Origin: Deltaproteobacteria bacterium
GTDB lineage: Bacteria; Desulfobacterota; WTBG01; CAIYCZ01; CAIRTM01
Assembly (NCBI GenBank): GCA_016875025.1
Contig: VGSH01000003.1
Coordinates: forward strand, 1-56,210
Direction: 5' to 3'
DNA length: 56,210 nt
How positions within the stretch are numbered: position 1 is the first letter of the stretch; each line of letters begins with the position of its first letter. The notes beneath the pieces are model-generated. The model saw only the letters and a program-made list of their open reading frames with translations. It searched no databases and was not told the DNA's origin. The translations under genes and the position numbers were made by a program. Shown here in pieces: positions 1 through 56,210 of the stretch.

Positions 1-1
1 T

Positions 2-211
2 GCCGACCGCAGGGTGTTCCCGGCCATCGACATCAACCGGTCCGGCACCCGCAAGGAGGAGCTGCTGATGCGCGACGACGTGCTCAAGCGCATCTGGCTG
101 CTGCGCAAAGTGCTGCAGCCGCTCAACACGGTCGATGCCATGGAATTTTTGCTGGAAAAAATGAACGATACCAAGGATAATGAAGATTTTCTAAGCTCAA
201 TGAACAGGTAA
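2..211 (+). CDS. rho: Transcription termination factor Rho, C-terminal fragment (5' end outside window)
   Basis: [17 protein letters not shown] is the conserved Rho C-terminal motif; rho-rpmE-prfA-prmC synteny. Confidence 0.95.
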
Positions 212-231
212 TTTTTTAAGGAGTACGCGCA

Positions 232-438
232 ATGAAAGAGGGCATTCACCCGAAATACGCAACTGCAACGGTACGCTGCGCCTGCGGCAACACGTTTGAA
301 ACCCGTTCGACCCGCCCGGAAATAAAGGTAGAGATATGCTCCGGCTGCCATGGTTTTTTCACCGGCAAGCAGAAGCTGGTCGACTCGGCCGGCCGCGTTG
401 AAAAGTTCCAGAGAAAATACGCCGCTGCTAAAAAGTAA
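232..438 (+). CDS. rpmE: 50S ribosomal protein L31 (Zn-binding type)
   Basis: MKEGIHPKY...CACG...CSGCH..FTGKQK...GRVEKF; AAGGAG RBS at 218-223. Confidence 0.97.
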
Positions 439-755
439 TTTTTTTCAGCCCGTCCGCACTCCCGTTCCGCGCCCGGCCTGCATGGCCGGAGGGGCATGCA
501 CTCCCGTGGGCCGGCGCGCCCGGCCTCATCCGGCAAAAAGGTCTGATTGGATAATCGGCCCGTGTGCCGCAAAAGATCAAACGCGTCAGGCATGTTCCAT
601 CGGTTTTTACATTCAGCAGTGCGCCCGGGCCGTTTCATTGCTTGCATGTATACACCATGCCGTCGCAACGGCAGTGCATGGTCTGCCCGATGAGACCGGG
701 CACACCGGCCCACGGGCCTTCTTATACATTGTTGGGGATACCAGTGGCCTGATCT

Positions 756-1823
756 ATGTTTGAGAAGCTGGAAGAAGTAGTTAAACGCTACCGGGAGCTT
801 GATCTGCGGCTGAGCGATCCGCTTGTTTTCAACGACCGGCAGGCCTATCAGGGCCTGACCTCGGAGCGCGCGAAACTGGAGCCGATCGTGGAGGGCTACC
901 AGCGCTACTGCAAGGTCCGGCAGAATCTGCAGGACAATCTCAGCCTGCTGCATGACAGCGACTCTGATATCCGCGACATGGCCCAGGCTGAAATCGGCCA
1001 GCTGGAAGCGGCGCTCGAGCGTCTTGAGCAGGAGCTGCACGTGATGCTTCTTCCCCGGGACCCCCGCGATGAAAAAAACGTGATCCTTGAGATCCGGGGC
1101 GGCACCGGAGGAGAGGAAGCCGCCCTGTTTGCCTATGATCTGTTCCGCATGTACTGCAAATATGCCGAGAGCCGCAACTGGAAGGTTGAAATCCTGAGTC
1201 AGAATCAGACCGGGCTCAAGGGCCTCAAGGAGGTCATCGCGCTCATCAGCGGGCGGGGCGCCTACAGCCAGCTCAGGTATGAAAGCGGGGTGCACCGGGT
1301 GCAGCGCGTGCCTGAAACCGAAACCCAGGGCCGCGTGCACACCTCGGCTGTCACGGTTGCGGTGCTGCCCGAGGCCGATGACGTTGATATTGACATCAAT
1401 CCGGCGGACCTCAAGTTCGATGTTTACCGCTCGTCCGGCCCCGGCGGCCAGAGCGTCAACACTACGGATTCGGCCGTGCGCGTAACCCACATCCCCACCG
1501 GCATGGTGGTCAGCAATCAGGATGAAAAATCGCAGCACAAGAACAAGGCCAAGGCGCTTAAAATTTTGAAGTCACGCCTGCTGGACATTGCCGTTCAGAA
1601 CCAGCAGGATGAGATATCGCGCCAGCGCAAAAGTATGGTCGGCAGCGGCGACCGCAGCGAGCGCATCCGCACCTATAATTTCCCGCAGGGGCGCGTCAGC
1701 GACCATCGCATCAATTTGACGCTGTACAGGATCGACAGCATCATGCTGGGCGATCTGCAGGAAATCATCGATCAGCTTACTACCCATTATCAGGCCGAGG
1801 CGCTGCATTCCGCGGGTATGTAG
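756..1823 (+). CDS. prfA: Peptide chain release factor 1
   Basis: GGQ motif (SSGPGGQSVN), PET anticodon-mimic motif (VPETETQGR), RSERIRTYNFPQ. Confidence 0.98.
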   Translation: MFEKLEEVVKRYRELDLRLSDPLVFNDRQAYQGLTSERAKLEPIVEGYQRYCKVRQNLQDNLSLLHDSDSDIRDMAQAEIGQLEAALERLEQELHVMLLPRDPRDEKNVILEIRGGTGGEEAALFAYDLFRMYCKYAESRNWKVEILSQNQTGLKGLKEVIALISGRGAYSQLRYESGVHRVQRVPETETQGRVHTSAVTVAVLPEADDVDIDINPADLKFDVYRSSGPGGQSVNTTDSAVRVTHIPTGMVVSNQDEKSQHKNKAKALKILKSRLLDIAVQNQQDEISRQRKSMVGSGDRSERIRTYNFPQGRVSDHRINLTLYRIDSIMLGDLQEIIDQLTTHYQAEALHSAGM

Positions 1824-1865
1824 GCCGCAGGAACTCTCGCCCGGACTTTTGCTCCGGTTATCCCA

Positions 1866-2726
1866 TTGACACTGCTTGAACTGCTTACCGACGCCCAGCA
1901 ATGCCTGCGCGACAAGGGTATCGAATCAGCGCGCCTTGACGCCGAGCTGCTGCTGGGTCACAGCCTCGGTCTTGACCGGGTTGCGCTGTATTGCGCCCCT
2001 GAGCGTCCGGTTTCCGGGGATGAAGAGCAGGCTTTTTTTGAACTGATCCGGCGCAGAGCCGCGGGCGAGCCGGTTGCCTACCTCACAGGCCGGCGTGATT
2101 TCTGGACGCTTACACTCGCAGTCGGGCCGGGCATTTTGATTCCCCGCCCTGAAACCGAAGTGCTGGTCGAGCACGCACTCGCGTTTTTAGTATCGCTGGA
2201 TATTGCGCGGCCGCGTGTGCTTGATATCGGTACGGGCAGCGGCGCGATCGCACTGGCCCTGGCAGCTGAAATGCCGCAGCTGGATATTGTCGCGCTGGAT
2301 GCAAGCGCGCAGGCAGTGGCCTGCGCGCGCGGGAATGCGGAAAACCTGGGGCTGGCGGACCGTGTGAGGGTAGAGCAGGGCCGTTTTCCGGAAGTCTGCA
2401 TTCGCGATGCCGGTTGTTTTGACCTGATTGTTTCAAATCCTCCCTATATTTCGGCTGCTGATATAGAAACCCTTGCATCTGATATACGCGATTTTGAGCC
2501 GCGCGAAGCCCTTGACGGCGGGCCGGACGGTCTTGACGTGTACCGCTGCTGGATTCCCCAGTGCGCTCCTTTGCTGGCCGCAAACGGCTGCCTCATGTTT
2601 GAGATCGGCCATGATCAGGCCGCTGCCGTCACCGGGCTGCTTGCGGCTGCCGGATGCTATCGCGGCATTGAGGTTGTGCGCGACTACGCCGGATGCGACC
2701 GGGTTGTCCTGTGCCGCAGGGTATAG
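1866..2726 (+). CDS. prmC: Release factor glutamine methyltransferase
   Basis: LIPRPETE, DIGTGSG, SNPPY motifs; directly after prfA; TTG start. Confidence 0.96.
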   Translation: MTLLELLTDAQQCLRDKGIESARLDAELLLGHSLGLDRVALYCAPERPVSGDEEQAFFELIRRRAAGEPVAYLTGRRDFWTLTLAVGPGILIPRPETEVLVEHALAFLVSLDIARPRVLDIGTGSGAIALALAAEMPQLDIVALDASAQAVACARGNAENLGLADRVRVEQGRFPEVCIRDAGCFDLIVSNPPYISAADIETLASDIRDFEPREALDGGPDGLDVYRCWIPQCAPLLAANGCLMFEIGHDQAAAVTGLLAAAGCYRGIEVVRDYAGCDRVVLCRRV

Positions 2727-2816
2727 GTAATTCAGATTTCAATCACAATCGGTACCGATAGTACTGGCACGGGAAAACAGAAGGGTACAACGTATCGATT
2801 TCGATCCCGATAAAAG

Positions 2817-2844
2817 AACAGCCCCTGCATGCACAGGGGCTGTT
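2817..2844. terminator. Hairpin between convergent prmC and pilY1, likely intrinsic terminator
   Basis: Perfect 11-bp inverted repeat AACAGCCCCTG-n6-CAGGGGCTGTT; short T-rich tail on the minus strand. Confidence 0.65.
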
Positions 2845-2875
2845 TGCTGAACGCATATGCTTGTATGTGCGCGGA

Positions 2876-5800
2876 TTAATAATAGCCGTCATCCAGCCAG
2901 TATTCCGGCCCGGACTTAATGTTGAAGGCCGGGTTAACGTCGACTTCGAGGATTTCGCCCGTGCTCTTCTGGACATACACCTTGCCGCCGGTCTGGCGCC
3001 CGCTGTGAATGCTCAGGCTGGATGCAATGCCGTCGCCAAGGCTTATCACATCCATGATCGCTCCTTCGCCCGAGTCTTCCTTGAATACCTTGCGGAAAAA
3101 CGCGGTGCCGGTTTCATAATAGACCGCAAACAGCCGGCTCGATCCACCGGCACGGCACGGGTCGATATCAGGCATAAAGGTCGGCATCAGCATAATGCCG
3201 CCAAGCACGGCGCCCTTGTTGACCACGCGCTCGGAAGGAACGCCGATTTCATACTGAAGTGTCCGGTACCAGCCCTGGTATACGTTGCGGCGCGCTTCCA
3301 GCACCATATCATCAAAAGTGATCTCCCCGTCCGGGCCTTCAACAACTGAGCGGCTGAACACCTCGTAGGCACCCGCGTCAAACAGATCGTTCATCGGATC
3401 AGCGACCGTACCCAGCCTGTTGATCTCGCATTCAACCGCCGGGTATGAGTAGTTGCAGGCAGTCAGATCAGGGTTGAAGAAGGGGTCCTTGACGCCCATG
3501 ATGTAGTTCTGGGTGGTGTTGGTTTTGTCAGAGAGCGTTATGAAGCGGCCGGTTCCCAGGTACAGCCAGGCATTGTCCTTGCGGTCAACGCTGAGTGTTC
3601 CGGATGCTGTGATCGGGCGCGGGGATTTGACCATTTTTGTGATCGTCCAGGCTGGGTCAGCCGGATTATCGACATATTCAGGGTATCCGCCGTCGGGATC
3701 GAAGGCCTTGAATTCCGTATTGTTTTTCTGCGGAATAGTCAGGCGGAACACCTGGCTGCTTCCGGTATTGTAGTTGGCTGCGACATACACGGCGTCCACG
3801 TTGTAGTTCATGCTCTTGTCAAAGGCGACCGGCTCATTGGCAAAGGCGTTGCCGCCCGGCAGAGTGAATATTTTTTTCAGACCGCCTCTGGCGGTATCGC
3901 CGCCTGTTTTCAGGTCAACCACAATCAGGCTGGCAGGGTGAGAGCTGTTGGCGTCCATGCTGTTCGGACCCGAGCCTATGGCCAGCATCCAGTTGTCGCC
4001 GACTTTCACCAGGTTGGGGTAGTTGGCGGACATGCCCATATTGGGAAAGCTGCGCTCCCACAGAAAAACCGGGTCGCGCGGTTCGGTAATATCTATGGCA
4101 AAAAACGACGGCTGAATGGTGATACGTTTTGCGGGATCCGGATGGTTGGGGTTGCAGGGTATCTGCATGCCGCCGGCAAAGCCGAGTCCGCATACCAGCA
4201 CCGTGCCCCAGCCATTGGGATTACGCGCTGAAGGCGTAAAGATTTTCGCGTCGAACACGCGCGGCCGCAAATCAATGTAGTTTACATGCGTGTAGTCCGG
4301 ATCGGCCAGCCATTTCAGGTGCGGCAGCAGACTTTGGGGGATAAAGGCCCACAGCTCCGAGCCGATCTCGACATTGCCCGCGGTGGTATCAGTGTGCGAT
4401 GTAAAGTAGCCCGGCACGTCATAGGGATTTACGAACCGGTCATTGTTGTAGACCCAGCCGGTAAAGCAGTGCAGCATGCCGGCATTGGAGCCGACATACA
4501 CCGCGGTTTCGCGGCTGCGGTTTTTCATGTAATACGTATAGTATGAAGCATCATTGTACAGCAGGTCATAGTCGGCCAGAGGCTGGGCCACTGAAGTCGG
4601 CGTGGAGTGAATGATGTCGCCCAGCTTCCACAGCCGTCCGTCATCCATGGTGCGCCGGCGCAGATTGACCCCTCCGACATATGTGGGGAAACCCTGTATC
4701 CAGCGCATCAGGTTTACGGTCCGTTGTATCTCGTCGGCGCCAAGGTAACCCCATGGTTTATTATCTAGATCGTTGGGAGCATTAACACCCAGGTAGTCTA
4801 TGATGTCCATCTGGTTCCAGAAGTTATTGGAGAGCTCTATAAAATTTACATGCGGATCGGCCTCAGTGCCGGGGCCGCTGTAGGTGTAGATTTTTCGGAA
4901 GATCGGGTCAAGATCAGCCAGCTTGTCGCCGGCTGACCAGATCGAGCGCATGGCGTCCAGCGGTTCAGCAGCTCCCTGTTCGCCGTCGTTTGAGTATGTC
5001 CAGAAAACCACGCCCTTGTCAACGCAGTCCCCCTCGTCATCGCACTCCTGGTCTTTGCCGAATACAATGCGCTTGTCTTCGTTTGTATTGAGTTTATAGT
5101 CTCCGACGCTGTCTTCGCGGATATGGCCCTCGTTGTCAACCCAGAGCGAGTGCAGCTGGCCCAGCCAGGTGACATCGCCGGAGTTGGTTACTTTTGAAGG
5201 CTCGAAAATCGCCTGCACCAGCGTGCCCTCGCCTTCGCCCTTGGTCGCCAGAACGGACACGGCCGTGCCTGATCCGGCCGACTTCACCATCGCCAGGATG
5301 GCATCCAGCAGGGCTTTCTCAAGCTCGGCGCCGTCCTTGGCCTCATAGTAATTGTCGGCTAGGTTGTCGTTGTTTTTGTCCCATTCACCCCTCAGGTTGG
5401 GTGTTTTGCTGTCGTCGCTGTCTTTAAAGCCGCCGTATTTGGCCGTATCTTTCAGCAGATCGCGCGCTTTTTCGTCTGCTCCGAAGGCGTAGACAACGTA
5501 TACGCGAACATTCTGATAGCCCGGCAGGATGTTTTTACCGATGGTTTTTCCGCGCAGGTCCTGCGAGTTCATATAGAAGCCGACATCGCGGGCATAGCTG
5601 CTGCCGTTTGAGGGAAGGGCCTCCATCGGCGGCAGTCCGGCATAGTTTTTAAGATAGGTCGGTATCTGCTGGTCATTGGTTGACATACCGTCGGTCACGA
5701 GCAGGCAGAAGCCCTGCGCGCAAGCCTCCTGCACGGTTCCGTCTGTGCTGAAATAGGGGTCGCGAATGTTGGTGAACGGACTACCCGAGGCAGTGGAAGT

Positions 5801-7348
5801 AAACCCGGTGATTTCAGGGTTTTGCTGCTTGAAATACTGCGTGACTACATAGAGCAGTTCGGACAGCGGGGTCGAGGTTTCGAATGCCTTGCTCCTGATC
5901 GTGGGGATTATGGTGCTGATGGGCGTTTTCATCGGTTTGTCGATGCTGGCATTGCCGTCGCCGGACGACAAGAACCACGCAGTGCCCCAGGCGGCCCGGT
6001 CGCCGACTTTTTGCATGACCCCGCCCGGAAGATTGTCAGGCCCGAAGTCCGACGCCGAATCGCGTGCCGGGTCTGCCGGGTAGAGGTTGGGGCTTATTTT
6101 TTCAACCACGATATTGAACTGGCCGAGCGTGGCCGCCGCCCAGTCGCTGCTTGCGCGCACATCGATCCTGCCGCTGTCCATGAAATACCAGGCATCAGCC
6201 CAGGGCGAGACCCCCGTGCCGGTGTGGCGCCTGCGGAAGCGGGCGTTTCCTCCCGCGGTCGCGCTTATGCCTTTCAGGCCCAGGTTGGTGGTTCCGGCAA
6301 TGGCTGTGGTCTCGCCGCCGACAACGACTTTTTTCACGATATCGCCGCGCCGCATGCACAGAAAGTTCAGGAAGTTGCCGTCCCAGACGCCGGCCGGGTC
6401 GGGCTTGAAGCGGTTGCCCGTATAGGTATAGCGGCCGTCCGGATTGAAATAGCCGTAATAGCGGTTGATTTCGCAGGGCTCATATACAATGACCAGGCGC
6501 GGTGCCAGGCTGGCGTTGCTGTCGAAGGCATTTGCCACGCGGCCGCCGGCACCGCTTACCCAGTCGATTTTAAACAGCATGGCCTGGCCGGAATTCCAGC
6601 CGGGCCGGCTGACCAGTTCCTGCACGATGGTCTTGAGTTCCGGACTTTGATATACCGTGCCGGTCGTCCATGCCCCGGTGAGATTCCATGTGACCGATGC
6701 GGCCGTATCAGGCCGGCTGGAGATATCGTTGACCGCCGTGGTCAATGTTGACGGATTGTCGGCCGCCTGGGCGGTTATTTTCAGGTTCAGCGCCGCGCTT
6801 TTGAACGCGTTGTTCGGGCCGTTGTTGGTGCGCGCGGTAAACTCGATATAGGCGCTTTCTATCTTGGCCGGGACGCCGGCAACCTCGCGCGGTATCGGGA
6901 TATTGGTGAAGCGCAGGGCTGAGAGCATCGTCTGACGGGTACAGGCGCTGTTGGGGTTGGGATAGGAATCATCGTCCGTTCCCAGATCGAAGTCGAGCAT
7001 GGTCAGCGTATTATAGGTATTGCACAGTATGATCTGGCCGTTGCTTTTGCGCTGCATGCCGTCGTCGGAGGTGCTGTTCACCCGGCCGGAAAACGTAGAG
7101 CAGATGCGGCCGTCATACACCTTGGCCAGCGTTGCCGCGTTGGGCCAGTCCTCGACTTCGTTGCCGTAGGCCGGAAAGTTCATGCTGCCGGAATTATCCA
7201 GCGCAAGCATGATGCGCGGCATGACCTTTTCGGTTTTGAAGATCGGATAATGCGTGTATTCGGCCATGTCGGGCTCGCTTGCGGCGTGCAGCGGCAGGGC
7301 CGCACACAGGACCAGGAGCGCACAGGCGCAGTGCAGAAAGTGCTTCAT
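2876..7348 (-). CDS. pilY1: PilY1-like type IV pilus tip adhesin (signal peptide, vWA, C-terminal beta-propeller)
   Basis: 1490 aa; MIDAS DNSGS and TDG; LGDIIHSTP, GSNAGMLHCF, ELWAFIP, YLGTGR propeller motifs; last gene of a minor-pilin operon. Confidence 0.9.
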   Translation of the reverse strand: MKHFLHCACALLVLCAALPLHAASEPDMAEYTHYPIFKTEKVMPRIMLALDNSGSMNFPAYGNEVEDWPNAATLAKVYDGRICSTFSGRVNSTSDDGMQRKSNGQIILCNTYNTLTMLDFDLGTDDDSYPNPNSACTRQTMLSALRFTNIPIPREVAGVPAKIESAYIEFTARTNNGPNNAFKSAALNLKITAQAADNPSTLTTAVNDISSRPDTAASVTWNLTGAWTTGTVYQSPELKTIVQELVSRPGWNSGQAMLFKIDWVSGAGGRVANAFDSNASLAPRLVIVYEPCEINRYYGYFNPDGRYTYTGNRFKPDPAGVWDGNFLNFLCMRRGDIVKKVVVGGETTAIAGTTNLGLKGISATAGGNARFRRRHTGTGVSPWADAWYFMDSGRIDVRASSDWAAATLGQFNIVVEKISPNLYPADPARDSASDFGPDNLPGGVMQKVGDRAAWGTAWFLSSGDGNASIDKPMKTPISTIIPTIRSKAFETSTPLSELLYVVTQYFKQQNPEITGFTSTASGSPFTNIRDPYFSTDGTVQEACAQGFCLLVTDGMSTNDQQIPTYLKNYAGLPPMEALPSNGSSYARDVGFYMNSQDLRGKTIGKNILPGYQNVRVYVVYAFGADEKARDLLKDTAKYGGFKDSDDSKTPNLRGEWDKNNDNLADNYYEAKDGAELEKALLDAILAMVKSAGSGTAVSVLATKGEGEGTLVQAIFEPSKVTNSGDVTWLGQLHSLWVDNEGHIREDSVGDYKLNTNEDKRIVFGKDQECDDEGDCVDKGVVFWTYSNDGEQGAAEPLDAMRSIWSAGDKLADLDPIFRKIYTYSGPGTEADPHVNFIELSNNFWNQMDIIDYLGVNAPNDLDNKPWGYLGADEIQRTVNLMRWIQGFPTYVGGVNLRRRTMDDGRLWKLGDIIHSTPTSVAQPLADYDLLYNDASYYTYYMKNRSRETAVYVGSNAGMLHCFTGWVYNNDRFVNPYDVPGYFTSHTDTTAGNVEIGSELWAFIPQSLLPHLKWLADPDYTHVNYIDLRPRVFDAKIFTPSARNPNGWGTVLVCGLGFAGGMQIPCNPNHPDPAKRITIQPSFFAIDITEPRDPVFLWERSFPNMGMSANYPNLVKVGDNWMLAIGSGPNSMDANSSHPASLIVVDLKTGGDTARGGLKKIFTLPGGNAFANEPVAFDKSMNYNVDAVYVAANYNTGSSQVFRLTIPQKNNTEFKAFDPDGGYPEYVDNPADPAWTITKMVKSPRPITASGTLSVDRKDNAWLYLGTGRFITLSDKTNTTQNYIMGVKDPFFNPDLTACNYSYPAVECEINRLGTVADPMNDLFDAGAYEVFSRSVVEGPDGEITFDDMVLEARRNVYQGWYRTLQYEIGVPSERVVNKGAVLGGIMLMPTFMPDIDPCRAGGSSRLFAVYYETGTAFFRKVFKEDSGEGAIMDVISLGDGIASSLSIHSGRQTGGKVYVQKSTGEILEVDVNPAFNIKSGPEYWLDDGYY

Positions 7349-7391
7349 GACGGCAGTCCTCTCGTGTACAAGGTGAATACCCTCGGCGCGC

Positions 7392-7775
7392 TCATTGCGG
7401 CGGCAGCGGTTCTATTTCCGGCAGGCTCCAGACTGTTTCGGTTTCCCGGCCCTCAATATAGCTCTCAATGTTTATGCTGATTGCCTCTGAGGCCCCGTCT
7501 GATGCCCGCTTTCTGTACAGTATCCGGGCCTCGCAGGGAACCTTGAGCTCAGCCAGAGAGATCGGCTCGCCGGCTTCATTGTAGATGCGTGTCAGGCCCG
7601 AGACCAGCATGTAGCGATCCCTGAAAGCGCTAAATCCGTTGGCTTCAAACCGCAGCGCATTAGGCCCTTTTTCCCCGATAATGGCGATGCCTTCTTCACG
7701 AAACTCGGCCTGCGCGGCTGGGGGCAGCCATGCAATGATAAATGCGATAATCAGCAGGGAATACATTTTTTTCAT
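7392..7775 (-). CDS. Hypothetical exported protein in pilus operon
   Basis: Signal peptide MKKMYSLLIIAFIIAWLPPAAQA; GGAGG RBS; co-oriented between pilX and pilY1. Confidence 0.75.
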   Translation of the reverse strand: MKKMYSLLIIAFIIAWLPPAAQAEFREEGIAIIGEKGPNALRFEANGFSAFRDRYMLVSGLTRIYNEAGEPISLAELKVPCEARILYRKRASDGASEAISINIESYIEGRETETVWSLPEIEPLPPQ

Positions 7776-7821
7776 GGTGTTCCTCCCGCAATGTACGCGG
7801 CCCGGGCCGCAATCATTCAGG

Positions 7822-8565
7822 CTATTTCACCACCCGCATGCCGAGTGCCTGGCGTGAGGGGCTGCGGTTAAAATCGCCGTTTGACAGACGCGCGCGCGCG
7901 TCAATATTATAGTTTAAAACAGCCATGTTCGATCCCGGGCCAAGATCCTTGGATGCGAATTCGGCGCCGCCGCCCGCTATGGTGCGGCTGTGGATCTTGT
8001 CAATATCGATATCGGCAAGCACGATCTGCTGGCCGTTCTGCATGCCTACGAGCCGCACATCGGTCCACAGGTCAAAGTCGGTGAAGCCCGGCTTGCTGAT
8101 GTCTGTGTCAAGCTCTTTACATGCGCTTGCGCTCAGCTCGGGCGGGCAGGGCAGCTCGTCGACTGCCTGCTGGTCGACCTGCCAGATACGGATCATGCGC
8201 CCGCCGGCAATGGTTGCACTCACGCTGTCAAAGTCTTCCAGCAGCAGGTCGGGGTCAAGCAGGCGGAATGCAAAGGCATAGTCGTCAATGGCACCAAAAT
8301 CGACCCGGTTGCCGTCAGGATCGATGGTTTCAAAGCCTTCGAGTCCGCGGTCCCACATCGCCGCAAGCAGCAGTTCGCCCGCAATCGTGTGCGAGGCCTG
8401 AGCGCGGTAGAAGGTTTCGACATACTGGCGCTCGCCCGTGGCGATTTCAATGTCGGTCGTGCTTGTCATCATCGAGGCAATACCGATCATGGACAGCAGG
8501 GCCAGCATGAACATGGCCAGCACCAAAATCATGCCGTTCTGGTTGGTGTACAGGCGTACTGGCAT
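7822..8565 (-). CDS. pilX: PilX-like minor pilin
   Basis: NQNG|MILVLAMFMLALLSMIG prepilin helix lacking Glu5, as typical of PilX; followed by TFYRA motif. Confidence 0.85.
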   Translation of the reverse strand: MPVRLYTNQNGMILVLAMFMLALLSMIGIASMMTSTTDIEIATGERQYVETFYRAQASHTIAGELLLAAMWDRGLEGFETIDPDGNRVDFGAIDDYAFAFRLLDPDLLLEDFDSVSATIAGGRMIRIWQVDQQAVDELPCPPELSASACKELDTDISKPGFTDFDLWTDVRLVGMQNGQQIVLADIDIDKIHSRTIAGGGAEFASKDLGPGSNMAVLNYNIDARARLSNGDFNRSPSRQALGMRVVK

Positions 8566-8585
8566 AGGATAGTCTCCGGTTTTTT

Positions 8586-9167
8586 TCAGTTCCAGCGCAG
8601 GGAGCGCACGTATGCGGTGCTAACGGCGCGGCGCTGGGCGGTCTCGTCGTTAACACCCCGCGGCGCAGCCTCAATCTCGACCATGACGAGATTGGGCAGG
8701 GGATAGCCCCGCGTGATCCTCTGGCGCACCGAGTGGGGTTTTTTGTCATTGTACACAATGTAACCCCAGTCGCAGGTTTCTCCGTACTCGCAGGCAGTGT
8801 CTTCGCTGAACATGGTGCTGGCGGTTACAGCAAACGAAGAGCCTTCGTCAATGCCCACGGTTTCATCCCTGACGGGCAGCCGCGAAAGGGTTTCGGCCCA
8901 GTGCGTAACAATGTTTGCCCGCATGGTCATCTGATCGCTGAAGGTTGCCTGCTCAATCGAGCGGGTCTGCATGCCTGCGATCGCAAGCAGGCCTACGCCG
9001 AACACCACGACCGCGACCAGCACTTCAACAATCGTAAAGCCGGCCTGACGGCAGTGTATACAGGGCATGCCGCAGTGCTTTGCCCGCGGCCCGGGTATGC
9101 TGCTGCAGCCTGGGCCGGGAGCGGCTGCCGAGAATGCGTTTGCATTCGTTTTTTCAGGTCTGCTCAT
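8586..9167 (-). CDS. pilV: PilV-like minor pilin
   Basis: QAG|FTIVEVLVAVVVFGVGLLAIAGMQ class III signal; start uncertain (long leader). Confidence 0.85.
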   Translation of the reverse strand: MSRPEKTNANAFSAAAPGPGCSSIPGPRAKHCGMPCIHCRQAGFTIVEVLVAVVVFGVGLLAIAGMQTRSIEQATFSDQMTMRANIVTHWAETLSRLPVRDETVGIDEGSSFAVTASTMFSEDTACEYGETCDWGYIVYNDKKPHSVRQRITRGYPLPNLVMVEIEAAPRGVNDETAQRRAVSTAYVRSLRWN

Positions 9168-9234
9168 GGGGTGCTCCCTGCGGCGCGCACCGTTGTCGGC
9201 TGATACCGCGTCAGCCGTGCAGCGTCGCGCGCGG

Positions 9235-10038
9235 TTAAAAATCCATGTACGGGTTCATGCTCATATTGCGGGCCTTTACCTCAAATATGACCAGCTTGCG
9301 GCGATACGGATCATTGAACGGTCCCCACGCGTCGGGGCGGTCGCCGATAAAAATCGGGGTTAGCTCTTCATTGGCTGAGGCCGGGATGTATACGTTTGTA
9401 TTTTCGTGGCCCCGCGAAAGATATGATTGGCGCATCAGCAGGGAAACGATCACCGAGGTTATCCGGCCGCGCTCAAACTCGGTGGGCGCTGTTGTAGCGC
9501 GCAGGTTGCCGATGATGTAGCAGAATTCGATGGCTTCAACGCCTTCGGCAAGCGGCTGCATGCCGCCGCAGTCGGCTGCGTTAGCGCACCATTCACGGCT
9601 CAGGCGGCAGTCCATATTGGTCGGGCACAGGCCGTCTTCGTAGGTGCCGGTGTTCGAGGTGAGCGCAAAACGGCTGATTTCCACGCCGGCGGGATTGCCG
9701 TCGCCGGCGATGTCCATTGAAAAGCTCAGGGCTCCGGCTTCGGCCTGATCAAATCCGGTCCGGGCAAACGTGGTAGGGTCGTAGCCGGCCATTTTAATAT
9801 CACGCGCCAGGAAAAACTGAGCGGCCCGGGCCTCCTGCACCATGTTTACCTTAGACTCGGTCTGCATGTAGGCTTCCTGCTGGAAGTTGAATGTCTGATA
9901 AATGGCGGTAATGACGATGACGAAGAGCATGAGCGCCACCATCAGCTCAACAAGAGTCAGGCCGCGCTGACTGGCGGGTCCTGGTGGTGCGTTTCGTACT
10001 GCGCCGGTACCTATCGTGTCCATCCGCTGCCCCTCCAT
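9235..10038 (-). CDS. pilW: PilW-like minor pilin
   Basis: QRG|LTLVELMVAL signal; ARDIKMAGY motif; C-terminal VKARN. Confidence 0.85.
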   Translation of the reverse strand: MEGQRMDTIGTGAVRNAPPGPASQRGLTLVELMVALMLFVIVITAIYQTFNFQQEAYMQTESKVNMVQEARAAQFFLARDIKMAGYDPTTFARTGFDQAEAGALSFSMDIAGDGNPAGVEISRFALTSNTGTYEDGLCPTNMDCRLSREWCANAADCGGMQPLAEGVEAIEFCYIIGNLRATTAPTEFERGRITSVIVSLLMRQSYLSRGHENTNVYIPASANEELTPIFIGDRPDAWGPFNDPYRRKLVIFEVKARNMSMNPYMDF

Positions 10039-10541
10039 CGCATAAGCGTCACGGCGCCGGCCGCGTTGACAGCAACCGCGTAGGCGTCGCCGCGATTATT
10101 GGTGAAATAGACCGCTCCGGCCGCGGTGCCCGCGCCGAAATCCGCCAGCCCTCTGGGCGTGAAAGTAAAACTGCCGTCATTCAGCTCGATACCGTCATCC
10201 GGCATGCTTCCACCGTTAACGCTGGCTGTGGCGCTGCCGCTGCCGAGCCCTACGCCGCTGCCGTACTGATTATCAAGTGAGCCTTTGCCCGGAAATCGGC
10301 GGCCGTCCACCTCAAAAAACTGGCTGTCGGCGTCAAAGGTAACGGTCACGTTGCGTTTGTCTTTGATTGCGAGCTGGCGCGCATTGCGCAACTGCGATGT
10401 GCAGTCTCGCACCGCCGCTTTTATACGGTAGGAAGGCAGTCCGGAGACAAGACTGGGCGCGGTTATAAGGGCCATAATGGCGATGATCGCAATCACCACC
10501 ATCAGTTCCGTAAGTGAAAATCCATGTGAGCTTTTAATCAT
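10011..10541 (-). CDS. fimT: FimT/FimU (GspH-like) minor pilin
   Basis: HG|FSLTELMVVIAIIAI; ARQLAI; FTFTPRG. Confidence 0.85.
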   Translation of the reverse strand: MIKSSHGFSLTELMVVIAIIAIMALITAPSLVSGLPSYRIKAAVRDCTSQLRNARQLAIKDKRNVTVTFDADSQFFEVDGRRFPGKGSLDNQYGSGVGLGSGSATASVNGGSMPDDGIELNDGSFTFTPRGLADFGAGTAAGAVYFTNNRGDAYAVAVNAAGAVTLMRWRGSGWTR

Positions 10542-10567
10542 ACACGCGTCTCCAGTTACCAGAAATT

Positions 10568-10584
10568 TGCATTAACCATGCCGA
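10568..10584 (-). promoter_or_regulatory. Sigma54 (-24/-12) promoter of the minor-pilin operon
   Basis: Minus strand TCGGCATGGTTAATGCA = GG-N10-GC, ~28 bp before the fimT ATG; AT-rich tract upstream (10600-10700). Confidence 0.7.
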
Positions 10585-10778
10585 CACGCACGATCGATCT
10601 ATTGTTTTGAAATAACTTTGTTTTTTATTTTTACGACTTACGGCAGTCGCGTTATATATAAAATAATTTAATATTTATGTAAAGATATTTTATATTTAGT
10701 GTGTGCCTGAGCTGTGCAGGGCTAGAGTATATGCCGCGGAGTTTTCACAGAACAGACTGCATCTCGAACGGGTAGTAT

Positions 10779-10807
10779 TTGACAATGGGCACGAATGTTG
10801 ATATAAT
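10779..10807 (+). promoter_or_regulatory. Consensus sigma70 promoter upstream of the ubiquitin-fold gene
   Basis: TTGACA (10779-10784), 17 bp, TATAAT (10802-10807). Confidence 0.8.
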
Positions 10808-10940
10808 TTTATATGTTTTTATTATCAGTTTTTACTGGTGTACGAAAAAAATATACACGGGCCGACGGTCCTTTCTTGCTGTTTCGGCAGTTTTCTAACA
10901 GGCATGATCAGTTATTAACTCAATTGATGGAGCTTCAGGT

Positions 10941-11261
10941 ATGTCGGTCATTAAAGTCAGCTGTAAGTATTTTACCACTGTTCTGGGTGCAACCAAAAAA
11001 GATGGCGAGATTGTTGAATTTCAGCCCGGGAAAACCGTGCAGGAATTCCTTGATTTCATGAGCGCAAAGTACGGCGACGGGTTTTCCAGGAATATCTATG
11101 CGGAAGGAACGATGCGGGGCGAGAAATTCCGCACGCCCAATATTTATCTCAACAAGCGGCGCATACAGTGGGTGCAGGATTTTCCCAAAGGGGTGCAGAC
11201 CATCGTGGGTGACGGCGATGAGTTCTGGTTCGGGCTGATTGTGGGCGGCGGCAGCTTTTGA
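10941..11261 (+). CDS. MoaD/ThiS/SAMP-like ubiquitin-fold protein with capped C-terminus (GGG-SF)
   Basis: Beta-grasp pattern IKVSCKYF...KTVQEFLDFM...NIYLN...VGDGDEFWF..IVGGG; GGAG RBS. Confidence 0.85.
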   Translation: MSVIKVSCKYFTTVLGATKKDGEIVEFQPGKTVQEFLDFMSAKYGDGFSRNIYAEGTMRGEKFRTPNIYLNKRRIQWVQDFPKGVQTIVGDGDEFWFGLIVGGGSF

Positions 11262-11277
11262 GCCGCCTGCCGGCAGA

Positions 11278-12222
11278 TTATTTTTCCATGGCAAGGCGCT
11301 GCTCGGTGGCCGTGTCGTAGACCACCACGGTGCTTGATCGGCGCAGCTGCTTCACAAAATCATTGATCATTTCAACCGAGTGCATCTCATAGATGCTTTT
11401 CTTGAGGTTTTCCACGATATCCTCAAACGGCCAGATATGGCCTTCGGCAAGCACGGATTTGACATACAGCACGTTCAAGTTTGCCTCGGTTCTGACAACG
11501 CGCGATACCTGGCCGGAGCTCATGCGAAACGCTACTGAATCAAGCAGCGGGTGATACTGGCCGCGGGTCATAAAGCCCAGATCGCGGCAGGTCATGCCTT
11601 CGGCCGTTTTTTTTGATTCAAAGACTTCCATAAAGGCCTCCGGACCGCGCGTGCAGGGCTCAATCTTTGCCTGTGCTGCCTTGATCTCGGCGGGTTCAGC
11701 GTAGCGGTCAAGCGCGATCTCAACGAGCAGGATATGGCGCATTTCCGGCCCCTGCATCCGGCTGCGGTTTTCCTCATAGTAGGCGCGGGCATCCGCATCG
11801 GTTACCTCGCGTCGGCGGCCCTCAATCACGGAGGCAGCCACCGTGTTGGTGATAAGATCGCGCCTGAGCTGTTCCTGGTAGTCTTCAAGGGTCTGACCCT
11901 GCAGGGCCAGCACCGCGGCGAAATGCTCTTCGGACTGAAATTCCTGCATGGAGACCTTCAGGGCGTTTTCAAACTCCGCATCGCTGATGTGCGTTCCGCG
12001 GCGTTTGCCTTCCTGATAGAGCAGCTCGCGGGTTATCAGGCGGTCAATGACCGCCTGGCGCAGCTCGTACTGCTCATTCTGCATGAGCCGCACCTTGCCC
12101 TTGGTGTCGCGGTGAGGCTCATAGGCCAGCTCCAGACCGCAGGAGACGTCAAACTCGGTAATCCGGGCATCGTTGATGCGCGCGATAATGACATTTTTCA
12201 ACTTGGGGTCGACGGGCGGCAT
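11278..12222 (-). CDS. SurA-N/parvulin-type peptidyl-prolyl isomerase-like protein, no signal peptide
   Basis: ARINDARIT, LITRELLYQE, HILL, DLGF, AFRMSSGQVSRVVRT. Confidence 0.8.
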   Translation of the reverse strand: MPPVDPKLKNVIIARINDARITEFDVSCGLELAYEPHRDTKGKVRLMQNEQYELRQAVIDRLITRELLYQEGKRRGTHISDAEFENALKVSMQEFQSEEHFAAVLALQGQTLEDYQEQLRRDLITNTVAASVIEGRRREVTDADARAYYEENRSRMQGPEMRHILLVEIALDRYAEPAEIKAAQAKIEPCTRGPEAFMEVFESKKTAEGMTCRDLGFMTRGQYHPLLDSVAFRMSSGQVSRVVRTEANLNVLYVKSVLAEGHIWPFEDIVENLKKSIYEMHSVEMINDFVKQLRRSSTVVVYDTATEQRLAMEK

Positions 12223-12307
12223 AATAGTATCCTGTAAAAGTTTTTCGGGAGGCTATGAGGAGCGGGTGCTGAACACATCGATCAGCACCCGCGAATACGG
12301 CAGAAAA

Positions 12308-13600
12308 TCATGCACAGGCAGTCGCGGCCGGGTCGGCAGCGTAGCTGTTCACCACCGGCAGCACCTTTGCGTTCGGCCGGCGGACGAATTCCTCCCACGG
12401 GGTCTTGCCCACAATCGCGCCGCGGATAATGCCGGCGCCGTCAACATTGCCGATTGACATGAAGGCAAAAGGCACGCCGCCACGCAGCTTGACCTTCTGA
12501 TAGATGGCCGGGGTCTTGAAGGTGATTTCCTCGACATCCGGGCCCTCGTCCTGCACGTTGCCGATGGCGGTGATCCAGAGCTCGTAGAAATCAACGCTGT
12601 TCATCGGGATGTTGCCCTCATAGGTCAGCTTTTCGCCGGACATGTTGGCCGCGGCAATGCGCGCGCCTGCGGCGGCAACCGGCCAGATGGCATTGTAAAT
12701 CCACTCGCCCGTCACGATGTGGCGTGAGCGGCACACGTCCCCGGCGGCATAGATGCCGTCAACCGAGGTCTGCTGGCGGTCATCGACCAGCACGATGCGG
12801 TCAATGTCTACGCCGGAGTCTTTCAGGAAGTCCGTGCAGGCGCGCACGCCGACCGAGGCCACGATAAAGTCGCAGGCCTCCTCAGTGCCGTCCTGATAGG
12901 TCACGACGTAGCCGTCGCCGCGCTTGCGGGTGGCGATCACGGAGTTGTTCAGCTCGATTTCAAGCAGTTCATGGCGCGTCAGGCGCGCTTTCACGCGGGC
13001 GCTGGCCTCAAGATCGGTCATGCGGCCGAGCACGGTGGGCAGCAGCTCGACCACCTTGACCTGCACGCCCTGCTTCACCAGGCCGTAGGCGCTCTTCAGC
13101 CCGACAAACCCGGCACCGATAATAACGGCCTTCTTTCCTTTTTTGGCCCAGCTTTTGAGCCGGACGGAGTCGGCATAATTGCGCATGCCGATAATGCCGT
13201 CCGGGTCATACGGGAAAGCCGGCAGAAAAATCGGGGTCGAGCCGGTTGCAACCAGCAGCGTATCGTAGGAGACTGTTTTGTTTTTGCCGTTCTGCCGTAC
13301 CATAACCTGGCGGTTTTTCACGTCAAGGCCTTCGGCCCGGCTCGAGAGCATCAGCTCGACATTGCGCTCAGCATACCACTGCGCGTCGTGGGACAGCAGA
13401 TGCTTGCGCGTAATCATGTCGCCCAGAAAATAGGTTATCAGGCAGCGCGAATAGGAGGGAACATCCTCTTCGCCGATAATAACGATTGAATCCTGCGGGT
13501 TCATCTTGCGCAGGGTTTCTGCGGCTGATACGGCGGCAATGCAGTTGCCGACAATCACATGCTGCCGGCCGGTGGTGGAAGCGGTTTTGATTTTCTTCAT
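12308..13600 (-). CDS. FAD/NAD(P)H-dependent oxidoreductase (NirB-N/FNOR/AorC-like)
   Basis: VIVGNCIAAVSAAE, ATGS, IGAGFVG, TSVDGIYAAGD. Confidence 0.9.
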   Translation of the reverse strand: MKKIKTASTTGRQHVIVGNCIAAVSAAETLRKMNPQDSIVIIGEEDVPSYSRCLITYFLGDMITRKHLLSHDAQWYAERNVELMLSSRAEGLDVKNRQVMVRQNGKNKTVSYDTLLVATGSTPIFLPAFPYDPDGIIGMRNYADSVRLKSWAKKGKKAVIIGAGFVGLKSAYGLVKQGVQVKVVELLPTVLGRMTDLEASARVKARLTRHELLEIELNNSVIATRKRGDGYVVTYQDGTEEACDFIVASVGVRACTDFLKDSGVDIDRIVLVDDRQQTSVDGIYAAGDVCRSRHIVTGEWIYNAIWPVAAAGARIAAANMSGEKLTYEGNIPMNSVDFYELWITAIGNVQDEGPDVEEITFKTPAIYQKVKLRGGVPFAFMSIGNVDGAGIIRGAIVGKTPWEEFVRRPNAKVLPVVNSYAADPAATACA

Positions 13601-14067
13601 TTCTTCGGATACCCCCTCAGTTTGGCGCGACGTTTTTCATTGTTCTGTGCCCTGAGATCGTCAAAAAACAGAGCACCGCGGTCACAGGCGAACACGCAGG
13701 TGGGCTTTTCCTCCTTGCCGCACATCAGCGTGCATTTGAAGGCTTTTTCCTGGCTCATGATGGTTTTCATGGCTCCGTGCGGGCAGACCATGTTGCACAT
13801 GAAGCAGCCGATGCAGCGGTCTTCGTCCTGAATAATCAGGCCGTTGGGTCCGCGCTGCAGCGACTCGCCGATACAGGCGTCAACACAGGGCGCGTCCTCG
13901 CAGTGCTTGCACAGGCGCATAAACGGGCCTTCAGGGCTCTGCATGACCCGGATATGGGGCACATAGGCCCCGGACTGCTTTTTTGAACTGCCGCACACCT
14001 GGGCGCAGGCCTCTTCGCACTTGCGGCACAGGTCGCAGTTTTCAGCGATAAACCGAAACGCTTTCAT
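13597..14067 (-). CDS. Multi-[4Fe-4S] ferredoxin-like subunit (CooF/DmsB/AorA-like)
   Basis: Four Cys groups: CDLCRKCEEAC, CKHCEDAPCVDAC, CIGCFMCNMVCP, KCTLMC...CVFAC; ATGA overlap with the next gene. Confidence 0.9.
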   Translation of the reverse strand: MKAFRFIAENCDLCRKCEEACAQVCGSSKKQSGAYVPHIRVMQSPEGPFMRLCKHCEDAPCVDACIGESLQRGPNGLIIQDEDRCIGCFMCNMVCPHGAMKTIMSQEKAFKCTLMCGKEEKPTCVFACDRGALFFDDLRAQNNEKRRAKLRGYPKK

Positions 14068-14214
14068 GGGATCATCCTTTTCCGATAGTGGTAGTAAAGA
14101 TTTTCAGGTTGCTTTCAGCAGGGACTCATTATACGCTGATACAGTCAGGCGGACACCTTACCACGCGCTGCCGGATATGTCAATTTCGTTTTGCTTGAAC
14201 CGGGTTGTGCGCCT

Positions 14215-14616
14215 ATGAAAACAGCCTGCATTCCTGCCGGAGTGCGTGATGCCATGATCAGCCACAGCCGCTCGGAACTGCCCAATGAGTGCTGCGGGTT
14301 GCTGCTGGGGCGCTCCCGTATCGAGCGGGCCGTGCCCATGCGCTCTGATCCGCCCGCACCGGATGCCTATTACATGGATCCCGAGCAGCAGATCGCTGTT
14401 TTTACCGGCATGGAGGCCAGCGGAGAGCAGCTGCTGGGTATTTATCACTCGCATCCCGCCGGCCCGCTTGAGCCCTCCGGCATGGACCTGCAGCTTGCCT
14501 TTCACCCGGATGCACTGTATGTTATTATTTCACTGGCAGACGCACAGCATCCGGAGATCGGCGCTTACCGGCTGGAGGAGGGGCAGTTTAGCGAGGTTAC
14601 CATCTGTTATATATAA
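14215..14616 (+). CDS. JAMM/MPN+ (M67, Mec-like) metalloprotease
   Basis: PNECCGLLLG and YHSHPAGPLEPSGMD match E-x(n)-HxH-x7-S-x2-D; ATG at 14215 preferred over TTG at 14191. Confidence 0.92.
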   Translation: MKTACIPAGVRDAMISHSRSELPNECCGLLLGRSRIERAVPMRSDPPAPDAYYMDPEQQIAVFTGMEASGEQLLGIYHSHPAGPLEPSGMDLQLAFHPDALYVIISLADAQHPEIGAYRLEEGQFSEVTICYI

Positions 14617-14684
14617 ATGCTTCCACCGGTGCCCACAGTTCCGTACAGTATGTACTGGGCCCGAGGCAGAGTGCGTTTTATGCG

Positions 14685-14809
14685 GTCATTTCGAATCCGC
14701 CTCAGGCGGTGAGAAATCTTAACTCATTGCTAGCAGGTCATACGTAAAGATTTCTCCCTTCGGTCGAAATGATACAACAAGCATGTTTTGACTTTTTGCG
14801 ACGGCATCA
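14685..14809. repeat. Palindromic dispersed repeat (GTCATTTCGA...TCGAAATGA) plus one GACTTTTTGCG terminal repeat
   Basis: Closely similar to 48456-48546; internal GAGAAATCTT/AAGATTTCTC inverted repeat. Confidence 0.85.
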
Positions 14810-14846
14810 CAACCAGGGGACACGCAATTTCATCACAGGAGCTGAT

Positions 14847-15473
14847 ATGAAAAGAACTATCGAACGCAGTCGTACAAGCAGCGCAGTTGTGTGTATATGC
14901 CTGCTTGCAGCAGGTATGATGTTTCTGCTTGCCGGGTCCGTGCCGCTGTATGCCGCGGATGCCGTCTCACAAGGGAGAGGAACAGCCATGCAGCCGTCTG
15001 AAAATCCAAATATCGGGAAAAAATTTCCTGTGGTGAGCGCTGAAACGCTTGAGGGCAAAAAAGCCACCGTGCCGGATGATGCGGCCGGGAAGGTGACGCT
15101 CGTGGTTGTGGCGTTTTTGCGTGAAAGCCAGTCGCAGCTGGACTCGTGGCTGAACCCGTTCTATGAAAAATTCGGCACCCGGGAGGGGATCATGTTTTAC
15201 GAGGTGCCCATGATTACAGGCGGGTACCGGTTTATGAAGCCGATTATCGACGGGGGCATGCGCGGCGGTTTGCCGAAATTCAAGCATAAGCACGTGGTTA
15301 GCATGTACGGAGATGTGCAGTCGTACCTGCAGGCCCTGGCGCTTGATCCGCGCAACGGCTATGCGTTTCTGCTCGACCGCGACGGCATTATCCGCTGGCA
15401 GGAACAGGGCTTTTCAAATGCCGCAACGCTGGCAAGCCTGTTTGAGGCCACTGAAGCCCTTCTGCAGCGGTAG
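14847..15473 (+). CDS. ATP10-like thioredoxin-fold exported protein
   Basis: GKVTLVVVAF...QLDSW...FYEVPMI...GMRGG...FLLDRDGIIRWQ; signal-like hydrophobic stretch; AGGAG RBS before ATG 14847. Confidence 0.7.
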   Translation: MKRTIERSRTSSAVVCICLLAAGMMFLLAGSVPLYAADAVSQGRGTAMQPSENPNIGKKFPVVSAETLEGKKATVPDDAAGKVTLVVVAFLRESQSQLDSWLNPFYEKFGTREGIMFYEVPMITGGYRFMKPIIDGGMRGGLPKFKHKHVVSMYGDVQSYLQALALDPRNGYAFLLDRDGIIRWQEQGFSNAATLASLFEATEALLQR

Positions 15474-15493
15474 ACAGATGCCGGCAGGCCGGT

Positions 15494-16120
15494 TCAGCTG
15501 TTCGGAGTGTCGTTTGTGTGCCGGCTGGAGGCGAATTGCGGGTAGTGCGTGCGCATGCAGTCCGGGCACAGGCTGTGGCTGAGCATGGCCTCGGTATGTT
15601 CGGCGATATATTCTTCCAGACGCTGCCAGATTTCACGGTCATCACGGATTTTATGACAGTGCATGCAGATGGGCAGGATGCCCTGCAGGCGCCGTATGTG
15701 CTTGAGGGCCTGCTCCAGTTCATTGATGCGGCCGGCAAGTGCCTGCCGCAGCTCAATCATGCGCTCGCCGACCCGGATGCGCGCGCGCAGTTCCTCTGTG
15801 TTGATGCGCTTGGCGATAAAGTCATCGGCCCCGGCCTCAAAGCCGGCCACGATATCCTCCTGCGCCTTCCGTGAGGTGAGGATAATGATATGGGTCAGGC
15901 TGCCGCCGGGAAGCTGCCGTATGCGCCGGCACAGTTCAACCCCGTCAAGCCCCGGCATCATCCAGTCCAGGACTGCCATGTGCGGCGCGTCGGGCTTTTG
16001 CAGGATGTACCAGGCCTGGCTGCCATCCATGGCCACCAGCACGTCATAGCCCCATTTGACAAGATGGGTTTCAAGCATGCGCCGGGAAATCTGCTCATCA
16101 TCGGCTATTAAAATCTGCAT
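15494..16120 (-). CDS. Response regulator receiver with Cys/His-rich C-terminal domain
   Basis: ILIADD, LDWMMPGLDG, GADDF; C-terminal LPICMHCHKIRDD...SHSLCPDC. Confidence 0.9.
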   Translation of the reverse strand: MQILIADDEQISRRMLETHLVKWGYDVLVAMDGSQAWYILQKPDAPHMAVLDWMMPGLDGVELCRRIRQLPGGSLTHIIILTSRKAQEDIVAGFEAGADDFIAKRINTEELRARIRVGERMIELRQALAGRINELEQALKHIRRLQGILPICMHCHKIRDDREIWQRLEEYIAEHTEAMLSHSLCPDCMRTHYPQFASSRHTNDTPNS

Positions 16121-16196
16121 ATGTCGGTGCCCCCAGAGTGTGAATGGCGTTGCTGTATGGATGCCATAGCATAGTTGTGCGGCAGCGGCAAGCCGC

Positions 16197-17324
16197 TCAG
16201 TCCTGTGCCCCCAGATGTATGCCGCTGATCAGGCCTGTGATGCGTTCAACAGCCAGCGGCGCCCGGGATGCGATCAGCACGCGTATGATCAGGGCGCGGT
16301 CGGGCGTGCGAAGCATGATTTCGGCAACCTGGTCGGGCATGTGCTCCAGAGCGTTTTCACCCGGCCGGGCCTGTTCCCCCCGCAGCATAACCCCGCTGAG
16401 CGCCCCTGCCCGAAGGCAGTATGTCTGAACCGTGTCTGCGTCGTAGCGTTTGAGCAGCGCGGCCTTAATCATGGCGGGCATGAGGCCGAAACGGCTATGC
16501 ACGGCAAGCAGCGCGGCGTCATGGACATTGCCGAACCCGAGCAGGCCGGCGAGAGCCTGCAGCAGTGCATTGTGGGCCACTGTCCGGCGGTCCGGACCGG
16601 CCTCGATTGCAATACGTGTATCGCCTGCCGGGCTGTGGACTATGAGAGCGTCCGGCTGCCTGTCGATCAGGCGGTAGCCGCGGGGCAGCATGAGCGCAAC
16701 CGGTCCCAGATGATAGATTTCTTTGCCGGCCCTGTCCTGGGCCGGCTCCACGCTGAGCTGCTGCGGCGGCAGGGCCAGGCCGGGTCCGCGCCTGAACATG
16801 TCGATGCTGACATAGAGCAGCATGGCTGCCAGCAGCGGCATAATCAGCAGCGGGATCAATTCGGCCGTACTTTTTCTGAAGGGATTCCTGGAAATCCGAA
16901 CGGTTAAGCCGCGTCCGGTGAGCGCGTCCACAATGTCCTGCACAGGCCCGGGCCGGGATACGCACGCAACCTGCTGTCTTCGGCGAAGAGCACCGGTCAT
17001 GGCATGCAGGCAGGCGCGGTCGCGGTAGAGAATCAGGCGCAAAGAAGCGACTGCCTTCAACGGTATCGGGCGGCTGCCGTGCACTCGCAGCGACTGTGCG
17101 CCATCGTCAATGGTGAAGCCGGTGCCCGTGCGCCTGCCGGAGCGCAGGCGCAGACACACGTAGAGCACAAGCGTGCATGCTGCAGTAAATACAAGGCAGG
17201 CTACAAGCCTGCGTTCGCCGAAAAGCGCGACGCAGGCGCACGCAAGGCTTACGAAAAAAACCAGCAGGGCTGTGCCTTCGACTGATTCCGGCGGCAGTCC
17301 CTGCCATGAAGGCGATTGTTCCAT
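16197..17324 (-). CDS. Hypothetical membrane protein
   Basis: 375-aa ORF with about three hydrophobic segments; co-oriented with neighbours. Confidence 0.65.
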   Translation of the reverse strand: MEQSPSWQGLPPESVEGTALLVFFVSLACACVALFGERRLVACLVFTAACTLVLYVCLRLRSGRRTGTGFTIDDGAQSLRVHGSRPIPLKAVASLRLILYRDRACLHAMTGALRRRQQVACVSRPGPVQDIVDALTGRGLTVRISRNPFRKSTAELIPLLIMPLLAAMLLYVSIDMFRRGPGLALPPQQLSVEPAQDRAGKEIYHLGPVALMLPRGYRLIDRQPDALIVHSPAGDTRIAIEAGPDRRTVAHNALLQALAGLLGFGNVHDAALLAVHSRFGLMPAMIKAALLKRYDADTVQTYCLRAGALSGVMLRGEQARPGENALEHMPDQVAEIMLRTPDRALIIRVLIASRAPLAVERITGLISGIHLGAQD

Positions 17325-17403
17325 GGCGAGCGCATCCCCTGCAGCCTGTGCCGCGTGGCGCGGACAGCTGCATTTCAGACAGCCGTGCAGCAGCTCAGGA
17401 GCG

Positions 17404-17529
17404 TTAGTGGGCTTCTACAAAAAGTTTTCCCGGCTTTCTGGACTGATGAATTTTGCATTTCGGGCATTGCTCGGGCGGGGTGTCGCCCGTGTGGATGTAG
17501 CCGCATGCTGTACAGCGCCATTTTTTCAT
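17404..17529 (-). CDS. Small rubredoxin-like protein, 41 aa (not in ORF track)
   Basis: Hand translation MKKWRCTACGYIHTGDTPPEQCPKCKIHQSRKPGKLFVEAH*; GGAGG 6 nt upstream; TTGACA-16-CACAAT on the minus strand near 17594-17621. Confidence 0.85.
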   Translation of the reverse strand: MKKWRCTACGYIHTGDTPPEQCPKCKIHQSRKPGKLFVEAH

Positions 17530-17831
17530 CGTGTGCCTCCGGTCAAATCAGTCAGTATGGGTGCTCGAGAGCTCGTGGTTCTTACGGAAATCCATTGTGC
17601 TTGTTAATCGTTTTTTGTCAAGCATAATTGACATCAACACGGCATTCCTCGCCGTAAAAACATCCCTGACGGCCGCCAATCCAATGGCTCTATTGTGGAC
17701 AGCAGTGCCTGTATATTGATTGATCAAAGGCTGCGCCCCTCCTTTTTTTGATTCTCTTGACATAACAGTCCGCCCTCTGCAATCTGAAAATGCTTGTTTT
17801 TCAGACTGCATCAAAATCAGCTGTGCATGCG

Positions 17832-18512
17832 TCAGCCTGATGGCGCGGTGATTTCCTGCCAGGCCTGCAGCAGCACAGGGCGCATAGTAGCACTGAGCGC
17901 CTGATAGGCGGACGGCCGCAGATGCAGGCCGTCTTCCTGATACAAGCCGGGGCGCGGCTGGCCGCAGCCGTCACACAGGGCTGCATTGACGTCAATGTAG
18001 CCAAGCGCAGGACTGCCGGCGCACAGGCGGAAAATCAGGCTGTTGACGGCCTCAATCGCATCCCAGCGCGCGCGTTTCTGCGGAGCCAGGTTGATGGAGA
18101 CAAAAAATACGCGGCTGCGGGGCAGTTCCCGCAGTACCCGCCCGCAGAATGCCTCAAACCGCGCGGCAATCGTGGCGGGCTCTTCCCCGCATTCAATATC
18201 GTTGCTGCCGCAATAGTAGGCGATCATGCAGGGCCGGCAGGGCGCAATGATGCGGTCGAAGAAATGCAGCACCTCCCATGTGCGGGCCCCGCCGAAGGCG
18301 CGGTTGAGCACGGGCAGAGGCGCCATATCGCGCGCAAGCGTTGACCAGAACCGGAAAATGCTGCTGCCGGTGAATACGACGGCATTGCACGGCACGGGCT
18401 CTGTGCGGTTAAGGTCCTGCAGGAGCCGGATTTCATTCTCGTAGCGGATGTCCTGGCCCGGGGGCGGCGTACAGGGGCCTGCTGTGTGGTCGTGCGGCAT
18501 GGTCGCGCTCAT
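17832..18512 (-). CDS. SGNH/GDSL-family hydrolase
   Basis: Blocks VFTGSSI, NRAFGG, YCGSND, DGLH. Confidence 0.9.
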   Translation of the reverse strand: MSATMPHDHTAGPCTPPPGQDIRYENEIRLLQDLNRTEPVPCNAVVFTGSSIFRFWSTLARDMAPLPVLNRAFGGARTWEVLHFFDRIIAPCRPCMIAYYCGSNDIECGEEPATIAARFEAFCGRVLRELPRSRVFFVSINLAPQKRARWDAIEAVNSLIFRLCAGSPALGYIDVNAALCDGCGQPRPGLYQEDGLHLRPSAYQALSATMRPVLLQAWQEITAPSG

Positions 18513-18526
18513 GGAAAGGGCGTTTT

Positions 18527-19348
18527 TTATTCTGTTTTAACGTACATTGAATGGCCCGCATATTTGAAGCCCAAAGGCAGCTCGATCGGCATCGGCTCGC
18601 ACAGGCCCATGACCAGCAGGCCGCCGGGCCTCAGAACCCGGTGCATGCCGGTGAAAATTTCATTGCGCAGGCTCTGGCCGAAGTACATGAACACGTTGCG
18701 GCAGAAGATAACATCAAGCGCACGGCTGAAGGGCAGGGGTTGGGTCAGGTTGAAGTGTTTAAATCGCACCATGGTTTTAATGTGGGGCTTGATGCTGAAG
18801 CAATCACCGCCGTCCTGCTCGAGATAGCGCATCAGGAACGCCTTGTAATCGGCCGGGGTGCGCTCGATGTTGCAGCGGTGGTAGACGCCTTCAACTGCGC
18901 GCCTGAGCACGCTGCGATCGATGTCCGAGCCGGTTATTCTGACCATGTGGAGCGGAATCTCCCGTTTCGCGGACCATGCATGTACGGTCATCGCAATGCT
19001 GTAGGCTTCCTCGCCGCTTGAGCTGGCCGCGCTCCAAATTCTGAACGTTCGGGTGGGATTGAGATGCCTGTCCAGATAGTTCTCAAGGGCGCCCAGGTGA
19101 ATGCCGTCCCTGAAAAAGAAGGTTTCATTGGTGGTGACCGCCTCAATGGCATGCGCTGTTTCGCCGGGCTGTTTCCTGATCAGGGAAATGTACTGGCCAT
19201 AATCAGCAAGGCCCAGGGCGCGCAGGCGCCGGCTGAGCTTTGTAGACAGGTGCGTGCGGCCCCTGAAGCGGATTCCGGTCCTGTCCGTCAGCAGCTGCTG
19301 CAGCACTGAAAACTGCCGATCATCCATTTCATATGTGCCGTCAGTCAT
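18527..19348 (-). CDS. cheR: CheR-type protein-glutamate methyltransferase
   Basis: TTNETFFFR, IWSAASSSGEEAYS, GSDID, IFCRNVFMYF; start uncertain (ATG 19348 chosen). Confidence 0.92.
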   Translation of the reverse strand: MTDGTYEMDDRQFSVLQQLLTDRTGIRFRGRTHLSTKLSRRLRALGLADYGQYISLIRKQPGETAHAIEAVTTNETFFFRDGIHLGALENYLDRHLNPTRTFRIWSAASSSGEEAYSIAMTVHAWSAKREIPLHMVRITGSDIDRSVLRRAVEGVYHRCNIERTPADYKAFLMRYLEQDGGDCFSIKPHIKTMVRFKHFNLTQPLPFSRALDVIFCRNVFMYFGQSLRNEIFTGMHRVLRPGGLLVMGLCEPMPIELPLGFKYAGHSMYVKTE

Positions 19349-19656
19349 GATTAATGCAGGATCAAGGTTCAGCGGCAGTGTGCCGGCGCACAGGGCATCT
19401 GCCTTCTTTATCGAAGGCGTTCCCTTACCGGACGGCAGTCCGGTCATTGCAAATATCTGCATTAGTATAACGAAAAAAAATCCGCTGTGCCACCGGCCGT
19501 GCCTGCAGGCCCAGAATCGCGGCTCAGCAGGACTTTTTTTCAGGCGTTTTCCGGTTCTGCTTGCCTTCAGCGGTTTTTTTTAGTAGACTGCCTGAATACG
19601 CCTGCCCGGGTTTTGAAACCCGCATGCGCAGCGCTTCACCACGGAGGATGCACCCC

Positions 19657-19971
19657 ATGATTGAGTCCCTTACACGCATTAAACAGTCCGAACAGGCGGC
19701 AGATGAGCGCATGCGGGCTTCCGAGAAAAAAGCCCTTGCGCTTGTGGACCAGGCTGCCGTTGATGCCAGGGCCCTGATCGCGCAGGCTGAAACGTCCGCG
19801 GCAGCACAAGCCGGCACTATGATGGAGCAAGCCTGTACGGACGCCCGGAGCGAAGCTGAAAAAATTATCCAGGCCGGCCGGGCTGATGCCGGCCGTATTG
19901 CCGCACAGGGGCAGGGCAGGCTCGGCGCTGCCGCCAGCCTGATTGTTGCGCATATCATAGGAGAAGCCTGA
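19657..19971 (+). CDS. atpH: A/V-type ATPase subunit H/G (peripheral stalk)
   Basis: Ala/Glu-rich coiled coil; first gene of the operon; GGAGG RBS at 19643. Confidence 0.8.
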   Translation: MIESLTRIKQSEQAADERMRASEKKALALVDQAAVDARALIAQAETSAAAQAGTMMEQACTDARSEAEKIIQAGRADAGRIAAQGQGRLGAAASLIVAHIIGEA

Positions 19972-19972
19972 G

Positions 19973-21925
19973 ATGTTTTTTCCCGAGCGCATGAAGCGCA
20001 TCCGGCTGCTGGCGCATGCATCCTGCAGGCAGGCTGCGGTCAAGAAACTGCACGAACTCGGCGCTGTCCAGATAACCGATTTTCGCACCACACTGACCCG
20101 TTCCGAATGGAAGGACCTTCTGCAGGCCCATCCCGCATCTTCTGACGTGCGCCGGATCACCACGCAGCTCATGGGTCTTAACCGGCTGCTGGATGTTTTT
20201 GCCACGATCGCGCCTGAGCTGCAGGAAGGTTTTTTTAAAACCCTGTTCGCTCCGGCTCCGCCTGAGAAAATCAGGGTTGAGGATCTGTCCGGGGAGGCAC
20301 TTTTCCAGGAGGTGCAGGCTTTGCTCGGCACGGCTGACGCAGCGGTTGCCCAACCCCTTGAGATGCTTGAAAAGGCAGCTGCCGAACGGGCTGAGCTTGC
20401 GGCCCAGCGCGCTGCCTTTGCCCAGATCGCCTCGCTTGGGGTGCGTCTGGCCGATATCGGCCAGGGTTCGTTCGTGCATAGTTTTCTGGGGCTGGGCCCC
20501 GCACGGGAGTACACGCAGCTCGCAGCCGACATAGAGGCGCTTGCGGGCGGTTTGAGCGTTTGTGAGGCCAGAAGTGTTGCGGACGAAAAAACATGCCTGC
20601 TGGTGATCTGCCCGGCCGCATGCGCTGATGAGGTATACCAGCTGCTCAGAAAAAACGATGTCGAGCGCATTGCCGCCGGTCGCTTTGCGGGCACGCCTGC
20701 TGAAGCGCTTCGCGACATTGACAGCCGAATGCGTGAGCTTGATGAGAATCAGAGCGCAAGCCGTGCCGCGATTATGGATGCGGCCGGCAGCCATCGCAGC
20801 CGCCTCAAGGCCCTGCGTGAGCTTCTGCTCATTGAGCGCGAGCGCTGCGACGCCTGCGCCGGCTTTGCGCGCACCGGTCAGGTGGTTGCCATTGAAGGCT
20901 GGATAATCGCCAAACAGGCCGAGGCGGTCGCACGTGAGCTTGAGTCGGCCCTGGGCGGGCTGGCGGCCGTGTTTATAACCGAGCCGGATGAGCCTGAGGA
21001 AAAGCTGCCTGTGGCGCTCAACAACCCCGGCATCCTGAAGCATTTCGAGCTGCTGGTCAAGCTCTACGCCCCGCCGAAATATAATGAGATCGACCCCACC
21101 GTGCTGATTGTGCCCACGTTTTTGTTTTTCTTCGGGTTAATGATCACCGATGCCGTGTACGGTTTGATGACGCTTCTGCTGGGAATTTTTATTCTGCGCG
21201 GCGGCGGCAAATACTATCCGCTGTATAAGAGCTGCGGCATTATGCTGGCCCTGGGAGGAGCCTCCACAATCGTACTGGGCGCACTGACCGGCGGATGGCT
21301 CGGCAATCTTTTTGTTGACTATCTCGGCCTTACATTTTTTAACAGCATGGTCGTTATCAATCCCATGGTCGACGTTTCCGACTTTCTCGTGTTTGCCATC
21401 GCCGTGGGCGTGCTGCATCTGAATGTCGGCGCGGTCGTGGGCATCATAAAGGACGTTCGCTGCGCGAACGTCCCCTCAGCCCTGAAGAACGTGTGGATCT
21501 TTTTCATGGAAATCAGCCTTATCTGCTATTATTACAAGGCGCAGGCGCCTGCCCTCGTGTTCGGCGTGCTTGCGCTTGTGTTTCTGCTTTACAGCGCCAA
21601 GGGCATGGCCCTGTTCGGCCTGACAGGTTTTCTGGGCGATTCGCTGTCCTATGCTCGCCTGATGGCCCTTGGCCTCGTGAGCTTCGGTCTGGCCGTGGCG
21701 ATCAATGCGTTGGCGAAAATGGTGTGGGGTATTGACTATGTCGGCTGGCTCATTGCCCTGCTGATTTTGATCGGCGGGCATCTGTTCAGCTTCGTGCTGA
21801 ATTTGATGGGTGCGTTCGCGCACGGTATCCGGCTGCATTTTGTCGAGTTCTTCGGGAAGTTTTACGAGGGTGGCGGCGAGGATTTTACCCCCTTTAGCAT
21901 CAAGCGTCGCATAACGGAGCTGTAA
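19973..21925 (+). CDS. atpI: A/V-type ATPase subunit I (a)
   Basis: PKYNEIDPT, FFGLMITDAVYG, SYARLMAL, HGIRLHFVEFFGKFY. Confidence 0.96.
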   Translation: MFFPERMKRIRLLAHASCRQAAVKKLHELGAVQITDFRTTLTRSEWKDLLQAHPASSDVRRITTQLMGLNRLLDVFATIAPELQEGFFKTLFAPAPPEKIRVEDLSGEALFQEVQALLGTADAAVAQPLEMLEKAAAERAELAAQRAAFAQIASLGVRLADIGQGSFVHSFLGLGPAREYTQLAADIEALAGGLSVCEARSVADEKTCLLVICPAACADEVYQLLRKNDVERIAAGRFAGTPAEALRDIDSRMRELDENQSASRAAIMDAAGSHRSRLKALRELLLIERERCDACAGFARTGQVVAIEGWIIAKQAEAVARELESALGGLAAVFITEPDEPEEKLPVALNNPGILKHFELLVKLYAPPKYNEIDPTVLIVPTFLFFFGLMITDAVYGLMTLLLGIFILRGGGKYYPLYKSCGIMLALGGASTIVLGALTGGWLGNLFVDYLGLTFFNSMVVINPMVDVSDFLVFAIAVGVLHLNVGAVVGIIKDVRCANVPSALKNVWIFFMEISLICYYYKAQAPALVFGVLALVFLLYSAKGMALFGLTGFLGDSLSYARLMALGLVSFGLAVAINALAKMVWGIDYVGWLIALLILIGGHLFSFVLNLMGAFAHGIRLHFVEFFGKFYEGGGEDFTPFSIKRRITEL

Positions 21926-22019
21926 CGGTTTCCGGGCGTCTGCCGCAGGCAGGCCCGGGATAGAACATAGAACGAGAACAGAAGCGTTGTTTTTTATTTA
22001 ATCAGATGGAGGTAGAGGC

Positions 22020-22508
22020 ATGCAGGAAGTACAATTCACCTTAGGCTTGGGACTGGCGGCCCTCGGCGCAGGGCTTGCCATGGGTGTTGCGGCGATCGGT
22101 TCCGGTATCGGCGTCGGTATTGCCGGCGCGGCCGGTGCGGGCGTTATTGCCGAGGACACCAAGAAATTCGGCTCTGTCCTGATACTGCAGGCTTTTCCGC
22201 AGACCCAGGGTATTTACGGCTTTGTCACGGCCGTTTTGATCCTGATGGGTGTCGGCCTGCTGGGTGGTACGCCCAAGCCGATTTCAATGGAACTGGGCCT
22301 GATCTGTCTGGGCGCGGGCCTTTCCTCGGCTCTGGGCGGCATTACCGCTATCGGTCAGGGCATTACCGCAGGTGCCGGTATGGGCTCGGTTGCCAAGAAT
22401 CCGGCTTCGCTCGGCCAGAACATGGTGCTGGCGGTCATGTCTGAAACATTTGCCGTGTTTTCGCTGCTGATCGCCATTTTGATCATGGTCGGCGCCGGCA
22501 TTATGTAG
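22020..22508 (+). CDS. atpK: A/V-type ATPase subunit K (c), four TM helices
   Basis: Duplicated hairpin; PQTQGIY in the first half, single Glu in MSETF in the second. Confidence 0.95.
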   Translation: MQEVQFTLGLGLAALGAGLAMGVAAIGSGIGVGIAGAAGAGVIAEDTKKFGSVLILQAFPQTQGIYGFVTAVLILMGVGLLGGTPKPISMELGLICLGAGLSSALGGITAIGQGITAGAGMGSVAKNPASLGQNMVLAVMSETFAVFSLLIAILIMVGAGIM

Positions 22509-22577
22509 CATGCACCTGAGCTGTGGCGGGGCGCACCTGACAGGGGCGCCTTCACCCGTCTATGAAAGGATCTGTTG

Positions 22578-23222
22578 ATGGCAGGCGGAGTAGATAAAAT
22601 AATAGCGCAGATCGAAAAAACCGCTGAGGAAAAAGTGGCCGATATTCTGGCCGAAGCCCGCAGCAGGGCCGATGCGCTGCTGGCTGAAGCGCGCACGCAG
22701 GCCTCCGAACAGGAACGCGCAGCGCTTGCACGCGGTGAGCAGGAGGCCCGTCGGGAAACACAGCGTATTCTGGCCGAGGCGCGCATACAGGCCCGGCGCG
22801 CGCGCGTGCAGGCTCAGGAGGACAGTGTCCGCCAGGCCTTTGATCAGGCGCGCCAGATGCTTCAGGCCCTGGCTGACAAAGGGGACGCCGGCGGTTTTTC
22901 CTATACGGAAATCTTAAAGCGGCTCATTGTTGAATCAGTCGCGGCAACCGACACTGCCGAGCTGGAGGTGCTGGTGCGTCAGGCCGACCGGGCGCTGCTG
23001 ACCGCCGAACTGCTCAGCGCTGTTGCGGCCGAGGCCGGCCGCGCAACCGGCCGCAATATCGTTTTGACGCTGAGCCCTGAAGCGCTTGCATGCGCGGGCG
23101 GCGCAGTGGTGCGCAGCCGTGACGGCCGGGTAAGGGTTGACAACACATTCGAGGCCCGCACCGCCCGGTTCATGGACGCGATCCGTACCCGGGTTGCCAG
23201 GGAACTTTTCGCCGGGGAGTAA
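22578..23222 (+). CDS. atpE: A/V-type ATPase subunit E
   Basis: N-terminal coiled coil; GGAVVRSRDGRVRVDNTFEAR. Confidence 0.92.
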   Translation: MAGGVDKIIAQIEKTAEEKVADILAEARSRADALLAEARTQASEQERAALARGEQEARRETQRILAEARIQARRARVQAQEDSVRQAFDQARQMLQALADKGDAGGFSYTEILKRLIVESVAATDTAELEVLVRQADRALLTAELLSAVAAEAGRATGRNIVLTLSPEALACAGGAVVRSRDGRVRVDNTFEARTARFMDAIRTRVARELFAGE

Positions 23223-23225
23223 TGC

Positions 23226-24347
23226 ATGGAAAGTAATTTTTTACTGGTTCTCGGGCTGATCGTGCTGGGCCTGGCGCTGCCGCTGCTTGTTTTCCTCATG
23301 CGACTGCTCAGCTCTATCCTGCCCTACCTGTATGCCACGGCGCGCATCCGTGCCAAAGAGGCGCGGCTTCTCAAGCCCGAAACCCTGGAGGAAATGATCA
23401 ATACCGGCTCGGTGGCTGAGATCGCCTCGCTGCTTGAAAATACGGAATACGCCCTGGCCATGCAGGGCCTGGTGCTTGAGAGTGCCGAATCGATCGAACA
23501 GCTGCTTGAGCGGCAGACCGCGGACATCTACAGCGAAGTCGCGGCGCTGGTGCCCGCAAAGGTGCAGGGAGCTTTTTCTTTTCTGCGCCGGCAGTGGGAT
23601 GTGCGTAATGTGAAAACCGTGCTGCGCGGCGTGCGCGCAGGTCTTGCTGCTGAAAAAATAATGGCCTCTGTTCTGCCGTTCGGCACCCTGGACACCGAGC
23701 TTTTGAAAAAAATGGCCGAGGGCTCCGGTATTGATGATGTGCTGCCCCTGCTTGAGGCAACACCCTACGGAGCGCTGGCCCAGATGCTGCCGGCCTATGA
23801 ACAGGAGGCAAGCCTGCTGCCGCTTGAGGCTACGCTTGACAAAGTGCTGCTCGAGGGCATGTGGCGAGAGGTTGAAGCGCGAGGGCCCCTGCAGGTGCTG
23901 CAGCCTTTCTGTGCCGCGCGTATTGACGCTTTGAATATACAGATACTGCTGCGCGCCAAGCGCGATCATCTGCTGCTGGCCGATGTCGAGCCGTACCTGA
24001 TCAGCGGCGCTCAGGCCTCGCAGTGTCTTATCAGGGCCTTTGACGAGGTTGATGATGTCAGCGCGCTCGTAAGCGAACTGGAAGGCACGCTCTACTATAA
24101 GCCGGTCATGGATGCGCTGGCCGATTATGACCGCAACGGGTCCCTGTTCGCTCTTGAAAAGGCGCTGGATGAAACTGCGTTGGCTGTGGGCCGCGATACG
24201 GCCGTTAAGCAGCCCTACGGAATTGCTCCGGTTGCAGGGTTTCTGGCGCGCAAGGATGTGGAGGTGCGCACGATCAGGGCGATTGCACGCGCCAAGGAAG
24301 CCGGCCTTGCGCCCGAATATATCCGTGAGCTGGTGGTAAACGTATAA
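23226..24347 (+). CDS. atpC: A/V-type ATPase subunit C with N-terminal hydrophobic helix
   Basis: YATARIRAKEARLL, WDVRNVKTVLR, IDALNI, EVRTIRAIA. Confidence 0.92.
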   Translation: MESNFLLVLGLIVLGLALPLLVFLMRLLSSILPYLYATARIRAKEARLLKPETLEEMINTGSVAEIASLLENTEYALAMQGLVLESAESIEQLLERQTADIYSEVAALVPAKVQGAFSFLRRQWDVRNVKTVLRGVRAGLAAEKIMASVLPFGTLDTELLKKMAEGSGIDDVLPLLEATPYGALAQMLPAYEQEASLLPLEATLDKVLLEGMWREVEARGPLQVLQPFCAARIDALNIQILLRAKRDHLLLADVEPYLISGAQASQCLIRAFDEVDDVSALVSELEGTLYYKPVMDALADYDRNGSLFALEKALDETALAVGRDTAVKQPYGIAPVAGFLARKDVEVRTIRAIARAKEAGLAPEYIRELVVNV

Positions 24348-24411
24348 ATCAGCGGACTGCCGGGGGCGTATGAGCCCCGGGCGCCGGGTTTTGTTTGATG
24401 GAGTATATGCG

Positions 24412-24729
24412 ATGGAACTGGTTGTGATGGCCGATGAACATTCCGCAACGGCGTTCCGGCTTGCCGGGGTCAGGCGGGTCTATGACGGCGGCGCCGGCGA
24501 GGAGCAGCTGCACAGCCTGCTTGCCGATGACAAGGTCGGCATGCTGATTGTAACCGAGCGCGTTGCCGATACGCATCGCCGCATGATTGATGATCACAAG
24601 GCGTCAAAACGCATTACACCGATCGTGGTCGAGGTTCCGGATGTGAACGGGCCTGTAGAGCGCGAGATTGATCCGATCCGCGAGCTTATCCGGCGCGCGA
24701 TAGGGGCGGATGTGACCGCCAAGGCATAA
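24412..24729 (+). CDS. atpF: A/V-type ATPase subunit F
   Basis: ADEHSATAFRLAGV, PIVVEVP, IRRAIGAD. Confidence 0.92.
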   Translation: MELVVMADEHSATAFRLAGVRRVYDGGAGEEQLHSLLADDKVGMLIVTERVADTHRRMIDDHKASKRITPIVVEVPDVNGPVEREIDPIRELIRRAIGADVTAKA

Positions 24730-24830
24730 CACGTCTGTGTATGGAAGGTTTACGGGCGCCGCGGGTTATCTGCACTGCAGATCCGGCCGGTGCGTCCGGG
24801 AAATGAATTTTTAACAGGGAGGGTCCCAAT

Positions 24831-26597
24831 TTGCCCGAATTCAAAGATGGAACTATTAAAAGCATAGCCGGTCCGCTTGTGATCGCCAAGGGATTGGCGG
24901 GCTGTCGGATGTATGAGGTTGTCCGGGTCGGCGAAGAGAGCCTCATGGGTGAAACCATTCGGCTGGACGGCGAAGAGGCCTATATTCAGGTTTATGAAGA
25001 CACCTCCGGCCTGAAACCGGGAGCGCCCGTGATGCGCACCGGCGAGCCCCTCTCTGTTGAGCTGGGCCCCGGCATCATGAAGAATTTCTACGACGGCATT
25101 CAGCGGCCCCTGCTCGATATAAAGAAACAGGCCGGTGACTATATCACGCGCGGCATCGTGGCCCCGGGTCTTGACCCGCAGAGGAAATGGGATTTTACCC
25201 CGGTGGCCGCAGTCGGCGCGCAGCTTGAAGAAGGTGACGTGCTCGGTACGGTTCCTGAAACACAGGTTATCACGCACAAAATCATGGTGCCGCCGGGTAT
25301 GCGCGGCAAACTGCTTGAAATCAAGCCGGGAGCATTTACGGTTGATGAAACCGTGGCCGTGCTTGAGCATGACGGCAAGCGTATAAATATGACCATGAAA
25401 CAGAAATGGCCGGTGCGCATCAATCGCCCCAATAAGCGCAAGCTTGATCCCAGTGTGCCGCTTCTGACAGGTCAGCGCATCTATGACACGTTTTTCCCCA
25501 TGGCCAAGGGCGGTACGGCTGCCCTTCCCGGAGGGTTCGGAACCGGCAAAACCGTCAGCCAGCACCAGGTTGCCCGCTGGGCCGATGCCCAGGTCGTGGT
25601 GTACGTGGGCTGCGGTGAGCGCGGCAATGAGATGACCGAAGTGCTCGAGACGTTTCCGGAAATCGATGATCCCAAGACCGGCTATAAGCTGATGGAGCGC
25701 TCGACCCTGATCGCCAACACGTCCAACATGCCGGTTGCGGCCCGCGAGGCCTCGATCTACACGGGCGTGACCATTGCCGAATATTACCGCGACATGGGCT
25801 ACGATGTGGCCATTATGGCCGATTCGACCTCGCGCTGGGCCGAGGCCCTGCGCGAAATCTCGGGCCGTCTTGAGGAAATGCCCGGTGAAGAGGGCTACCC
25901 GGCCTACCTGGCAACGCGTATCGCGAGCTTCTACGAGCGCGCAGGCCGCGTCGTAACCCTGGGCAGCGATGAGCGCTTCGGTTCGGTTTCGATTATCGGC
26001 GCGGTGTCGCCTCCGGGCGGTGATCTCTCAGAGCCGGTTGCGCAGAACACGCTGCGCGTGGTGAGCGCGTTCTGGGCGCTTGACTCGACCCTGGCTGACC
26101 GCCGGCACTTTCCGGCCATCAACTGGCTCCGGAGCTATTCGCTGTACCTTGATTTTACCAGGGCCTGGTATGATGAGAACGCAACCGCGGCGTTTCGGCA
26201 GTTTCGCACCCGAACCATGATCATTTTGCAGGAGGAGTCCGAGCTGTCTGAAATCGTGCAGCTGATCGGTCCGGATGCGCTGCCTGAGCGCGAGCGTCTC
26301 ACTCTTGAAATCGCCCGCATGGTGCGCGAGGACTACCTGCAGCAGCACGCGTTTCACAAGGAGGACACATTCTGCCCTCTTGAAAAACAGCTCAAAATGC
26401 TCGCGACCATCATGACCTTTGAGGAGCTGGCGCTGCGCGCCCTGGAAAAGGGCGCAGGCATTGAAGCCATCAGCAAGCTGCCTGTCCGGGATGAAATTTC
26501 GCGCATGAAGTACATTACCAATGCATCCTTTAAAGAAGAACATGCAGCGCTCGAGACACGGATGCAGGAACAATTCAAAGCACTGGGAGATGCGTAA
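24831..26597 (+). CDS. atpA: A/V-type ATPase catalytic subunit A
   Basis: P-loop [38 protein letters not shown]; TTG start. Confidence 0.98.
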
Positions 26598-27991
26598 TGA
26601 ATGCCGATATCAAGACCAGGGAGTACAGAACAGTTAAGGAAGTAGCCGGCCCTCTGATGGTCATTGAAGGGGTGGAAGGCGTAGCCTACGGTGAGGTCGT
26701 CCGCATTCGTACCGGTTCCGGCGAGGAGCGCACCGGCCAGGTGCTCGAGTCCCGCGAGGGGCTTTCGATTGTACAGGTTTTCGAAGGCACGGCCGGTATC
26801 GACACACGGGACACCACCGTGCGTTTTACCGGCGATACCATGAAACTGGCGGTTTCAAAGGACATGGTCGGCCGCTTTTTCGACGGCCTGGGACGTCCGA
26901 TCGACGACGGCCCCGAAATTATTTCCGATGTGCGCCTTGACATCAACGGCGCTTCGATCAACCCGGCTGCGCGCGCGTTTCCGGATGAATTCATCCAGAC
27001 CGGCATTTCCACCATCGACGGCATGAATACGCTGGTTCGCGGCCAGAAGCTGCCTATTTTCTCCGGGGCCGGCATGACGCACAACGAGCTTGCCGCGCAG
27101 ATCGCCCGCCAGGCCAAGGTGCTCAGCTCGACCGAGCCGTTTTCGGTCGTGTTTGCGGCCATGGGCATCACCAGTGAAGAGGCCAACTTCTTCATGCGCG
27201 ATTTTGAGCGCACCGGCGCCATGGAGCAGATCGTGGCCTTTATCAACCTGGCCGATGATCCGGCCATTGAGCGCATCATCACCCCGCGCATGGCCCTGAC
27301 AACGGCTGAATATCTTGCATTTGAGTGCGACATGCACGTGCTGGTCATTTTGACCGACATGACCAATTACTGCGAGGCCCTGCGGGAAATCGCCGCAGCG
27401 CGCGAAGAGGTTCCGGGACGGCGCGGATATCCCGGTTACATGTATACTGATCTGGCCTCGAGCTATGAACGGGCGGGGCGTATTCGCGGGCGCAAGGGCT
27501 CGATTACGCAGATGCCGATTCTGTCAATGCCCGATGACGACATCACGCACCCGATTCCCGACCTGACCGGCTACATCACCGAAGGGCAGTTCGTGCTCTC
27601 GCGCGACCTGCACCGCCGCGGCATTTACCCGCCGGTTGACGTGCTGCCCAGCCTTTCGCGCCTCATGAACCAGGGTATCGGTCCGAAGCGCACCCGCGAG
27701 GACCATTCCGGCGTGTCGGACCAGTGCTACGCGGCTTACGCAGAAGGCCGCGACGTGCGCAACCTGGTGGCGGTCGTAGGCGAAGAGGCCCTGACCGAGC
27801 GCGACCGGCGGTTCCTGAAATTTGCCGATGCCTTTGAAAAGGAATTCGTCATCCAGGGTCGCGATGAAAACCGCTCGATCGAGGAAACGCTCGATCTTGG
27901 CTGGCGCCTGCTCACGATCCTGTCCGAAGGCGAGCTCAAGCGCATCGACGCCGAGCATATTAAAAAATACCATCCCAATTACAAGAAGTAG
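26597..27991 (+). CDS. atpB: A/V-type ATPase subunit B
   Basis: [37 protein letters not shown]. Confidence 0.98.
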
Positions 27992-28011
27992 CCTTGCGGG
28001 GAGCATGAACC

Positions 28012-28668
28012 ATGGCTGATATTATTGAGGGAACCAAACCGACCCGCATGGAGCTGCTGCAGCTGCGCAAGCGCGCGGTGCTGGCCGAGCGCGGGCACCG
28101 GCTCCTCAAGGAAAAGCGCGACGCACTGATATCAGAGTTTTTGAGTATTGCCGGCAATGTGCGCGCCATTCGCGAGGCTGCCCAGCAGCAGCTCGCCGCG
28201 GCTTACGCTGACATGCTGCAGGCTCAGGCCGTTATGGGGGTCGGGGTTGTGCGCGAAGTTTCCTGGAACACCGGCCAGGACCTGCAGGTGCGCATGAAAT
28301 CCCGCAACATCATGGGCGTGACCGTGCCGATCATTGAATCCGACAAGGCCGAGCGCAGCCTGATCCGCCGCGGCTACGGCTTTGCCGGCACAAGCGCCAA
28401 GCTGGACGAGGCCGCGAAGAAAATGGAGCAGGCCATCGAGGCTATTGTCCGCCTGGCCGAGGTTGAGGAAACCGTGCGCCGGCTTGCGCTCGAGGTTGAA
28501 AAAACCAAGCGGCGCGTGAACGCGCTTGAATACATTGTTGTTCCGCGGCTGCGGGCCACGGTCAAATATATCCGCATGCGCCTTGATGAAATCGAGCGTG
28601 AAAGCTTTACGCGCCTGAAAAAAATAAAAGCCGTGCTGGATAGCCGCGAGAAGCAGGCCGGGGCATGA
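28012..28668 (+). CDS. atpD: A/V-type ATPase subunit D
   Basis: PTRMELL, GHRLLKEKRDAL, KTKRRVNALEY. Confidence 0.97.
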   Translation: MADIIEGTKPTRMELLQLRKRAVLAERGHRLLKEKRDALISEFLSIAGNVRAIREAAQQQLAAAYADMLQAQAVMGVGVVREVSWNTGQDLQVRMKSRNIMGVTVPIIESDKAERSLIRRGYGFAGTSAKLDEAAKKMEQAIEAIVRLAEVEETVRRLALEVEKTKRRVNALEYIVVPRLRATVKYIRMRLDEIERESFTRLKKIKAVLDSREKQAGA

Positions 28669-28832
28669 CCGGCGGGCTGCTGTATGAGCATCACCGGGAG
28701 CGCAGCCGTCGCGAGGAAAAGCGCCGGTTTGCCCTGTTCCTGGCGGCTCAGTTCCTGCACTACGGTGCGCTGCTGTTGCTGCTGCTGGGGGGGCTTTTTT
28801 TCATAGTGCTGGGCGTGCGGGTGCTGCTCTGA
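28665..28832 (+). CDS. Small membrane protein, 55 aa, coupled to atpD (not in ORF track)
   Basis: ATGA overlap with the atpD stop; MTGGLLYEHHRERSRREEKRRFALFLAAQFLHYGALLLLLLGGLFFIVLGVRVLL*. Confidence 0.6.
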   Translation: MTGGLLYEHHRERSRREEKRRFALFLAAQFLHYGALLLLLLGGLFFIVLGVRVLL

Positions 28833-28908
28833 GCGCCGCAGCATGATCTGTACCGTCCGTCTTCTGGTAGTGTGTGCTATACTATAATCAGGAAGGAGGG
28901 CTGCCATC

Positions 28909-29355
28909 ATGTCAATGCCGATATCCCATATTATGCTGACAAAAGTGGTGATGTGCGAGGAGGTTACTTCGCTCCGGAAGACCGCCGAGCTGCTTCGTGC
29001 TGAACATGTCGGCTCAGTGCTGGTGGCCCATGGCGAGGAGATTGCCGGAATTATCACGGTCAATGATGTGCTGGCAGCGCTGCTGGCGGGCCGCGACCCT
29101 GACACAACCTGCGCCAGAGATATCATGTCCCGTCCGGTTCAGAGCATTGCCCAGGATATGAGCATTGAGGATGCGCTGCGCGCATTTGAACGCACCGGCT
29201 GCGCACGGCTGGTGGTCATGAGCGGCAGCAGAGTCGCAGGCATGCTGAAAAAATCGGTTGCCGAGCGTTTCAAGGGTCTGACGGGCCTGTATACGTTCAC
29301 GCCCGCGTCCCGGTCCCTGCCGTTTCGCCGCGGCAGCGGCAGTACGGCCACGTGA
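28909..29355 (+). CDS. CBS-pair domain protein
   Basis: HVGSVLV, GIITVND, DIMSRPV; AGGAGG RBS. Confidence 0.88.
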   Translation: MSMPISHIMLTKVVMCEEVTSLRKTAELLRAEHVGSVLVAHGEEIAGIITVNDVLAALLAGRDPDTTCARDIMSRPVQSIAQDMSIEDALRAFERTGCARLVVMSGSRVAGMLKKSVAERFKGLTGLYTFTPASRSLPFRRGSGSTAT

Positions 29356-29504
29356 CATCCGTTCGCCGCATTTTTAAGCTGCGCAACGGGATATTCTTGA
29401 CAGCCGGGAATGCCGTGCATAGTTTATAGGTATGCGGCATTCTTTTTTTTTGATATGAAGCTCTGCATGCTGAACCGGCTGCGATGTGCTCAAGGGTTGC
29501 TTCT

Positions 29505-30263
29505 GTGATTGTTCTGAAAAGTGATGCTGAACTGAATAAGCTCTATGCCGCCAACCAGATCGTGGCCCGGACCCTGCGGCTGCTGAGCGAAAAAATCGAG
29601 CCCGGTATGACGACCGCCGCGCTTGACGCTCTGGCCGAGCAGACCATACGCGCCGAAGGAGCTGAGCCGGCCTTCAAGGGCTATCACGGTTTTCCGTCAG
29701 CCCTGTGCATTTCGATCAATGAGCAGGTCGTGCACGGCATACCCGGAAAGCGGCGTATCAAAAACGGTGACGTGGTCAGCCTCGATGTCGGCGTGCTGCT
29801 GGATGGATTTTACGGCGATGCGGCCCTGACGGTTCCGGTCGGCGACATTGCGCCTGCGGCCCGCAAGCTGCTGCGCGTCACCGAGGAGTCGCTGTATAAG
29901 GGGATTGAAAAAGCCGTGCCCGGCGGGCGGCTTGCGGATATTTCCGCGGCCGTGCAGCAACATGTAGAGGATCACGGGTTCAGCGTAGTGCGCGATTTTG
30001 TGGGCCACGGCATCGGCCGCAGCCTGCATGAGGATCCGCAGATACCCAATTTTTATTCCCCGGCCGCGTTCAACCCGCGTTTGAAGGCCGGTATGGTATT
30101 GGCGCTGGAGCCGATGGTGAACCAGGGCACGCACAAGGTACGCGTGCTGCATGACGGCTGGACCGCGGTCACGCAGGACGGCAAACTCTCAGCCCATTAT
30201 GAGCATACCGTTGCCGTCACCGCAGAGGGCCCCTGGATTCTCAGCCGTCTTGACGGAAGGTGA
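29505..30263 (+). CDS. map: Methionine aminopeptidase type I
   Basis: CISINEQVVHGIP, FYGDAALT, GHGIGRSLHEDP, SAHYEHT; probable GTG start. Confidence 0.97.
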   Translation: MIVLKSDAELNKLYAANQIVARTLRLLSEKIEPGMTTAALDALAEQTIRAEGAEPAFKGYHGFPSALCISINEQVVHGIPGKRRIKNGDVVSLDVGVLLDGFYGDAALTVPVGDIAPAARKLLRVTEESLYKGIEKAVPGGRLADISAAVQQHVEDHGFSVVRDFVGHGIGRSLHEDPQIPNFYSPAAFNPRLKAGMVLALEPMVNQGTHKVRVLHDGWTAVTQDGKLSAHYEHTVAVTAEGPWILSRLDGR

Positions 30264-30296
30264 GAGGCCCGGATGGCGGTATGCACAGGAGCAGCT

Positions 30297-30785
30297 ATGG
30301 CAAAGCTTGAAGTTCTTCGCTACCCCAACTCAGTGCTTCGCAAAAAATGCGAACCGATTGAGACTATTGATGATGCGGTTGTGCAGCTTGCGCGCGACAT
30401 GCTGGAGACCATGTACGAAGATAAAGGCGTCGGTCTGGCCGCGCCCCAGGTCGGTGTAAGCCGCCGGTTGATCGTGCTTGATGTTGGCGACGGCCCGCTG
30501 GCGCTGATCAATCCTGAAATCACTTCTGCCGAAGGCACCGACACCATGGAAGAGGGCTGTTTGTGCCTGCCCGGTATCAATGTCGAGGTCGAGCGCAGCG
30601 CCCGCGTGCGTGTTGTCGGCCTTGACACCTCCGGCAAACCGCTCGACATCGACGCCGACGACCTGCTTGCCCGGGCCCTGCAGCATGAGATCGACCACTT
30701 GTCCGGCACGCTGATTATCGACAAGGTCTCAAAGCTCAAGCGCGACCTGCTGATCAAAAAATACAAAAAAAATCAGCAGCCCTAG
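30297..30785 (+). CDS. def: Peptide deformylase
   Basis: GVGLAAPQ, EGCL, QHEIDHL. Confidence 0.97.
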   Translation: MAKLEVLRYPNSVLRKKCEPIETIDDAVVQLARDMLETMYEDKGVGLAAPQVGVSRRLIVLDVGDGPLALINPEITSAEGTDTMEEGCLCLPGINVEVERSARVRVVGLDTSGKPLDIDADDLLARALQHEIDHLSGTLIIDKVSKLKRDLLIKKYKKNQQP

Positions 30786-30952
30786 AGCATTTTCTAAATA
30801 GTGTAGCCTGAGATAGAACACCGTTCGTTCGCCCTGAGCCTGTCGAAGGGTTGAACGGACAGCTGACGCTGACCCCCCGTTCATGGTTCGACAAGCTCAC
30901 CACGAACGGCTTTGCTCTTTTAAAGGACTACAGTAAAAAGAAAAATGCTCTA
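30783..30952. mobile_element. MITE-like element with an internal palindromic repeat
   Basis: TIRs TAGAGCATTTT / AAAATGCTCTA, the left one overlapping the def stop codon; internal GAGCCTGTCGAA / TTCGACAAGCTC and CCGTTCG / CGAACGG inverted repeats. Confidence 0.75.
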
Positions 30953-30990
30953 AAGTTTCCGCCCTGCCCACCTTGCTTTTTTTATCTCCA

Positions 30991-31020
30991 GTAGGGCGGA
31001 CTAAGCGCAGCATGTCCGCC
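30991..31020 (+). repeat. GTAG-type REP-like hairpin
   Basis: GTAG followed by GGCGGAC-n12-GTCCGCC. Confidence 0.6.
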
Positions 31021-31271
31021 AACCCAGTTCAACCCTGCCTGCCCTCTGCGGCTCCTCTTTTGATTCCGCTTCTCGCGGAATGAATGTTAAATACAGCACA
31101 GATTGTTTTTGAAAAGCCTTTGTTTGCAAAACGGGGGCTTTTGTTATATAACAAGCGTAACATTTTAAATTTGTATATGTGTTTAAATAGCCGCACAGCA
31201 CAATATAGTGTGGTTCTATCATGACCTGTGCCACAATATATCTTTAATGCTTCAATCACTGAAAAAAGTTC

Positions 31272-31300
31272 TTGACAAATAAATTTAAATGCTATAGCAT
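31272..31300 (+). promoter_or_regulatory. Sigma70 promoter of the hsd operon with overlapping palindromic operator
   Basis: TTGACA-17-TAGCAT; perfect palindrome ATGCTATAGCAT (31289-31300) covers the -10 box. Confidence 0.7.
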
Positions 31301-31324
31301 ACCTGACATATGGAGGAACTAAGC

Positions 31325-33145
31325 ATGCTCGATATACGCGATATAAGCACGGTTGTGAAGGAATTGAGAAGCAGGCTGAATTTAAGTCAGGAGGAACTGG
31401 CAGCAAAGCTCGGGGTTTCGTTTGCCACGGTCAACCGCTGGGAAAACGAGCGGATCGTGCCGCGCGGCAAGGCCCGCGCCGCGATTCAGAAGCTGATTGA
31501 AGAGAGCGGCCTTGATGAGAGCGATTCCGGTGAGGCTGACACCTCCGCGAGTCCGATCAAAAAGCGAAGGCGCTCAAAATCAAAGGACGACGTGTTGAGC
31601 AACAGATCAATGGAGCAGATGCTGTGGAGTGCGGCCTGCTCTATTCGCGGTGAAAAGGACGCGCCCAAGTTCAAGGACTATATCCTGCCGCTTGTTTTTA
31701 TCAAGCGGCTTTCAGACGTGTTCGAGGATGAAGTGCAGCGACTTTCTGAAACCTACGGCGATACGGATACGGCCTTGTCCATAATTGAGGCTGATCACGG
31801 GCTGGTGCGTTTTTTTATTCCGCCTGAGGCGCGTTGGCCGGTTGTGAGCAGGCGCGAGCAGTTTAACTGGCCTGATGACCGCAAGCCGAAGACCTTGGGT
31901 GAGCAGCTGACCATCACGGTTCGCTCTATCGTGAAACAAAACCCGAGCCTGAGCGGCGTGATCGACACGGTTGATTACAATGAAACCCGCAACGGCGAGC
32001 GCGAGATCAGCGACACGGCCCTCTCCGGTGTGATTGAAACGCTGACTGATCCGCGCTACCGCCTCGGCCTCTATGATGTCGAGCCTGACTTTCTCGGCCG
32101 GGCCTATGAATACCTGCTGCGCAAATTTGCCGAAGGCCAGGGCCAGAGCGCGGGTGAGTTTTTTACTCCCACCGAGGTCGGCTGGCTTATGGGCTATATT
32201 GTGCGGCCGAGTCAGGGTGAAGAGGTCTATGATTTTGCCTGCGGCTCGGCCGGGTTGCTTATTAAGTGCGAGCTTGCCCTGCAGGAGCGCGAGCTGAAAG
32301 TGAAGCGCCCGCTCAAACTCTACGGTCAGGAGCTGACCGGCTCCAGCTACGCCATCGCCCGCATGAACATGGTTATTCACGACATGGAAGGCGAAATCGT
32401 GCGCGGCAATTCCATGACCAATCCCAAGTTCAGGGAGTCGGATTCGGGCCTCAGAAAATTCGACATCGTTGTCGCCAATCCCATGTGGAACCAGCCCTTT
32501 GATACGGCCGTGTATGACAACGACCCCTACGATCGTTTCGAACCCCGGGGCGGCATCACCACCGGCAAGGCCGACTGGGCCTGGATGCAGCACACCGCCG
32601 CCTCGCTCAAAGATCACGGACGCGCTGCCGTGGTTATCGATACCGGCGCGGTCACACGCGGCAGCGGGAGTAAAAGCGAAGACCGCGAAAAGAAAATCCG
32701 CAAGTGGTTTGTTGATAATGATCTCGTTGAAGGCGTGATCCTGCTGCCGGACAACCTGTTTTACAACACCACCGCAGCCGGAATCATCATTGTATTTAAC
32801 AAGCACAAGCCCCCTGTTCGCAAAGGCAAAATCGTGCTGGTGAACGCAAGCCAGGAATGCAAGAAAGGCAGGCCGAAAAACTACATCCCTGATGAAAGCA
32901 TCCACCGGATCGCCGATGCTTTTATTCAGGCTAAGGATATAGAGCGGTTTGTGAAGGTCATTACAAACGAAAAAGCAGCGGAGGAGGATTATAACCTCTC
33001 GCCGTCAAGGTATGTAGATACAGCGGCCAAGGAGATATATAGACACATCCCGGAAATATTGCTGGAATTGAAGCAGGTCGAACAGCAGGCACAGTCGATA
33101 GACACAGAACTGGACGCTATCTTCAAAAAATTGAAACTGGAGTAG
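31325..33145 (+). CDS. hsdM: Type I R-M methyltransferase HsdM with N-terminal XRE HTH
   Basis: SQEELAAKLGVSFATVNRWE HTH; LWSAACSIRG, GEFFTP, DFACGSAG, ANPMW; GGAGG before ATG 31325. Confidence 0.95.
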   Translation: MLDIRDISTVVKELRSRLNLSQEELAAKLGVSFATVNRWENERIVPRGKARAAIQKLIEESGLDESDSGEADTSASPIKKRRRSKSKDDVLSNRSMEQMLWSAACSIRGEKDAPKFKDYILPLVFIKRLSDVFEDEVQRLSETYGDTDTALSIIEADHGLVRFFIPPEARWPVVSRREQFNWPDDRKPKTLGEQLTITVRSIVKQNPSLSGVIDTVDYNETRNGEREISDTALSGVIETLTDPRYRLGLYDVEPDFLGRAYEYLLRKFAEGQGQSAGEFFTPTEVGWLMGYIVRPSQGEEVYDFACGSAGLLIKCELALQERELKVKRPLKLYGQELTGSSYAIARMNMVIHDMEGEIVRGNSMTNPKFRESDSGLRKFDIVVANPMWNQPFDTAVYDNDPYDRFEPRGGITTGKADWAWMQHTAASLKDHGRAAVVIDTGAVTRGSGSKSEDREKKIRKWFVDNDLVEGVILLPDNLFYNTTAAGIIIVFNKHKPPVRKGKIVLVNASQECKKGRPKNYIPDESIHRIADAFIQAKDIERFVKVITNEKAAEEDYNLSPSRYVDTAAKEIYRHIPEILLELKQVEQQAQSIDTELDAIFKKLKLE

Positions 33146-33147
33146 AT

Positions 33148-34404
33148 ATGGCCACACCAGTATGGGCAGAAAGCTCATTGAGCAGTTTGTGCTCTCTTGT
33201 TAAAGACACATGCAATCCATCGTCTTGTGGTGTGGATGCATATATAGGGTTAGAGCATATTGAGTCAGGCAGGTTTAACTTAAAAAACTATGGCTCCCCT
33301 CACCACGTACGGAGTTCTAAAAATAAATTTAAGAAAAATGATGTGTTGTATGGAAAGTTGCGGCCTTACCTTGATAAGGCAGTGGTAGCGGATCGTGAAG
33401 GAATTTGTTCTACGGATATACTGGTTTTCAGACCAAAGGGTGGCACACCACCACACTTTTTAGCGGGCGTTTTGCACAGGGATGAATTTATTCAATATGC
33501 AAACAAGACTACTCATGGGCTTAATCATCCGCGCACGTCCTGGGCTTCATTAAGGGAATTCTCTTTGAGGGTTCCTTCTGTAGATGAGCAGAAAAAAATC
33601 GCTGCCGTTCTTTTTAAAATTCAAACAGCGATCGAATTACAGGAGCGCATCATTGAAACAACCCGCGAGTTGAAAAAATCAACCATGCAGCATGTTTTTA
33701 CCTGCGGCCTGCGGGGCGAGAAAACAAAGGAAACCGAGCTTGGCCGGATACCGGAAAGCTGGGATGTCGTTGAAATATCTAAATGTTGCAATATCCGGAG
33801 TGCAACCATTGCTTTTGAAGAGTTTAAAAAGTTTTATGAGAATGAAGATGGGTGTGAATGTTGCGCAATAAAAGTTTCTGACATGAATTTACCTGGGAAT
33901 GAAAAATGGATTAATGAAGCTAACATAAATTTTAAATATCCGTTTGAGCGTATTGCCCAAAAGGCTATTCCAGCGAATTCAATAATTTTCCCCAAAAGGG
34001 GTGCGGCGATAGCAACAAACAAAAAAAGGCTAACCACAAAATGGACTTTTTTGGATCCGAACTTAATTGCCTTAATCCCACAGAAAAAAATCAGTTATGA
34101 ATTTTTATACTATTGGTTTTTAACGTTTGATTTGACAAAAATTCAGGATTTGGGTCCAACGCCTCAGTTAAATAAAAAAGATATTTCTCCATTGTTGATA
34201 CCGTGTCCTCGTGAACGTGAGCAAAATGAAATCGTGAATGTTTTACAGTCTGTTGATAAAAAAATTGAGCTCCAAAGCGCAAAAAAAACTGAATTACAAG
34301 ATTTGTTCAAAGCAATGTTGAACAAGTTGATGACGGGTGAGATACGGGTTAAGGATTTAGATGTTGATTGTGGTGATGTGCAGTTTTTTGGCAAGGAGTT
34401 ATGA
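33148..34404 (+). CDS. hsdS: Type I R-M specificity subunit
   Basis: Two TRDs with conserved P..EQ..I..L helices and GRIPESW; LYGKLRPYL. Confidence 0.93.
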   Translation: MATPVWAESSLSSLCSLVKDTCNPSSCGVDAYIGLEHIESGRFNLKNYGSPHHVRSSKNKFKKNDVLYGKLRPYLDKAVVADREGICSTDILVFRPKGGTPPHFLAGVLHRDEFIQYANKTTHGLNHPRTSWASLREFSLRVPSVDEQKKIAAVLFKIQTAIELQERIIETTRELKKSTMQHVFTCGLRGEKTKETELGRIPESWDVVEISKCCNIRSATIAFEEFKKFYENEDGCECCAIKVSDMNLPGNEKWINEANINFKYPFERIAQKAIPANSIIFPKRGAAIATNKKRLTTKWTFLDPNLIALIPQKKISYEFLYYWFLTFDLTKIQDLGPTPQLNKKDISPLLIPCPREREQNEIVNVLQSVDKKIELQSAKKTELQDLFKAMLNKLMTGEIRVKDLDVDCGDVQFFGKEL

Positions 34405-35288
34405 TGCAGAACATACCGGCATTAGAGAGCCTTCAGCACAAGTTGAGCAACATACAAAATTTAGAATTTATTAAGGGCGGAGGTTTCAAGGCCGTTTACA
34501 AGGGATTTGTCGGTGGCAAAACTGAGGCAATAAAGCTTATTTATATACCATCTGATATTGAAAATGAAGGCTTGCGTGATGAGATCATCGGACGGACATT
34601 GAGGGAAATTGATTCAATAAAAGCCTGCGATTGTGATTACATTGTGCGCCTCGGTTCACTATCACCGGAATTGATAACCCTAAACGGCAATGAATATATT
34701 GTGTATAGCGAGGAATTCCTTGATGGGGTTGATTTGCGTGAGCGGATAATACAAGGCCATACGCCGGATATAAAGACCTTGCAGTGTTTGGCATTTACTC
34801 TTTTTGAGGCGATTAGTTTTTTCAAAAAGAATGATTTGATTCACAGGGATATCAAACCTGACAATGTAATAGCATTACAGTGTGCGGAAAGGCCATTCGT
34901 CATCCTTGATCTTGGTATTGCGTTCAAATTACATGGAACAGCTTTGACGCGTCTGTCAGAGTTTCGTCCAGGGACACTACCGTATATGGCCCCGGAGATG
35001 TTTAACGCACGTTTTCGTGAGACACTTGATTACAGGAGTGACTTGTATTCTGCTGGGGTAACGCTATATGAATATGCGTCGGGGAAACACCCTATAACAA
35101 GAAGACGAGACGATGAATACACAACGATGTATCGAATTATTAATTCAGCACCTATCCCCCTCGCAAGCCATCGACCGGATTTGCCCATAGAATTTTGTAA
35201 GGTTATAGATCAGTTGATTAAAAAATTACCAGCTTTGCGCCCATCGTCAATAGAGATGCTATTGAAAAAGATAAAGGAGCAACCATGA
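34401..35288 (+). CDS. Hanks-type Ser/Thr protein kinase, kinase domain only
   Basis: GGGFKAVY, AIK, IHRDIKPDN, DLG, GTLPYMAPE, SDLYSAG. Confidence 0.95.
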   Translation: MMQNIPALESLQHKLSNIQNLEFIKGGGFKAVYKGFVGGKTEAIKLIYIPSDIENEGLRDEIIGRTLREIDSIKACDCDYIVRLGSLSPELITLNGNEYIVYSEEFLDGVDLRERIIQGHTPDIKTLQCLAFTLFEAISFFKKNDLIHRDIKPDNVIALQCAERPFVILDLGIAFKLHGTALTRLSEFRPGTLPYMAPEMFNARFRETLDYRSDLYSAGVTLYEYASGKHPITRRRDDEYTTMYRIINSAPIPLASHRPDLPIEFCKVIDQLIKKLPALRPSSIEMLLKKIKEQP

Positions 35289-36484
35289 AACTCTTTGCAC
35301 AACATGGATACGGGCCGGGGGATAAAATTCTTAATGGTATACAGGAAGGTTCTATCAGTGGTGTGATTCTAAGCGCACGCTATCAAAAAAAAGAGAAACT
35401 TAATAGTGATATTGAAAATATTATAAACATATCGAATAATGCTGAAATTTTAATGGATCCAGAGATATATGCATGTATATGTGCAAACATGCCCGATTCA
35501 CAACTTGGCCAGTTGGTTGATTGGGATTTCTTTCGACCCCATCGGAGGGCTCAGCTAGAAGATACATCAAACATAGACGGGGTCTTGGGTGCTACATTCA
35601 CGACAATGGCTGGTTTCCCTCTTACATCGATCATAGCCCCAAACATTTTTATTCCAAGGTCTTTTAACTCTATCGAAGCAGTTATTGCAAAAAATTTTAT
35701 ACGACGAACTATGCCGGTATTTGCCCAAACAGGAGACACTCGGCATGTTTTTGCCACCTTGGCAATCGGGCACCATGCACTTTTGGACCGAGATGAATTC
35801 GGGGCATTTTTAAATGACATCACCGCATTAGATAATCCGCCAGACGGATTTTATGTTTTAATCGGTGGGGGCATGGCAGACGAAAGGACGGACATTACCC
35901 GCTCCGAAATAATGCATGCTGATGTTATTGCAGGATGGATGCTTTTGAATTTTACGCTGAAGATGAATGGCTTTAAGGTGATTAATGGTTGTTCTGATAT
36001 TTTGACCCCTTTGTTGGGGGGGGTGGGCGGATATGCTGGTGCTACTGGTTGGTGGACAAATCTGAGGATGTTTTCCATGAATAAATACATAAGAACAGCC
36101 AGCGGGGGCAGGCAGCCTGTGGTTCGTTATCTAAGTAACATCATTTTGAATAGAATTAAATTTTCAGAAAGGGAGGCAATAGCCGCCTTGATTCCCGAAA
36201 TCAACAACGGCCTTGCTCATGACAGTGATTATGAATCTGGCGAGCCTGAGCGACGGGTGGAAGTTTTGCAAACATGGGAATCTATTAAGAACCTCAATGA
36301 GCATTTAATAGGTTCCAATGTTGAGGAGAGTATACGGCGTTTGGAAAATGCTATTAAACGAGCAGATGCTACCTACACAAGGCTATCTGGGTTTGGGTTG
36401 CCATTGGATATCGAGACAAATCGTGAGTATATAACCTCTTTACGGGAAGGGCTAAAAACGTTTAAGCAGATAGCTGAAATTTAG
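35285..36484 (+). CDS. Hypothetical 399-aa protein coupled to the kinase
   Basis: ATGA overlap and AAGGAG RBS; alternating alpha/beta pattern (QHGYG, GVILS, DPEIY); loosely reminiscent of sce7725/beta-family proteins. Confidence 0.85.
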   Translation: MKLFAQHGYGPGDKILNGIQEGSISGVILSARYQKKEKLNSDIENIINISNNAEILMDPEIYACICANMPDSQLGQLVDWDFFRPHRRAQLEDTSNIDGVLGATFTTMAGFPLTSIIAPNIFIPRSFNSIEAVIAKNFIRRTMPVFAQTGDTRHVFATLAIGHHALLDRDEFGAFLNDITALDNPPDGFYVLIGGGMADERTDITRSEIMHADVIAGWMLLNFTLKMNGFKVINGCSDILTPLLGGVGGYAGATGWWTNLRMFSMNKYIRTASGGRQPVVRYLSNIILNRIKFSEREAIAALIPEINNGLAHDSDYESGEPERRVEVLQTWESIKNLNEHLIGSNVEESIRRLENAIKRADATYTRLSGFGLPLDIETNREYITSLREGLKTFKQIAEI

Positions 36485-37067
36485 AGGCCTTTGCAACTAG
36501 TTGTATTGCACGGGGAATATATTTAGGCTCCAAAGGGGTAGATGGTCTCGGTGTGTATAGTTGTTTAATGCTGCCGCTACCTTGCGAAAAACCCCAGAGG
36601 CCGACTTTAATCGTTTTAAATGTCTCAATAAATCGAGATGCTGTGTGAAGAGCTTCGTCAGGAAGCACAACAATACTGACATTGGCAAAATATCTGTATC
36701 TATGAGCCTGCATTAGTGCTTTTCTCCAATTTGATATTTTTAGTTCGAAGGCTCTAAGAATAGGCTTTGCTACTTTAATGAAATCTATAACATTCTGGGG
36801 CTGATCATGTGCAGGTAAGTTGTCTGGGTTAAAATACAGCGCAACAAAATCGGCTATGCCGTAACCGTTTATAGGTATTTCACGAGAAAAATAGACCTCT
36901 GTCCGAGCTGATCCATAATGCAGCGAGGCAAACTGTGAGATATAAGACCTTGCAAAACTGATGGTAAAATCTCTTTCTGTATTCTTTCTGGAGACTTTAG
37001 CAGACAGATTCCGTCTGGGTTCTCGGAAGCTGTATTTTGGTATGAAGATGTTTGATTGTTTTTGCAT
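36462..37067 (-). CDS. PD-(D/E)xK-like nuclease-fold protein
   Basis: REIPINGYGIADFV...AFELKISNWRKALMQAHRY (E...D...ExK...QxxxY); 23-bp convergent overlap; start ATG 37067 or TTG 37127. Confidence 0.75.
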   Translation of the reverse strand: MQKQSNIFIPKYSFREPRRNLSAKVSRKNTERDFTISFARSYISQFASLHYGSARTEVYFSREIPINGYGIADFVALYFNPDNLPAHDQPQNVIDFIKVAKPILRAFELKISNWRKALMQAHRYRYFANVSIVVLPDEALHTASRFIETFKTIKVGLWGFSQGSGSIKQLYTPRPSTPLEPKYIPRAIQLVAKASKFQLSA

Positions 37068-37164
37068 GTCTAAATTATAGCTTTTAACGGATGTATTACA
37101 ATCGTTTTTTCGGAAAAATACAGACAATTATTAGCAAATAATATAATAAAATAGCATTAAAGGA

Positions 37165-37287
37165 AATAAAGGCGAAATTGTTGTTTGTCAGTCAAGTGGC
37201 AGTAGCTTGAAGGTCAATTCAGCTGTTGCAAAAATTGCAATAGTTGAAAGCGGAGTGGCGTGTGAACTATCCGGGAAAACCGGTTAG
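37165..37287 (+). pseudogene. Possible RhuM-like gene relic carrying two palindromes
   Basis: Startless frame NKGEIVVCQS...NSAVAKIAIV resembles the RhuM-family N-terminus and its VAKxAxV motif (recalled similarity only). Confidence 0.4.
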
Positions 37288-37324
37288 TTTATGATTGCGA
37301 TATGCGGTATATGGGCATTGAATT

Positions 37325-38749
37325 ATGAAGTTGAGAGAGTCGGAAATAATTGAGCTGAAAGCTTCTACTGCCCAGTTGAGCAGGGCGCTGGAATCGTTGT
37401 GCGCGTTTGCAAACACGAATCTTGGCACTGTGTTTTTCGGCATAGATGACAGTGGGCATGCTGTCGGCCAGGATGTGAGTGACCGGACGGTTCGCAACAT
37501 TACCACGGATATCTTGTCGCAGATAGAGCCGCGGCTGTTTCCGAACATATGGGTGGAGGAGCTGCAGGGCAAAACCGTCCTGAAAGTTGAATTGAAGGCA
37601 GCTCCTGAAAAGCCGTACTTTTATAAGGGCAAAGCCTATAAGCGGGTAGGCACCAGTAACGTGTATCTGTCGCGCTATGAAATTGAAAAATATCTGTATG
37701 AACGCGACAACCCGGCCTATCACTATGATAAAACTATTGCCGCCGGCTATGCCGGTGGAATTAACCGCGACAGGCTGGTGTGGTTTCTCGGCAAAGCCAG
37801 TGAAGGGCGCAATCTGCCGGTTGATGATTCCGCGCCGCAGGACTCTACCCTTGAAAAGCTCGGCCTGTTCACGGACGGTCGGCTTAATTTCTCAGGGGTT
37901 CTGGCATTCGGCTTTGATATTCCGCTGACGCTGCCGCATGCATATGTGAAGTGCGCTTCGTTTGAGGGAACTGACAAGACCGGCAAGATTCTGGATCATG
38001 CCGACATTAAGGAGGATGTGTTTCGGCAGATTGATCTGGCGGAAGCGTTTATACTGCGCAATATCCGCAAATCTGCGGAAGTTGATTCTGAGACCATGCG
38101 GCGTGAAACCCGGTATGAGGTCCCGCACCGGGCCATTCGTGAAGCTGTTGCCAATGCCGTGGCCCACCGTGATTATCGAATTGCAAGCACGGTAGATGTT
38201 GCCCTGTTTGATGACCGGATTGAAATTTGGTCGCCGGGCAGTTTGCCGAACGGCATGACGCTGGAGCTGTTGCGAAAAGACCACGCCTCTGTGCTGCGCA
38301 ATGCCGCCCTTGCTGAAATGCTGTATCTGGCCGGCTATATTGAGCATTGGGGAACCGGTATCAGGAATATGCAGACGTGGATGCGGGAATACGGCCTGCC
38401 TGAGCCGGAATACCGTGAGGATGGAATCAGCTTTGTAACTGTTTTAAAACGCGAACAGGCGGTGGCCCACCCCGCAAGTACCCCGCAAGTACCCCGCAAG
38501 TACCCCGCAAGTACCCCGCAAGTTGAGGCGGTGCTTGCTTTTTGTATTTCACCTCAAAAACGTGAGGATATACAGGCACATTTGGGATTGCTGGACCGAG
38601 AACACTTCAGAAAGACAATATTGAATCCAATGGTTGCGGAGGAATTGCTGGCTTTGACTATTCCGGACAAACTAAAGAGTTCGAAACAGCAGTATGTGAC
38701 GACAGAGAAGGGTAAGCAAGTATTAAAGACAAGCGTGGGAGGTTCGTAA
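37325..38749 (+). CDS. AlbA_2/Schlafen domain + HATPase_c_4-like domain + C-terminal winged HTH
   Basis: ESEIIELK, CAFANTNLG, REAVANAVAHRDY, IEIWSPG, IEHWGTG, TIPDKLKSSKQQY. Confidence 0.9.
   Translation: MKLRESEIIELKASTAQLSRALESLCAFANTNLGTVFFGIDDSGHAVGQDVSDRTVRNITTDILSQIEPRLFPNIWVEELQGKTVLKVELKAAPEKPYFYKGKAYKRVGTSNVYLSRYEIEKYLYERDNPAYHYDKTIAAGYAGGINRDRLVWFLGKASEGRNLPVDDSAPQDSTLEKLGLFTDGRLNFSGVLAFGFDIPLTLPHAYVKCASFEGTDKTGKILDHADIKEDVFRQIDLAEAFILRNIRKSAEVDSETMRRETRYEVPHRAIREAVANAVAHRDYRIASTVDVALFDDRIEIWSPGSLPNGMTLELLRKDHASVLRNAALAEMLYLAGYIEHWGTGIRNMQTWMREYGLPEPEYREDGISFVTVLKREQAVAHPASTPQVPRKYPASTPQVEAVLAFCISPQKREDIQAHLGLLDREHFRKTILNPMVAEELLALTIPDKLKSSKQQYVTTEKGKQVLKTSVGGS
38469..38523 (+). 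repeat. Five tandem copies of ACCCCGCAAGT (11 bp) inside a CDS
   Basis: Exact copies start at 38469, 38480, 38491, 38502 and 38513. Confidence 0.95.
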
Positions 38750-38768
38750 ATCGATACTTATATCGGAG

Positions 38769-38884
38769 CAGATGTTGCAAGTTTTGCAACATCTGGTTCT
38801 CGGGCCGCAGGGAGTTGTCCGGAAGTACCGGACAACTCATTCAGCATTAAAGGTGACTATTAGGTATGTGCATTATGTGCACAT
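38769..38884. repeat. Array of three short palindromes with 5-nt spacers
   Basis: CAGATGTTGCA-agttt-TGCAACATCTG; GAGTTGTCCGG-aagta-CCGGACAACTC; ATGTGCA-ttatg-TGCACAT. Confidence 0.85.
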
Positions 38885-38922
38885 GCTGGCGAAATAACAC
38901 AATGCAGGAAGGACATCATGTA

Positions 38923-41838
38923 ATGCCTGTAAACCTTGGAACGGAAGCAGCAGCCGTTCAAAATCCTTTAATTGCCTATGCCGCCGCGATCGGCTGGGAA
39001 GCTGTTTCGCGCGATGAAGCGCTTTCGCTCAGAAAAGGTGAAAGCGGGCTGTTTTTTTACCGCGTGCTGGAGCAGCAGCTTGTGAAGCTGAACCGGGGCA
39101 TTGCCACAAACGAAAAAGCAGCTGAGATTATCCGCAGTCTTGAGGCGGTTCGCAACAATATTGAGGGCAACGCCGAAGTGCTGTCGTGGCTGCGCGGCGA
39201 GCAGAGCGTCTACGTTGAAAAGGAGAACCGGCGCCGGAATGTGATGGTGGTTGATTTTGAAAATCCGAAACGCAATGTCTTTCAGGTAACCGATGAATGG
39301 CAGTATACCAACGGGCGTGAGACCAACCGGGCGGATATCATGTTTTTGATCAACGGTATTCCGGTTGCTGTTGTGGAGGCCAAAAGCGCCCGCAAGATTA
39401 ATGCTGTTGAAGAGGGCCTGATGCAAATTCGGGAGTATCACCGCGAGACGCCTGAAATGCTGACCTGCCCGCAGGTGTTCGACATAACGCACCTGATTGA
39501 TTTTTACTACGGTTCTACCTGGAACCTTGACCGCAAGGATATTTTTAACTGGAAGGATGATGAGCCGGGAAGTTTTGAGAAAAAGGTTAAGCGGTTTTTC
39601 GACCAGCAGCGTTTTTTAAAAATGCTCAAGGAGTGGATTGTTTTCTATGTTAAGGACGATGAGTTGCGCAAGACCATTCTGCGCCAGCACCAGACCCGCG
39701 CCATAGACAAGGTGCTTGAGCGCTGCGCCGATGCTGAAAAAAAGACCGGGCTGGTATGGCATACGCAGGGATCGGGCAAAACATTCACCATGATTACCGC
39801 TGCCCGGCAGATTCTTGAAAACAGGGATGTGTTCGGCAAGGCAACGGTAATTCTCATGATCGACCGCAATGAGCTTGAGGGGCAGCTCTCCGGTTGGGTT
39901 GAGCGTATTTTGGGGGAGATGAAAAATTTTGATATCAGTATCGAGTCGGCTACAAGCAAGCTGCGGCTCCGCGAGCTTCTGGCATCTGATTTCCGGGGCC
40001 TGATTATCTCCATGATCCATAAGTTTGACGGTATCCCCAAAGATATCTGCACGCGCGAAAACGTGTTTGTTATGGCGGATGAAGCGCATCGCTCGTTCGG
40101 CCGGGATCTGGGCAACTATCTGGTGGGTGCGCTGCCGAAAGCAACCCTGATCGGGTTCACCGGCACACCGATTGATAAAACCGCCTACGGCAAGGGCACC
40201 TTCAAGGTGTTCGGCCGGGAGGATGAAAAAGGGTATCTGGACAAGTATTCCATTGCCGAGTCGATCGGGGACGGCACCACGTTGCCGCTGAACTATACCC
40301 TGGCCCCCAATGAAATCCGGGTGCCACGCGAGCAGCTGGAACAGGAATTCCTTGATATGGTTGAAGCCGAGGGGGTGAGCGATGTTGAGGATTTGAATAA
40401 AATTCTTGATCAGGCCGTCAACCTCAAAGCATTTTTAAAGTCGGATGACCGGGTAAAGAAGGTCGCCGCGTTTGTTGCCGAGCATTTTAAACAGTGCATT
40501 GAACCGTTGGGGTATAAGGCCTTTCTGGTGGCGGTGGATCGTGAGGCCTGTGCTTTGTATAAGGACGCGCTCGATCGGCTGCTGCCGCCTGAATATTCGA
40601 CCCCGGTCTATACAGCGGCTCAGCATGACAGTGAACGCTACCCGCTGGTGTACAAACATCAGATCCCCGAGCTGGAAGAAAAAAAAGCGCGCAAACTGTT
40701 TATCAAACCGCAGAGCCTGCCCAAAATATTTATCGTAACGGACAAGCTGCTGACCGGTTTTGATGCCCCGATTCTGTACTGCATGTATCTTGATAAACCC
40801 ATGCGCGACCATGTGCTGCTGCAGGCCATTGCGCGGGTGAACCGGCCCTATGAGGAAGACGGCGACATCAAGAAACCCTGCGGGCTGGTTATTGACTTTG
40901 TCGGCATATTTGAAAAACTCGAGAAAGCGCTTGCTTTTGATTCGGATGTGGTCAGCGGGATGATCAATAACCTTGAGGTTTTGAAGGCCCGATTTTACGA
41001 GGTGATGAGCGGTCAGGCAAGGCAGTATCTGGATTTGACCGCAGGGGAAATAAACGACAAGGCAGTTGAGCGGGCCATTGATATGTTTGTTGATTTGGCC
41101 AGCCGTGAGGATTTCTACAAATGCTTTAAAGAGATAGAAATGATGTATGAAATTCTCTCACCTTCACCTGATCTGCGCGATTATGTCGATGATTTTGGAC
41201 GACTCTCGGTGCTGTATCAGATTGTGCGCAATGCGTTCAGGAAGAAAACAGTACTGTACGGCGATGTTGCAAGGAAGACCGAGCTTTTGGTTCGGGAAAA
41301 AGTTGCGACATACGGGCTGCAAACCACCATGCCGGTGGTGAAAATAGATGAGCATACCCTGAAGGCAGTCAAGGAGAGCAGGTCAACCGACAGCACAAAA
41401 GTCATTAACCTGATCAACAGCATCAACACAACGGTCTTCAGCGAGGGGGAGGAAAATCCCTACCTGAAGTCCATCGGCGACCGGGTTGAAAATATACAGC
41501 AGGCCTTCGATGACCGGCAGATTACTTCTCAGGATGCCTTGAAAAAAATTGAGCAGCTGCTGCAGGAAATAGTTGAGGCCCGCAAACAGCAGAAAGAGAC
41601 CGGTTTTGACATTAATACCTTTACCATTTACTGGACACTGAAGAAGGAGGGTATCGGCGAGCCGGAAAAACATGCCCCGGCTCTCAATGGGGCATTTGAG
41701 CGGTTTCCGAATTACAATCACAGCGGGGCCGAGCTTCGGGAACTCAAGGCGGAATTATATAAACTTGTGCTGCCGGTTATCGGGAAAGACCGGATGGTTG
41801 GCCTTGTTGATACCCTTTTGAAGCTGAAAAGAAAATGA
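38923..41838 (+). CDS. hsdR: Type I R-M restriction subunit
   Basis: RADIMFLINGIPVAVVEAK nuclease; HTQGSGKT, DEAHRS, GFTGTP, LLTGFDAP, QAIARVNR helicase motifs; ATG 38923 chosen. Confidence 0.96.
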   Translation: MPVNLGTEAAAVQNPLIAYAAAIGWEAVSRDEALSLRKGESGLFFYRVLEQQLVKLNRGIATNEKAAEIIRSLEAVRNNIEGNAEVLSWLRGEQSVYVEKENRRRNVMVVDFENPKRNVFQVTDEWQYTNGRETNRADIMFLINGIPVAVVEAKSARKINAVEEGLMQIREYHRETPEMLTCPQVFDITHLIDFYYGSTWNLDRKDIFNWKDDEPGSFEKKVKRFFDQQRFLKMLKEWIVFYVKDDELRKTILRQHQTRAIDKVLERCADAEKKTGLVWHTQGSGKTFTMITAARQILENRDVFGKATVILMIDRNELEGQLSGWVERILGEMKNFDISIESATSKLRLRELLASDFRGLIISMIHKFDGIPKDICTRENVFVMADEAHRSFGRDLGNYLVGALPKATLIGFTGTPIDKTAYGKGTFKVFGREDEKGYLDKYSIAESIGDGTTLPLNYTLAPNEIRVPREQLEQEFLDMVEAEGVSDVEDLNKILDQAVNLKAFLKSDDRVKKVAAFVAEHFKQCIEPLGYKAFLVAVDREACALYKDALDRLLPPEYSTPVYTAAQHDSERYPLVYKHQIPELEEKKARKLFIKPQSLPKIFIVTDKLLTGFDAPILYCMYLDKPMRDHVLLQAIARVNRPYEEDGDIKKPCGLVIDFVGIFEKLEKALAFDSDVVSGMINNLEVLKARFYEVMSGQARQYLDLTAGEINDKAVERAIDMFVDLASREDFYKCFKEIEMMYEILSPSPDLRDYVDDFGRLSVLYQIVRNAFRKKTVLYGDVARKTELLVREKVATYGLQTTMPVVKIDEHTLKAVKESRSTDSTKVINLINSINTTVFSEGEENPYLKSIGDRVENIQQAFDDRQITSQDALKKIEQLLQEIVEARKQQKETGFDINTFTIYWTLKKEGIGEPEKHAPALNGAFERFPNYNHSGAELRELKAELYKLVLPVIGKDRMVGLVDTLLKLKRK

Positions 41839-42170
41839 CCAAATTGTCCCGAAACGGCCTGCGGACCGTTGAACAGTTTAAGGAGGCGGTTGTGCAGTGG
41901 GCTGCTCGGATAAAGGTAGAGCCGACTCAAGTGCGCCTGCAGAAGATGACGCGGAAATGGGCCTCGTGTTCTACTAGCGGCTGGATTTGTTTCAGCATGG
42001 ATTTGTTGCGGGAAAAACCTGATTTTCAGGAATACGCAATTGTGCACGAACTGCTGCATCTGCAGGTTCCCAATCACGGCAGGCTGTTTAAAAGCCTGCT
42101 GCGAGCCTATCTGCCTGAGTGGGAAGAGATTGTGGAACGGCGCGGAAGCGCTCTTGAGCGGGAAATCTAA
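41835..42170 (+). CDS. Short YgjP/DUF45 (M48-like) metal-dependent hydrolase
   Basis: KWASCS, YAIVHELLHL, NHGRLF; usual position after hsdR. Confidence 0.88.
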   Translation: MTKLSRNGLRTVEQFKEAVVQWAARIKVEPTQVRLQKMTRKWASCSTSGWICFSMDLLREKPDFQEYAIVHELLHLQVPNHGRLFKSLLRAYLPEWEEIVERRGSALEREI

Positions 42171-42249
42171 ACTGCTTCATAGTCGGCACTGAAAAATACA
42201 TCACTGTTTAGCATACAAGGGAGCCTTATTAAAGCGCGTGACCGGGCCG

Positions 42250-43323
42250 TTACCGCAGGTCGGTGAATGTCTCGCCCGGGTGCGGGATCAGGAATCGGGT
42301 GTCTCCCATGTCGGCCGCGCGCAGGGCGTCGAGCAGCGCGGTTTCCGGCTCGTACTGGCCGTCATCGCCCAGCGGGAATGTGCCGAAATGCGAGGCAATG
42401 CTGGTGCGGGCCTTCAGGACGGCGTGGGCGCGCACGGCATCGGCAGGCGAGAGGTGATGGGGACCCATAAACCATTCCGGCAGGAAGGCGCCGATGGGCA
42501 GCAGGGCACAGCTGATGTCCGGGAAGCGGGCCGCGATCTGCTCGAAATGCGGGCCAAACCCGGTGTCAGCGGCGAAGTACACGGCGCCGGGTCCGCCCTC
42601 AATCACGAATCCGCACCAGAGGCTTTTGCGTTGATCCCGCATACCGCGGGCTGAGAAATGCCGGGCTGGAACACAGACCAGGTTGAGGCAATCACCCAGC
42701 GGCAGTTCCTCCCACCAGTCCATTTCAACCACATCGCGCATGCCGTGGCGCGCAAGCGTGCGGGCGTTGCCAAGGGGCGTGTAGATGCGCGGCGCACATT
42801 TTTTCTGCAGGCGCTTCAGCGTGGGTATGTCCATGTGATCGTAGTGATTGTGCGAGATCAGCACAATGTCGATGCGCGGCAGGTCTTCAAAGCGAATGCC
42901 GGGCGCATGCACGCGTTTTGGACCGGTAAATGACACCGGGCTGCAGCGATCTGACCAGACCGGGTCAACCAGGATATTGAGACCCTTGAGCTGTATGAGA
43001 AAGGTGCTGTGGTTGATAAAGGTTATGTGCAGCTCATCGCCGCCAACGCAGGCTGCCGGGGCCGCCCCCGGTGTGATGTCAACCCAGTCCTGCCACGGTC
43101 CGCGCTGGCGGTTGCGAACCCAGGTGAGGAATTCTTTGAAGCCCTGTTTCTCAACCTCTCCGGGATTAAAAAATCTTTTGCCGTCAAAGTGGTCACTGGC
43201 AGGATAGGACCCGGCAAGCGACATGCGCGCACAGCCCAGCGCCAATCCTGCGCCGGCTGCCGCTGCCAGCAGGATAATGGCCGTTCGCACTGATCCGGGC
43301 ATGTGTCGGGCCGGACGGAGCAT
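42250..43323 (-). CDS. MBL-fold metallohydrolase (NAPE-PLD/RomA-like), probably exported
   Basis: SHNHYDHMD, PARHFSARG, FAADTG, LLPIGA, HFGTF; lipobox-like LALGC; start uncertain. Confidence 0.9.
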   Translation of the reverse strand: MLRPARHMPGSVRTAIILLAAAAGAGLALGCARMSLAGSYPASDHFDGKRFFNPGEVEKQGFKEFLTWVRNRQRGPWQDWVDITPGAAPAACVGGDELHITFINHSTFLIQLKGLNILVDPVWSDRCSPVSFTGPKRVHAPGIRFEDLPRIDIVLISHNHYDHMDIPTLKRLQKKCAPRIYTPLGNARTLARHGMRDVVEMDWWEELPLGDCLNLVCVPARHFSARGMRDQRKSLWCGFVIEGGPGAVYFAADTGFGPHFEQIAARFPDISCALLPIGAFLPEWFMGPHHLSPADAVRAHAVLKARTSIASHFGTFPLGDDGQYEPETALLDALRAADMGDTRFLIPHPGETFTDLR

Positions 43324-43421
43324 GGTCGGTTCTCCCGCGGGGGTGTATACCGGCTGCAGACAAGAAAGGCCTTGAACACTCAAGGCCTGCCATAGTATGA
43401 TGCGCTGTTTTTATGCGGTAA

Positions 43422-43513
43422 TGGCGGAGGGAGTAGGATTCGAACCCACGGACCCGTTCCCACGGGCCAACGGTTTTCAAGACCGCCGCCTTCGACCACT
43501 CGGCCATCCCTCC
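43422..43513 (-). tRNA. tRNA-Ser(TGA)
   Basis: GGAGGGA/TCCCTCC acceptor stem, CT-TGA-AA loop, long variable arm, GGTTCGAATCC, encoded CCA. Confidence 0.97.
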
Positions 43514-43616
43514 CGTTACACTACAGGCGGGGACTGTAGCATTTTCAAGGGTCTTTCGTCAAGTTTTTAGCTTCGCGCGCAGGGTTGTGCATGCGCGTAC
43601 CCTGCAGGGAACAAAC

Positions 43617-44480
43617 ATGGATGCGGTGCAACAGCGTGCAAAACGCACAAGCCTTGCCGGTCTGCACATTGCCAGCATCCTGCTGGCCGGCACCGGTCTG
43701 TTCGCCAAGCTGATTGCCCTGCCGGCAGTCGATATCATCTCGCGGCGCTGCATGCTGGCGGCCTTTTTTCTGCTGCTGATCGGCATTGCGCTCAAGCGCG
43801 GCTTTGTGCTCGATCGCGGCCGCGACTGGCTGCTTATGCTGCTGTGCGGGCTTTTGATGTGCGTGCACTGGGTGACCTATTTTCATGCCATGCAGGTCTC
43901 AACCGTGGCAATCGGCATGATCGCCCTGTACACCTATCCGGTTATGTCCGTGCTGCTTGAGCCGCTGTGGCAGGGTAGTCGGCCCCGCCGTGTTGACCTG
44001 CTGTGCGCCCTGGCTGTACTGGCGGGAGTGTATCTGCTGGTGCCTGATTTTTCTTTCGGCACGGGAGCGGCCCTCGGGGTGCTGTGGGGGCTTGTGTCCG
44101 CTGCCGCCTTTACCCTGCGCAATATCGTGCAGCGCAATTACCTGAGTGCTTACCGTGGCGATACGGCCATGTTCTACCAGTGCCTGATCGCAGGACTGGC
44201 TGCCTGGCCGTTTGTGCGGCAGGCAGCATCTGCGCTCAGTCCGGCAATCTGGCTGCAGCTTGCACTGCTGGCCCTGGTGTGCACGGCTGTGCCGCACAGT
44301 ATGTTTGCCGGCGCTTTGCGCGCCCTCAGTGCGAAAACCGCAGGATTGATAAGCTGCCTGATGCCGGTGTACGGGGTGGCGCTTGCCTGGATGGTGCTCG
44401 GCGAGGTGCCGTCCGGTGCAACCATATGCGGCGGCCTGATTATCGTTGCGGCCGCGGCTTTTGAATCAGGGCGCGCCTGA
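43617..44480 (+). CDS. EamA/DMT-family transporter
   Basis: About ten TM helices in two repeats; HWVTYF, LYTYP, LGEVP. Confidence 0.9.
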   Translation: MDAVQQRAKRTSLAGLHIASILLAGTGLFAKLIALPAVDIISRRCMLAAFFLLLIGIALKRGFVLDRGRDWLLMLLCGLLMCVHWVTYFHAMQVSTVAIGMIALYTYPVMSVLLEPLWQGSRPRRVDLLCALAVLAGVYLLVPDFSFGTGAALGVLWGLVSAAAFTLRNIVQRNYLSAYRGDTAMFYQCLIAGLAAWPFVRQAASALSPAIWLQLALLALVCTAVPHSMFAGALRALSAKTAGLISCLMPVYGVALAWMVLGEVPSGATICGGLIIVAAAAFESGRA

Positions 44481-44553
44481 AGCCGCCTGCACACGTGCAC
44501 CGGTGCAGGATGTCGCTTGCGCCGACGGGCCGTGCCGTGTTAAAAGGGAAGGC

Positions 44554-45922
44554 ATGAACAGGCTCAAACAGCAGGATACTCACAACCCGCGCATTCTGAT
44601 CGTTGATGACAGCACGATGATCCGCAATGCCCTGAAGCGGGAACTGGTTGCGCTCGGCTTTGAGGCCATCGCCACGGATGACGGTCATCAGGCTCTTGCG
44701 CTCGCTGCTCAAGATCACTTCGACCTGATTATTACCGATATCGAAATGCCGCGCATGGACGGCTTTGAGCTCTGCGAACAGCTCAAGCACAACCCGGCCA
44801 CGCAGGCAATTCCGGTTGTCGTGCTCAGTTCGCACGACTCCGACGAGGCCATTGAGCGGGGATTTAAGGCCGGGGCCGCGGCGTTCATCACCAAGACCAA
44901 TGCCCGCCAGGAGCTGCGCGCGCGCATTGAAGACGTACTGAACCGGGCGCTGTTTCTGCGTGAGCGTCTGGTGCTGGTGGTTGATGATTCAAAGCTGGTG
45001 CTGTCGATTGCGCGCAAGGGGCTTGCGCAGGCGGGCTTTAAGGTCGCCACGGCTGAAAACGGCGCGCGCGCTTGAATTTCTTAAAAAAAACAGGCCCGAC
45101 CTGATTCTGTGCGACCTGCACATGCCTGAGATGGACGGCGCGCAGCTGTGTTCGGCCCTGCGGGCGCACAGCGACTGGGCTGCAATTCCCTTTGTCCTGA
45201 TGAGCACGGCAGGCGAGCGCGGGGTTATCAGGCGCATGCTTGAGCGGGGGGCCTGCGGCTATATTGAAAAGCCTTTTAACGTTGAGCAGCTGGTCATCAT
45301 GGCTGAAAAGCTGCTCTCCGATCATTTCCAGCTGCTGCTCAAGGAAAAGGAACGCCTTGACACCGAGCGCAGCCTGATGATAGCCAGCATCACCAGCCTG
45401 GTGCAGGCCCTGGAGGCGCGCGATGTCTACACGCGCGGCCATTCGGAAATGGTTGCCGACCTTTCGGTCGCCATGGCAACCGAGATGGGCTTTAGTGATG
45501 AGGAACTGCAGACCATGCGCATGGCCGCGCGCCTGCACGATCTGGGCAAGATCGGCGTGCGCGATGATGTGCTGTTCAAGCCGGACCGGCTCACCGAGGC
45601 CGAATTCAGCCTCATACAGCGCCACCCCGTGATCGGCGCCGAGATCCTCGGGCCCATTCCCAGCCTTGCGCCCATCATTCCGGGTGTGCTCTATCATCAT
45701 GAACGCATGGGCGGACAGGGATATCCCGAAGGGCTCAAAGGCGGCCGCATTCCGCTGCCGGCGCGCATTATCGCTGTTGCCGACACCTATGACAGTATTA
45801 CCAGTGAGCGGCCGTATCAGGCCAGAACCGGGAAGGACAAGGCGTTGCAGATTATTGAGGATCTGGGCGGGGTTCAGCTGTGCCCGGATTGTGTCGCGGC
45901 GTTCATGCGCTGCATTACCTGA
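44554..45922 (+). pseudogene. REC-REC-HD-GYP phosphodiesterase response regulator split by a frameshift near 45062-45071
   Basis: ORF 44554-45075 holds REC1 and the start of REC2; the next frame continues REC2 and HD-GYP (HDLGKIG, HHER..GYP); break in a (GC)5 run. Confidence 0.85.
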
Positions 45923-45935
45923 GCGGCCCGCACAG

Positions 45936-46096
45936 CAGGCTGTTGAAAAACGCCCATCTGCTGCGTTGTGCTCATCATTCGTCACTGCGGCGTACGGCAA
46001 AGTACGCCTCATTCCTCATAATTTCGCACGCCTTGCATGTGTGCCCGTCCTCCGCAGTAGCGCTGCTACGGAGGATGGACGTTTTTGAACAGCCTG
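45936..46096. mobile_element. MITE-like element
   Basis: TIRs CAGGCTGTTGAAAAACG / CGTTTTTGAACAGCCTG; internal near-perfect palindrome at 46045-46078. Confidence 0.8.
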
Positions 46097-46122
46097 TATA
46101 AAAAGACTTTTTTAACACTCTG

Positions 46123-46419
46123 TTACACGGACCGTACGCGGCTGCGCAAGTCCTCGATTTCTTTGCTCAGGGTGCGCACCAGGCGCTTGAGTTTCAGGAT
46201 TTTCACTGCGTAGAGCAGGGCCCCCAGCACCAGGCCGCAGCCCAGCGGCACAAGCACAAGCACGCACAGCGGCAGCGGCCACACCGGATATTCGATTTTC
46301 CATTCCAGCAGGTTCACAAACAGCAGATTCAGGTCAACCCGTTCGATATTCAATACGCAGAAAATAACTATGATGGCCACCAGCAGAACCAGTCCGGCGG
46401 CATTGATAAGAGTTCGCAT
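46123..46419 (-). CDS. LapA/DUF1049-like small membrane protein
   Basis: Two TM segments (IFCVLN, PLPL...GLVLG) and a basic coiled-coil tail. Confidence 0.75.
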   Translation of the reverse strand: MRTLINAAGLVLLVAIIVIFCVLNIERVDLNLLFVNLLEWKIEYPVWPLPLCVLVLVPLGCGLVLGALLYAVKILKLKRLVRTLSKEIEDLRSRVRSV

Positions 46420-46482
46420 ATGACCTCGATGGATGATGGCAGGGCTGCAGTACAGCGGTGCGACGCTCAGAAGACAGCCGGC

Positions 46483-46677
46483 TTACCCCAGCTCAATATC
46501 CTGACGCGAGATGATCTCGTAAATTTTATCTTTTCTGAAGCGCCAGGAGTTGCCGACCCTGAAGCCCGGCAGGTGCCCCTTTTTGACCAGTTTGTAGATA
46601 GTGATCTTTGACAGCTTCAGGAAATCGGCAACCTCTTCAACTGTCATGATCTGCGCATCGTCTTTTGTGTTTTTCAT
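46483..46677 (-). CDS. Excisionase-like HTH_17 DNA-binding protein
   Basis: IMTVEEVADFLKLSKITIYKLVKKGHLPGFRVGNSWRF; GAGG RBS. Confidence 0.9.
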   Translation of the reverse strand: MKNTKDDAQIMTVEEVADFLKLSKITIYKLVKKGHLPGFRVGNSWRFRKDKIYEIISRQDIELG

Positions 46678-47036
46678 GATCGACCTCAGTGGGTTAATGT
46701 ACTTTTAATTTGGTATATCGGAAATCGAGAAAAAAAACTAAATATAAAATTCATAGAATATTTTGCGTTATAATCAAAAAAATATATTTAAACGTTGTAC
46801 GGGTTTCTATTTAACATAAACAAGGAAAAAATCAATAGAAATTATGGCAAAAACACCGCTAAAACGTAAAACAGTGAGTTATTCTGCAGGAAATAGTTGA
46901 AAAATAAAGTAATTTCAGATATTTATAAAGCCATGCGTTTTTTAGCGGCAATTCTTGAAAATAGTGAGAGCCAATGCTATGATGGGCCTGCTGCAGTCTA
47001 CAGGCGACATTTTTTATCATATTTCAGGGGGTATGA

Positions 47037-48368
47037 ATGGCCGGCGCGAAAAAGAAACTGTTTGTTCTTGATACAAATGTTATCCTGCACGACAGTTCCT
47101 GCATGTATCAGTTTGATGAGCACGATATTGTTATCCCCGTAAGCGTGCTCGAAGAACTCGATCAGTTTAAAAAAGGCAATTCCGAGCTGAATTTCAATGC
47201 CCGTGAGTTTGTGCGCTCCCTTGACGCCCTGAGCGGGGATAAGCTGTTCGACCAGGGCCTGAAAATAGGGCCGCACAAGGGCAAAATTCTGCTCCGGCTC
47301 GAGGAGAAGTTCCACCCTGACCTGCTGGCGAATTTTCTGCCCGACAAACCCGACCACCGCATTTTAAACACAGCCTATAATCTGGTAAAAAAAAGCCCTG
47401 CCCGCCAGGTGATACTGGTCACCAAGGACGTCAATCTGCGCATGAAGGCCAAGTCCATCGGCCTTACGGCCCAGGACTACACAACCGATCATGTCAAGAA
47501 CCCGACCGCTCTGTACACGGGCCACCGCTTTGAATCCGGCGTTGCCGAGGAGATTATCGACCGCCTGTACCGCGAGCCCTTTGCAGTTGACGCAGCCGAG
47601 CTGCACTGTAAGGATGCTCCTGAAGCCAACGAGTTTCTGATACTGCGCAACGGCAAGAAGTCGGCGCTGGCAGCCATCGATGCGACCGGCACAATCGTGA
47701 AAAAGGTCGACAAAACAACAGCCTACGGCATAACCCCGCGCAACGCCGAGCAGGCTTTTGCCATCAGCGCGCTCATGAACACCGATATTCAGCTCGTGAC
47801 CATCACAGGCAAGGCCGGCACGGGCAAGACCCTGCTGGCCCTGGCAGCCGCGCTTGAGCGCCGTAAAAACTACCGGCAGATCTACCTTGCCCGGCCCGTG
47901 GTGCCCCTGAGCAACAAGGACATCGGCTATCTGCCGGGCGACATCCAGTCCAAGCTTGATCCCTACATGCAGCCGCTCTATGACAATCTCGGGGTTATAC
48001 AGAGCAATTTCGAGGAATCAAAAAGCAGGCAGAGCCGCATCAAGGATTTCCTGCAGGAGGAAAAGCTGGTCATATCGCCGCTGTCCTACATCCGCGGCCG
48101 CAGCCTGGTGCGCATATTCTTCATTGTGGATGAGGCCCAGAACCTCACCCCGCACGAGGTCAAGACCATCATCACCCGTGCCGGCGAAGGCACAAAACTT
48201 GTTTTCACCGGTGACATTTTCCAGATCGATCACCCCTACCTCAACAGCTATTCAAACGGACTGAGCTACCTGATCGAAAAAATGAAGGGCCAGAAACTCT
48301 ACGCCCATATCAACCTCGAAAAGGGCGAGCGGTCCGAGCTTGCCGACCTTGCCAGCAACCTGCTGTGA
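47037..48368 (+). CDS. phoH: PhoH2-type PIN + PhoH ATPase
   Basis: VLDTNV PIN motif; GKAGTGKT, GYLPG, RGRS, DEAQN. Confidence 0.93.
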   Translation: MAGAKKKLFVLDTNVILHDSSCMYQFDEHDIVIPVSVLEELDQFKKGNSELNFNAREFVRSLDALSGDKLFDQGLKIGPHKGKILLRLEEKFHPDLLANFLPDKPDHRILNTAYNLVKKSPARQVILVTKDVNLRMKAKSIGLTAQDYTTDHVKNPTALYTGHRFESGVAEEIIDRLYREPFAVDAAELHCKDAPEANEFLILRNGKKSALAAIDATGTIVKKVDKTTAYGITPRNAEQAFAISALMNTDIQLVTITGKAGTGKTLLALAAALERRKNYRQIYLARPVVPLSNKDIGYLPGDIQSKLDPYMQPLYDNLGVIQSNFEESKSRQSRIKDFLQEEKLVISPLSYIRGRSLVRIFFIVDEAQNLTPHEVKTIITRAGEGTKLVFTGDIFQIDHPYLNSYSNGLSYLIEKMKGQKLYAHINLEKGERSELADLASNLL

Positions 48369-48377
48369 AGGTTCAAC

Positions 48378-48676
48378 GATGGCACGCTCGTAAAAAGTCT
48401 GAAAATGCTCATTTCAGACATTCCGGCGCAGAGACGTTGTCGTAATTATATTGATTGTCATTTCGAATCCTGCCGCAGGCGGGTGAGAAATCTTAACTCG
48501 TTGATTTAACATACGCTTACGATCTCTCCCTTCGGTCGAGATGACACAAAAGGAAATTGCGACACAGTCGCGCAGTCCGGAATCCAGGGATATCTGACAC
48601 TTAGAAAGACACTGGACACCGGTCGGAATTTATCCGCCCTCGGCGGACCGGTGGGGCGACTTTTTACGGGACCATC
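48378..48676. mobile_element. Nested composite of MITE/palindromic repeats
   Basis: Outer TIR CGTAAAAAGTC (48389) / GACTTTTTACG (48658); inner insert flanked by a GCGCAG direct repeat; core 48456-48546. Confidence 0.8.
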
Positions 48677-48680
48677 AACG

Positions 48681-48717
48681 TTGACGCGCTCGTAAAAAGT
48701 CCGGATGCTGCGTTGCG
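48681..48717 (+). repeat. 37-bp repeat end, inverted copy at 53314-53350
   Basis: TTGACGCGCTCGTAAAAAGTCCGGATGCTGCGTTGCG matches the reverse complement of 53314-53350 at 34/37. Confidence 0.85.
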
Positions 48718-48833
48718 GGGATTGAAGCGGGCGCTTGTGTGTTCGCACAGAACATCTTGTGACGAATTTCAGTACCACACCAGAGCAGGCGCGCTGTGAT
48801 GCGGCCGGGGCTATGCCCGGCGCAGGTGCGGCC

Positions 48834-49235
48834 TCAGGATTCGAAATCACCGGATGCTTCGGGTTGATAGAGGATTTCGAGGATCTGCAGGGTTTTTGTG
48901 CGACCCTCCGGCATTGGCCAGTCAATCGATTGACCGACCGACAGGCCCAGCAGGGCCGAGCCGACCGGTGCGAGCACGGAAATTCTGCCGGCATCAGCAT
49001 CAGCCTGTGAAGGATAGACCAGCGTGAGGACAAGCTCCCGGCCTTCGTTTTCATCAAAAACCCGCACGCGCGAATTCATGGTCACGACATCAGGGGGTAT
49101 GTCTTTTGACTCGACAACAACAGCGCGGGCCAGTTCCTCCTCGAGCCTGAGCGTGTTCTGCGATGGCGCAAGGGTATCCAGCAGGCTTTCCAGCCGTTCC
49201 AGATCAGTGTGCGTCAGATACAATCTCTGTTCCAC
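48834..49235 (-). CDS. rnk: Regulator of nucleoside diphosphate kinase (GreA/B family)
   Basis: LEEELARA, PPDVVTMNS, LTLVYP, ISVLAPVGSALLG, YQPEA; probable GTG start. Confidence 0.93.
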   Translation of the reverse strand: MEQRLYLTHTDLERLESLLDTLAPSQNTLRLEEELARAVVVESKDIPPDVVTMNSRVRVFDENEGRELVLTLVYPSQADADAGRISVLAPVGSALLGLSVGQSIDWPMPEGRTKTLQILEILYQPEASGDFES

Positions 49236-49431
49236 GGCATATTCCCTTTCGTGCAGGCGGCACCCACCGGGCATCACCATGAGCCGGTTAAGCTGTACTG
49301 GTAAGCGTTATACTCGCAACGGAAGAACGGAAGTCTGATACCAGCTCCAAGGCTATCCAAACCGGCCGGTATTGTCAACCGTTATCGGCCTGCTCCGGAA
49401 ACTGTCTACCGTAGGCATTGAGGAACAGCGT

Positions 49432-52107
49432 TCAAACCGTGCCGGCCGAGGGTGATTCTTCAACGAGCTTTTTTTTAAGCTCCGAGAGCAGGGTCAGGGC
49501 CTGCAGCGGGGTAAGCGTGTTAATGTCAAGGCCTGAGAGCGTCTGCAGGACAGGATGCTCGCCAAGGGCTTTGCGCACCAGCTCCTGTGCAGTGTGCTCG
49601 CGGTGCTCATCCTTCAGGGGCTGAAACAGCGGCAGGTCGTAGACCGAGCCGGACGCCTTTTTCTTCTTTAAAATCTGGCTGATCGATTCTTCGGAGATTT
49701 TTTCCTCCTCAAGGCACAGCAGAATTTCTTCGGCGCGCTCGATAATCTCGCGCGGCAGCCCGGCCAGCTTGCCCACATGAATGCCGTAGCTGCGATCAGC
49801 GCTGCCGGGCACGACCTTGCGCAGGAACAGGACCCGGTCTTCGATCTCCTTGACGCTCACCGTGAAATTCCTGATGCCGGCTCGATGATCGGCCAGCTCG
49901 GTCAGCTCATGATAGTGCGTCGCGAAAAGGCACTTGGGCGCAAACCCGGGGCGGCTGAGAAACTCGCATACCGACCAGGCGATGCTGACCCCGTCGAACG
50001 TGGAGGTGCCGCGCCCGATTTCATCGAACACCAGCAGGCTGCGCTGCGTGGCATTATGCAGGATATTGGCGGTTTCGATCATTTCCACCATGAAGGTGCT
50101 CTCGCCGCGGGCGATATTGTCGGCCGCCCCGATGCGCGAGAACACCCGGTCAACCACGCCCATGCGCGCCAGGCGGGCCGGCACGAATGAGCCCATCTGC
50201 GCCATGAGCGTAATATGGGCCACCTGCCGGATGAAGGTCGATTTGCCGGCCATGTTCGGCCCCGTAATAATCAGGAGCTGGTCGCCGGCGGTGTCAAGAT
50301 GCGCGTCATTGTCGACAAACGCGCCCTTCTCAAGCGACTGCTCCACCACCGGATGCCGCCCGCCGGCGATATAGATGGTCGAGCTGTCGGTTATCTCGGG
50401 CTTGCAGTACTTGTTGGCCAGGGCGCACACGGCCAGCGCGGCCAGCGTGTCCAGCACCGCCACGGCATCGGCGGTCTGCTGGATGGCGGCGATGCGCTCG
50501 AGCACGGCAGCGCGCACCTGCTCATAAATACGCAGCTCAAGTTCGCCGGAGCGCTCATCAGCTCCCAGGATTTTTTCCTCGTAGGCCTTGAGCTCGGGCA
50601 CGATGAAGCGCTCGGAATTGACCAGCGTCTGCCGGCGGATGAAGTAGTCCGGCACCAGGTGCAGGTTCGGCTTGGTGATGTCGATATAGTAGCCGAACAC
50701 CCGGTTGTATTTTATCTTGAGGGATTTGATGCCCGTTTTTTCAGATTCTTTTTTCTGCAGCGCGGCAATCCAGTCCCGGGCATTGGTGGAGATGCCGCGC
50801 AGCTCATCCAGCTCGGCTGAATAGCCCGCGCGAACGAATCCGCCGTCGCGCACGCCCGGCGGGGGCTGGTCCACGATGGCGGCCTCGATCAGGTCGGCCA
50901 CATCGCCCAGCTCATGCATGCCCTCGAACTGCCGGGCTATCAAGGCCGTACCAAGGCCGGCAGCGGCTTCTTTCAGGCCCGGCACCGAGCGCAGCGACAC
51001 GGCCAGGGCCACGAGGTTGCGCGCCGAGGGCGTGCCGCAGGTGATGCGCCCCAGCAGGCGCTCCAGGTCACGGACCGGCTGCAGCAGGCGGCGGATGCGC
51101 TGGAGGATAGCGGAGTTCAGGGTCAGGGCCTCAACAGCGTCAAGGCGTTCGCGTATGTCCGCGGCGACAATCAGCGGCCGCACAAGCCAGGCCCCGAGCA
51201 GCCGGGCGCCCATGGGAGTCAGGGTCTGGTTGAGAACGCCGTAAAGCGTGGGCGCGTGGCGCTCACCTGATGCGGGCGCGAGCAGTTCTAGATTGCGCAG
51301 GGTCTGGCGGTCAAGCCGCATGTAGCGGCTGTGCTGCATCACGCGCGGAGCACGCAGATGGGCAAGCGCGCTATGCATGTTGTCCTGCAGGTAGTAGAGC
51401 AGGGCTCCGGCGCAGCTCAGGGCAACGGTCATGGTCTCGATGCCGAACCCGGCCAGGGACTGCACCCCGAACTGCTCACGCAGGCGCTTGACGGCCTGTG
51501 CGCGGTCGAACACCCAGCCTTCATATTCATTCATGACCGCGTGCAGTTCGCGCAGCGCGCAGGTAAGCGGGGCACGCTCAGTGCTGTCGGCCATCACCAG
51601 CTCACTGGGCCGCAGGCGCAGCAGCTCATCGGCCATGTCTGTCGGGGAGCTATGCTCGCTCAGCACAAAGTCGCCGGTGCCGAGATCAAGGGCGGCGCAG
51701 CCCCAGCAACCGTCCTGAATAAACACAGCGGCGATATAGTTGCAGTCTGCGCCGGTATCATCCTCGAGGTTGGTGCCGGGCGATACCATGCGCACCACCT
51801 CGCGCTTGACCAGCCCCTTTGCCTGCGCGGGGTCTTCCACCTGCTCGCACACGGCCACCTTGAGGCCGGCGCGGTTCAGCCGGTTGATATAGCCCTGGGC
51901 CGCGTGATAGGGCACCCCGCACATGGGTACCTTGCCGGCCTCTGCGCCGTCGCGCGCGGTCAGGGTGATGTCAAGAATTGCGGAGGCGCGCCGTGCGTCC
52001 TCGAAAAACATTTCATAAAAGTCTCCCAGGCGGAAAAAAAGCACCGTGTCGTCGCCGAGCGTGGCGCGAACAGACTGATACTGCCTGAGCATGGGAGTCA
52101 AGGTCAT
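49432..52107 (-). CDS. mutS: DNA mismatch repair protein MutS
   Basis: FRLGDFYEMF, TGPNMAGKST, STFMVEM, DEIGRGT, FATHYHEL. Confidence 0.98.
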   Translation of the reverse strand: MTLTPMLRQYQSVRATLGDDTVLFFRLGDFYEMFFEDARRASAILDITLTARDGAEAGKVPMCGVPYHAAQGYINRLNRAGLKVAVCEQVEDPAQAKGLVKREVVRMVSPGTNLEDDTGADCNYIAAVFIQDGCWGCAALDLGTGDFVLSEHSSPTDMADELLRLRPSELVMADSTERAPLTCALRELHAVMNEYEGWVFDRAQAVKRLREQFGVQSLAGFGIETMTVALSCAGALLYYLQDNMHSALAHLRAPRVMQHSRYMRLDRQTLRNLELLAPASGERHAPTLYGVLNQTLTPMGARLLGAWLVRPLIVAADIRERLDAVEALTLNSAILQRIRRLLQPVRDLERLLGRITCGTPSARNLVALAVSLRSVPGLKEAAAGLGTALIARQFEGMHELGDVADLIEAAIVDQPPPGVRDGGFVRAGYSAELDELRGISTNARDWIAALQKKESEKTGIKSLKIKYNRVFGYYIDITKPNLHLVPDYFIRRQTLVNSERFIVPELKAYEEKILGADERSGELELRIYEQVRAAVLERIAAIQQTADAVAVLDTLAALAVCALANKYCKPEITDSSTIYIAGGRHPVVEQSLEKGAFVDNDAHLDTAGDQLLIITGPNMAGKSTFIRQVAHITLMAQMGSFVPARLARMGVVDRVFSRIGAADNIARGESTFMVEMIETANILHNATQRSLLVFDEIGRGTSTFDGVSIAWSVCEFLSRPGFAPKCLFATHYHELTELADHRAGIRNFTVSVKEIEDRVLFLRKVVPGSADRSYGIHVGKLAGLPREIIERAEEILLCLEEEKISEESISQILKKKKASGSVYDLPLFQPLKDEHREHTAQELVRKALGEHPVLQTLSGLDINTLTPLQALTLLSELKKKLVEESPSAGTV

Positions 52108-52206
52108 GCGAAAATCCGGAATCGGTACCGCCCCCGCAAACGACGGGAACGCGTGTTCGCCAGAGAAGGTTGCGCCTGCCGTTCACTGCACAGCGCAACG
52201 GAATAT

Positions 52207-52941
52207 TCAGGCCGATTGCTGCCCTTCATCCGCCGCACTGCGCTCAACGTATAAAATACGGCGGCAGTGCGGGCAGGTATGCAATTGATCTCCCTGGACC
52301 ACCTCATTATAGATCTGCGGCGGGATTTTCATGCTGCAGCCGAAGCAGTATTCCTTGTCGGCCAGCGCAACCGCCACGCCGTTGCGGGCCTTGTGAAGCT
52401 GCTGATAGGTCTTGAGCATATCAGGCTTGATTTCCTGCAGCAGCGCTTCGCGTGCCTGGCGCTGTTTCTCGATATCTGCAAGATAGTCGCGAAGCTCGGT
52501 TTCCGCCTGCTGCTTCTTGGCATCGAACCGCCGGCCGGCTGCCTGCAGTGCCTCTTCCGCGGCGGCTGTCACATCCTTCGCGTTTTCAACAGCATCCATA
52601 ATCAGGATAATCTCATCCTCCTTTTTACCGATTGCCTGCTCAATTGATGAAATTTCATGCTGGGCGGCCGCGTATTCCTTGTTGGTTTTAATGGCCATCA
52701 TTTTTTCCTGCACTTTGCGCTTCTGGTCTTCCAGGATTTTAAGGGCCGTTTCATGCTCGCGATGTTTTTTAGCCAGGGCGTCAACCTCCTGCCGGACAGC
52801 CGAACTTTTCTCGGCTTCGCCGTCAAGCTCGCTCTGAAGCCTGGTTACTTCTTCCTCAAACTGCCGCTGAAGCGCTTCAGAGCGTTTGATGTTTGAGTCA
52901 ATCGTCTGCAGCCTGTAGAGCAATTCCATCTGTTTTTTCAA
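52207..52941 (-). CDS. Coiled-coil C4 zinc-ribbon protein (DUF164/CT398-like)
   Basis: LQTID, long coiled coil, CFGC..IPPQ...CPHCRRILY; AAGGAGG before TTG 52941. Confidence 0.9.
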   Translation of the reverse strand: MKKQMELLYRLQTIDSNIKRSEALQRQFEEEVTRLQSELDGEAEKSSAVRQEVDALAKKHREHETALKILEDQKRKVQEKMMAIKTNKEYAAAQHEISSIEQAIGKKEDEIILIMDAVENAKDVTAAAEEALQAAGRRFDAKKQQAETELRDYLADIEKQRQAREALLQEIKPDMLKTYQQLHKARNGVAVALADKEYCFGCSMKIPPQIYNEVVQGDQLHTCPHCRRILYVERSAADEGQQSA

Positions 52942-53050
52942 ACCGGCCTCCTTTGCCTGTTCATTTCCGCCGGACATGCAATCGGTTGCAGTTCCGGCCA
53001 TAGGTAAATCTCCAGGGTTGCTGCGCCCGGGCGGGATGAGCGCCGGGCAT

Positions 53051-53080
53051 AAAAAAAGCACCCGCTCAGTGGGGTGCTTT
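53051..53080 (-). terminator. Intrinsic terminator downstream of tRNA-Ile2
   Basis: Minus strand AAAGCACCC-loop-GGGTGCTTTTTTT. Confidence 0.8.
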
Positions 53081-53158
53081 GCAACGACAGCAACCGAATG
53101 CTGTTACTCCATACAAGGCGCTATCCATTTCAAACATCGCTGTCTCGCGGTAAAAGGG

Positions 53159-53234
53159 TGGTGGGCTCACCAGGGTTCGAACCTGGGACCATCCGGTTAT
53201 GAGCCGGGAGCTCTACCAGCTGAGCTATGAGCCC
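53159..53234 (-). tRNA. tRNA with CAT anticodon, most likely tRNA-Ile2 (lysidine)
   Basis: 76-nt cloverleaf GGGCTCA...CCGG-CTCATAA-CCGG...TGAGCCCACCA; paired G1-C72 and no GGG/CCC anticodon stem, so not initiator; located after rpoD. Confidence 0.93.
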
Positions 53235-53294
53235 GTTACAGCACAACAGGTACTATTGATGGGGTCGTGAAACTCCACAAAAACCAATTCTCAG

Positions 53295-53346
53295 GACGCG
53301 CCCGTAAAAAGTTCGCAACGCAGCATCCGGACTTTTTATGTGTGCG

Positions 53347-53350
<4 letters not shown>
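53295..53350. repeat. Compact hairpin repeat of the CGTAAAAAGT family at the rpoD stop
   Basis: GACGCGCCCGTAAAAAGTTCG / CGGACTTTTTATGTGTGCGTC imperfect inverted repeat. Confidence 0.75.
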
Positions 53351-55092
<1,742 letters not shown>

Positions 55093-55116
55093 CTATGGAA
55101 CTCCTTTCAGAGGTGT

Positions 55117-56210
55117 TCAAACATCATAGGTCGCGCTCAGTATCCGGCGCTTTTCCTGCAGCAGGTCCTGAGATGCACGCTGGTGCTGCCGGGCAGCATC
55201 TTCATCCCGGCCGGCTTCAGCCTGTTTCATCAGCGCGGTCACGCGCTCATACTCCCGTGCGTTTTTCTTAAGGCGAATGTCGCGGATACAGTCCGTGACA
55301 ATCTTGTGTGCCGGACCTGCGAGCGCTTCCGAATATGTCGCTTCGGCCATCAGCCTTCTGCCGGCACCGTCCGGCGCTTCATCAAGCAGCGCTGCACTGT
55401 CAATGCCGGCGCCGTTTCCGCTTTTCCCAATAACAAGACGGCACAGGTGCTGCAAAGCCGGATCGGCAAAATCATCCAGAACACCCGAACTGCCGACCGT
55501 TTGCGCAGCGCCGGGGTGCGCGATCATAAGCTGCAGTAGTAATTTCTCGGCATTTTTATGAAAATCTGAACGCTTTTCCGGCCGCTGCGCGCCTGCGGCG
55601 GGCTGATCCGCCGGCCGGGTCCCGCGCATGCGGGCGTTGATTTGCTGCTCCTGCAGGCCGAGGCGCCGGGCCAGCTTTTGAACATGCAGCTGCCGCTCCA
55701 GCGGATCAGCCAGCCTGCCCAGTATGGCAAGCGCTGAGTCGCAGGCGGCAACTTTTCCGGCCGGATCGGCAAGCGCGTGCTTTTGTATCGTTTTTTCAAT
55801 GACATGGTCAAGCAACGCTCCGGCGCTGCCCATGTATTCCTTGAATTTTTCAGGCCCGTTGCGTTTGACAAAGCTGTCCGGATCCTCCCCGGGCGGCAGC
55901 AAAATGAAGCGCGGGGCCAGCTGCGCGGCCAGAAACGGCTCAAGGCTGCGCATCATCGCGTTTTCACCGGCCGTGTCAGCGTCAAATACCATAATAACAG
56001 TTCGCGAATAGCGCCTGAGCAACCCGATGTGCTGTTCGCTCAGGGCCGTTCCCAGAGCGGCAACCGCATTCTGTATGCCTGCCTGGTGCAGGGTGATGGC
56101 GTCAAGATAGCCTTCCACCACCACAGAGCGGTCTTCGCGCGATATGTGCTGTGCGGCCAGATGCAGGCCGTAGAGACTGCCGCGCTTGCTGTATATCGAA
56201 GATTCGGGCG
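55117..56210 (-). CDS. dnaG: DNA primase, 3' part (5' end outside window)
   Basis: Toprim motifs VVEGYLD, LGTAL, FDADTAG, DPD; dnaG-rpoD synteny. Confidence 0.96.
   Translation of the reverse strand, partial: PESSIYSKRGSLYGLHLAAQHISREDRSVVVEGYLDAITLHQAGIQNAVAALGTALSEQHIGLLRRYSRTVIMVFDADTAGENAMMRSLEPFLAAQLAPRFILLPPGEDPDSFVKRNGPEKFKEYMGSAGALLDHVIEKTIQKHALADPAGKVAACDSALAILGRLADPLERQLHVQKLARRLGLQEQQINARMRGTRPADQPAAGAQRPEKRSDFHKNAEKLLLQLMIAHPGAAQTVGSSGVLDDFADPALQHLCRLVIGKSGNGAGIDSAALLDEAPDGAGRRLMAEATYSEALAGPAHKIVTDCIRDIRLKKNAREYERVTALMKQAEAGRDEDAARQHQRASQDLLQEKRRILSATYDV

Follow-up and report, generated by a model that had tools for sequence, protein, structure and literature searches.

The short palindromes flanking the AlbA-type cargo gene in the window, i.e., the whole stretch of 56,210 nucleotides of contig VGSH01000003.1 analysed here, are probably extragenic copies of a site that rhuM genes carry within their coding sequence, and mark a passenger gene that was broken and overwritten. 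Five palindromes had been reported for this type I restriction-modification (R-M) locus in the initial annotation, and all of them were confirmed in the window sequence at the positions given in Table 1. The centre-to-centre spacing of 44 nt for the left and 43 nt for the right pair was also reproduced, and the described lack of a U-tail proved to be correct, with no T-run following any of the five palindromes. A terminator scan returned no intrinsic terminator at these sites, whose 3′ flanks are not T-rich; stems with A/T-run flanks do exist elsewhere in the genome.

Table 1. Positions of the palindromes, genes, and gene remnants at the AlbA locus within the window.
Feature	Position	Strand	Description
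Probable rhuM N-terminus remnant	37168..37215	+	Reads KGEIVVCQSSGSSLKV in frame 2; without start codon
Left palindrome A	37218..37248	+	13-nt arms, two G.T oppositions, TGCA core
Left palindrome B	37265..37289	+	10-nt arms, one T.T mismatch, CCGG core
Cargo gene (AlbA)	37325..38749	+	474 aa; SLFN_AlbA_2, HATPase_c_4, and Fic-like_C (wHTH), Pfam
Right palindrome A′	38769..38795	+	Perfect; 12-bp stem with 3-nt loop or 11 bp with 5-nt loop; TGCA core
Right palindrome B′	38812..38838	+	Perfect 11-bp stem, CCGG core
Third palindrome	38866..38884	+	ATGTGCA-ttatg-TGCACAT; perfect 7-bp stem; 39–57 nt upstream of hsdR start
hsdR, type I restriction subunit	38923..41838	+	HSDR_N, SWI2_SNF2, and ResIII, Pfam

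The palindromes are more than a chance occurrence. Right A and right B (A′ and B′ in Table 1) represent the two longest of the 15 perfect hairpins with a stem of at least 8 bp in the window, and form the only adjacent pair (≤80 nt) among the 232 perfect hairpins (stem of at least 10, loop of 3–8) detected in the 3.25-Mb genome. The sequence TTGCA-n5-TGCAA was found at eight genome sites, two of them located at the AlbA locus, and ATGTGCA-n5-TGCACAT occurs a single time in the genome, at this same locus. Folding of the + strand resulted in z-scores of −5.8 for the left and −7.0 for the right side, none of 200 shuffles folding equally well, and an Rfam covariance-model scan of positions 31000–42500 gave no match at E ≤ 1. 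The ATGTGCA motif at the 3′ end of hsdS, previously regarded as a half-site, has to be attributed to chance, as 575 occurrences of this motif were counted for the genome and 14 for the window.

A palindrome of approximately 27 bp was found inside rhuM genes (PF13310, Virulence_RhuM). Its codons read x-T/V-V/I-R/A/K-K|F-R/A/L-T/I-V/T, and it lies where the N-terminal HTH-like region meets the Pfam RhuM domain; an intact gene would be expected to have the YNLD..GYRV domain 46–64 nt past the palindrome. Within a set of 75 distinct rhuM genes obtained from relatives’ genomes and viral contigs, it was present in every gene, featuring at least 9 of 13 Watson–Crick pairs in all of them and at least 10 in 72 of the 75. 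In total, 88.6% of cells were paired, compared to 65.4% in shuffled sequences, and the covariation score amounted to 0.664 versus 0.208, with none of 500 shuffles reaching 0.664 and slid controls yielding 0.142 at most. The four pairs of third codon positions were paired in 75, 73, 68, and 75 of the 75 sequences. Conservation of bases concerns the outer AAC/GTT positions and the AA-n-TT centre, and the inner arms occur in 30 distinct versions. Mismatches comprised seven G.T and eleven A.C oppositions, i.e., there is no sense-strand G.U bias. The site was also found in all seven rhuM genes analysed from named plasmids representing five phyla.

Both rhuM and ORF6N are very common families of DNA-binding proteins in phages and defence islands, and a comparable palindrome, whose arms likewise covary around an AA-n-TT centre, was identified in ORF6N genes (PF10543), where 11–13 of 13 pairs are formed in all 15 distinct genes. 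It is located 42–48 nt upstream of a conserved YAFTE motif in 13 of these genes, and 52 and 78 nt upstream in the other two. The two families differ in codon phase: 13 of the 15 ORF6N genes have the centre in phase 0 (LRSQFVTS being encoded), as opposed to phase 2 in rhuM. Ten ORF6N matches were obtained for the source genome; the palindromes of the window, in contrast to the ORF6N form, belong to the rhuM type, the third of the five possibly so. A conserved palindrome within rhuM or ORF6N genes was not found in print by a full-text literature search and appears to be unreported so far.

To relate the window palindromes to this site, a covariance model built only from the 75 intact rhuM genes (CM R1) was applied to both strands of the window and of the related loci L084, L102, and L147. 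The four A and B palindromes were its four best matches in the window, followed by a score of 12.3 bits. Left A, a copy of the V-A-K-I/F-A type reading SAVAKIAIVES, was matched at 37211–37255 with 22.3 bits (E 1.6e-5; nhmmer E 0.11, profile positions 162–203), and its L084 orthologue achieved 50.4 bits (nhmmer E 4.9e-8, profile positions 158–217); near-identical palindromes reside in the rhuM genes of L250 and L264. Right B, reading VVRKYRTT in frame 3, obtained 18.7 bits (E 3.7e-4) and agrees with the L003 rhuM site at 23 of 25 nt and with the source genome’s own rhuM at C5:8235 at 21 of 25 (counted by hand), its Val, Arg, and Thr codons being the same as in the intact rhuM genes at C5 and L003. 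The matches for the remaining two palindromes are borderline. Right A (13.6 bits, E 0.034, third best in the window) belongs to the V-V-A-N-F-A-T-T type, with DVASFATS as its frame 2 reading; it is identical to the L175 rhuM palindrome at 23 of 27 nt (counted by hand) and is also present in L147. Left B (13.0 bits, E 0.055, fourth best; about E 1 by nhmmer) represents the T-I-R-K-F-R-I-V type, its frame 1 reading being TIRENRLV, and has the same arms as the rhuM genes of L166 and L199, namely AAC(C/T)ATCCGG...CCGGATAGTT. Its orthologues scored 22.7 bits in L102 and 14.7 bits in L084, and the L084 palindrome B together with its flanks corresponds to rhuM profile positions 167–229 (nhmmer E 3e-4). 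Around these L084 copies, the coding context of rhuM, with the N-terminal region upstream and VQxEG or TAxDGK codons downstream, is recognisable.

The earlier description of two recurring core types holds for their identity and order (TGCA, then CCGG, on both sides) but not for the assumption of two kinds of site, the TGCA (A..A) and CCGG (R..R) cores being allelic variants of one rhuM site. The left pair belongs to the ‘...VQ’ and the right pair to the ‘...TT’ subtype, so that neither pair arose simply by duplication of the other. For the third palindrome, no CM R1 match was obtained. It has the same 7-bp arms as the palindrome at the homologous site in a Pseudomonas paraeruginosa plasmid rhuM, and possibly represents a copy of the N-V-Q-N-L-H-I type that lies within the conserved hsdR leader. 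Interpretation of the right region as one contiguous rhuM remnant (ISEQMLQVLQHL versus ISEHIRNIFAES, identical at 12 of 32 positions; E 0.003, calculated for a very small search space) is considered less likely, since CM R1 and the near-identity to L175 favour right A as a palindrome copy.

The sites in the window are rhuM remnants and not genes, because PF13310 has no match in the window and stops occur in all three frames around the palindromes. Within the genome, PF13310 matches are confined to C11 and C5, and other rhuM-type palindromes were found only inside these two rhuM genes. The probable N-terminal remnant upstream of left A aligns with a mini-ORF of L084, MKIEDKGEITIYQAKGGKTALEAKLEA, which resembles the N-terminus of the L003 rhuM and matches positions 2–58 of a DNA profile built from 76 rhuM 5′ regions (E 0.014); the window copy is not significant alone. 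In a tblastn search of 160 AlbA loci and the window, for which 23 segments of RhuM N-termini served as queries, the window remnants were not detected; the only conspicuous matches were those to L084 (E 0.005) and to a genuine rhuM in L045, and 11 other listed matches had E-values between 0.1 and 0.8. Regarding the genes of the locus, we infer that hsdR starts at ATG 38923 (MPVNLGTE), and the hsdR remnant of the related genome G006 begins with MPANLNTE at the aligned place. A promoter scan revealed no + strand promoter-like site upstream of the AlbA gene.

The AlbA module is single-copy in the genome, and the encoded protein is most closely related to those of L102 (95% aa identity), L084 (87%), and L147 (86%), which have the module in common with the window. 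The ends of the homology blocks adjoin the palindromes: the block shared with L084 begins exactly at the 5′ edge of left A (37220), the block shared with L102 begins exactly at the 5′ edge of left B (37264), and the block shared with L147 stops just after right A. In a DNA search of positions 37100–39000 against 61 related genomes, three genomes were matched, the source genome being one of them; G006 and G039 (an 11-nt repeat) were matched within the AlbA gene only, and no match covered the hairpins. G006, which belongs to the same family, harbours a decayed orthologous locus consisting, in this order, of an hsdS C-terminal remnant, the A-B pair, the first ~10 AlbA codons, 6.7 kb of other genes, AlbA residues 300–467, the core of the third palindrome, and the initial 15 hsdR codons. 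The GTGCA-n5-TGCAC core and the following leader are kept upstream of its hsdR remnant, and its AlbA-to-hsdR spacer is devoid of A′ and B′. Contigs from four lake/freshwater metagenome runs, nearly identical to positions 33000–42000 (each listed piece differing by 0 to 10 letters), contained no alternative joined forms of this region. The single joint reported, 39126 to 33000, is an artefact, as a 17-nt repeat occurs both near 32963 and near 39106.

Extragenic copies were also detected elsewhere. Across 150 related genomes, comparable orphan rhuM palindromes are located where genes adjoin, frequently within R-M loci or further defence loci. Among 36 CM R1 matches outside PF13310 genes in the relatives examined, 24 were of the rhuM type, and 23 of these were truncated or isolated fragments; R-M genes were adjacent in 5 of the 13 orphan loci whose neighbours were scanned. 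In the 23 fragments, rhuM similarity ends approximately 3–12 codons past the palindrome (judged by eye), a clustering that carries ascertainment bias, as longer fragments are caught by PF13310 and hence fall outside the examined sites. No other close tandem pair (<100 nt) was found with CM R1 on 83 loci; an ORF6N example in L285 features two tandem palindromes with a joint four codons after the first. The homology blocks and the orphan copies bear out the previous suggestion that the palindromes are scar sites at cargo boundaries.

According to the favoured reading, the hsdS–hsdR interval would originally have been occupied by a rhuM gene, a frequent passenger that many type I R-M loci carry at this place; in Aliarcobacter and Roseomonas plasmids, rhuM directly follows hsdM. 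Incoming cargo would have broken and overwritten this gene over several steps of illegitimate or short-homology recombination, the junctions of which presumably fell beside the palindrome, and a dedicated recombinase would not be required. The copies would then represent short rhuM 5′ fragments, composed of the palindrome and a few flanking codons, which are arranged in tandem left and right of the AlbA_2 gene. At present, they may also give rise to stem-loops in both untranslated parts (5′ and 3′) of the AlbA mRNA and upstream of hsdR. Survival of the palindromes may be due to self-correction, with one arm repaired from the other as template, or they may have been favoured otherwise. Several observations speak against the scar reading. 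They include the borderline scores of right A and left B, the missing CM R1 match of the third palindrome, the lack of significance of the window’s N-terminal remnant, the absence of other close tandem pairs on the 83 loci, and the bias of the truncation points judged by eye. In the extragenic A copies, moreover, five G.T and no A.C mismatches of the arms were counted by hand on the + strand of the alignments, which hints at a retained + strand structure and a present function rather than a pure relic. The likeness of right B to rhuM is confined to the 25-nt palindrome, its flanks being without rhuM similarity, which is not expected from uniform neutral pseudogene decay and calls for self-correction or selection. 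Likewise, the scar reading does not account for the identical order of cores and the near-equal spacing of the two pairs (44 nt on the left, 43 nt on the right).

Templated mutation of quasipalindromes, by which template switching perfects imperfect inverted repeats, is a mutational hotspot of single genes in E. coli. It would explain the strict pairing without G.U bias, the concerted change of arms, and the perfect arms in non-coding remnants without any function; to our knowledge, it is not known as a feature of a whole gene family across several phyla. Regarding gene content, the window sites resemble rhuM in sequence and structure at the RhuM domain start and in the N-terminus remnant on the left, but differ from it by the lack of an intact frame, being fragments of ~40–75 nt in tandem on both sides of another gene.

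Known classes of mobile palindromes fit less well. Integron attC sites are 55–141 nt long, possess R″/L″-L′/R′ boxes (GTTRRRY) and extrahelical bases, and are recombined by the IntI integrase. The rhuM-type sites have in common with them the imperfect palindromes located at gene junctions, in which pairing is kept while the inner sequence varies and the outer bases are conserved. Compared with this consensus, however, the window sites are short (25–31 nt), lack boxes, include a perfect right pair, originate from a coding motif, and have no integrase nearby. The integron-like mechanism proposed initially is thus not supported: the sites have no attC boxes, none of the nine neighbouring ORFs scanned belongs to a recombinase family, and flanking hairpin arrays were found at none of the 13 closest AlbA homologues on genome contigs (51–57% aa identity). 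REP/BIME elements are likewise short, U-tail-free palindromes between co-oriented genes, but REPs associated with RAYT (Y1) are high-copy, whereas here five palindromes occur at one locus; the genome has its own REP family with many copies, GTAGGGGCACGG-catg-CCGTGCCCCTAC. IS200/IS605 ends or PATE elements are not indicated either, as none of the 19 Y1_Tnp matches of the genome is located on contig C3 and the module occurs only once.

With lower probability than the scar reading, the palindrome of rhuM and ORF6N may be an active hairpin or cruciform, serving as a hotspot of gene breakage, joining, and exchange in R-M and other defence loci or as a cis-regulatory DNA element of these genes, in which case the AlbA arrays would be its footprints. 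It is conserved as structure and not as sequence, across phyla, GC contents from 29% to 65%, and codon phases.

It appears unlikely that the palindromes, whatever their origin, are explained by a present role as RNA stem-loops, comparable to intercistronic hairpins of the REP type, which would stabilise the 5′ end of the AlbA mRNA, form a barrier at its 3′ end, and reduce read-through into hsdR. The + strand folds far better than the − strand on the left (−34.1 versus −18.5 kcal/mol) and in L147 (−30.4 versus −17.6 kcal/mol), since the mismatches are G.U on the + strand, but for the B hairpin of L102, the − strand is the better-folding one. Folding of the right region at −60 kcal/mol (z = −7.0), the agreement of all copies with gene orientation, and orphans between co-oriented genes elsewhere (e.g., methylase and GmrSD, HsdS and HsdR) also agree with such a role. 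However, a comparison of the window with L084 shows slightly stronger conservation at most for the hairpins relative to the adjoining non-coding DNA (76–81% versus about 65%, an estimate), A′ and B′ are missing from the G006 spacer, and a U-tract is lacking.

We consider it rather improbable that the palindrome of rhuM and ORF6N genes serves as a structure-specific site of recombination or breakage, in which a hairpin or cruciform would be cut at a set distance 3′ of the stem, or used in strand exchange, thereby loading and swapping cargo in R-M and other defence loci, the arrays being products of several events. The starts of homology at left A and left B and its stop after right A, the A-B pair directly after the hsdS remnant in G006, the L285 joint, the occurrence of a DNA-level palindrome in two gene families with different codon phases, and the rhuM mismatches without G.U bias are in line with this proposal. 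The end of orphan similarity shortly past the palindrome would also agree with it, but the ascertainment bias of this cluster counts against its use. Moreover, the locus has no recombinase, all Y1 transposase matches are on other contigs, and the variable arms make a sequence-reading recombinase unlikely. No alternative joints were present in the contigs of the four other metagenome runs, and ordinary decay explains much of the G006 locus, where remnants of the unrelated hsdS, AlbA, and hsdR genes occur. Putative operators for a dimeric HTH protein (the AlbA wHTH, the HTH_3 domain at the N-terminus of HsdM, or a RhuM encoded elsewhere) are highly improbable: the symmetry, the location of the left sites within a divergent promoter region and of the right sites in front of hsdR, the HTH_3 domain of HsdM, and the possibly protein-read outer AAC/GTT bases and AA-n-TT centre would be compatible with them, but the inner arms vary and yet stay complementary, pointing to base pairing and not to a shared half-site, the site is found in 75 of 75 rhuM genes whatever their context, including the viral-contig and plasmid sets, and also in rhuM genes without AlbA nearby, and the 13 closest AlbA homologues do not possess such sites.

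By the scar reading, the matched arrays around the cargo gene are traced to a concrete and checkable source, i.e., remnants of rhuM, and CM R1 provides a simple marker for the gain and loss of passenger genes in type I R-M and other defence loci. In all 75 rhuM and 15 ORF6N genes, pairs of amino acids co-vary following the complementarity of their codons. This may reflect either a self-perpetuating templated mutation that shapes the protein, or an unrecognised functional DNA element residing in genes of mobile elements.

Five short palindromes surround the AlbA cargo gene, two upstream (left A and left B) and three downstream (right A and right B, or A' and B', and a third palindrome), all of them located where the initial annotation had placed them. 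On either side of the gene, a TGCA core is followed by a CCGG core at near-equal spacing, with A-to-B centre distances of 44 nt (left) and 43 nt (right); the left pair represents a '..VQ' subtype and the right pair a '..TT' subtype. Right A and right B are the two longest of 15 perfect hairpins with stems of at least 8 bp in the window. Furthermore, they form the only adjacent pair (stems of at least 10 bp, at most 80 nt apart) in the 3.25-Mb genome, in which 232 hairpins with stems of at least 10 bp were counted. RNA folding of the left and right regions was better than that of 200 out of 200 shuffles each. The palindrome pattern is not a product of chance.

Features of the AlbA cargo locus and the palindromes around it
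Feature	Position	Strand	Remark	Source
hsdM, HTH_3-fused	31310-33145			Pfam
hsdS	33148-34404			Pfam
Ser/Thr kinase, PD-T4-6-like	34401-35288		ATGA overlap with hsdS	PADLOC mad6 (E 2.7e-36)
ORF, 399 aa	35285-36484	+	overlaps kinase; without Pfam or PADLOC family	
ORF, 221 aa	36462-37127	-	without Pfam or PADLOC family	
Left A	37218-37248		13-nt arms, two G.T oppositions	sequence reading
Left B	37265-37289		10-nt arms, one T.T mismatch	sequence reading
AlbA_2/HATPase_c_4/Fic-like_C gene	37325-38749			Pfam
Right A	38769-38795		perfect, 12 bp, 3-nt loop	sequence reading
Right B	38812-38838		perfect, 11 bp	sequence reading
Third palindrome	38866-38884		perfect, 7 bp	sequence reading
hsdR	probable start at 38923			Pfam
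YgjP-like metallopeptidase ORF, 111 aa	41835-42170		overlaps hsdR end	Pfam

In agreement with the reported lack of a U-tail, no T-run follows any of the five palindromes (sequence reading and terminator scan). No Rfam match was obtained (31000-42500, E <= 1), and searches of the own genome showed that the palindromes are not repeated genome-wide; genuine REP families do occur in this genome, as do ordinary terminators flanked by A/T runs. A half-site proposed at the hsdS end was discarded, being a 7-mer with 575 occurrences in the genome. Two REP-like families were recorded on many contigs, one of the form GTAGGGGCACGG-catg-CCGTGCCCCTAC and variants (dozens of copies) and one of the form G(C/T)ACCC(T/C)TTCTTTG...CAAAGAA(A/G)GGGT(G/A)C with TTTCTTGGGG flanks. 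Nine out of 19 Y1_Tnp matches in the genome begin at contig base 1, which suggests a multi-copy IS200-like element breaking the assembly.

Within the locus, HsdM carries its HTH_3 domain at residues 16-52 (N-terminal), ahead of HsdM_N and N6_Mtase (Pfam), and this domain might be a controller-like DNA-binding module for the operon. Of the 207 positions of its family profile, the YgjP-like ORF matches 113-201 only, and it is probably a truncated gene. A 17-nt repeat, ACAAACGAAAAAGCAGC, at approximately 32963 and 39106 is common to the hsdM 3' part and the hsdR 5' part; a contig 'joint' in the window was produced by this repeat and was rejected as false.

The counterpart of these palindromes was found inside rhuM (PF13310), a common passenger gene of type I R-M loci. 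The rhuM genes were gathered from 56 out of 151 related genomes and from 80 further loci of a viral-contig scan, and all 75 distinct genes feature a palindrome at one fixed site, which precedes the YNLD motif by 46 to 64 nt and has its centre at the third position of a Lys/Asn codon. Every gene has Watson-Crick pairs at 9 or more out of 13 positions, and 72 genes have them at 10 or more. The arms covary, with 30 distinct inner arms, such as CCGG/CCGG (Arg..Arg), TGCAA/TTGCA (Ala..Ala), CAAG/CTTG (Lys..Leu), CGAGG/CCTCG (Glu..Ser), TTCC/GGAA (Ser..Glu), and GTAAG/CTTAC (Cys-Lys..Leu-Gln). Paired cells amounted to 88.6%, compared to 65.4% after shuffling, and the covariation score to 0.664, compared to 0.208 (reached by 0 out of 500 shuffles) and to at most 0.142 for slid controls. 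Pairs at third codon positions are formed in 75, 73, 68, and 75 of the 75 genes, which protein constraint cannot explain. Mismatches at pairs 3-12 (750 cells) comprised 7 G.T, 11 A.C, and 14 others; since sense-strand G.U pairs are not preferred, either the constraint acts on DNA or strict complementarity is demanded, and it is not mRNA-specific. The palindrome also occupies the homologous site (9-12 of 13 pairs) in seven out of seven rhuM genes of named plasmids from Campylobacterota, Alpha- and Gammaproteobacteria, Actinomycetota, Bacillota, and Bacteroidota (GC 29% to 65%). Full-text literature searches yielded no published account of a palindrome in rhuM or ORF6N (PF10543); the passages on RhuM genes describe them as enriched beside invertible R-M genes or found in islands, and go no further.

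Right B, read in frame 3, gives VVRKYRTT, and near-identical palindromes lie inside a rhuM gene of the own genome (C5:8235, encoding VVVRNFRTTT) and inside one of the related genome G039. It agrees with a rhuM palindrome at 23 out of 25 nt, and its flanks retain no such similarity. A covariance model (R1) of 75 intact rhuM genes, to which the window and its close relatives contribute none, was searched with filters off on both strands of the window and of three metagenome contigs with close AlbA relatives (L084, L102, and L147). All four A and B palindromes match the site inside rhuM: the scores of left A (22.3 bits, E 1.6e-5) and right B (18.7 bits, E 3.7e-4) are significant, and those of right A (13.6 bits, E 0.034) and left B (13.0 bits, E 0.055) are borderline by E-value, the best window score elsewhere being 12.3 bits. 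Palindrome A of L084 reached 50.4 bits and B of L102 22.7 bits. A DNA profile of 76 rhuM 5' regions aligned with A of L084 and its flanks over positions 158-217 (E 4.9e-8) and with B of L084 and its flanks over 167-229 (E 3e-4). Directly upstream of A, a 27-codon mini-ORF of L084, MKIEDKGEITIYQAKGGKTALEAKLEA, resembles the rhuM N-terminus and matched at 2-58 (E 0.014). The model and profile matches indicate that A and B are two copies of one rhuM segment, of different allelic types. Accordingly, the TGCA and CCGG cores previously taken as two core types do exist, and they are Ala..Ala and Arg..Arg versions of a single site. The third palindrome gave no R1 match; its apparent likeness to rhuM is limited to its 7-bp arms, which equal those at the homologous site of one Pseudomonas plasmid rhuM (encoding NVQNLHI, centre one base off).

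The close relatives cover AlbA residues 1-313 with 2.2 kb upstream (L084, 87% aa), 1-141 (L102, 95%), and 347-470 with 3.2 kb downstream (L147, 86%). Blastn homology begins at 37220 in L084 (edge of left A) and at 37264 in L102 (edge of left B), and stops at 38753 in L147, directly past the AlbA stop codon; the alignment of L084 continues upstream of A, but is weaker. When aligned, A is kept in L084, B in L084 and L102, and A' downstream of AlbA in L147. In L084 and L147, AlbA lies outside a type I R-M locus, with an alanyl-tRNA-synthetase-like gene upstream and PRiA4_ORF3, AbiEii, and HTH genes downstream. The combination of a rhuM N-terminal remnant with A, B, AlbA, and A' is found in this second genomic context as well.

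A decayed orthologous locus was detected in G006, a genome of the same family. On one strand, it consists of an hsdS C-terminus remnant (ALQNFFKTMLNKVMTS*), an A-B pair approximately 54 nt apart and close to that of L084, the first ~10 AlbA codons, ~6.7 kb occupied by unrelated genes, a further part of AlbA (residues 300-467) in which the frame changes, the core of the third palindrome, and the first 15 hsdR codons followed by a stop. The core and the leader 3' of it are kept ahead of the hsdR remnant, and A'/B' are absent between AlbA and this leader. Judged from these sequences, cargo appears to have been repeatedly overwritten in such loci, with remnants left by every gene.

The AlbA gene itself contains a perfect tandem repeat (38469-38523; 11-nt unit ACCCCGCAAGT, 5.0 copies) in the linker ahead of the C-terminal wHTH. 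L147 also has five units, the first two degenerate, and the G006 homologue has three, with two tblastn segments in different frames. Since 11 is not divisible by three, gain or loss of units alters the reading frame, and the repeat may switch the C-terminal domain on and off or be an inactivation hotspot. An AlbA-type linker remnant (VPHP..TPQVPRKLPASTPQV) directly upstream of a rhuM gene (L003 1468-1554; G039:C64) represents a further junction of AlbA with rhuM; the genome concerned belongs to the same class.

R1 matches were obtained in 65 out of 150 related genomes. In total, 36 matches outside PF13310 genes, picked by eye against the PF13310 table, were fetched (20 + 16) and classified as rhuM-type (24), ORF6N-type (8), or unclear (4). 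The rhuM-type orphans comprise one frameshifted pseudogene and 23 truncated 5' fragments or isolated palindromes, in which rhuM similarity stops ~3-12 codons past the palindrome (by eye, and biased, as PF13310 catches longer fragments). R-M genes directly adjoin 5 of the 13 orphan loci scanned for neighbours: HsdS-fragment-HsdR, an HsdM neighbour, methylase-palindrome-GmrSD, an HsdS neighbour, and DUF1016-palindrome-HsdM. Neighbours of the remaining eight include Cas7/Cas4 with a RhuM-Fic gene, ResIII/PIN, DUF559, a transposase, Fic, and Bro-N.

The proposal of scars at the cargo boundary is borne out by the rhuM-site matches, by homology blocks that begin or end beside the palindromes, and by orphans at defence-gene junctions. 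The integron-like mechanism proposed along with it is not supported, as Pfam revealed no recombinase among the ORFs of the locus and no hairpin arrays adjoin the 13 closest AlbA homologues in genome contigs (51-57% aa, many phyla). The reading as operators for the cargo HTH proteins is not supported.

An analogous palindrome was found in ORF6N genes (L302-L331 in relatives), which are present in 51 out of 121 genomes, with ten matches in the own genome (among them C6:15373, C40:8842, C47:12171, C86:41, C120:8464, C151:2113, and C151:3233). It encodes LRSQFVTS, has an AA-n-TT centre and covarying arms, and pairs at 11-13 of 13 positions in 15 out of 15 distinct genes. The YAFTE motif follows 42-48 nt downstream in 13 of these and 52 and 78 nt downstream in the remaining two; 13 of the 15 genes have the centre in codon phase 0, compared to phase 2 in rhuM. 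Orphan ORF6N palindromes also exist, e.g., at approximately 1725-1752 of L084 and in L343.

Under the scar reading, a rhuM gene would once have resided between hsdS and hsdR. Its breakage and overwriting would have taken several steps, the junctions falling close to the palindrome. The palindromes may outlive their flanks either by one arm templating the repair of the other or by being favoured as stem-loops. The main value of the finding is a conserved, covarying DNA palindrome in two very common gene families, rhuM and ORF6N, the orphan copies of which are markers of junctions in defence loci.
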